From contig NC_134472.1 of the NCBI RefSeq assembly GCF_964194025.1, positions 7,874,001 through 7,938,000 of the forward strand: a DNA stretch of 64,000 nucleotides, read 5' to 3'. Under the pieces are notes generated by a model. The model searched no databases and had not been told where the DNA came from. It saw nothing but the letters and a program-made list of their open reading frames with translations. The translations under genes were made by a program, and so were the position numbers. Positions within the stretch are counted from its first letter, which is position 1, and each line of letters begins with the position of its first letter. This DNA comes from Convolutriloba macropyga. Its lineage: Eukaryota. Below, piece after piece: positions 1 to 64,000 of this stretch.

Positions 1-13876: not shown

Positions 13877-14515
13877 ATGGTTTTTATATTAGCTGCGAGT
13901 TCACTTCATCACGCCATAAAAACTGCGCCTCAAGTAACACAAAATCGTTACAAACGTAACGTTTACGCATTACCGGGTTTAAGTTTCAACCCTAACGCTT
14001 TGAAAGTCCGAAAAACAGCGCAGTTCCAGTTGAGTCATTTCTTTCATGATAAGAAGCGCCTAGTTATATGGCATGATGTAGTGAACAATTCGCTTTCACG
14101 TCATCGAAGCAACGACAATAAGCCTTTAACACCTTCACAGCTTATTGCAGTGCTTGAAAACTATCAGGAGCGCATAGAAGCTATTGTGTATTGCCCCAGA
14201 GAGGGAACTCCTGATATTTCTGATCAGCTCAAGCGTAGTACTCTAGTTACCATACACTTAGTGAAAGACATTGTGTCTAGACGTAAACAGAAAGATCTTA
14301 GTTTACTCAAAGAGTACAGAGCATTACACCAAAGGCCTGCGCTTGAGCTGAAAACACTGACCATAGTCTTAAATCATAAGAACAACCTCCGGTCCTTGAT
14401 AACACGCTCCCGACCGAAGAAACTTTCAAAGCGCCGTCGTAAAACGCTTCGCACCCGTCATGCGTTCGAGGAGGCGGAACTCACACAAGCCTTTGATAAC
14501 CTGAATGTCACTTAG
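13877..14515 (+). CDS. Extra retrotransposon-borne ORF (212 aa), putative SGNH/GDSL hydrolase-like fold with basic C-terminal tail
   Basis: Intact ATG-TAG ORF inside the element leader; VFILAASSL (block I-like Ser8), YALPG (Gly34), LVIWHDVVNNSL (Asn70/71), VYCPR, YRALH (His151); tail RPKKLSKRRRK. Fold call is pattern recognition only. Confidence 0.6.
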   Translation: MVFILAASSLHHAIKTAPQVTQNRYKRNVYALPGLSFNPNALKVRKTAQFQLSHFFHDKKRLVIWHDVVNNSLSRHRSNDNKPLTPSQLIAVLENYQERIEAIVYCPREGTPDISDQLKRSTLVTIHLVKDIVSRRKQKDLSLLKEYRALHQRPALELKTLTIVLNHKNNLRSLITRSRPKKLSKRRRKTLRTRHAFEEAELTQAFDNLNVT

Positions 14516-14835
14516 TCTTGCGCTGTTTTGGGAGTCTACCCGCTGACTGGCGGTCTGACTTAGTTAACTCACGAGTTACGGGTTAGTTTGTGGTTGGTTC
14601 TCTCCGATAGCGCTTTACTAAACGTTTCGCTCTCCCCATTCTTCGAGTTTTTCACTACCGTCCGTTTTCCGCAGGTTATCTGGTTTCATTTTCCGTTTCC
14701 GTCCTTTTGTTTCCTTGTCACTTTGTTTCCTCCTATCTCCCGTTTATCTGTTGTATGATGTAGTATGTTGAGTTTCTGCTGTAGTAAAATTTCTCTCTGC
14801 TAGTATGCTGGTTTGTTGTGTAGTCTCATTCCTTG

Positions 14836-15188
14836 CTAGGGTGTGACTTAAGTTCATTCTGGAGTTACGGCTGGTTTGTTTCGTGACTTTCACCACACTG
14901 GTTTGCTAGCAATTTGTTGTAGCTTTATTAGTTTTTGTAGTATGTACTTTTGTTGTCTGGGTAGGGTGGTTTGCTAGGGTGTGACTTAAGTTTGTTCTGG
15001 AGTTACGGCTAGTAAAGTTCCTGACCTTTTCGACTTTTGGTTATACTACACTGTTGCCGTAAATTGTTTCATGTTTAATGTTTTGATGCCGTTGTTAAAG
15101 CCCCATAATGATTTGTGCTAGTGTACCTGGCAGTAGCTCGTCTCCTTCTTTCTAGGGTGTGACTTAAGTTTATTCTGGAGTTACGGCT
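14836..15188 (+). repeat. Array of three 37-bp hairpin repeats (14836-14872, 14974-15010, 15152-15188) in the young element leader
   Basis: Consensus CTAGGGTGTGACTTAAGTTTATTCTGGAGTTACGGCT, separated by 101- and 141-bp spacers that differ from each other. Confidence 0.92.
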
Positions 15189-15220
15189 AGCTTGTTTGGT
15201 TGAGTTGTTGCTGTGGTCTG

Positions 15221-16234
15221 TTAGCATCGATCTTCCCGCCTCCTCGCTTGGGGTTTCCGCCCCGCCCGTGCCAGTTTTCCCGTTTCGTCGCGCGCCATCC
15301 GCCCGACTTTTCCGCCCCGCCCGTGCCGTTTTCCCGTTTCGTCGCGCGCCATCCGCCCGACTTTTCCGCCCCGCCCGTGCCGTTTTCCCGTTTCGTCGCG
15401 CGCCATCCGCCCGACTTTTCCGCCCCGCCCGTGCCAGTTTTCCCGTTTCGTCGCGCGCCATCCGCCCGACTTTTCCGCCCCGCCCGTGCCGTTTTCCCGT
15501 TTCGTCGCGCGCCATCCGCCCGACTTTTCCGCCCCGCCCGTGCCGTTTTCCCGTTTCGTCGCGCGCCATCCGCCCGACTTTTCCGCCCCGCCCGTGCCGT
15601 TTTCCCGTTTCGTCGCGCGCCATCCGCCCGACGTTTCCGCCCCGCCCGTGCCATTTTCCCGCTTCGTCGCGCGCTTTTCGCCCGACGCTCCCGTTTGTCC
15701 GTCCGGTTCCCCGTTGCGTCGTGCGTTAATCGTTCGGCGTCTCTTCCCGTCTCCCGTTCTGCCCCCTTTTCGTTTTTCGGCCTGACATTCCTTGCATGTA
15801 TTACGATTGGCGAAATTCTTGAAACCGCAGGAACAGTTCCAATCTCCAGGTCTCCCGCGATTTCCACCACCATCAGCTCCACCGCCAAATCCCCCGGCTG
15901 AACTAGCGCCTGCACCCTCAGGTCGACTCTCTCTGCATTTTCTGCATGAGGTACGATCCATAAAGTTGGTCGATCCACAGGAGCATGTCCATTCTTCCCT
16001 CTGCTCCCGAGCTGCGCCACCTTCAGATTTTCCTCCAAATCCACCTCGGTTTCCCCCGAATCCGCCTTCACTCTCGTCATTTCCTCCGAAGCCACCTCCT
16101 CCAAAACCACCCTCGGCTTTTCTTCCAAATCCACCTCTGTCTCGTCCGTCCCGTCTCCCGTTCTGCCCCTTTTCGCGCTTCCTGCGCACCGTTCTTTCTT
16201 TCTTTCGCCGGGTACTATTGTACTCGACGAACAT
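15221..16234 (-). CDS. Antisense ORF containing a captured RGG/GGFG-rich segment with two RanBP2-type zinc fingers (core about 15776-16148), running into the VNTR
   Basis: WTCSCGSTNFMDRTSCRKC (15935-15991) and RPGDWNCSCGFKNFANRNTCKEC (core 15785-15841), with GGFGG/RGGFG repeats; first ATG at 16234; translation unproven. Confidence 0.6.
   Translation of the reverse strand: MFVEYNSTRRKKERTVRRKREKGQNGRRDGRDRGGFGRKAEGGFGGGGFGGNDESEGGFGGNRGGFGGKSEGGAAREQREEWTCSCGSTNFMDRTSCRKCRESRPEGAGASSAGGFGGGADGGGNRGRPGDWNCSCGFKNFANRNTCKECQAEKRKGGRTGDGKRRRTINARRNGEPDGQTGASGEKRATKRENGTGGAETSGGWRATKRENGTGGAEKSGGWRATKRENGTGGAEKSGGWRATKRENGTGGAEKSGGWRATKRENWHGRGGKVGRMARDETGKRHGRGGKVGRMARDETGKRHGRGGKVGRMARDETGKLARAGRKPQARRREDRC
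15253..15686 (+). repeat. GC/CpG-rich 54-bp tandem repeat, 8 copies
   Basis: Unit TTTTCCGCCCCGCCCGTGCCGTTTTCCCGTTTCGTCGCGCGCCATCCGCCCGAC; two copies have an extra A; the last copy is degenerate. Confidence 0.97.
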
Positions 16235-16369
16235 CTTTGCTCCTTTGCGGTTTGCTAGGCAAACCGTCACACTAGGGTTCGGTATAACCCATTTGTGTTG
16301 TGCTGTTGCATGTCTGTGTACTTTATAGTAGTACTAAATTAAACTTGTGGCTCCTGTTTTGATAAGACC

Positions 16370-18997
16370 ATGACAACTTTGCAGGACAAATTCAACAAAC
16401 TTTATAGAGCGAGGGCAAAATTAGAGGCTGAACTTTATAACATCTATGGTGAAATTAACAATGCTGTTGATAAGCAAGACAGGAAAGTTAAGATCGAACG
16501 TCTGATTGTGAAGTGCAAAGATGCTTTTACTAGAGTGGTTGATAAGAATGAAGAGCTCTTTGATCTGGCACAGAAGACTGAAGATCCAGACGCTGCCTGT
16601 AAGAATCTTGAGAAATGGTTAGAGACTGTAACAAAGAAAACTGACGAGTTCATTGCTGCTGCTCGAGGGTATATCAATTCGGTCCAAGACAAAGAGAAGG
16701 CAGAGATGTATACCTCTCACCACTCAAGATCAGGTTCGCATATGACTTCCTCAAAAAGATCAAGTCAGCGTCAAAGAGAATTAGAATTATCAAGACTAAA
16801 AAGGGAGGAACTTGAGAAACAACATGAGGCAAAGCTTCGCATTGCTAGACAACGTCTTGAAATTGAAAAACAAACGAAATTGCGGGAATTAGAAATTGAG
16901 CAGCTTGAGGAGGATCATCGCAAGGAAGTAGCTGCTGCAGCCCTTGAGGAAATTGAGTTGATGACAAAATCAGCAACAGACGGGTCTGATACAAGCGAAA
17001 TGAGTGGGCTCTTTACCGAAAGAAGTTCAGTTAAGAGCAAGAAACTTGTTCAAGATTGGGTTAATTCGTCACCGGCCGGGAACATGGCAGATGTTGCAAA
17101 CGAACCGAGTTTGCACTTTTCTGGTTCCATCGCCCAATCCAACCAAGCAATTGTCCAACGACCTTCTTCAGCAAAACTTCCAAAGTCACACTCTAATCTC
17201 AATACTCATGGTCAAGTTGAGGCTAACATCAACCTCCCTGTCCATGAGCCGCAAGAACCAAGTACTAGAACCAATGTAACCAACGATGCACATGTTGCAA
17301 ATGACATCATGCAAGAGCAACGACAGCCTCAATATACGCCTCCACCACCACCAATAAACTTTGGTATGCCTACTCAACTAAACGCCCCAAACACAGCCCG
17401 ACAACTGTCTCAAGCAACAATGCACTTCGATGGTTTACAGTTAGATCATCAATTCCCTCGCAGGGCGAGCATGCCGGGACAGTTGAATTTAACCAGCCCT
17501 CTGCATTCACCTCCTTTAAATGCACTCGCTAATGCTCCGCTAGCACTTAATCCGCAACAGGCACACATAAATGTACCAGCCCCTCCACCCCCCGTTCCAA
17601 ACCCCGCACCACCGCATTTTCCGTTAATCCCACCAGCATTCCGATTTCCTCCTTCCCCGCCACAAGCACTCCCACTACAAGCCACTAACCCCGTGGCGAA
17701 TAATATCAATCTGTTACCCCATTCTCCGCCTGCACCATTCATTTCCTCCGCAATTAATTTCGTACCTCAATTAATTCATCCACCACCCCCACAAAAGAGT
17801 TTTCAGCCCCAAAATTTTGTACCCATAACCCACGCACCTCCCGCTCCTCCAGATCCAAATGTCTGGCGTTTTCCAGCAGCAGTCCCATCTAATGCAGTAC
17901 CACTTGTACGATCATCCGCAAACTTATACACCGTACAACCGGCCCCGTTAATCAACCCTCATATAACTACATCTCACCACTCCTCTCATGTACAAGCAAC
18001 AGCAGTGCCTCAAAATTACGTAACTTCAGATTTCATGCAAGCGAATCCATTTAGTTCCTCCACAGGTATCGCCCCCACCTTTGTCACTCCGATCATTCCG
18101 CCAACGTATGGAGCTACCGTTCCGAACCCGTTGTGTTGGGGTGGCCCGCCGCATCCCACACCTTCGGCTCCTTCTTTGGACTCTGCGGATTTGATAAAGC
18201 AGTTGGCAGAGGCAATTACTTGTAAGAAGAACGATCCACTGCCCGAGTGGAAGTTGTCACAGTACAATGGTGATCCACTGCAGTGGCACGAATGGTTCGG
18301 ACAATTTAAAAGCGCCATAGACGCACAGTCCTTGACTGATGACGTCAAGTTAACATACTTAAAAACCCTTGTAACTGGAAAAGCTAAAACCGCCATCGCT
18401 GAGTTCGCATACTGCGGTGTAATGTATAAGGACGCACTTAAGACACTCGAACGTAAATTTGGCCAACCACAGGCAGTAGTCAGTGCACATTTAGACAAAC
18501 TCAGCTCTTTTCCTCCATTAAAGATGCACAATAGTGATAACATCATAAACTATTCTGCAACAATTTCAAGTCTTGTTGGGGTCTTTAAATCACTTTCATA
18601 TGACGCAGACCTTAAGAGCGCCTCACTTCTCAATACGGCTGTGCAAAAATTGCCGCCCAATCTGAAAGAGTCTTGGTCACTCTTCACAGTGAAGAAACAT
18701 TGGGTTAAGCCAACACTCCTTGACTTCAACGATTGGTTGAAGGAGAAGGCCGAGGCACATGATTTAATGAAACAAACTTCGTCGAAAGCAAGAACTGAGG
18801 ATAACACCAACTCAGTAGTAAAGACCAAAGTTGCCTCAAGAACTTTTGCTGCTAATACACAAACTAAGGGCACTCAGAGACCAGCCTCAACATCGGCAAC
18901 GCCTGCAACCCCCGCTGCATTGTGTGTAAAGGTATCCACCGCATCTGGGAGTGTAGGGTATTTAAAGAAAAGTCTCCCACTCAGCGAGCAAAGGTAG
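16370..18997 (+). CDS. gag: BEL/Pao Gag (N-terminal coiled coil, Pro-rich linker, DUF1759-like capsid domain); natural frame continues into pol after a 1-bp shift near 18910
   Basis: 875-aa ORF; LPEWKLSQYNGDPLQWHEWFGQFKSAID...KLTYLKTLVTGKAK motif. Confidence 0.92.
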   Translation: MTTLQDKFNKLYRARAKLEAELYNIYGEINNAVDKQDRKVKIERLIVKCKDAFTRVVDKNEELFDLAQKTEDPDAACKNLEKWLETVTKKTDEFIAAARGYINSVQDKEKAEMYTSHHSRSGSHMTSSKRSSQRQRELELSRLKREELEKQHEAKLRIARQRLEIEKQTKLRELEIEQLEEDHRKEVAAAALEEIELMTKSATDGSDTSEMSGLFTERSSVKSKKLVQDWVNSSPAGNMADVANEPSLHFSGSIAQSNQAIVQRPSSAKLPKSHSNLNTHGQVEANINLPVHEPQEPSTRTNVTNDAHVANDIMQEQRQPQYTPPPPPINFGMPTQLNAPNTARQLSQATMHFDGLQLDHQFPRRASMPGQLNLTSPLHSPPLNALANAPLALNPQQAHINVPAPPPPVPNPAPPHFPLIPPAFRFPPSPPQALPLQATNPVANNINLLPHSPPAPFISSAINFVPQLIHPPPPQKSFQPQNFVPITHAPPAPPDPNVWRFPAAVPSNAVPLVRSSANLYTVQPAPLINPHITTSHHSSHVQATAVPQNYVTSDFMQANPFSSSTGIAPTFVTPIIPPTYGATVPNPLCWGGPPHPTPSAPSLDSADLIKQLAEAITCKKNDPLPEWKLSQYNGDPLQWHEWFGQFKSAIDAQSLTDDVKLTYLKTLVTGKAKTAIAEFAYCGVMYKDALKTLERKFGQPQAVVSAHLDKLSSFPPLKMHNSDNIINYSATISSLVGVFKSLSYDADLKSASLLNTAVQKLPPNLKESWSLFTVKKHWVKPTLLDFNDWLKEKAEAHDLMKQTSSKARTEDNTNSVVKTKVASRTFAANTQTKGTQRPASTSATPATPAALCVKVSTASGSVGYLKKSLPLSEQR

Positions 18998-21900
18998 TGG
19001 CTGAAGCAAAACTGTGTTTCTCATGTTTGAGAGAAAAGCATATGTTCAGGCAATGCCCAAACCCCAGGAAATGCAGGAAGGACGGTTGCAACAGCTCCCA
19101 TAACACACTTCTTCATGGAGCTGAGAGGGTTTATCCATCAAAATCCCCTCCAAACGGCAACAACAGTAATTCTAATGCTGGCGCAAATCAAAGTAAACTT
19201 CCTAGTGTCCAATCATCGAGTAAGACCACCACTTTGTCATCTGTGAGTAATGTGAAAGGCCTCCTTCAGGTGACTGAATTACAGTTGAAGAGCTCTTCCG
19301 GTAAAGATACCACGGCTTTAGTTTTGTGCGATACCGCTTGCAGTAACTCTTGGGTGTCCAATGATCTTGCAAATAGACTTGGTTTGCACGGTACAGCATT
19401 GAAACTGACAGTCAAGGGTATAAATACCGAGGAGGTTGTAGACACTAAGTTAGTTGAACTAATTGTAACACCACGCGACAACCAAGCATTTGAACCATTT
19501 AAAGTAAACCCTTATGTAAAGGAAGATTTAAATGTAGGCGCCGATGTCATCAACATTAAAGCACTTCAGGAAACATACCCGCACCTAGCAGTCCTAGACC
19601 CAATTACATATTGCTATGGAAACATCGAGATGATACTTGGACAGGATGTGTATCATGCCATCCGCCCGTTAGAGTACTTCGCTGCCGACGAGAAGTCCTC
19701 GCCCTTCGCTGTTCGCTTGCCCATAGGTTGGGTTCTAAGCGGCCCTCTACCGTCGTCTTCAGGTTTAGTCTCGACTTGTTTCAAAGCTAATTTGGAGCAG
19801 GATTTTGAACTCGCTAGTCAGGTAAAATCTTGGTACGACATGGAGTCGTACGGCGCACTTAAGCAAGTAGACCCACGATCCGCATCGGATGCACGTGCGC
19901 ATGAAATTCTTGAAAACACCACCGTGCATAATGGAAAAAGGTACGATGTCGGAATGCTATGGGCTGAAGATAACATCGAACTGCCCAACAATTATTTCTC
20001 AGCGCTTGTTCAATTAAAGTCTTTGGAAAAGCGGCTAACGAAAGATCAGACATTAAGGGAAAAGTACTCGAATACCATCAAAGAGGACTTAGACAAAGGC
20101 TACGTAGTAAGGGTCAAAGATGCGCATAAGGTGGAAAGTCGCTCGGAACGAGAGTGGTACCTACCACACCATCCGGTTGTTAACCCGAACAAGCCGGGCA
20201 AGGTTCGTAGGGTACTAAACGGAGCAGCAAAATTCCATGGCGCATCTCTCAATAAGTCATTACTCACCGGACCTGACCTACTGCAAAACCTAATCTATGT
20301 ACTTCTACGGTTCAGACAACATCCATTTGCCGTATCCGCCGACATTGAGGGAATGTTCCTCCAAGTTGGAGTGTTGCCATGTGATCAACCATCATTGCGC
20401 TTTTTGTGGCGGGAGGACCCCACATCAAATGTTGTGGTACACCAGTATACGCGCCACATCTTTGGGGCAAAAGATTCACCCACCTGCGCCAACTACGCAC
20501 TTCAGCGCACGGCACGCGATAATGCTAAGGAGTACCCAGAAGCTGCGAAAGCCGTCCTTGAGAACTTCTACATGGACGATTACTTGGACTCAGTGGAATC
20601 CCCCGAGAGGGCCCTCATTAGGTCGAAGGAATTGGTTCATCTTCTCCATCTAGGTGGGTTCAAGCTTACTAAGTTTGTAAGCAATGTACCAGATCTGGCT
20701 GACCGAATTGATGGGTCTGCTCAATCCACTGAACCGAAGGTCATCGTTTCATCCAAGGAGGAATCAATGCACGTGCTTGGGCTTAAGTGGGATCACAACA
20801 ACGATACTCTGGTTGTGAGCAGGGGTACTAACAGTACCATCACGAAAAGTTTAACACAGCGCTTGGTCTTAAGTCTTGTGTCAAAGGTCTACGACCCAAT
20901 TGGTCTTGTCGCACCTTTCACTGTTGGTGCTCGGTTAATCTTGAAAGACATTTGGCGTGTCAATGGACAAAGTTGGGATGACGAGTTACCTAAGGACACA
21001 GTTGATAGATTCCTTGCCTGGTGTATTGAACTGCCGCGGTTAGCTGAGATCACTATACCGAGAAGTTACTTTTCAGGACCATTCCAACATCTTGAACTCC
21101 ACATGTTTGGTGATAGCTCGCAAGACGTATTCAGTGCAGTAGGATTTCTTAGGGCTCAAGTGACTTGCACCTCCGGGGAGATTATAACAGAGCTGGCGTT
21201 TGTCTTGGGCAAGGCCCGTGTTGCACCTATGAAGGTAATGACAGTTCCTAAGTTGGAATTACAAGCCGCTCTCCTCGCTGCTCGTTTAAAAAGGGAAATC
21301 TGTCGAGCATTAACGGTTACTGTGGACAAAGTCTTTATGTGGACAGATAGTACCATCGTCTTGCAGTGGATAAACTCAACAAACAAACACCCCATCTTCA
21401 TTGCAAATCGTGTTAGTGAAATCCTGGAGAACACCAGCGTTGACCAATGGAACCACGTCGCCACTTGTGATAATCCGGCAGATGCTGGCACGCGTGGCAT
21501 GTCCGCTGAAGTTTTGCAGTCAAGTAGCTGGGTGAGGGGTCCTGACTTCTTGAGAACTAAGCAATTCCCTTTTGTACCAAATACTGACGTCGTTGATAAC
21601 ATCAAGCTCGGCGTTGTAACCAATGAACAAGACGATGACTCCATCTCATCTTTAGCCGCATCTGTAACCAATTCTCTAAAGGAACAAAGCATTAATCTGA
21701 TCCCGTTTGATAAGTTCAGTTCTTATCAAAAATTACTTCGTGTCACCGCATATGTGCTCCGTCTTTTACCATCTCATGAAAGTTACCGTACCGTAGACGG
21801 CAGCATAGCCGACCCTGTTGAGCTTGACGAAGCCGAGCGTCATCTCCAGTACTTGGTTCAAGGAGAGTCCTTTAGTACTGAAAGAAAGGATCTTCTTGAC

Positions 21901-23193
21901 AACAAATCCGTTAAGAAGAGCAGCCGCATTGCTCAGTTTACTCCGTTTATTGGACCTCATGGTCTCATCCGTTCCTCTGGTCGACTCCGACGGCTAGTGG
22001 AAATCGACTTTGACACTAAGCATCCTATCGTGCTGGATGCGCGTCATTCTTTTGTTAAACTGTTTCTGCGGCATACTCATTTGAAGAACCATCATCAGGG
22101 CATCGATTACTTAAGGTCAAAGGTACAAGAACGTTATGCCATCCTAAAACTACGTTCCACACTACGTTCCATCAAATCAAACTGCGTTTTGTGTAGAAAG
22201 TTCCGTGCAGCAACCATTCAACCTATCATGGCAGACCTCCCAAAGGAGAGACTCGCATACCAGTCTCCTCCCTTTACCAACACCGGGGTTGATTACTTCG
22301 GCCCATTCTACGTCACAGTTCGTCGGACTACCGAGAAGAGGTGGGGATTCCTCTTCACTTGTCTCACTACTCGTGCTGTCCATGTTGAAGTTGTCCCGTC
22401 CATGGACACTAGTTCTTGTGTAATGGGAGTGGAGCGGTTCGTCTCCCGTCGGGGTACTCCTGCTATGATTTGGTCGGATAATGGTACGAACTTCATTGGA
22501 GCGGAGAAAGAGCTCCGTGAATGTGTGGAAAAATGGAATACGCTTAACATCGCTGCCGAACTTGCACATAAGGGCATTAAGTGGAGGTTCAATCCACCCA
22601 GTGCGCCACACCAAGGTGGCATCTGGGAGAGGTTAGTTCGGAGTTTTAAAAGAGTACTGTACACTATCCTCGGTACGCGTCGCCTCACAGATGAGGTGTT
22701 GGACACTACTTTTTGTCTGGTCGAGTACGCACTAAACTCACGTCCCTTAACGCCCGTAAGCGCCGACCCGTCTGACCTAGGCGCAATAACACCCAATCAT
22801 TTTCTACTCGGTAACCAAGCAACCAGAATTCCGTCTATCGTTGGCGTCGACGAGTTCGACCATCGTAAGCGATACGCCCGTGCACAGTCATACGCCAATG
22901 CAATTTGGGCACGTTGGCTCAAGGAGTATGTACCTGCGCTGAACCGTAGATCTAAGTGGCAGAGGCCTGCCGAGCAGCACCTCAAGGTCGGTGATTTAGT
23001 TTGGATCGTTGAAGAAAGCAACCCTAGGGGTTACTATCCAACTGCTCGGATTGAAGAACTTCGGTACGGCTCCAACAGCGTCGCCCGCTCCGCCGTTTTA
23101 CGCACGTCGTCCGGATCGCTCGTCCGCCCACTCGTTAAGCTTGTACCAATCCTCCCAACATTTTCTTCCGGGCCGGAGGATGTTACCGAGTAA
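18913..23193 (+). CDS. pol: BEL/Pao Pol: Cys/His knuckles, aspartic protease, RT, RNase H, DDE integrase
   Basis: About 1425-aa open frame: CIVCKGIHRIWEC, CFSCLREKHMFRQC, LCDTAC, WYLPHHPV, ADIEGMFLQV, YMDD, FGDSS, TVPKLELQAA, HLKNHH..CVLC, GVDYFG, SDNG, IWERL; the stop codon lies inside the 3' LTR. Confidence 0.96.
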   Translation, partial: RCIVCKGIHRIWECRVFKEKSPTQRAKVVAEAKLCFSCLREKHMFRQCPNPRKCRKDGCNSSHNTLLHGAERVYPSKSPPNGNNSNSNAGANQSKLPSVQSSSKTTTLSSVSNVKGLLQVTELQLKSSSGKDTTALVLCDTACSNSWVSNDLANRLGLHGTALKLTVKGINTEEVVDTKLVELIVTPRDNQAFEPFKVNPYVKEDLNVGADVINIKALQETYPHLAVLDPITYCYGNIEMILGQDVYHAIRPLEYFAADEKSSPFAVRLPIGWVLSGPLPSSSGLVSTCFKANLEQDFELASQVKSWYDMESYGALKQVDPRSASDARAHEILENTTVHNGKRYDVGMLWAEDNIELPNNYFSALVQLKSLEKRLTKDQTLREKYSNTIKEDLDKGYVVRVKDAHKVESRSEREWYLPHHPVVNPNKPGKVRRVLNGAAKFHGASLNKSLLTGPDLLQNLIYVLLRFRQHPFAVSADIEGMFLQVGVLPCDQPSLRFLWREDPTSNVVVHQYTRHIFGAKDSPTCANYALQRTARDNAKEYPEAAKAVLENFYMDDYLDSVESPERALIRSKELVHLLHLGGFKLTKFVSNVPDLADRIDGSAQSTEPKVIVSSKEESMHVLGLKWDHNNDTLVVSRGTNSTITKSLTQRLVLSLVSKVYDPIGLVAPFTVGARLILKDIWRVNGQSWDDELPKDTVDRFLAWCIELPRLAEITIPRSYFSGPFQHLELHMFGDSSQDVFSAVGFLRAQVTCTSGEIITELAFVLGKARVAPMKVMTVPKLELQAALLAARLKREICRALTVTVDKVFMWTDSTIVLQWINSTNKHPIFIANRVSEILENTSVDQWNHVATCDNPADAGTRGMSAEVLQSSSWVRGPDFLRTKQFPFVPNTDVVDNIKLGVVTNEQDDDSISSLAASVTNSLKEQSINLIPFDKFSSYQKLLRVTAYVLRLLPSHESYRTVDGSIADPVELDEAERHLQYLVQGESFSTERKDLLDNKSVKKSSRIAQFTPFIGPHGLIRSSGRLRRLVEIDFDTKHPIVLDARHSFVKLFLRHTHLKNHHQGIDYLRSKVQERYAILKLRSTLRSIKSNCVLCRKFRAATIQPIMADLPKERLAYQSPPFTNTGVDYFGPFYVTVRRTTEKRWGFLFTCLTTRAVHVEVVPSMDTSSCVMGVERFVSRRGTPAMIWSDNGTNFIGAEKELRECVEKWNTLNIAAELAHKGIKWRFNPPSAPHQGGIWERLVRSFKRVLYTILGTRRLTDEVLDTTFCLVEYALNSRPLTPVSADPSDLGAITPNHFLLGNQATRIPSIVGVDEFDHRKRYARAQSYANAIWARWLKEYVPALNRRSKWQRPAEQHLKVGDLVWIVEESNPRGYYPTARIEELRYGSNSVARSAVLRTSSGSLVRPLVKLVPILPTFSSGPEDVTE
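23170..23180 (+). promoter_or_regulatory. Polypurine tract
   Basis: GGGCCGGAGGA immediately before the 3' LTR TG. Confidence 0.75.
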
Positions 23194-23575
23194 ACTAAAT
23201 GAGCAACGCGCTATTTAAATAAAGCAGCGAGATAAGTTTATTACGTCATTTTATTCGCGTTCGCTTTACAGAATGCGTGCAAAGCACAGAAAAAGTTCGT
23301 TAAACATAATTTTCGTTGAGCCTACTAATATACTGAATCGATTGCGCTCTTTTTAGGCTTAATATTTTTATGTTACAAAAACGTATCGGTGACCAATCTG
23401 AGCCGAAAATCGGCTCAGACAAAATACCTGCTAGCAAAATACAGATAGATTTGCCGGGCCATTGAGATGTGTTTTTTTGCCTTGATACGTTTAAAAAATA
23501 CAGTTGCTTACTCGACTTTATCGTGGTTTACTAGAGAATTGAAAACGTTCCGATAGACTGTATTCAACAGCTTTA
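23181..23575 (+). repeat. 3' LTR (395 bp)
   Basis: Copy of 12483-12877, followed by TSD CCAAT. Confidence 0.96.
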
Positions 23576-24239
23576 CCAATCCTGGACAGCATTTTCACTT
23601 CTCATCAAGGTCCTAGCACTTACATTTGTTTCAGATTGGCTACCTTTAGAAACGGCGTCCAGCAATTCAAATTCTTGCAGAGTTGCCTCTGCCAACCGTT
23701 TCTTGTTGTTTTCCTCCAGTTCATCTATTTCCATTTGTTTTTTCTGTTTAGCCAGGCGAATGGCTGCCTCATTCTGTTTTTCGATCTCTTCGCGCTTCAT
23801 TTTAGCAATTACGTAATCATGTTTACGCTGACTAGATGTTTTTGAAGAGGCCATAAGTGAGGGAAGTCTAGAACTAAACTCTGGAAATCCTTGGTTCCTG
23901 GAACTCACTCACTTCATCATCAGCAGTGTTGATGTAGTTTCCTGTTGACGTGAGTATCTTGTCGTTCCTAGTTTTCATTGCCTCTAAGTAAGACTCTAAT
24001 GAAGGAACAAGTGCACTTCAATCCTCCGTTTTTCCAGCAAATGCAATCAGGTCCTAATTTTTGTCTACAACAGTCATAAATGCTTCGTTGCACTTTGTTA
24101 CTAGGCGTTCAACTTTCAATCGCCTACTTTGACTATTTATACAATGAAGAATATCTTCATGTATAGCATGCAATTCAGCTTCACGCTTTGACCTGGCAGC
24201 GTACAACTTTTTGTCTTTTTGATCAAGACTATTAGACAT
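23576..24239 (-). pseudogene. N-terminal gag remnant of the old BEL/Pao element
   Basis: MSNSLDQKDKKLYAARSKREAEL...ERLVTKCNEAFMTVVDKN and KREEIEKQNEA...AVQDW align to the young Gag (LQDKFNKLYRARAKLEAEL...ERLIVKCKDAFTRVVDKN...LVQDW). Confidence 0.9.
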
Positions 24240-24660
24240 CGTGATGTTACTATTTCCAATGACCAGCAAAACTACCACTGTTAACGGTTATCTATTATAT
24301 GCACACTACAAACAAACCAAACCCACGCAAATTAAACCCAACGCAAAAGACACCAAACACAGCACACTGTAGACAGTCTGTAAAACAAACCGCCCAAAGA
24401 GCAGAAAATGTCGTCGAGCACACAGTGCCCGACAAAAACAGAAGTGGAGCGCTGAACGCTATGCGCTCAAAGCAGAGGGAGACAAGGGACACACGGGAAG
24501 TCGAGCGAGCAACGCGCGACGCGACAAAAACGGGACGTACGGCAAAGCGAGCGAAAAACGCGCAACGAAACGAAATGGGACGGTGGGAAAAGACGGGCGG
24601 GAAGTGAGGTCGGAAAGAACTATGTTAGCAGACCACAGCAAAAACTCAACCAAACAACCT

Positions 24661-25173
24661 AGCCGTAACTCCAGAATAAACTTAAGTCACACCCTAGGGA
24701 GAGAAGCTACTGCAAGACAATCTAGCATAGTTCATTATGGGGCCTAATAAAGCAACAAATTAATTTACGGCTATGCAGTAGTACACTAAAAGGATGAAAA
24801 ATTCGAGAAATTTACTAGCCGTAACTCCAGAATAAACTTAAGTCACATCCTAGCAAAGCCCAAACCACAACAAACAATCAGCATACTAATGGCATTGAAC
24901 AAACTGCAGCAAAATTGAATAAATTACAATAGTGTATTTGTAGACTAAGACAGTTGGAAAAGTCGAGAAACAATCCAGCCTCAACTCGAGAATATACTTA
25001 AGTCACATCCTAGAAGGCAACGAGACCAAACCAACGAGCAATCATACAGGTACACACAAACATACAGCAGCAAAATCAATATACTACAACAAAAGGGCTA
25101 GTAAATCAGTTAAGTTAAAAAGTCAAAGGACATTCCAGCCGTAACTCGAGAATAAACTTAAGTCACACCCTAG
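24661..25173 (-). repeat. Array of four 37-bp hairpin repeats (24661-24697, 24817-24853, 24977-25013, 25137-25173) in the old element leader
   Basis: Reverse complement of the 14836-15188 motif; periods 156, 160 and 160 bp. Confidence 0.92.
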
Positions 25174-25888
25174 AAAGCTATGAGACCTAAACAACAAACC
25201 AGCATACTAGCATACTCAACATACTACAGCAAAAACAACAACATACTTTATCACATTTGACATTCTACATCGAAATCCGGGAAAGTAGCGGATGAAAACG
25301 GAAAGCTAAGTTTTGGGAGAGCGAAGTTATTGAAAAACAGAACGCGGAGATTTGAAAAGTTAAAGGACGAAAAGGACGCAGACAAAAAACGGTACATAAA
25401 CGAGCGATGATAAAAATTATGGGAAAATTTTCACAACTTTTTCTCTGTATCGGGTTTCACTCAATTAACGAACCTTCTGAACCTTCTTGTTGGAAAATTT
25501 GATTTATTGACAAATTTGTCAAAATTTTAAGCTTTTGTCAAATTTTTTTCTATTTTGTTGGTCAATTTATTGCAACTTCTTGAATACGGAACGGTAATCC
25601 AGTAAACTGGACGGTTTTATGACTGAAAGTACGGTTTATCAATATTCGTTATTGATTTTCTATGTTTTTGAATTGCGAAAAAAATTGACCAAAATTTTGC
25701 AAAATCGAGCAATTTAGTATAATATTCTATCAATTTTCCCTATATCAGCAGTTATTTTTTGATATATGAACCTACTATATCAATTTTCTCGAATTTTTGG
25801 TAAAACTACCAAAAATTTTCAAAATTGATGATTTTTGTCTTAAAAATAATGATATGTGTGGTTTGATGGTGACAGGTTATCTAAATAT

Positions 25889-26106
25889 CGGAATTCTTAA
25901 GATTTTCGCGATGAAAATCGCGGAGTTCCCAATTTAAGATTGCCGCGTTGAAAATCACGGAATTCTTAAGATTTCCGCGTCGAAAATCACGGAATTCTTA
26001 ATTTAAGATTTCCTCGTTGAAAATCACGGAATTCTTAATATTTCCGCGTCGAAAATCTTGGAATTCTTAATTCAAGATTTCCGCGTTGAAAAACACGGAA
26101 TTCTTA
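25889..26106. repeat. Minisatellite, alternating 31/36-bp units, about 6.5 copies, in the old element leader
   Basis: Unit CGGAATTCTTAA(TTTAA)GATTTCCGCGTYGAAAATCA. Confidence 0.9.
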
Positions 26107-26751
26107 TTTTTTTTGATCTGATACCGTTCATTTTTTGATAACTCTATATGCCTGGTTTAAAATTAGGCAAATTAGGGGTTGGAGTTTGCCGTCTAAATGC
26201 AAAATATTAATTCAAGACATCAAAAAACGTTTTTGAAGAGTCTTACAGTTTTGAAGTTCAACATACATCCTGAACAACTGTCACAAATAGACCTCCCAGC
26301 TTCATCTCCACTGTGTGCGCACCCTCCATTGTTATGCGCCATCCCTGCATAGAAGAACATCCGCATCTGAGCTTTGAAGACCCGTGGGTTGACGAAATCT
26401 TTGTGGTCACCGGTTTTGATAAAGTTTGACCCATTAGAAGGGTCACCGAACACACACACAGACACTGCTACTACTTCTACTGTTACGTCCGACTTGCTTT
26501 TTCTAGCCAATCACTAGATGTACGTGTGATACAACAGAATATCAAGTTTGACACCCGATCTTTCGAAAAATACAACGTCATTTTTTAAACCACATCATAA
26601 CGTCTTGCCTTGGGATTAACTGGATAATAACATAGACCAGAATAAACAAGATCTCGTTCACTTTTTGGACTTCCAACGCTTCTGGTAGTAACTTCCACGG
26701 CAGGATATGACCGATTTTAAATAATATTCGTAGATTGAGAACGGCACCATG

Positions 26752-26769
26752 TCCCGGGTCGCGGCACCA
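26752..26769 (-). promoter_or_regulatory. PBS of the old element, tRNA-His-like
   Basis: Minus strand TGGTGCCGCGACCCGGGA matches 14/18 the complement of the typical animal tRNA-His 3' end (TGGTGCCGTGACTCGGAT). Confidence 0.8.
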
Positions 26770-26771
26770 AG

Positions 26772-26907
26772 TAAACTCAGTAAAAGAACTGTAGTCCGAT
26801 ATTTTGAATTGATTCACGTAAGCTCCTTTATTATAGCAACAACGTGTAAGCATCAAGTAACGTAATAGCTGTAAAACGTACAAGCATTAACGATGATCAT
26901 AGCAACA
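26772..26907 (-). repeat. Probable 5' LTR remnant of the old element
   Basis: Abuts the PBS, ends ...GAGTTTA on the minus strand and contains AATAAA; outer boundary uncertain and no partner LTR found. Confidence 0.55.
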
Positions 26908-26912
26908 TCAAG

Positions 26913-29900
26913 TTCTAAGCAACAAGTGAAACTTAGATGGCAAGATTTTTTGATACTCATTTAACAGGTTTTTGTCTGATGTTATTGACGTCAAAATCAG
27001 TTCGTATTCAATCGGCAATTGTCTAGAAAACCTAAAAACATTAAGACAAAAACCAGCTTATTCGATACATATAGTGGTTAGATGAATGGATATTTACTTA
27101 AAATTAGGTTAAATGAACTTTTTCGGAACTTTCTACGTATATTAGAACGTTTTATCCGCATTTTAATTCGTATTTAAATACTCGATTCTGATTGGCTAAA
27201 ATTCGTTCATTTACTACGTAACACTTTCGTCTATATCTGGAACCTTTGCGTGTTTCAGGAGATCAAAAAGTTTTGCGCTCCTTCTCTTTGCAGGTAAATA
27301 ATGACTGCCATTTTATCTTTGAACAGCTGAATCAAGTTGATCAGCTGGCTGGAGCTACAGGCTGTGTTGTTGTTCTTCTTGTTCTTGCTGACATAATTGC
27401 TGATTACGTAGTGCCTTAGAATAATAGTCACCTAAAACTTGATCCTCGTTTAATTAAATCTTTCATAAAAATCAACTTGTTTGCTTTAGCTGGGTTCATG
27501 ATATGTCCTCGAACAGCAAACGCTGATTTACAATCGCCAAGTACTTGTCGCAGAATTTTGAATTCGTTCAAATATTGTCCAGAGAACTTGCACTAACATA
27601 GAACACCACATCAGTACCTCTCTCTAAAAATTGTTCACCAGAACAGACACCCAAGATACCCGGATTTTCATTGTCAGCTATTTTATAAGTTTATCACAAC
27701 AATTATCACAACAACAAGTTTAACACATATCACTATTGTTATCGTTGCTTTATTACATTGCTAAAAAATCGTTCTGAATTTATTACATTTAACTTTGAGG
27801 GAATTAAATTCATTTTAAGGTGATAACCAAATATTGTTTACATGTCTCCCTCTGAAGAAAGCAGTACGAAGCGCAGAACTGATACCTTCAGCTGTAGGAG
27901 GTTGTTAAGTCAAACTGTCTCAGGGCCAACAGTTGTTGCCATAAAATACAATACTTCATTTTTTCTTTAATTTTATACAGCTCATCTATATAGTTCTTGT
28001 GATGTTCATCAATTTCGTTGCTGACAAAGTATGAGCAATATCAAATAATTTTCTTAATTCTCAATATCTCCAAAATTCTACAACCCGCAGAAAATATTGA
28101 ATTCTTAACTTTGATCTCCGACCTCAACTCGAATAAATTGTTGATTATCTGAACTGATCGAATTCAGAACTAATTTGAGAAATTTTTATGAAAATTTAGT
28201 TAAATGGACGTCAATTGCTGCCAAACTCTGCTTTTATGAAGGCTTTGGCTTCACGCGAAATCCAGAGAAGTAAAGTAATTTTTGCTATCGGGTGTCTTCA
28301 AAAATGTCTTAAGTATTCTTATATCGTCAAAAAAGAAAAATACAACTCTGCTTGATAAAATTCGTCAGTATTTGGAGCATTTCTAAATTTTTTTCCAAAT
28401 TTTTGTTTTCAAAAATCTAAATTGCAAAAATCTTGATCTTGATCATCGAAAACTTTTCAACGAGACTTTGCCATCTTTTCGTGATGCTGTTGTGTCGAAT
28501 ATGAAAATTAAGGAGCACAAAACGGCTAATGAGCCAATGCAGTTTCTGATTAACGGTCTGCTTGAAAATACAAATTCTTTAACACACTTATAGAGTCTGA
28601 CCCGAAGCTTCTTGACGAGCTTATCAGTTTCATGGGTCTAAAATCAAACGGAAGCAAGACACCCTTGGAAAGTTCAAAAACCTTGCTAACAATGAGAGAC
28701 GCCTTTATTGACCATTTCTGATTACAACAAACAGTCCACATTTCATGGACGATTGTTTTGCACGCAGCCATTATCTTAAAAAATTTCGCATTCCGATGCA
28801 TATCAAAAAGTTCTTGACGCAATCCGATCGAGAATTGGAAAAGAAGATTCTATCAAAAGGAAACTCAGATGATCGATGAAAGCAAAAATAAAAATGATCT
28901 TCGAATCAGAAATATACAATTTTTCTACCAGAAAAACCTGGTGAAATTGAATGAATCGGTAAATTGACTAACAACGAATGCTAATTTTATACTTGTAAAT
29001 TGCCAATCTATCAATTGTCTTGAAAAACGTTAAAATTGCTGAAAGTAGTGCAGGTGGAAAAAGTTAGCTTACTATTCCTCCTTACGGACACTTGGCTTGA
29101 TAACCAGATCACAGACTTTGAAATATTTCCTGGTGGATCACACACTGTTATTTCACGCTCGGACAGAAAAAAGGTGGACATGGCGGAGTTTTATTAGCAG
29201 CATCATTTGCTATGTCGCATCTAGTACTTGATTTATCAGAAGACAGATACCCCCTTTTCTATGCAACAAGTGAAACTTAGACGGCAAGATATTTTGATGC
29301 TCATTTAACAGGTTTTTGTCTGATGTTATTGACGTCAAAATCAGTTCGTATTCAATCGGCAATTGTCTAGAAAACCTAAAAATATTAAGCCAAAACCAGC
29401 TTATTCGATACATATAGTGGTTATATTTACTTAAAATTAGGGTAAATGAACTTTTTCGGAACTTTCTACGTATATTAGAACGTTTTATACGTATTGAAAT
29501 TGGTATTCAAATACTCGATTCTGATTGGCTAAAATTTGTTCATTTACTACGTAACACTTTTGTCTATATCTAGAATCTTTGCGTTTTTCAGGAGATCAAA
29601 AAGTTTTGCGCTCCTTCTCTTTGCAGGTAAATAATGACTGCCATTTTATCTTTGAACTGCTGAATCAAGTTGATCAGCTGTTTGGATGCTGTGTTGTTGT
29701 TCTTCTTGTTCTTGCTGACATAATTGCTGATTACGTAGTGCCTTAGAATTAAAGTCACCTAAAACTTGATCCTCGTTTAATTAAATCTTTCATATAAATC
29801 AACTTGTTTGCTTTAGCTGGGTTCATGATAGATTGCAAACGCAGATTCACAATCGCCAAGTACTTGTTGCAGAATTTTGAATTCGTTCAAATTTTGTCCA

Positions 29901-32372
29901 GAGAACTTGCACTAACATAGAACACCACATCAGTACCTGTCTCTAAAAAGTGTTCACCAGAACAGACACCCAAGATACCCGGATTTTCATTGTCAGCTAT
30001 TTTATAAGTTTATCACAACAATTATCACAACAACAAGTTTAACACAAATCACTTTTGTTATCGGTGCTTTATTACATTGCTAAAAAATCGTTCTGAATGT
30101 ATTACTATTAACTTTGAGGGAATTAAATTCATTTTAAGGTGATAACCAAATATTGTTTACATGTCTCCCTCTGAAGAAAGCAGTACGAAGCGCAGAACTG
30201 ATACCTTCAGCTGTAGGAGGTTGTTAAGTCAAACTGTCTCAGGGCCAACAGTTGTTGCCATAAAATACAATACTTCATTTTTTCTTTAATTTTATACAGC
30301 TCATCTATATAGTTTTTGTGATGTTCATCAATTTCGTTGCCGACAAAGTATGAGCAATGTGAAATAATTTTCTTAATTCTCAATATCTCCAAAATTTTAG
30401 AACCCGCAGAAAAATTTGAATTCTCAACTTTGATCTCCGACCTCAACTCGAATAAATTGTTGATTATCTGAACTGATCGAATTCAGAACTAATTTGAGAA
30501 ATTTTTATGAAAATTTAGTTAAATGGACGTCAATTGCTGCCAAACTCTGCTTTTATGAAGGCTTTGGCTTGAAGTGAAATCCAGAGAAGTAAAGTAATTT
30601 TTGCTCTCGGATGTCTTCAAAAATGTCTAAAGTATTCTTATATCGTCAAAAAAGAAAAATACAACTCTGCTTGATAAAATTCGTCAGTATTTGGAGAATT
30701 TCTAAATTTATTTCCAAATTTTTGTTTCCAAAAATCTATATTGCAAAAATCTTGATCTTGATCATCGAAAAATTTTTATAGAGACTTTGCCATCTTTTCG
30801 TGATGCTGTTGTATCGAATATGAAAATTAAGGGGCACAAAACGGCTAATGAGCCAATGCAGTTTCTGATTAACGGTCTGCTTGAAAATACAAATTCTTTA
30901 ACACACTTATAGAGTCTGACCCGAAGCTTCTTGACGAGCTTATCAGTTTCATGGGTCTAAAATCAAACGGAAATATTGTGCTAGCAAGACGCCTGGGAAA
31001 GTTCAAAAACCCTGCTAACAATGAGAGACGCCTTTATTGACCATTTCTGATTACAACAAACAGTCCACATTTCATGGAAAATAGTTTTGCACGCAGCCAT
31101 TAACTAAAAGATTTTCGCATTCCAATGCATATCAAAAAGCTCTTGACGCAATCCCATCGAGAATTGGAAAAGAAGATTCTATCAAAAGGAAACTCAGATG
31201 ATCGATGAAAGCAAAAATAAAAATGATTTTCGAATCAGAAAAATACAATTTTTCTACCAGAAAAACCTGGTGAAATAGAATGAATCGGTAAATTGACTAA
31301 CAACGAATGCTAATTGTATACTTGTAAATTGCCAATCTATCAATTGTCTTGAAAAACGTTAAAATTGCTGAAAGTAGTGCAGGTGGAAAAAGTTAGCTTA
31401 CTATTCCTTACGGAAACTTGGCTTGATAACCAGATCACAGATTTTGAAATATTTCCTGGTGGATCACACACTGTTATTTCACGCTCGGACAGAAAAAAGG
31501 TGGACATGGCGGAGTTTTATTAGCAGCATCATCTGCTATGCCGCATCTAGTACTTGATTTATCAGAAGACAGTTACCCCTTTTCTATGCAAGAATTGAAA
31601 CTTAGACGGCAAGATTTTTTGATGCTAATTTAACAGGTTTTTGTCTGATGTTATTGACGTCAAAATCAGTTCGTATTCAATCAGCAATTGTCTAGAAAAC
31701 CTAGAAATATTAAGCCAAAACCAGCTTATTCGATACATATAGTGGTTATATTTACTTAAAATTAGGTTAAATGAACTTTTTCGGAACTTTCTACTTATAT
31801 TAGAACGTTTTATACGTATTTAAATTCGTATTTAAATACTTAGTCAAAATCAGTTTGTATTCAATCGGCAATTGTCTAGAAAACCTAAAAATATTAAGCC
31901 AAAACCAGCTTATTCGATACATATAGTGGTTATATTTACTTAAAATTAGGTTAAATGAACTTTTTCGGAACTTTCTACGTATATTAGAACGTTTTATACG
32001 TATTTAAATTCCTATTTAAATACTCGATTCTGATTGGCTAAAATTTGTTCATTTACTACGTAACACTTTCGTCTATATCTAGAATCTTTGCGATTTTCAG
32101 GAGATCAAAAAGTTTTGCGCTCCTTCTCTTTGCAGGTAAATAATGACTGCCATTTTATCTTTGAACTGCTGAATCAAGTTGATCAGCTGGCTGGAGCTAC
32201 AGGCTGTGTTGTTGATCTTCTTGTTCTTGCTGACATAATTGCTGATTACGTAGTGCCTTAGAACAAAAGTCACCTAAAACTTGATCCTCGTTTAACTAAA
32301 TCTTTCATATAAATCAACTTGTTTGCTTTAGCTGGGTTCATGATATGTCCTCGAACAGCAAACGCAGATTTA
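26913..32372. repeat. Tandem segmental duplication, about 2.3-kb unit (copies start at 26913, 29257 and 31582; third copy partial with an internal ~180-bp re-duplication)
   Basis: Highly similar blocks; each unit joins a degenerate minus-strand gene-like segment to the ORF1/endonuclease start of a + strand LINE. Confidence 0.9.
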
Positions 32373-34680
32373 CGGTAAATTGACTAACAACGAATGCTAA
32401 TTGTATACTTGTAAATTGCCAATCTATCAATTGTCTTGAAAAACGTTAAAATTGCTGAAAGTAGTGCAGGTGGAAAAAGTTAGCTTACTTTTCCTTACGG
32501 AAACTTGGCTTGATAACCAGATCACAGATTTTGAAATTTTTCCTGGTGGATCACACACTGTTATTCCACGCTCGGACAGAAAAAAGGTGGACATGGCGGA
32601 GTTTTATTAGCAGCATCATCTGCTATGTCGCATCTAATACTTGATTTATCAGAAGACAGTTACCCCCTTTTCGACTGCTTGTGCAGTTGTCCAAATAGAA
32701 AAAGCTGTGTTCTTTATTGTTGTGTAGAGACCGCCACCGTCTTCACGATTCTTCTTTAGCAATCATATTTTGATGGAGTTGATATCTTTTTTATCAACAA
32801 TTTTAACTCATTCTGCCTTGACCATGGTTTCAATTCGAATTTCGAGCTCTATGTTGAAGGTGATTTTAACAAGCCCAAGGTAGCTGGGAATGTCTCTCCG
32901 CGTCTAGTTCTTCAGATAATGTTTTATTGGACTTGTTCACGGACTTAGGACTAAATCAAATAATTAATGAGGCTACGCACATTCATGGGAACTGCCTAGA
33001 TCTCATTTTCACTTCTATAGAGTCAATTCCACTCCATCTCCCAAAAGAGCCTTTATTAGATCACTTTCCAATAATTTTCCAAGTTTCACTCATCAATAAT
33101 TACAGAATTATCCTAAAAAACGCCGAGAGCGTGTATCAGCTCCATTTTTCTACTCTTCGCAAACCATGCATTTCTTAAATAAAAGCGAGACGATCAAGAT
33201 AAAGCTGGAAAACAATTGGACACTATCGGACTCATTGAAAATGAGGAAAAATCAGAACGAGCTTTCAGAGTCAATTGAACTTGACACAAGTCTTCTTATT
33301 GAAAAATGTAATTTGACGAGCAGGAATGACTGTTTCAAGCTGCTCAGGGTTCTCAAAGAGACCATCCCTTTTCCGCCTGTGATGAATTACGACGGTGTCA
33401 CTTTTTCAAATGACGATAAAAAGGCAAATGCATTCAATTATTTTTTCAGCTGTCTGTAGTTGTAAAATTCACAAAAATGTTTGAAGAGCTTTATATTTGA
33501 GTATTAAACAACAAGATGTTACGTTTGGAGTTTTGGAAATTGAAAAAATATTGAGTAAGTGTAATGACAAACCTTCCATGGGCTCAGATCAATTACCATC
33601 CTTCTTGCTTCGTGATGGCTGTCAAATTTTAGCCCCAGCAGTTATGGCATTATTTTAATTTATTCGAACGTTTTTGCATTGCCTGAAGAATGAAATAAGT
33701 CATATATCACGCCACTTCACAAAAATGGTTCAACAAGTGACCTTTAAAACTATCGTCCAATCATCTTGCTTCCAAAGCTTTCTATTGTTTTTTGAAAAAA
33801 TGTTGTTCAATTTTTCGTATCTACTGGTTACGCCACTAGTCACAAATGCTCAGCACGATTTCAATAAGAGACGCAGCACAACTACACAACTTGTTTCATA
33901 TTTTGTTGATCTTTACATTAATCTTGACAAAAAATTCCCTTGTGCTAGTGTCTATTTTGATATCAGAAAGGCTTTTGATTCCGTTCCGCATCATAGATTA
34001 CTAACAAAACTGGCAGCATTTGGGTTTGACGAAGCTTTTCGTCACTTTTTTTTAAATTATCTCGAAGATCGACACCAAATTGTCCGTATAGGATCTTGTT
34101 TTTCAAGGCCCTCCGTTGTAACATCTTGTTTCCCACAATGAAGTGTGCTCGGACAATTTCTGTTTATCTTGTACATGAACGATCTTGTTGACTATGTACA
34201 AAACTCCCATGTTTATTTGTATGCCGACAACCTAAAGCTGCTATGCGTTTTGACGGTCTGCAATGTGACTTCAATGGTATTTATGAATGGTCAAGCAAAA
34301 ATCAACTGGAACTTCATCCAGAAAAGTGTAAAGCGATGAACTTTAAATTCAGCCAGTCTCCCTTATTTCTATGAGAAGCGGAAACTCGTTTCACTAGAGA
34401 GATTATGGATTTGGGAATGCTAGTTACTGAAGATATCTGTTGGACAACACATGTTAAGACGAAACTTGCGAAGTGTAATAAAATTTTTAATCTTTTGAAA
34501 AGAAGCATACCGTTTCAAGTTTCATTCTCCGCAAGAAAATGTTGGACCAAACGATGATTTTATCTGCCTTACTTTACTGCTCACATGCTTGGTGTGTTAC
34601 AAATGGTATTTTGAAAGTGTTAGTAAAAGTTTCAGAGCAAAGTGTTGCGCTGGATTATTACGTCTGAGGATCACAACGAG
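32373..34680 (+). mobile_element. Degenerate CR1/L2-type LINE ORF2 (endonuclease + RT)
   Basis: LTETWLDNQI, GGVLLA, ATHIHGNCLDLIF, DHFPI, VYFDIRKAFDSVPH, LYADNLKL; frameshifted. Confidence 0.88.
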
Positions 34681-34692
34681 ACTTTTTTTTCA

Positions 34693-35885
34693 AATGCAGC
34701 AACCAATCTAATTTAATGACACTAAAGGCGCTCTACATAAGAACATTGAAACCAGCGATCAACAAGCGCGACGAATACCGAACACACATGAGAATTAACA
34801 CTGAAAGCTTAGTTTGGAGATGAAAATCCAACTTGAAAGACACGTTAAGAATCGAAAATTTCAACTTTACAATTGAACAAAACCAAAGTAAGTTTAAAGC
34901 AATATATGTAGGTTTTTAATAAAAACATGTCGATATGCATCTGCTACATCAAATCGAAATTGTATTTTTACTCAGATGTAAATATTTTGTAGATACGATT
35001 GTAGATATGTAAAAATTCGTTTTAAATTTCCTTGAATGACTGATTTTAGTGATTTGCATTTTATTTTCTGGCTTTTCATTTTAGCAATTTATATTGTTTA
35101 TAACCTGATAACATTTACCAGCTGCGAATGAAAGAACAAAGAAAAGGACATAGATATAACGCTGGTATAGCCATAAAGCAACAGGAAAATACTGAGAAGC
35201 AACAATTTGTATTACAGTACAGAGGCAACATCTCTAATGAATTTGTAAAGAAGTTGAACAAAATTCATCCTGTTCAGACTGTTTTCACCACTCGGAAACT
35301 TAAGAGCTGTTTACCTAGCCTCAAGTCTAGCATTGGTAAGGATCTCAAATCCCACGTTTTTATGAAGTCACTTGTAATAGATGCAAATCCATCTATGTAG
35401 GGCAAACATGCCGACATATTACCACAAGGGTTGCAGAGCATGCCAAGGCGGACTCACCGATCGGAGTACACGCAATCGAATGCAACGGTGATAAAACAGC
35501 TTTCCAGTGGAAGATATTAGACCAATGCAGCAACCAATCTAAGTTAATGACACTAGAGGCGCTCTACATAAGAACATTGAAATCAGCAATCAACAAGCGC
35601 GACGAATACTGAACTCCAGAATTGACACTGAAAGCTTAGTTTGGAGATCAAAATCCAACTTGAAAGACACGTTAAGAATCGAAAATTTCAACTTTACAAT
35701 TGAACAAAACCAAAATAACTTAAAGCAATATATGTAGTTTTTTAATAAAAAACATGTCGATATGCATCTGCTACATCAAATCGAAAATGTATTTTTACTC
35801 AGATGTAAATATTTTGTAGATACGATTGTAGATATATAAAAATTCGTTTTAAATTTCCTTGAATGATTGATTTTAGTGATTTTTA
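34693..35885 (+). mobile_element. Penelope-like element 3' fragment (GIY-YIG endonuclease) flanked by a ~360-bp direct repeat (pseudo-LTR-like)
   Basis: Frameshifted KSHVF/YEVTCNRCKSIYVGQTCRHITTRVAEH...LEALYIRTLKSAIN at about 35300-35610; 34693-35053 is repeated at about 35524-35885. Confidence 0.85.
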
Positions 35886-36129
35886 ATTGACAATCCTGTT
35901 TAAATCTTTTTGAACAAAAAATTGAAAACTGACAACTGTTTCCTTAGTCGATCTATCCACGCCGTCAGTTACTTAATTTCTATCAACGTTCATGATTTTA
36001 GGTCATCTTTCGATATTTTTTGTAAGAATTTAGATAATTTTCTTATAGCTAAAACACTTTCTTTTAACTACTATCGTCCATGTACATATTTTCTTTAATG
36101 TCGCTGTGTGGACTGCAGATCTTAACATT

Positions 36130-38351
36130 CAACATTTGTGTTAAATATCAGTCTAGTAAATCTTAGAAGCCGTACAGAAATTGCAAATTCTGTCTTTTCA
36201 CATTGTTCTTGGCATTGAGACTTGGCTCGCTCCCCAACGTTGCACTTATATCACCCAGATATCCGAACTGCAGAAACAATCGAATCTCTAGAGACATGAA
36301 ACGCAAATCTCGTGGGGATGCTCATTGCTGTAAAAATTCTCTTAAACATGAACTGCTCAAATAATTAACTGTATCGTCACAATTTCTAATTTTGAAGATG
36401 ATTTTAAAAGACGATGATCAGGTTTTCTTCGATTGTTGATAAAGTTTAAATAAATAAAAATTGTTCACGTATTATAACTGGATGTGATGTGAATTCTGAA
36501 AGTACCAATTGTAAAACTTGTAATCTGAAAAAGATCAGTTACTTTGCTACTGTTACAAACCTTAGATAGAGTATACTTGATGTACGATTGCTAAAATATC
36601 AAAGACCTAACAGTCATTTCGGAGCCCTGGAAAATACCTAAAGGAAGTTAGGTATTTGAGAAAATGCTACTAAATACATATCGAGACAAAAGCTCGAACA
36701 AAATTAGAACTCTGCGCGATGAGAAAATTCCATATTGAAAATATAGTAAAAAAAAACTCAACAACAGAGTCAACAATGGCGTTATAGAGTGTTTTTTGTT
36801 GGCTTCAAATCGTGGTTTTCATTGTGGTTGTTCCTCTGGCGATTAATTTTTGTCAGACCATTTTTTTCTGTATTTAGTGGGGTCCCTCGTGATCCATGGT
36901 ATCAGGGGAAAGTTCAAAGAATTTATCTTATTCTTTTGGTTCCTTCAGAAGACATAAGAATAAGGTAAGTGAGTTTCTCGTGTTTCAAAGGTCGCTGCGA
37001 CAGTGCAAAAATTCACAAAAATGAAAACAACAATTTAAGGCTGACACTGTCTAAATTTTCCAGCATCATCTTCCGCCTGTTATGGCGATTGAAAAGTTCA
37101 TTGTCATCACTGCTACAACGTTTGCCTTTGTTTTACTGAAGTTTCTATGGATTTATACTGCTGGTACTGCTTTAATTATCAATTTAGAAAGAAATTTTCA
37201 TTGTTTGTAAAACTGCTCTAGCAAAAAAGATCAATTAGTAAACTGCGAAGCTTCAAGAGACTCAAAAACGAGTGAACAGTTGAGAGAGCGAATTGATAAA
37301 CTAATCTGGCTGGTATATAAATTAGAAAAGTCAACAGGAAATGTTTTGCCAGTATCTATGCTGGAATCAAAAATGTCATTGAGCCAATGAACAACTATAT
37401 TTGTCTGAGGAAAAGCAAACGTGCTATAATAAGGCCGTTAAAATGGGGTCAGCTCAAGCGCAAACATAGGTGACGATACGCGTTATTCAAGACCTTCCAG
37501 AAAGCGGCGCTCAACCATTATTGGAATATCATTTAAACATAGTTATTATAATCAAGAGACATGTGCAATGCGGGAAATAAAACTCAATAGAAATCTGTAA
37601 ATCAAAATATAACGGTTTAGAAAAGCCACACCATCCAAAACAACAACATTTGTCATTCTCGTCAACTTAAAAAATGATCGTCATCTACTTTTTCTTACTT
37701 AAAGACTATAAACAGGCAAAACGTCCATTTTTTTCTAGTGTAGAAATTAAACCTGATGTTAAGTGGGAAAACGGTGAACTAAAATGTTTTCGGCGACTAA
37801 TCGGTGAAACCCGCCAAAACGCAAAACTTCGTCGTATAAAAAATGTACAAAGTTAAATAGGGAATGCAACATTTGTGTTAAATATCAGTCTAGTAAATCT
37901 TAGAAGCCGTACAGAAATTGCAAATTCTGTCTTTTCACATTGTTCTTGGCATGAGACTTGGCTCGCTCCCCAACGTTGCACTTATATCACCCAGATATCC
38001 GAACTGCAGAAACGATCGAATCTCTAGAGACATGAAACGCAAATCTCGTGGGGATGCTCATTGCTGTAAAAATTCTCTTAAACATGAACTGCTCAAATAA
38101 TTAACTGTATCGTCACAATTTCTAATTTTGAAGATGATTTTAAAAGACGATGATCAGGTTTTCTTCGATTGTTGATAAAGTTTAAATAAATAAAAATTGT
38201 TCACGTATTATAACTGCATGTGATGTGAATTCTGAAAGTACCAATTGTAAAACTTGTAATCTGAAAAAGATCAATTGCTTTGCTACTGTTACAAACCTTG
38301 GATAGAGTATACTTGATGTACGATTGCTAAAATATCAAGGACCTAACAGTC
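36130..38351 (+). repeat. ~485-bp direct duplication (36130-36615 and 37867-38351) of a decayed LINE endonuclease start
   Basis: Near-identical blocks containing an ETW-like motif. Confidence 0.85.
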
Positions 38352-39380
38352 CTTTTTTATAGATATTTCTAAAGTTTCGATACTGTCCCGCTCTATGACG
38401 TGCAAAACTCTTAAACACTTTTCATTTTATCTCACAAAATGCAGGCAAATTATGCAATTAAATTCAAACCGATCTTAAAGCAGCATAGTTTTCAGTTGAG
38501 TGCAGCAACACTCAAATCTCGGTCCCCTTTAGTATCGCATCAACGTCAATTCACCCTCCACCCATATGCTGAAAAGACAATCAGATATTTTGCGGAGGTT
38601 CCTTAAGTGATAGTTCGAAACAAAATTATATTAATGATCCAGTGAGATACCGAACAATTTGGTGTTGCAAAAGAAAATATGTCTTAGTGTCTTTGTTAAT
38701 TAGAACTTCCAAACATAAAGGGGCTGAACGCATAATTTGAAAGCTTATAGCTAAAACGGGTTGGATCTGAAGGGGATATTGGAATCTCAACATTACGGCT
38801 GGAAAACAAAGCTTTATTTATACAAGCGTTATTTGGTACCTATTTTAGACTATTGTTCAGCTGATTGTATGCCGAACGAAGGCAGCATGCAAACTTTCAT
38901 AAATTTTCAAAAGACAGTAAGAAGATGGATACTAATTTACAAGTTAAGCTACTACGATAGGCTTAAGTTTTTGTAATTTTTGCCTATTTGCTTGTACATA
39001 GAAATGCACGAACTCTTATTTTTGTCAATTTTGAGAAGCATAATGTGGAATTGTAATCAGAAGCAAGTAAGCAATACAGCAAACATTAAAAATGCACACA
39101 AATCAATTCGCTCAAGGACATAAAAACTAGCGAAATCTCTTATCCCGCACTGATGACAATTTTCCGCACCAGATGTCTCGATAACAAAGTGACAAAAATT
39201 TGATTAGCATTGTGGGCGCGATTTGAACAAAAATACAGCTAGCCATATCTACTGGACGTTTTTCTGCAAGAAGTTTAATGAAAAGAAAAAAATGTAAGTG
39301 AAGACTACATTGTAGATGTGTTCATTGCAATAACTTCTCAAAACTGCTGAAAATTGGACTGCAATTTATGTGGTTGTAAA
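38352..39380 (+). mobile_element. Very decayed CR1-type LINE 3' end
   Basis: KLYLYKRYLVPILDYCS...YYDRLKFL and a terminal Cys-rich remnant. Confidence 0.6.
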
Positions 39381-39628
39381 CCAAAGGCGAGATCGAATGA
39401 GATATCAAGTTGAAAGATGGAATGGAAGAAGCAAGATATATAAAAGCATTTCGATATGTAAATTGAATGAAATTTACATAAATCTTAAAGAAATGGCAGG
39501 CTTCAACATCTGTTTTCAAGACGCTTTCATCACTCGTTAATAGTAAGTATATTTATAATTTTTGTGCGCACTGACGTAACCATTAGGACAATCTTGGAAT
39601 GAGTATTCCTAAGTGATACAGATTTTCT

Positions 39629-39745
39629 GGTCTTTCCCATTATAGCCCCCATGAAATTATAGCCCCCCATTATGGTATAGTTGCCATGATTGGGGGGCTA
39701 TAGTTTAGCTGACCCCTAAACTGGGGGGCTATAATGGGAAGAACC
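39629..39745. mobile_element. Small MITE, probably in the 5' UTR intron of RSU1
   Basis: TIRs GGTCTTTCCCATTATAGCCCCC / GGGGGCTATAATGGGAAGAACC; near-TSD CAGATTTTCT/CAAATTTTCT; relative at 59141-59217. Confidence 0.75.
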
Positions 39746-39796
39746 CAAATTTTCTGCGTTCATTTTTCTGCTTCACTTTTGTTCTTTCAGTTCAAA

Positions 39797-40636
39797 ATGT
39801 CGTCAGTAAAGAGCGTAATGAAAGACCAACTTGACAAAATCCGAAGAGGTGAATCCAGACAACTAGTGATTGTCGATATGGATGTACACAACATGGTTGA
39901 TATACCCAATACTCCGGAGTTTCAAATAATGAGACAAGGACTCACTAAAATCAACTGTGCCCATAACAAAATTCCCGAGATTCCGGCGTCATTCTGCAGC
40001 TTGGAGAATCTGGAATATCTGAATTTCACTAACAATAAAATAGTCAGTCTACCAGCCAACCTGTGCACGATGCCGAAGCTGAAACATCTTTACCTCGGTT
40101 GCAATAGAATTGATACATTGCCCAAAGGATTCGGATCTTTCCCTGCACTGGAAGTGCTAGATTTGTCTTACAATAATTTGAGAGAGCAGTCATTGCCAAG
40201 GAATTTTGATATGCTATCTGGGACATTGCGCGCTCTTTACTTGGCTGATAATGATTTCCAGCGTGTTCCAGAGAGTATTTGCAGGTTGGTTAATCTGGAA
40301 ACCTTGTCATTTCGCAATAATGACTTGATTGAGCTCCCAAACTCACTATCGAACTTGAAGAAATTGAAGGAATTCTTCATCGAAGGCAACCGTCTAGAAT
40401 ATTTGCCTCTAGGCTTTGGCGAGCTCCATTTTGATGACGTCAACCAGTCCATCTTTCGCGGAAAAGACAACCCATGGTGTAAATCTTTGAAGGATCAGTT
40501 CCTTCTTGGACAGCATCATGTGGTGAATCACATCAGGAGCGACAACTATAATGCCGAGCTATCGCGCTTTCTAAGTGCATCGGCAAGAAATCTGCAGCCA
40601 ATCCCGGATAAAAGCAAAAAAGCCAGCAGAAAATAA
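39797..40636 (+). CDS. RSU1: Ras suppressor protein 1 (LRR protein), 279 aa, uninterrupted CDS
   Basis: LPKGFGSFPALEVLDLSYNNL.E.SLP, LRALYLADNDF, NPW...DQFLLG..HV, DKSKK.SRK all match RSU1; ATG 39797 follows the acceptor TTTCAG at 39790. Confidence 0.93.
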   Translation: MSSVKSVMKDQLDKIRRGESRQLVIVDMDVHNMVDIPNTPEFQIMRQGLTKINCAHNKIPEIPASFCSLENLEYLNFTNNKIVSLPANLCTMPKLKHLYLGCNRIDTLPKGFGSFPALEVLDLSYNNLREQSLPRNFDMLSGTLRALYLADNDFQRVPESICRLVNLETLSFRNNDLIELPNSLSNLKKLKEFFIEGNRLEYLPLGFGELHFDDVNQSIFRGKDNPWCKSLKDQFLLGQHHVVNHIRSDNYNAELSRFLSASARNLQPIPDKSKKASRK

Positions 40637-40657
40637 AATCTTTATTTAACTGCTGAT

Positions 40658-40775
40658 AGTAGTAATAAAGTCTGACTAGAACCTCAAATGGGGGGACACT
40701 ATGTGTTAAGATAGGGAATACCGAAAATGCCCCTAGGTCCCCCCGTTGAGGTTCTAGTCAGCCTTTATCCTACTG
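40658..40775. mobile_element. Foldback/MITE-like inverted repeat in the RSU1 3' UTR
   Basis: ~40-bp arms ATAAAGTCTGACTAGAACCTCAAATGGGGGGAC / GTCCCCCCGTTGAGGTTCTAGTCAGCCTTTAT. Confidence 0.75.
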
Positions 40776-41199
40776 CTGTTTGGTGTCTTTTTGTCATCTT
40801 CTGGTGTGACGCCATTTTCTATTAATGCTTAAATTGTAAATACTTATTGTCATTTAAAATTTAAATTTGCTGTCTATCGAAATTGCTTGCCATAGATTGC
40901 CTTTAAATTACTGAATCTCATTTTGCAATAACTTTGTTAGTATGTTTAAATTTCTATTTAGAATGTAGTTTATTAGATTTCATCTTTCATGTGTCAAGAA
41001 TCATCATGTTTTGAGAAAATACACTTTAAAATAAACGTATTTAATACCACTTTTGTTCCGTTATGATACAGCGACATTAATTGGGGTTAACATGTTGCCC
41101 GCCATTGATACTCATCTGTTTTGTAGATTTCGACCAATATGTTCAATTAAGGCTCACTTTTAACTCTTTTGCGAGCTCTGGTCATTTTTTTACGGTAGT

Positions 41200-44100
41200 G
41201 TAATTTGCCTTGACCATCGGAAAATTGTGATTTTGTTCAAAACCAACCCAGTATTGAAGTAGAATGGAAGTACCCAGTATGGAAGACTGTAGAATGTATG
41301 CACGGGCTCGTCACTACAGTTTTCATTTTGTAAAATTAATTGGATAATTGCAAAATCGCGCAACGGTTACTACGTATACATTAAACTTGGTTTCTATTGG
41401 AGCGTTTACAGAACTTTTTAATTGCTCTCGAATAGGAAGCAATTATTGTAAACGTATGTCTTTTTTGCAAATTTTTTGCTTGACCGTTTTTGCGCTTTTT
41501 TTCTAGAATAATCGTTGACTTTTCAAGTGACTTTTTCACGCCCCTTTTTTGATTTTTGAGTGTTTTCATTTGTTCTTACTCCCAAATAAAATTGGAGAAA
41601 AGATGACAAGGCCTTGATAGCCGAGTGGTTAATGACTCTGTCGAGGTGACGGAAATGGACTCAGGAAGTCGGGGAAGTCTGTTGATTTTCCACCTAAAAA
41701 GAAAATTATATCTAGGCCCATGAATTAAATTGCGCAGCCCGTCATTCAAGAGCAATTTTTCCGACGTTTGTCGGTTTATGTTTCTTCTAAAGAATTGGAA
41801 AGATCTCACCGCTTTGTTTGTAGTACGGTTACAGTTTTGTCCATGGTAAAATTTAAGTTACTCTAGCTTATATTGATTTGTGCCTTCTGAGCGCGTTCTT
41901 TAAAGTATCAGCATCAAAGATTGTATTTCACGCAGTGAACTTTGCCTTAGTCGCAATGGATTTCGTTCCCCTGTGATTTGATTCGTTTTCGTTGTTCATT
42001 ATATTTTTGATAGCTCCCGAATGAAGTTTAAAGCAATTATTGCAAACCTGAGTGTGTGTGTTTTTATGTAACATTTTCGCGTGACACTCTCGTGCTTTTG
42101 TGAATTTTCTTGGACTTCTTGAGTGACTTTTTCACACTTCAGTTGTCCATTTTTTAGTGATCTAAGTTGCTCTCGTTCTAATATCAAATTCGTCGGTAAA
42201 ACCGATTGTGAGCTGATGGAAGTCAAAGCCTTTATTTTGTAGCCAAGTCTCTTAAGATGTCAGGCTGCTAGCGGAGGTGAGGGTTCGCACCTCAGCTCAC
42301 AAGATTTTTTTGCACACAAACTTTTCTAAGCTACGCGCCCTCAAAATTAAGTTGTCCACGTCTGTCGTTTGAGAGCAATGCATCCGACGTGAATCGGTTT
42401 ATATTTGAAAAAAGCCTATATATCCATATTACAGCAGATTTGATTGTGTTCCGGGATCTTGTTTACGTCGACCAAAAGCAACAAATCTCTTGGATGATCC
42501 TCAATTTTGATTGCCCTTAACACGCTTTGATTAGGTTCTCACTAATTTCTCTCATTTGTAAAGTAGTTTAGCTTGAGCTTCCATATCCGAAGGTTTTATT
42601 AATAGCCGCGAAGCGATAGCGGCTATTATTGGGGACATCGTGGTTTTTTACAATTCAAAGAATTTGAATTGTATTGGGGCGCTGTCTTTTTTTTTTTAAG
42701 ATCTGTTCACACATTTTCATGATTTGCCGAAACAGGAAATGGAAATGGAACAGGAAATGGAGCGAAAAAGCGAGTGGTTTTGCGGCGTGAATTTTTTCGC
42801 TCTAATTTTAAAGTAGAGTGAGAAAATGGTGTTTGAACAAAAATTCGGTTTCTCGGTAGTGGTTTTTTGTTCACATGCGGCAATTTCACTCTGATTTTTA
42901 CTGTTTTTTCGATTTTTTGGATCAGATTTTTTTCTAAATGGTTTTTCCAATCCATTCAAAGCTCATTCTAGGCCTAGTTTTTTGTGTGAATTAAATTTTC
43001 ATTTCTCGTTAGTGGTTTTTTTGTTCACATGCGGCATTTTCACATTGATTTTCTGTTTTTTTTTTCTTATTTTTTATCAGAATTTTTTTAAAAATGGTTT
43101 TCTCAATTCACTCTTAGTCCATTCTAGGTCTGGTTTTTCTGTTTAGTCAATGAAAATTCTTTGAATTGTACGTCAGGACTTGTCCTGCTATGTTTTTTTA
43201 ATTCGTCGTCTCCATCGATGATTCTTACGACCGGACTTCTTGGAATTGACTTCAGTGACTTCTATTCCTTTGCAATTAAAATTTGTGTACGTGACGTCAT
43301 TTCTGCTTTTAGGTCAATTGCGTGACTTACCTCACTCGAAAAAATGACTTCTGAACTTACTTATGAAACTTTAAATTTTATGAATATTTTAATTAAAAAT
43401 CAATAGTGTGCATCTAAGTAGTTGCAAACTTATATGCCCTTATTCTTGAATATTAGTCTTGAGTTTTTGATTTCGAATATCAATTTTGAAAAAGCTCTCC
43501 TTATAGACCTATGTGTCATAAAATTGACAGTCCGAATCTAACCTAAAAAGTCTAGTGGTCTATTAAGGACTCCTGGTCGATCTGTCTATTTTATTTCTTT
43601 AGTGGTTTCAACTCATGGAAGGCCACAAGCGTCTATCGCGGCTATTTTCCGGCAATCTGCCGGTTATGTTCTTTGATGCGCATGATCTCCAAATTTTTCT
43701 TCGGTTAACTGCTTTTCCTTTCTAGCCATTTCAACGGAAAGTAGTCCCATTTTTTAACTTTTCGTTTAAATGTTGAATTTACATAGATCTGACAGTACCA
43801 GTGGTTTGAAAAATGGCCTATTCTGCGAGAGCAGTATGGGGTTCTCCTCAATAAAGTATATAATTATAATTGAACTACTTTAGTTGTGTTTTTGAATTCG
43901 TCTTTACCGAAACGTGTGATGATTTGAAGGTTTTTTTATGATGCATGATTGCTGTCAATGTCTTTAACGCTTGAAGCTTGCTATACCTCGTAGCGTTTGT
44001 TGCATGGAAGCAATTGAAGACTCTGGATTTTTTTGAACATAATCTGCAGAGCAATTGCCAACGCCGTTGAGGTGTCGTGTTTTAATCGGAATTTTTGGTT

Positions 44101-45000
44101 TTATTTCCAATACAAGATGGTTTGTTGAACTAAGGACCGGTACAGAAGCAACCGGTTTTGGGGCAGTTGTTAGGTCAATTGCAGTGATAGGAATATTGCT
44201 TTACATTAGTTGAACGTAAGTATTACACAATCATTTTTTTCTCTAATGTGACTTCATTTTTTTCTTTGCCCCGATTTAAGAACTGCGCGTTTTTTCTAGA
44301 TGTATATATTGAAATTCTGGTTTTTAGCAACTGTTTTGTGAAGAGAATCTTTATGGCTCAACTTTTGTTATTCTCTTGTTTTCGTGCATCGTTTGACGGA
44401 TGCATTTTCAGTTTTGTGCTACCGTACGTGTAGTTAATTTTTTTTTTCAAAAAATCGTGTTGGCATTGTTTCTGGCTCATATTTTGCTCGTGTTTAAGTA
44501 CCAATAGGATCAGAGTTTTGTCGTTGCGTCATTTTTTATTCCCTTGTTTAATTTTAGAGGGAATTTTTTGTTTCTGGTTCAATGAGTGTCAACATTTTTT
44601 TGTTGGTAGAGGTTTTATTGATAGTTTGGTGAAGTTTTTGGAAAAGGGTTTATTGATATCTATAAGGGCAATTATTACTATTTCTTAGTATCCGACAAAA
44701 TGCATTGTTTTACTGTTGATTTTGCTGTCTAATATTTAATGTTGCAAACTGATTTTGTTGACAAGTATAACATACGCTTTTTGTCTCCTACCTTGTGTTT
44801 TTTGAGGCCGCCCTTCTGAGATGGTTGGTAGACACTCTGAATTTGATTGCTTACCATAGACACGATTAAATTATTTAGGGAAGTATTTCTTAGCGTGAAT
44901 TTGAGTTCTGCTGAATAATCTAGTAATGTAAACTTTCTCAATTCTTTTGTTTCTCTTTGTATTTGTATCCTTGTTTGGAACTTAAAATTTTAATTGCATA
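41200..45000 (-). mobile_element. Possible very old LINE remnant interrupted by the HINE
   Basis: Only scattered endonuclease/RT-like words (e.g. SVYQP near 44830); boundaries are guesses. Confidence 0.3.
42594..43674 (+). mobile_element. Non-autonomous Helentron-associated element (HINE/DINE-1-like)
   Basis: 5' subTIR AATAGCCGCGA (42601) with nearby inverted copy GCGGCTATT; 3' subTIR TCGCGGCTATT (43636-43646) followed by stem-loop CCGGCAATCTGCCGG; T-rich ends; internal GGAAAT microsatellite. Confidence 0.7.
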
Positions 45001-47070
45001 TCTATTTGAACTATTTTACGGTGCTCATATCGATCAAAAAGCAAAGTTCTTGCACTGCCGCTAACTGTTAGTGTAATTAACAACATTTCAGGAATTCAAG
45101 TGTTTAATTTCTCTCAAGCAAATTATGTAGAAATTATATTAGTTCTGTTGTCTTTGTGATTTTTCGCCTGAACAAAGCTTAGTTTTTCGTCCTCAAAACA
45201 GGATAAATAGGTAAAGCCCGAGGGCATTAAGTGACTGAATGGCGCTCTTAGAGCCTTACGCTTTACAAGTCTCTTAAGTAAGCGATTGACCGAAACTGTT
45301 TAAGAAAGTTTATGGTGTGAAGGAAGGTTTTAAATTTTTACACCTCCCCTCAGTCACCCCAACTGTTATCTTCCCCCTCACCAACACTTCGCAATTTCAG
45401 CCTCCTCCACGGGTGATTTGAACCCCCTCGTACTGCCCTCCGAACCCTACCCGCAGCGCTTGACCCCCCCCCCCCCCCCCCGCCTCCAACGCTTGAACGC
45501 CACTCCTCTCAGTTGCCCACACACCGCTCTCAATCCGCCCACCTAATACTAGCACACCTAAGCCCCAGCTGGCTACGAAAGAAGCCAACTGCTCGCAGTT
45601 CTTCTGAGAGCAATTCGACCGATGCTAGTCGGTAATGTTCTTTTCTTAAGTCCCGAGATTAGAAATCCCAACAAGAGATTACTTCAGTCAATGCTCTCCA
45701 TGTATTCGGTAGACGGTAACCAGGGCTTCGGGGGGCTTATCAACTCTTAATAATCAACTCTTAACTTATTAATATAATATCAAGGTAACCTACTGAGATT
45801 TTGATGAGAAGTTGAATCGTAAAAAAGCAAGAAAAGACGAGACTAATTTAATTATTTTGATGATCTAGTGTCAATTCTCATTTTTCTCACTGAAGTTCTG
45901 TCGCGCTTTTGCATCTAGATGGATTTGGAAGGTTGTACTTGAGAATCTTTGTTCGGTGATGCGTTCGGTCAAGCTTGCCTTGTCAATTACACGAGGTTGC
46001 TTTACAAATAGTCCTTTGGTAGTCTTCTTGGACAAAATATTGCGTCAAGTAACAATATTTTTACATTATTTTATGCTTCTTTGTAAACCTTCTTGATCCG
46101 TCTATAAAGCATTTATAAAAAATTAATTTTTTCAATGTAACCTTTCAAATTGTATCGATTGCCAGTCAAACTGTTTTATGGGCGGCTATTATGAGCGTTT
46201 AATCCCACGGATCGTTGATTTCTTTGGTGCTTATTAATTTATTTCCTTTTCAACGTCTTAGACCGACAAGATTGGGAGTCACCGTTTTGGATTAGAAGAT
46301 ATAAGCAAGGTTAAAATTTTCAAAATATGTGAGAACATTGCTTGAGTGCACATCAATTCACTGCCCAAGGTACTTAGAGGCAGATAAAAAAAATTTATTA
46401 TTTTCGTTAAACTATAAACTAAAAATCAAGTATTTAATGCAATGATTTTCACAGATAATAAAAAAGCAAGTTTTTTGTGGTTGCATAGACATACTGGTTT
46501 TATCATTGCTAACGAATTGATTTTTAACTGTTTCCGAGGTGAAAACAGAAAAACAAATTGTACATATTTTTTGTTAATTTTCTCAAATTTTCTGCTGTGT
46601 TCTCTCCAACAAATTAAATATATCAACCTAATTGTTGATATTGTTAAGCTCAGTGTTCAAACATTTTTTATTACCATTTCTTTGGTAATAAATGAAATGC
46701 AATTTTTGTGTTATGAAGAAACGGTTTGACCGGTTCCTCCAGTGAGCGTGAGATTCTCTCAGCGTTACAATTATGAAAATATCTGACTTGCATATTTTTG
46801 GGCTGAATTGTTCAAAATTACAAGCATAATTTCTTCTGTGAACGCCGGGAGCTTCAGTTGTTGACTTTTACCGAATCAAACTCATTTTGGTTCGCCAAAT
46901 CTAAAGCGCTTCACGCGTGTAATTTATAAAGATGAAAACTGAAGTGGCATTTAACACATCGAAGTTGCTGTTAGCCACATGAACAAGCTGCCTCCATAGA
47001 ATTATATGATAGTAAGATTGCCAAAATGCATCTTGTATAATTTGGCATTTTAAATTTACTTTCAGGTTCA

Positions 47071-47223
47071 ATGCAGGTGTTTGTGAAGACCCTAACGGGC
47101 AAAACCATCACCCTTGATGTGGCCCCGACGGAAACAGTGGAATCTCTGAAGGCACAAATTGAGGCTAGAGAGGGCATTCCATGCGACCAAATTAGGCTTC
47201 TAGCCGCTGGGAGGCAGCTTCAG
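47071..47223 (+). CDS. RPS27A: Ubiquitin-like/40S ribosomal protein S27a (eS31) fusion, coding exon 1
   Basis: [15 protein letters not shown]...RQLQ then donor GTAGGT. Confidence 0.95.
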
Positions 47224-47424
47224 GTAGGTTACAATTTAAATTTCATTTTCCAACCGCTATGAAAAAAGGGCTGAAAATGGTGAACATCTAGCTATCTGCG
47301 CCCTGCGTTTTAATTTAAACAAAATGTTCAAGTTTAATCTATTTTTTCATGAAGGGTTTCTGTTTGAGAAATGATTGCAAGCATTCAGAACTAATAGATA
47401 ATGACCATATTGAATTGATACTTC

Positions 47425-47672
47425 GGATCTTTTCCATTTGTGCTCCTCTCAGCTTCGTAACTTCATACTATTTGCACCCCCAAACGCACGCGTAAAGGCA
47501 CGTGCTCTGTATCTATAGGTGCTTAACCTACTGGGAGCGCAAACGGAAAATTTTCCACACAGATTATAATACAAATCATTTTTAGAGGCTAGATATGCTT
47601 CTTGTTTGGTCAATAGAGACCATTATAAATGCAGAAATACGCAGTAGGTTATCCGCACAAGTTTAAACACTC
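47425..47672 (+). ncRNA. Candidate intronic structured RNA (H/ACA-like)
   Basis: Long stem 47430-47446 paired with 47534-47550, with nested stems; H-box-like AGATTA 47561-47566; weaker second hairpin; ACA at 47667-47669. Confidence 0.3.
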
Positions 47673-47780
47673 ATTGTTTAAGAGGAAAAGGAATTAGATT
47701 CGACAAACTTCCAAATTGGAAGGTGCTTGTGATCAATTTGTTCAACATAGCCGTTAACTGCATAGATGTGGTGTTTATAG

Positions 47781-47918
47781 GATGGTGAGACGTTGGTCGG
47801 GGAGGGTGTAGAGAAAGAGTCAACTGTGTATGTGGTGCTGTCTCTCTTGGGAGGTGGCAAGAAGAGGAAGAAGAAGGTCTACACTACTCCCAAGAAGATC
47901 AAGAAGAAGCCCAAAAAG
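47781..47918 (+). CDS. RPS27A: RPS27A coding exon 2 (end of Ubl, LLGG, basic S27a start)
   Basis: Acceptor TTTATAG; DGETL...[27 protein letters not shown]; GT donor; phase 0. Confidence 0.95.
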
Positions 47919-48320
47919 GTTATCAATCATTCTTGTGTAGTGTATATGCTTAGGTGGGACATATTTGGATCTTTTGTTTTTCCAATTTTATTGCCTTTTG
48001 TGCCACGTGTCAAAACCAGTTCAGAAAATAACCCAGCCCCCAACCCCCCTAACCCCAGTCTAATTTAATTAAGAAAAAGCTGAAATTAAGTTCCGGCCAT
48101 TCAGGTTGAAAACGTTCATGTTCCAAACCTTTTTTTTTCTATTGCTAGGCCATGCTAACTTCAGTTGTTCTCTTTTCGTTAATTACTATTCGGTGTTTCT
48201 CTTCGATATCTAATTCAATTGTGCTTCAACGCCATTTAAAAATTTTGAATTTTTGAGGTGGCATTTCCCAGCAACAACTGTTAGCACTGCTATATAATCG
48301 AATGCGCATTTTGTTCATAG

Positions 48321-48494
48321 GTCAAGCTGCCTGTTCTGAAGTATTACAAGGTAGATGACAGTGGAAAAATTACCCGATTGAGGAAAGAGTGCGAGAGCGA
48401 ATCATGTGGTGCAGGAATCTTCATGGCTAATCACAAGGACAGATACTATTGTGGCAAATGTGCCCTCACTTACGTCATCGATACAAGCAAATGA
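48321..48494 (+). CDS. RPS27A: RPS27A coding exon 3 (C4 zinc ribbon)
   Basis: [57 protein letters not shown]; total 154 aa. Confidence 0.95.
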
Positions 48495-49119
48495 TTGAGT
48501 CACGAATTATCAGAAGATGCACTGTTGCTCTGTGCACCGTCAAGGCTGATGTTTTTATTGACCAGTGGTGGTAAACATGACCAGGTGCATATTGTTGCTG
48601 TTTGGAAATGACAACGCGAAATTCTCATTATGTTAACGATTTGATCATATGGTTTTCATTGTTGAATTTGAGAGATTTTGTGTATCAATTCAAGCAGTTA
48701 TCAGTCATTTCTTTTTCAGTTTTCCAGGCTATATTTCTATGATATCATAATTGAATGTAAAAGTACATCGTCCTCCACTCGTAGAAGTAAAAGCAACCCA
48801 GGCATTGAAAAAACCTTTATTAGATGTCTGCTATGCGATAGGTTCTCATTTGCCGGCGTAGATTGCGAGATTGTTTTTCTAGTTGCTCTGAATTTGCTGT
48901 AATGTTGAGGATAGTTTCTATGGAAACGTTCAGCCTGCACAAGAGTTTGATTTTTAAGCATATGAAGCATCATCGCTGTTTTCAGTTCACATACTTGGTT
49001 TTTCTTAAAAAAAAATGGCGCTGTATTTGTTCGAAGTCGCTGCTTATGAAGCTTTCACCGTTTAGTTTTGAAATTTTATCGCAATTGATTATTGTCTTTA
49101 ATACAATTTTCAGACAGCA

Positions 49120-49440
49120 ATGGGTAAACAGTCATGGAAGAGCAAATCGACGTTTAACAAATTCTCGAGCCTCAAGGTCAACAGTGCCTTTCACTCGACA
49201 TGGGAAAAGAAAAAAGAGGAAAATGACAGACAGAAACAAGTGAAGCAGATGGAATTAGAATTGAAAGAGCAAGCACAGAAGGAGGAAGAGGCCAGAAAGG
49301 AAAAACGCCGCAAGAAAATCCAACAGAAGAAAGTCAATGAACAGAAATCAATGGTTGTTCAGCCGATCACAAACTCGAAAAAATTGAAGAAGTTGACTAA
49401 AAAGCAAAGAAAACAGCTTGTAATGATGGCCACGGCTTAA
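49120..49440 (+). CDS. CCDC86: Cgr1-family / CCDC86 ribosome-biogenesis coiled-coil protein (106 aa)
   Basis: SWK..., STWEKK, NEQKSMVVQPITNSKKLKKLTKKQRKQL match the Cgr1 family pattern. Confidence 0.85.
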   Translation: MGKQSWKSKSTFNKFSSLKVNSAFHSTWEKKKEENDRQKQVKQMELELKEQAQKEEEARKEKRRKKIQQKKVNEQKSMVVQPITNSKKLKKLTKKQRKQLVMMATA

Positions 49441-49596
49441 GTTTTTATCATCTTAAAGAAGTGTTTGTTTAAGTTTTAGTTCTGACATTTGATTCTGCTC
49501 GTCCATTTTTCGCTTGATCTTGATCCTTTTTATTGAACAGAATTCTCGTCGGTTTTTCAAAGTAAATTGTGTTTCATGATTGATTTCAGATTATTA

Positions 49597-50176
49597 ATGA
49601 CGTCGAAGGAAAGTGTGATTTCAAATACTGTCAAAGCAGCCAAAAATGAATCTGTCTCTAATTTCAGAAACCGAAAGAGGGAACGATCATCATCTCCGAA
49701 GTACAAGCGAAAAGTCACGTCAAGTTATGTCGACCTCAATGGTTCCGAAAGTGACTCCGAGTATTCAAGCTTGTCATCAAGAAGTTCCTCAAGTCGAAGC
49801 AGTTCGTCAAGTAGTCGATCAAAAAGTCGCGAGAAGAGACAGAAGAGAGTTTATAAGACTCCAGAACGCAAGCGCAATTTTCCTAGTCAGAAAACACCGC
49901 CACGAAGAGTGTCAAAGAACCAAGTTCGAAAAGCTAGCAAGGAATCAAGTTTGCCAAAAGCGTATCAGGATTCTCTTGGACCTAAGCAGGCGTTGGCTAG
50001 AAGCAGACATATGAAGAGAATTCAGTACGCATTGAGTCCGATATCGGGTAGGAAGCTGTATCCCCTTGAGAAGAGTAAAAGCAATCAGCCTACCTATGCA
50101 TCTTCTGGTCAGATGGGGTGTCGTGTTACGACGAGTGGAATCAAATACACGTTTCTGTTAGAGAAAGTGCTTCAAG
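49597..50176 (+). CDS. Unknown Ser/Arg/Lys-rich protein, exon 1 (predicted 480 aa with exon 2)
   Basis: Acceptor TTTCAG 49589, ATG 49597, open frame to donor G|GTAATC; phase 1 matches exon 2. Confidence 0.65.
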
Positions 50177-51146
50177 GTAATCAACGTGACTCGAATTTTT
50201 CAATTCCAGATACGTTCAAAAGCTTCTTCAAAATCAGAAATTTTTCGATTTTTGTCAATTACGTAACAATTTATGATGCGTACATGAAGTAAATTTTTTC
50301 TTTCCATTCTCGTCCTTTACTGTTATTATAATAGTTCTTTATCTCTGCGGAGAAGGTAAATTCGTTTTGCAGCTCTGACTGTATTGACGAAATCTGTATC
50401 ACCACAAAGTTCAGGAAAATCGGGTTCCAATTTTTTGTATAAGTTAGAGAATTTGAGTGTCTTTAACCTTTTCACGTATGAGGAATGGGAATGCGATTTA
50501 AAATTACCAGAGGGCAAGGAACCTCGATAAAGTCCGTTTGCAAATAATGTTACGACACCGCTCATCAACGATCTTGGCTTTATTGTGTAGCAAATCAAGC
50601 AGATATACAAAACTTTCAACATAATACGAAGTATTGAATTCACCATGATTGATTCTCAATAAAGGACCGACATGTATGCCAATGAGCTTTATTCTTTATT
50701 TCTCCAGAAGGGACAAAAATTGAACAGAGCAAAAGATAAAATCAAGTTTAAGAAATTTCGAGCACAAAAATTAAGCTAACGCCTAATTTATCAAACAAGT
50801 GAGATTGTGAAATCCGATTTCAAGCACTACTCTCTTTCGTGTAACATTACCTTAAGTATCTAACTCGGGCGACATCTATTTAATATTGATGAAAGTTTGG
50901 ATTATCAATTTATATTTATTACGTTGATGCAGATGTCATTTTGAGTGAGGTAACGCATCCATTCTGAATAGTTATACCATTTAATTAGCTCATAAACCCT
51001 TTAAAGACTTTTAGAACTCTATAAAACATGACTTCGCGCACGCAAAATGAGCTGCTGTTTGGTAGAAGTCATCAAAAAATTCGTTTTTGGGTTTCTTGGC
51101 GAGTGATCAGATAGTCCTAACATAAATCGAGGCGAACTATGAAAAT

Positions 51147-51457
51147 GCCCCGCCACCCCCCATTTCCGAGTCGGAGAAGAAGCTTCCCAGGAGTACTAGA
51201 GTCAAGCTCGCCCAACTACGAAGTGGCTATAGCAAGTTACTGAATTCGTACATGTCAAGAATCGACCCCGAAGTGCGTGACGTCTGCCCAGATTGCCAAG
51301 AGAGCCCGCATGGCATGAAACATCTATTCGAGTGCAAGAAGAAACCCACCCACCTCACGATCGACAGCTTATGGTTGATGCCTATCGAGGCCGCGTCCTT
51401 CCTCGGGCTCTAAAGGCATACCTACTGACGCCGAAGTCGACCCCTGAGGGCTACAAC
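51147..51457 (+). mobile_element. 5'-truncated non-LTR retrotransposon 3' end in an intron
   Basis: LAQLRSGYSKLLNSY...CPDC...HLFEC...SLW...FLGL*; (CAA)n tail; 12-bp TSD AACTATGAAAAT at 51135-51146 and 51458-51469. Confidence 0.9.
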
Positions 51458-52678
51458 AACTATGAAAATTGAAAAAATATAGGGACAAGTCCTCAGTAAA
51501 GACTCAAAGAAATGAAGAACTAATGATTCGGATGCCCATATTTTGATTGTAACAAAAAGCAAGCCTTTTATAGTGAACAAACGAATAACCCTGCATACTC
51601 GAAAATAAACTAAGAAAGCCTAAAAACTTCAAAAAATTGGAGGTATTAAGAATTTTGAATCAAATGACTTTTCATTACGTGCTCTTATAAAACATAAACC
51701 ATCTTTATGGATAAACATCGAGAAACAAAGCCAAGAGATGAAAAATAGACAATGGCAAAGCTGAAATTGGTTTTAATCACCGGAGTAAAGTTTAAGCACT
51801 CGTAACAATACATCAGGACCTAACACTGTTTTTAGTACATTTTTCGTACAATATATAAATCAGAGAGCCTATGGGATCTGTTTCTATCCAGACGGAAAGC
51901 TGTTTAGGCAATTCAAGAACGCTGTCGCTTTATTGCGACAATGTTCGAAAATCAGCACAATATCATGCCCAACAATCAGTTTGAGAGCTAGCAACCAAGT
52001 ACATTCTCTTGTTTTGCCAAATACAGATGGGAACTCTTTGTAATGAGAATAAGTTGCATGTCGACAAAAAGAGCAATATAAAGGGGGCAAAGTTTAAAAA
52101 TTCGTGGAACTTTTTGAAAACAAATTGTTGAGATATAAATTTTGAACTATCAACTTCAAAAATTATAAAGGGTCAGTTTTTCGTGTTTAGACCTGTAAGC
52201 AATTAGACCTGTAAGTGATTTAAAAAAGACTACAAAAAGTAAAATAACAGGCAAAACTCAAAATATCTACGAATACACACTGTTATCGCTACAGATGAAA
52301 CATTAACTCAAAACATTGAATAGGTTATTTAAGACCTCAAAAACTTCGAGGGGGACCTCTACCTGTCATAATGAGACTAAAAGAGAATCAAAATGCGGTC
52401 AAAACTAATAATATGTTTCGAATACAGTGTACGAAAAAACTACTCACTCCTCTCTGATTATGCAAAAATGCTGCCAGTCTTCTGATTATATTATCAAATA
52501 TATCAGTCGAATGTTACATTCTGTTTGATATCAGTTTCTGACAGTAATCGGTAATGTTGATTTGATCATGCATACTATTTTGACCGCAAAATGGCTTATT
52601 TGTTTGTTTTTAGAATTAATCATTACTAACGATTGCTTGTTTGGTAGTCTAGTTTGTATACATGTTGATTTTTTTTAG

Positions 52679-53541
52679 CTCAACTGAACTCAGCAGTTGA
52701 AACTTCATCAAGGAACAAGCAATTGCCAACTACACAGGTGACTGAACATGAAAAGCCAGGGCCTGATTTGGATCCTAATTCATCTTACCCAAATACCCTA
52801 AGCAGCAGTAATGATAGCAACAATAACAAAGAGCTGCAACCTGCAAGGGAACAGAAAAATAAGAATGAGATTGAAAAACCTGAAAAGATCAAGGATGTCG
52901 CGGTAATGTTGCAGTCCGTATTTAAAGGCTCGAGAGAAGAACTTTCGGCTTCCGAACGAGGTATTCGTGGAACTGTTGAAAGTGAAACTGGTGTGAAATT
53001 GAATGCCAGTTGTGAAGAATCATCTCTACCTTCAAGTGCTCCTGTTGGGCCCAACTACAATCCAGCGTTTCTCCAAAAATCATCCCATTTACCTCAAAAT
53101 CAGGGTTTAGTTACGGGATACCATGTTATTCCTCATCAAATGTCTTTTTGTACAACAGAATTAGGAAACTCTAGAATCTTGGGTTCTCAACAAGTGAAAG
53201 CTGAAACTATCCGAGGACAGGCGAATGTTGCGACAAATATGCATCCAGTTTTTGGTGCTGATAAACTGTTCCACCCCAACATGTTGAACTCCACTCACCC
53301 AGCGTTTGGATTAGTGCACCCTTTCGTACCTTACGGACAGCAGTGCTTTCAGACAATTCCAAGAATGTGTCAGGGTCCATGCTGCAGACATCATTTCCCT
53401 CTTTATAGTCATGCAGTGCATGATGTTGGGCATAATGTCGATATAGAAAATCGGAGAGTGCCTGAAAACAAATATACGACTGAACATGTGACATCCGATG
53501 TTGCCCAAAAGTCTGCTCAAAATTCAACTCAAGAGGAATAG
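52679..53541 (+). CDS. Unknown protein, exon 2
   Basis: Acceptor TTTTTTTAG 52678; long open frame in phase with exon 1; no recognisable domain. Confidence 0.65.
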
Positions 53542-54077
53542 TGCGACAGAAACGGTTGCCTTTTTGTTCCGGAATTCTGTATAGTTGTTAGAACTTTTAC
53601 GTTATGTTAAAATGTACATTGTAAAGTTGTTGATAACCGTTCATGTTCAAATATTTGTTGATGTTCAAATTTGGGCTTGGCTTTGAAAGCTTTTGATTGT
53701 TCTTTTGTTAACTGAAATGACTCAATTTGATGCGATGGGCTTGTGAAATCGACTACTTCAAAAATTTGTTAACTCTTGTTAATATTTTATATTAACAATA
53801 AGAACAACTATTTTTTGCAGATTAGATGACTTCATTTGTTCTGCAGTTGACGGGTAATAGAGAAAGATTGAGTCATATTGTTCATTTGCTTATTGTTTTC
53901 ATGGTTTAAATTAAATTGTTCATCCAAAAAACTTTTTGCGCTGTGATTTCGTTTAAAGCAATTTGACTTTTCCGGTATTAGCTCAGGTGATGGAAAGTTG
54001 AATTTCAGATAGTTTTTGTTTAAGTATTGAAGCCCTTCAAAGTAGTAGAGTTAGGAGGAGTGCTAGTAGTACTTGAA

Positions 54078-54369
54078 ATGAACCCAGAACTAGAAGTCAG
54101 GACGGCTGTGGATGACGAAAATTCAACTAAACAAGATAGGATGAAAAAACAAACAAAACCATCTCAAGCTATCAGACGTGTTTTCCGAGAAGTGTCCAAT
54201 GAAACTGCACATGCTGTGAACGGCAATAGCAAAGCTTTGAGGAGTTCTGAGAACATTGCGAGGAAAATTGGAAAAGTGTCTGAAAAGGGAACAAGTACCG
54301 AGGATTTGCCCGAGAAAAAATTTCTTTGTGATAGATGTCAACAGAATTTTTCTCATGACTATGATGAAG
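54078..54369 (+). CDS. GMNN: Geminin-family protein, exon 1 (D-box-like RRVFREVSN)
   Basis: ATG 54078 after acceptor TTTCAG 54008; donor G|GTTGGT; phase 1 joins 57269 to give GAT. Confidence 0.6.
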
Positions 54370-56762
54370 GTTGGTTATTAGTGAATGTGTTTCTTTTGTG
54401 TTTAGCAAAACAAACTAAAAAATAAAAGACGATACGACACCAATTTTTAAACAAATTGCCAAACTTAGAAAAGTTTTGTAAATTTCATCCCGGAATATGT
54501 TCAGTCCAAATTAATGATGTTTGGTGCTAGTTAGAAGCATTACTGTTGTCATTGTGATAAAATAGTACGCGGCTAATTTTTCTCCAAAGGGTGCCATAGA
54601 TCATCTTTAAAAATTACGGCTTCAAAATCGGTTTCCTCGTATTTTATCTGCACAACAGAACGTTGTAAGAAAACAGGCCGGTTACATCTTGTTCGCAACT
54701 TCAAATACTTAGGAGAAAATTTGAACTAAAAAATTACTGTGCATTATTTTACTGGTCTTTGGAGAAATTATGAAATTTGGTATCTTTTCTTCGAAGTGAA
54801 CTTTTACTTTGATTCATGAGATCTTTATTAATAACCACTAAGTGATAGCTGGGGGTATTTCTGGCCACTTTCCGGGTCGAAGAGGAGTATTGGTTTTCTC
54901 GATGTTTTTATCCTGAAGTAGATTTACACAGGCGGCGTTGTGATCTAATAGTGGAACAGTAAAATTTTTATCTAACTTTGTCTGAGCAATACAAATTTTT
55001 TGCTCATGCACTGCTTTGAGTGAATGAATGACTTTTCTACTTGAAAAATAGTTTTCGAGAGAATAGCGCAAATCGATTAAAGATTTTCTTCTCGCCATTT
55101 AGCTCAATTTATTTTGCTTGTAATTATTTTTATTGTAAATTCTTTTTGAATCGTCGCTTCATCAATATATAACCCTCTGCAATTGAGAATACAATGTTTT
55201 TGAGAGCCAAATAATAGGTTCAAAGAGCAAAATTGCTCATATTTCTCCATTGTGTAGTCTACATCAGTTTTTTCCAGTAGATCAATTTTCAAAATTATGA
55301 AGATGCCTCTTTGTTACTATTTTTTATATGTTTGCGTAATCAGATCCTTGTAGTATTTGGCCATGTTTTTCAAAATGTCTGTTTTAAGCTGTTATCATAA
55401 CCTATGGTTTTTAAAACTTTTCCATTTATGCGTTGCAGAAAGAAAATTATTATATTCCTTTTTCTTCATTTTTTTTCAGTTTTGTTTTGAGTTGATTTCA
55501 TTGAACGTATTGCGGCTGAGAATAAGTTGGAACTGCTTTTTAAAAAAAAATGTCTGCTATTTGTTACATATATGTACACCGGTATTTTTTTCTGAGAAGT
55601 ATTTCCCGCCTAGGTTTTGGTAATAAATTATTTCTCTATTTTAAAACTGTTTCTTTTGACTTTTTGTAATAAAATATAATTTTCCAAAGTTTGAATTCAT
55701 TGTAACAGGTCATCTCCGACAAAAGAGAATTATTGTTAAGTTTTCGTCAAAGTGTTGGGTTGTGAAGTTCAGAATTTTTTTGGGTGAGAATTTTGTTGTC
55801 TAATCAGAGCAGCAGTTTGATAACGTTATGCAACTGTTTTAATCGCTGTTAGTTAAGCGAGAGTTAATTAAATTATTAGCACACGGTTGATACGGTCCTC
55901 TCGAAGTTATTCACTTACTCGGCTTAGCCTTAGAGTTTGATAACTTCTCGTTGGCAATAGCAACCGTGTGGGAATATTATCACACTGTTGCCATGACTAG
56001 ACTACGAGTTTTCACACTTTTATCGCCTCTGTTTATTCATTGACAGTGGCGATAAAAGAGTGTGATAATCTCGTAGTCTAATAACGAAGCAGATTTCGTA
56101 GTTTTTATTGGAAGATAACGGGTTATTTTTACGGTAAGTGATACAACTGTTGTTATTGCAACGAGAGTTGGTTGAAATTTTAACACCATCTCAATGCTAG
56201 AAAAATAGCTCAACACTGAGTTTGCTATCAGACTAGCAAGTTCTGCCATAGTTGTATCGTAGGAAGTGCGAAGTGAAGAGTGGCATATTTTTGTAGCCTA
56301 ATCAACTCGATATTTGCGAAAGTTGTTGAACTATTGTTTCATCACACAACGATTTGATTACTACATTACCACATTGTTTTTTGTCTCTCAATCTGATGCA
56401 AACCTGGGTTTCGCCTTGGAGTTTGATAACTTCTCTATGGCGATGAAAAATGTGCCGTAATTTTAGTATTACCTCTTCACTCAAGCGGATTGTTCTTTAC
56501 CGCGCTCTGAAGAAATGGCTATGGTATTAAGATTTTAAAATTCACAATAGCTAATCAATTGTAATTAATTTTCGGTTGTATCATAATTAGTGTAGTTTCC
56601 GCAATTAACTTAAAAATTCGGGTGCGCTTTTAATGTTTTGTATCTTAAATAAATTCATAGTGTCACAACGTTCATAGTATTCCACGGAGCTGAACGAAGC
56701 TAAGCAATCGATCCTCTACACTAGCTCTGTAGACTACCTTTGAAATTGAGATAATGCGCATT

Positions 56763-57176
56763 GGTGTCACGCTTTTTCACCCCTATTCATTTAACCCCCT
56801 ATCATTTAACCCCGATTTAATCGCCCCTGTATCATTTAACCCCTCTATCTTTTAACCCCTCTATCCTTTCACCCCGATTTTAATCTTTCTATAAAATAAA
56901 GATAATTAAATAAGCAATATAATCATTTGGCCATGCTTCGCGGGCCATGGCCATGCCTCAGCGGCCCGTGGGACTTGATATGAAACTATCACAACCGAAC
57001 GTTGGATTAATTTATCCACCTTATAATGACAAAAGATGCCTTTAATGTCGACTTCTAAGTGACGGGATGAAATGATAGAGGGGTGAAATGATAGAGGGGT
57101 TAAAAGATAGAGGGGTGAAGAAATCGGGGTTAAATGATAGGGGGTTAAATGAATAGGGGTGAAAAGAAGTAGAACC
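56763..57176. mobile_element. MITE with long repeat-containing TIRs in the geminin intron
   Basis: Arms TTTTCACCCCTATTCATTTAACCCCCTATCATTTAACCCCGATTT and its reverse complement; 8-bp near-TSD TGCGCATT/TGCGCAAT. Confidence 0.85.
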
Positions 57177-57268
57177 TGCGCAATGGTAACTTAATCAGAT
57201 ACACTATTGTTATTTGTTAAGGTACCTTAGATATTTTGTTCAATTATTAAAGATTCGCTGAATTTTAG

Positions 57269-57552
57269 ATGTGGAAGATCTTGAAAAACTTCTAACGTCC
57301 GATGAATTCAGTCAGGAGGACAGTGAGAAGTACTGGGAAACAGTTTGCGATTCTACCCGGGAATGTCTGAAAACTGCATTAGAGGAAAAAGAACAAATAG
57401 CGACAGAATTACAAAAGGAAATTAATAAAATTAAATCATTGGAGAAGAAAATTATTATTTTAGAAGCGAAAATGGATGTTTTGAAGAAGTATTTAAAGTC
57501 AGAGCTCGGAATTGATGAATTAGAGTTTTCTGACTCAGATGATGAAAGCTAA
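57269..57552 (+). CDS. GMNN: Geminin-family protein, exon 2 (coiled coil); total about 191 aa
   Basis: SEKYWETVCDSTRECLKTALEEKEQI resembles geminin [23 protein letters not shown]; acidic tail. Confidence 0.7.
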
Positions 57553-58896
57553 TGTTTTCAGTTTAATGCGATACAATTCCGATAACTACAGTGCAGTGCC
57601 AATTACGCTATTAAACATTGAATTATAGTAGCCTAGTCTAAAGTGAAATAAAAAAACGCATAGTGATTTAATTATTCAGTTAAAAAATTCAATTCGGTGC
57701 TGAGCTAGCTAAATTTAAATCAAAGTTGATTATCTGAAGTATTACTGAGTAGATTTTCGAACGCTCGCTGATGCATGTGAAAAATAATTCGTACTCTTTT
57801 AGATTATTCGTGCACGAACGTGCCTTCAGTAATTTTAATTTTGTTAATATTTTTAGCAACTCAACGAGAGGTCGAATTTTCATTTGATCATTTTCTGTCG
57901 TTTAATGACTACTTAGTTTACAAAGTTGGTTCAGTTGCATTTAGATTTGAACTTAATTATTTGATGCGATGCTTCTGCTGTTTGACTGTGAAATGTTTTG
58001 TGTTTGTGAATTTTGTCTTTCGTGTTTTAGTAATTAACAAACTTCTTCCACCTAGCTTTTGTTGTGTTCTTGTAGTTGTTTATTCACAATTCTATTTGGG
58101 ATAAAGGTCATTAATGTTAACATACACTAACCTCATATTCAACTAAGGTAAGTTTGTTATGAAATTTTTGTTTGCAAGACTTAATGATTAAGGTCTAACG
58201 TTTCCAGATTTCGATTACTTTTTTTTGGGGGGGGGGGGGGGGGGTTAGTAGGGAAAGATGAGAGGTTATACTCCGAACGATTCGAGTTTTAAAATTTCGT
58301 CAAATTGCGTTAATGATTTTTTCTCGTGACTTTTCTGAGACTTATCTTGTTCTTAGTGTCTAAGAAATTGTCTTGCTCTTTTAGTAAAGCGAACATAATT
58401 TTCCTACTGTTTAAAGAAGTACGAGTTTGAATTTAACCTTAAATGTATGTCCAATTTTTAGAGTTAACACTAGATTTAAATCATTTAAGCGGTCAACGAT
58501 CTCTTATGAGTTAATACTTTGTTTCGTCTTTAGAAAATTCTAGTTTAAGATTTCACCATATATTCTAAATTTTCCAAATATTAAGATGAGGAAATCATCA
58601 ACGTTACATTAGTCAGCCACTTTTTTGTTCAGTCTCCTGTAGTCCTTTTCGACAGTTAAAAGATCATGTTTCAGATAAATGGTTAAGGTTTTACAGTTTA
58701 TTATTTAAGATCTATAACTATAAAAGCAAACTATAAATCGCCATTTACATTGGTATGTCTATCAAAATCGGGGGATATATGTGAGTGTTGAGCTGTTCGT
58801 GTGCTTCTTCATCTAAATCATATTATGGTAGTGGGTGGTGGTCGTGGTGGTGGTAGTGGCTACTTCTCCCTTCAGTCAATAGGAAAACAAGACAGC

Positions 58897-59048
58897 ATGT
58901 CGGATCAGCCTCTCTTGTGCAAACCGGCCCTGCAGCAAGAGGTCACAGGGTCACTTAATATAGACTACAGTTTGATGGCCAGTGTGCACCAGAATCCAGC
59001 GACAGGCCACTTCATGTCCAATGGAGATTCAATGTCTTTTGGTGACAG
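58897..59048 (+). CDS. LYSMD2: LysM domain-containing protein (LYSMD1/2-like), exon 1
   Basis: ATG after acceptor TTCAG 58875; donor AG|GTAAG; phase 2 matches the next exon. Confidence 0.7.
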
Positions 59049-59140
59049 GTAAGATTTGTACTTGATAACTGTAGATATATAAAGTGTTCAATTGACACTT
59101 ATACAAATACTGCATTGAATTATTTTGAGGATAAGAATCA

Positions 59141-59217
59141 GGTCTTTCCCATTACATCCCCCCCCCCCCCAGTCTAGTGGTCAGACAACCTATGGGGGGT
59201 CTATAATGGGAAAGACC
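59141..59217. mobile_element. Small MITE related to 39629-39745
   Basis: TIRs GGTCTTTCCCATTA / TAATGGGAAAGACC. Confidence 0.7.
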
Positions 59218-59546
59218 CACAAATAATTATGTGGTGATGGGTATTAAAGAAACTTAATTTAACTGTAGTCAATGAAGCCCTGCAAAAGGATCATACAATG
59301 TTTCACAAGAAAAATTTGCGTTCGCAAATTATTTTTTATTTTACAGATTTTTTTCGCAATTTCTGTAGATTAATTAAAACTAGTATCCTGGTGCTAAATT
59401 GAGGTAGAAAAGGTTATTGATTCAGATGTAAGAAACATTTTAAGTTTTGAGAACCAACAGCTCGAAAAAAAAACTAAGAAGTACAAGTCAAAATGCGTAC
59501 AAGCTTACAGTCCTGATCGAAAGGTCAGTATCTCGTTACATTTCAG

Positions 59547-59749
59547 AACGCGGTCACCGTTCAGTAGCAGTTCCTTCTCTTCCTCATCCTCTTCTTCGTC
59601 CCATTGGGGCAGCAGTAGCCACCAGCACAGCAGTCAGTACCCCATCAAGATAGTGAAGAGCAGTGGCAGGAACTACGGCTCATTCTCAAGCACTGCCTGC
59701 ACCGACTCATTCCTACTACACGTTGTGGAGCCTGGTGAAACGCTCCAAG
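59547..59749 (+). CDS. LYSMD2: LYSMD1/2-like exon 2 (start of LysM)
   Basis: RNYGS...LLHVVEPGETLQ; AG/GT boundaries in phase. Confidence 0.85.
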
Positions 59750-62009
59750 GTCAGAAGAGTTTTAGATCTTATTTTCACTTTTATTACGGAAAGCGCTTTT
59801 TTTACTACTAATAGCTCTCATGAAAAGTGTGAATTTGATATGTGTTTAGTAATTGTGAGTGCTGCTTGTTTTTTTTTAGTTATTTCGTTTTCTACCGAGT
59901 GTTTTGTATTTGAGTTAAAGCGTTAAACGGCAGTCGATTCTGAAAGCATTTTGACTGTGGTATCAGTTAGATTCAATTTGCACTAATTGGAAAATTGTAT
60001 AACCCCAGTTTAGCGTATCGATTTAGCATTTAGGGTTTTAATTATAACAGAGGCTGTTCATGACTACGTTAAGCATTTTTTTTGGGATTGTTTCGCACAT
60101 GTTTAATTGCTCTCAAACGAAGTATCTAGCAATTATATTTGTACTGATGGAAAGTGATACCCTCCACAGCGCGCACCCCCATCAAGCCCCCCCCCCCCCC
60201 CCACTGATGAACATTTTCTACTATTTTCTCGCTCTTAATCAAACTTCAGCGAGTTACGATTATTTTATTTTTTAAATCGGTTAAGTGTCAGTGATACACG
60301 ATGTAAAGGTCAAGGCTGCTTGTGAAAACAAGCGTCTAGGATAATCTCTTGAACAAAATTCAAAAGAAACAAAATCCTAATTCTAAAGAAACTACTCTCA
60401 CTATATTAGCGTCGACATAGAAGCAACATAACGAGCAAAGATTTGCTCGAATAGGATATTGACCCATCATGGCGCTATAACCAGAAGTTGAAAGTGAGGT
60501 GATATGATGAACAGCTGAAGAGGGTGTGTTATAGTATACACTCTAGTAAGTAAGTTGTGATCATAAGATGGAGCTTGAAACGAAAGATCAATATAAGAGA
60601 GCACAGTAATACTCTCGCAGTGTTGATCGCTTGGCTCAGTGTAGATCACAAGATTGCAATCAATTAAGAGACTGTGGGGTCGCAACCCGCAAAGATCCCA
60701 AACTTTACAATCACTGTAATCGTGTTCAACTAGAATCAACATAGCGAGCAAGCAGTTTGCTTTTTTGTGCGCGTGCTGTAAATTCAAAGCCATTTTTTAA
60801 GATCACATTCAACTTTTATCCGCCCACGTGGTTCTTCGCACGTTTTGTTAAACAAATGTACAATTGCAAGCATTTTTGACCATCTGAAGAAAGGTATGAT
60901 CTTTAAATACAATTTTGAGTTTCTCTCTTTTGAAGTTTTGGACTCCTTTTAAGCATTTTTTGTAATGTCCATTCGTTATATTTTTTGGGAAAATTTGCTC
61001 AAATCCGACTGCTAACTGTTAGCTCACGCTGCAGTAGTATTGAGTATTGAGCGACTCGCGCATGACACAAATCGTTCGATAACAACGGTAGTCGGTAATT
61101 TTCTAAGTGTAGCCATTGGTGATTTATGAACGGGCGTGTTGATTTGTTGCGGAGGTCTGAAATGCTGACTAAGTTGGGCTAATCAAAACTTGAAAGAAAC
61201 GAGAAGACTAGTTACTTTATACAATTTTGTCTAAAAATTAAGTATCATTTTATATCGAATCTTATGTGTTATATCATTTTGTACGCAGTTAAAGAATTGG
61301 TCATTAAATAAAGGTTCGTTTTTGAAATTTGCACAAAAATAGACCGATTTAAACAACCTATTGGAGGTCGCTATGCTATCTCAACTTGTTACGAAGAACG
61401 CTCCCTTGGGTTAGGGTTTTATTTGTCAACTGTCGGTATCATTGGTTGTAATAGTGAAATCGTGAGCAGTAAATGTAGTCTTTGAAGTGAAATATTTATT
61501 CACTAAATGGCGATTTGTCATGTTGGTTATTCAGCAAGTTTTGTATACCTCTGGCGCCAAAGATTGCAAACTAATTATTGACAATTGACATTTTTGATGA
61601 CATGAATTCTGCTGCGTGTGGAATTCTAACGTCATATTGAGTGTTGAAATGATTGGCGGCGTAATACAGTCATTGCGTCGGAGTAGTTATTTTCAATCAA
61701 ATATAATTCGGAATCATTCAAGTGAAACGAAGAATATTATTCTGAACTTGTTTGTAAGTGGTGAAATCTTTTAGAAGATTGTATTACGCCTGTTCCAAGC
61801 TTCGAGTAAACGAAAAAGTAACTGAGAATTTCAGGTAATGATTTAAAAAGAACTTGACCACCGATATTTACCATATCAACGATAATTTGAAATCAACCAT
61901 AATGATAGTTTAGATTTAAATACAGAAACTGTTGAGTAAGTTCAGTAATCAGAATTTAGTTGAATCAAATAATTGTTTTTGTTAAATTGAATTGCTAGCT
62001 TTGTTTCAG

Positions 62010-62614
62010 CAATATCTCTCAAGTACAACATCACAATAGAACAGCTCAAACGCATCAACAAACTAACCACAAACGAGGCGTTCTTTCTCAAGGAAACGAT
62101 CCTGATTCCATGTCCTGACGTCATTCCCACAAACATGACTCTAGTATCCCAAGACGGTGCTCATACTCTCAACGACCAGATTCACTCTTTAGAAAGCAAA
62201 CAGAGGAAGACACAAAACAAAAGTAAACAAACAACTTCCTCACCTTCAAAGCCTGTCAGTATTAACAAGTCTCAAAATCCCTCATCTAACCTTAGCACTA
62301 ACGGACACCCGTCCAATTGTGATAGAACTCAAAACGGACAGCCGACAATGCGAGGAAATACACCACCCTCTCCGGATATTTCGGATATCTTTAAAAAGTT
62401 TGACACGATGTTAGAAGTCACCAAGTCGAACGTGGAAAAACTGCAACAAAACAGCGCTTGCATGAGTTACTCCAGTAGTAGTGAATCGCTATTTAATCTG
62501 CAGAACAAAACTGCAACAGTTTCTCACAGTAGCACTTCGAAAGAGAAAAACATCGGGTCTAAAACTGCGTTTTTCCCAGAAAGCAAGAGGCATGATGAGT
62601 TGTTCGAACTTTGA
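62010..62614 (+). CDS. LYSMD2: LYSMD1/2-like exon 3; total 319 aa
   Basis: AISLKYNITIEQLKRINKLTTNEAFFLKETILIP completes LysM; DIFKKFD and terminal DELFEL resemble LYSMD1/2. Confidence 0.88.
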
Positions 62615-64000
62615 CGTAATTTTACACTTACAAGGTACATTATGCTATTTAATGTTCTTAAATACTGTATTTTTATTTTGTAAAGTTGTTTGCCGTGGAT
62701 ATCTTTGAAGACTGCAGTTCTGTTCAATATCCTAGCAATACTTCATTGTAGATGACTTATATGGCCCTTCTTCTGTTGTCACCATTCGCCATATTTTGCA
62801 GTGAAAACACAATTTTTAATCCCCCTGCACTACGCTGCTATAGATGAGTTAGAAATGAATCGCCCCTATATATTTAATTGTAGTTTAGATCTGTAACTAT
62901 TTTAGAGTTATTAATTATTCGAATAGGAAAGAGTACTTAATATATTAATAGTAATACATGTAGACTCTGCTTTATTGTAGCGGAACAGCACTAGTTTTCA
63001 GCTGCCCTTTTCCTTTTACTCCCTAATTTTGAGACTTTTTCGCTAGCAGCATTGCTCTTTTTAGATGACTTGGACCACTTGTCTTGTCTGAAACTGTTAC
63101 GTAGTACCATTATTTCAGCCAAGATTTTCAAGCTATGGTCAACCTGTAGCGCTGGTAAAGTGAGTGCTCTTCTACACGCAGAGGTTAGCATATATAGGGG
63201 ATTGAACTCCATGACCACGGAGAACGAAGGTTCAGCAAGATTTCAAGAATTTTCGAACACATTTTTCAAGCTAGTGCAACAGCGAAAAAGATTCATTTGA
63301 AAACAAACAAAATATAGGACGACTACTGAAGGCTGCATTGAGCTGTATATTCCAACATTGTGTACTGAGATGTGCTACACTCTAACATGACTTGATAATC
63401 TAGTACCATTTTGAGAATTATGTTATGATGCGTGATTTGGAATAACTTGATTTTAAATCCGATAACTTCAGATTTAAAACACACTCCCGTATCTTCCCGC
63501 TTTGCTCAAATCTTAACTTATTGAGATAACTTTTTAGTTAGAATACTTTGTGACTAGTTCTTAACCAAGAACTCTCTAAGTCATAAAACAATAACTTTTG
63601 AAATTGAGTTAAGTCCAACATAACATCTTTAATTCTCCTAAGTTACAATTTGACTTAGAATGAATCACCCTGTGCTAAATTGTGCTATTTCAATCGTTGT
63701 CACTTCGATTAACTCAACTATTCTATTCCTTTATGCGCGTTTCATATTCGATACTGTTGTTAAACATAAACTATTAATTCTTTTTTGCATTTAACTTTCT
63801 TTAATACGTAACTATATACCAAGAATAGAACTACGGATTAAAATCTTGAGTTGTATATTTGATCCCCTGGTTAACCCCGTCGTTTCAGTATCTAAGGTAC
63901 AAACCAGCAGTATAAATGGTGATCACCGAAAGGCAGTTAATCTAATAAAACTAACTAAACCAGTTCAAACTTTAATAATTCCGGTTTAACGAACTAGTTT

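Follow-up and report, generated by a model that had tools for sequence, protein, structure and literature searches.

The window analysed here is a 64,000-nucleotide stretch of the Convolutriloba macropyga genome (assembly GCF_964194025.1, contig NC_134472.1, positions 7,874,001 to 7,938,000), and it holds an LTR retrotransposon of 11.1 kb whose two LTRs are 100% identical and which is bounded on both sides by a CCAAT target duplication (Table 1). Between the 5' LTR and gag lies ORF0, an unbroken ATG-to-TAG frame of 212 codons (13877-14515, plus strand) that begins 1 kb after the LTR and stands 1.85 kb ahead of gag (16370). The original prediction had described a clean 212-codon sense ORF in the AT-rich leader of a BEL/Pao element, placed 5' of gag rather than in the env position, and this description holds: the frame is uninterrupted, the GC content over 13001-14000 is 35%, and both the domain order and the lack of any ORF after pol agree with the class and position proposed.

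Table 1. Features of the ORF0-bearing element, in window coordinates
Feature	Position	Strand	Remarks
5' LTR	12483..12877	+	TG...TA ends; CCAAT target duplication at 12478-12482
Primer-binding-site-like motif	12881..12890	+	read from the sequence; similar motif after the LTR in most copies
Copy-specific insert ('capture slot') behind the primer site	12894..13381	+	sole genome match is itself
T-run with terminal AG, 94 nt upstream of ORF0	13764..13782	+	candidate splice or trans-splice acceptor
ORF0, 212 aa	13877..14515	+	SGNH-fold domain (residues 1-173, predicted) and basic tail (174-212)
Non-coding spacer	14756..15770	+	three repeats of about 58 nt and a 54-nt tandem array
gag (DUF1759)	16370..18997	+	gag-pol frame broken near 18.9-19.0 kb in the window copy
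pol part	19042..23193	+	aspartyl protease, RT, Peptidase_A17, integrase (Integrase_H2C2), DUF5641
3' LTR	23181..23575	+	followed by CCAAT at 23576-23580

The element is a BEL/Pao retrotransposon, as identified by its LTRs, its target duplication, a gag with DUF1759, Peptidase_A17, an integrase and DUF5641. BEL/Pao LTRs are expected to end in TG...CA, whereas those of the window element and of eight other copies end in TG...TA, which leaves an assignment made from gag-pol unaffected. The TG...TA ends were accompanied by 5-bp duplications in 8 of 10 other copies, and the retrieved DNA of the remaining two held no LTR pair. A single gag-pol frame of about 2280 codons is present in 13 of the 35 identical-RT copies. 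The window element has no env ORF in the interval from pol to the 3' LTR, and with nothing downstream of pol an env-like role for ORF0 is ruled out. Part of the spacer is common (71%) to a sister BEL family that lacks ORF0. The primer-site motif, which we take to be of the tRNA-His type, varies strongly from copy to copy, as does the LTR sequence, despite near-identical RT (window 12483-12877; loci L081-L100). The whole element is enclosed by a second, minus-strand BEL element (23577-~27200 and 6300-12482) whose RT is 85% identical to that of the window element; the family of this enclosing element is without ORF0, yet has a variable slot of like kind behind its LTR.

Copies of the element were sampled through an RT search, in order to keep ORF0 itself from driving the choice. 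The resulting 40 loci comprise 33 of the 35 identical-RT matches, the two left out being the window copy and one copy at a contig end, together with seven lower-ranked matches. ORF0 is full-length at 33 of these loci, partial at one and unmatched at six, five of which also lack the 5' end of gag. A direct genomic search with ORF0 gave 3372 first-look candidates, distant relatives included, and all 150 of those scored were 91-100% identical. Across 30 loci ORF0 lies between the LTR and gag-side sequence (two of them, L011 and L023, had no gag match inside the flank), which rules it out as a nested foreign insertion. Among the full-length copies, 21 are fully open, three have a stop at the last codon alone and nine are broken, each at a different site; two of the open copies are without S8 or H151. 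Disruption in most copies, the outcome that the original prediction had set against itself, is therefore not what is seen. The rate of breaks per codon looks higher than that of gag-pol, as expected for an accessory gene, in a comparison that is biased by the selection on RT.

In addition to being intact, ORF0 is constrained. Over 29 distinct RT-selected copies, with the partial copy L186 and all copies chosen by protein similarity kept out, pN/pS is 0.217 (codon bootstrap 0.148-0.308), well below 1; the other two sense frames over ORF0 in the same copies give 1.18 and 1.49, and the first 100 codons of gag give 0.119. A set of 27 flank-selected copies returned a similar ORF0 ratio of 0.25, and close pairs from LINEs, with few sites, spread from 0.35 to 2.08 (dN/dS). 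ORF0 is thus a stable part of a young, high-copy BEL/Pao family and is under purifying selection. It could be argued that the ORF is a neutral passenger from a LINE RNA that has been amplified with the element and has yet to decay, given that cellular RNA 5' ends are demonstrably captured by these elements (see below), that the sister family multiplies without ORF0, and that 9 of 33 copies are broken. However, alleles found in at least three copies have an N/S ratio of 0.18 (47 synonymous, 29 non-synonymous and 0 stops), and between BEL families pS is saturated (0.81-0.87) with the protein still 41-79% identical. We consider neutral passage highly improbable and largely refuted.

The ORF0 product is almost certainly, by its predicted structure, an SGNH-fold protein with an alpha/beta/alpha architecture and a five-stranded central sheet. 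A profile search collected 907 clusters (50% identity) at E <= 0.001, and from the 150 of these that were listed we built an alignment of 123 rows (the ORF0 product P0001, five earlier matches and 117 of the longer sequences in that listing), in which homologues are about 30-50% identical. With this alignment AlphaFold returned a model with a pLDDT of 96.9; a single-sequence model (pLDDT 36) was discarded. The model has five strands (residues 3-6, 29-31, 62-64, 100-105 and 125-127) flanked by helices within residues 1-173, followed by a helical tail. SGNH proteins lead all three structural searches, in line with the divergent SGNH protein originally predicted, with which the conservation of Ser, Gly, Asn and His also agrees. 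In the wide structural search (VIA), OatA came first (Z 10.4, rmsd 3.4, 139 residues aligned), and the first clearly unrelated match appeared at Z 6.8; matches 1-49 are, in part by their titles, presumably all of SGNH/GDSL type, and they include CE2 structures (Z 7.6-8.2), Oskar OSK (Z 8.2) and a viral haemagglutinin-esterase. Foldseek placed PAF-AH and GDSL lipases on top with probabilities of 0.99-1.0 and a best E of 2.5e-3, that is, none at E <= 0.001, and with TM scores of only 0.44-0.51 and identities of 10-14%. In the ESM Atlas the homologue P0135 reached a score of 0.92 against a GDSL-lipase cluster in which 46% of members carry PF13472, and P0001 itself only 0.77, against clusters without names. 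A structural alignment to E. coli thioesterase I (TAP; 1IVN) pairs ORF0 1..173 with 3..179, and a BFVD fold search gave weak phage SGNH/hydrolase matches (best E 6.2e-3). A structural Z of about 10 is middling, and a fold match by itself says nothing on function. The ZfL2-1 esterase structure (4C1B) is not among the matches listed in the fold searches, a non-appearance that carries no weight.

Sequence searches placed ORF0 in no known family. Pfam gave no SGNH match for any of the 123 members, a profile search of PDB sequences gave none either, and P0001 queried by itself yielded nothing useful in Pfam, the PDB sequences or the Atlas. Among viral contigs 19 pattern matches included no relative, and a cluster look-up of 10 homologues brought up no names. 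What emerges is a large SGNH family, defined here by its 907 clusters, that is missed by Pfam and is without the catalytic acid.

The motifs S8, G34, N70/N71, P107-R108 and H151, noted beforehand as an SGNH-like series, are all present and in order, and alignment of the family refines two of them. Conservation is 93% for S8, 92% for G34, 92% for H66, 84% for N70, 92% for N71 and 92% for H151. Block by block, ORF0 has AASSL, LPGLSF, HDVVNN and LHQR against the GDSIV, FPGARV, HVGTND and LHPS tabulated for ZfL2-1 (PMC10792757). In block I, S8 follows strand 1 and the preceding Asp is replaced by Ala, the family motif being GASSL; in block II, G34 stands in a PG motif, as in ZfL2-1 FPGARV; block III is HDxxNN in the register of HVGTND, with the Gly of GxND lost; and in block V, H151 precedes the last helix of the domain and has Pro (43%) or Gln (39%) behind it. 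Of the two asparagines proposed for block III, N70 falls in the register of the oxyanion Asn and N71 does not. Similarly, of the 'PR' placed after strand 4, R108 is conserved (87%), but P107 is found in only 7%; strand 4 itself ends in a conserved Tyr105/Cys106, and the transposon-specific Ser of ZfL2-1 is S228. Provided that the alignment to 1IVN has no gaps near its ends, S8 coincides with Ser10, and H151 coincides with His157.

Block I Asp occurs in 0 of 112 full rows and the DxxH acid (position 148) is D or E in only four of them, so that a His151 without its Asp, as read from the single sequence, proves general, and the catalytic Asp is absent across the whole ORF0 family. The S8-H151 pair is intact in 98 of the 112 rows; S, G, H66, N70 and H151 occur all together in only 70. 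D67 (93%) and E157 (87%) are candidate substitutes for the missing acid, and H66, four residues before N70, matches by motif register the His (H191) that is conserved only in transposon esterases (PMC3905857). By its modelled fold and four residues, ORF0 belongs to the SGNH superfamily and stands outside the canonical triad enzymes.

Is such a protein still an enzyme? The CE2 esterases include SGNH enzymes that are active with a Ser-His dyad (PMC9487903), and we regard it as likely that ORF0 is catalytic too, as a predicted enzyme working by its Ser-His pair. An SGNH pseudo-enzyme that binds RNA in the manner of Oskar OSK, and that chaperones or localises the element RNA, for example in the germ line, would fit the loss of both aspartates, the high pI (10.7) with its conserved basic tail, the place of Oskar among the structural matches, and the partnership with three unrelated structural proteins, which a generic RNA partner would explain. 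Yet Ser, His, Gly and Asn are among the most conserved residues of the family, a pattern that is difficult to account for unless the protein does chemistry; Oskar is reported to be without catalytic activity, and the isolated ZfL2-1 esterase is reported to have bound no oligo-A RNA (both PMC3905857). A pseudo-enzyme therefore seems to us improbable, and we retain the reading of ORF0 as a predicted esterase.

ORF0 is not confined to BEL elements: it is also the first ORF of LINEs with a PHD-type ORF1 and of a Penelope-like element. At 20 divergent loci picked in this genome, ORF0 heads LINE-type sequence in 16 and other BEL families in four; the latter stand 5' of gag, which settles whether homologues occur in BEL elements, as had been asked. 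At one of the 20, a second ORF0 copy precedes a Penelope-like ORF with RT, PHD and GIY-YIG domains. Among 18 metagenome loci, ORF0 lies before a zinc-finger ORF1 and an endonuclease-RT ORF2 in two, before an ORF1-like gene in five, before a BEL gag in one and after GIY-YIG ORFs in two, with eight giving no context. The LINE labels of L109, L111-L114 and L162 come from ORF1 similarity only. In BEL, LINE and Penelope-like contexts alike, a separate ORF encodes the SGNH domain from residue 1 onward, and no fused or longer form was found among 7991 candidates, which is weak evidence. Since the same ORF heads classes of mobile elements that are unrelated to each other, it has likely been borrowed as a helper, and since these classes have unrelated replication chemistry and structural proteins, its job would be generic, be it at membranes, with RNA or in host defence.

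Several further arrangements were observed. At L146:6004-9263, the ORF behind ORF0 is 867 aa long and combines RT with an internal PHD finger and a GIY-YIG nuclease, and this Penelope-like element has an unusual domain order. At L117:149-4208 and L115:29-1766, a divergent SGNH ORF lies about 0.7-1.3 kb 3' of a GIY-YIG ORF, which in L117 is fused to a PIF1 helicase. In the window itself, the minus strand carries four decayed SGNH-family remnants (6299-5958, 27500-27186, 29818-29522 and 32333-32037), the first of which precedes a broken LINE (5636-3004) and the other three of which lie within a 2.3-kb triplicated unit; the plus strand carries a leucine-rich-repeat ORF of 300 aa (39734-40636).

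Phylogenies suggest how ORF0 came to be shared. In a tree of 42 ORF0 rows, eight BEL rows and one row without known context form a starred clade (96/89), and the LINE rows are far more diverse; this tree has no root, long branches and a backbone that is not resolved. For LINEs, the ORF0 and RT trees give the same starred groups (16 rows), which indicates that ORF0 is old in LINEs. The RTs of the BEL families that carry ORF0 group with those of the sister family in a single clade (99); row L226 of this RT tree is a mix of two elements and unreliable. No ORF0 was found at 20 other BEL loci, and none of 20 loci of the multi-copy sister family had a credible match, which supports the earlier designation of ORF0 as an accessory factor and makes this family a natural comparison. 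A weak profile match (E 0.001) at the sister-family loci L171 and L175 was rejected, as it reads through stops and lies inside the variable slot. The simplest reading is that ORF0 was likely gained once in this BEL clade and then lost in the sister family. We think it fairly probable that a LINE was the donor, a direction proposed from an unrooted tree.

A possible route for such a transfer is offered by the variable slot behind the primer site. The slot holds inserts of 300-740 nt that change from copy to copy, and 37 rows (L183-L220, L081-L099) gave 32 unrelated inserts. For the insert of the window copy (about 490 nt), contig depth was low and flat in four runs, and searches by DNA, protein, Pfam and PDB found no source. 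Only 3 of the 32 inserts have a Pfam match, and two were traced to their source, one of them in full. The L219 insert consists of a spliced-leader-like motif and four segments of the host gene ATAD3, 99-100% identical and with the introns absent, and it is present in four element copies; at the point where the element has the leader-like motif, the host gene has a T-rich AG acceptor. This insert is the captured spliced 5' end of a host mRNA. The L215 insert encodes F-actin capping protein beta, occurs in seven copies and has parent-like pieces at 83-89%, and the L190 insert holds a Usp domain. In one pair from another ORF0 family, both members have the same slot content.

The leader-like motif is also found in front of LINE copies of ORF0. 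Its 3' end lies 25-139 nt before ORF0 at 13 of 19 LINE loci (L143-L161, L113) and at none of six BEL loci; it matches no family in Rfam. With this putative spliced leader just before ORF0, the LINE RNAs appear to begin with ORF0, that is, to be trans-spliced with ORF0 as their first ORF. Capture of the 5' end of a LINE RNA in the slot would place ORF0 in the sense orientation before gag. It is tempting to speculate that the retroelements of this genome pool an Asp-less SGNH first ORF, and that one BEL lineage routinely swaps the 5' ends of capped, trans-spliced cellular RNAs into its fixed slot while it replicates, through which ORF0 entered from a LINE RNA and was kept; we put this forward as a tentative scenario, somewhat less likely to be right than wrong. 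LTR-mediated retroposition is known as a rare event (PMC5131818). If the scenario is true, the slot is a high-frequency gene-sampling step built into the life cycle of an LTR element and no rare accident, and if the slot is general, it would make LTR-mediated gene copying measurable at scale and explain why an ORF landed 5' of gag.

How ORF0 is expressed bears on the same leader. The leader contains 13 ATGs ahead of ORF0, and 13 more lie between ORF0 and gag, so that both ORF0 and gag probably need RNA processing or internal initiation. A two-codon upstream ORF (13859-13867) ends 9 nt before the ORF0 start. The T-run ending in AG is present in 37 of 39 rows (two rows being one locus), cross-copy conservation is continuous from it onward, and the 121 nt upstream of ORF0 fold no better than shuffles (z -0.33). 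We slightly favour the view that ORF0 is translated once its RNA has been spliced or trans-spliced at 13782.

As for function, a role at membranes or in the RNP may be envisaged by analogy with ZfL2-1, a suggestion that we hold at a little short of even. The ZfL2-1 esterase is active, has a pI of 10.8 and binds anionic lipids by charge, and it adjoins an arginine-rich motif linked to RNA binding (PMC3905857); homologues of ORF0 have a median pI of 10.4 (123 sequences). ORF0 would direct the RNA or the particles of the element to anionic membranes, where it would cut acyl esters, and its basic tail would replace the arginine-rich RNA-binding motif of ZfL2-1 ORF1p. The predicted NLS-like tail was indeed found, at residues 179-194, and perhaps it serves nuclear import instead, with ORF0 as a nuclear deacylase or other eraser acting against host silencing. 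The conservation of R188 (86%) and of the family-specific polar residues W65, D67, H76, Y105, R108, S134 and E157, which suggest a distinct substrate, would suit such an eraser. On the other hand, basic tails fit RNA or membrane binding as well, the ZfL2-1 esterase is reported to lack histone deacetylase activity (PMC3905857), and no SGNH silencing suppressor was found in the literature searched; we judge a nuclear eraser unlikely. Taken as a whole, our evidence inclines us, if only modestly, towards a selected SGNH-fold BEL gene whose product would act as a Ser-His esterase and accessory at membranes, and which entered BEL in a single gain from a LINE RNA's 5' end.

Transposon esterases are already known; the 5' position in a BEL element and the Asp-less family were not found in print. 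The literature searched, with Repbase and most subscription papers outside its scope, described neither a BEL/Pao esterase, nor a separate esterase ORF before gag or before an ORF1 of the PHD type, nor a capture slot at a fixed place. Nor did it describe an Asp-less transposon SGNH family, with the supplementary alignments of PMC3905857 and PMC4120745, which possibly bear on membership, likewise outside that scope; the word 'esterase' is absent from the portion of PMC2774666 available. Partial parallels exist. LTR-mediated retroposition (PMC5131818), which includes a mosquito BEL case, likewise places partial spliced host mRNAs in LTR elements and recopies them; those cases are described as rare, in variable places and replacing part of the element ORFs, whereas the ORF0 BEL family has inserts in most copies, in a fixed slot and with gag-pol in place. 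The platyfish Helitron (PMC4021074) also carries an SGNH hydrolase, but is a DNA transposon. CE2 esterases (PMC9487903) share an SGNH fold without the block V Asp; they are microbial carbohydrate enzymes, however, and no sequence-level kinship to ORF0 was found.

Closer in setting is ORF3 of the bdelloid Vesta elements (PMC5408684), a stand-alone SGNH accessory in an LTR retrotransposon that is also common to Penelope-like elements and whose activity, like that of ORF0, is unproven. Vesta ORF3 occupies the env position behind pol in non-BEL lineages, whereas ORF0 is 5' of gag in BEL/Pao. As described there, Vesta ORF3 keeps the invariant residues but shows no clear departure from neutrality and clusters apart from LINE esterases, in contrast to ORF0, which is under clear purifying selection and is common to LINEs.

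The closest relatives in design are the esterases of LINE ORF1p (PMC3905857, PMC4120745, PMC13343379). With the esterases of ZfL2-1 ORF1p, CR1, L2, RTEX and Penelope elements (4C1B; PMC3905857, PMC10792757), ORF0 shares the order and spacing of the SGNH blocks (Ser to His 143 residues, against 139), the block III His (H191, corresponding to H66), a very basic protein, a 5' place in the element and a patchy spread over element classes. The ZfL2-1 esterase, however, forms one domain of ORF1p, where it follows a coiled coil, and its Ser-Asp-His triad is complete, whereas ORF0 is a separate ORF without a coiled coil and without both aspartates, its basic stretch is C-terminal, and it stands before gag in an LTR element and, in LINEs, before a separate PHD-type ORF1. 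The role of the esterase in retrotransposition has been an open question since ZfL2-1, where it was dispensable in a HeLa assay (PMC3905857), and ORF0 adds to it a small, single-domain SGNH member kept by selection in three element classes. By this analogy, ORF0 most plausibly works like a LINE esterase, without being of the ORF1p type.
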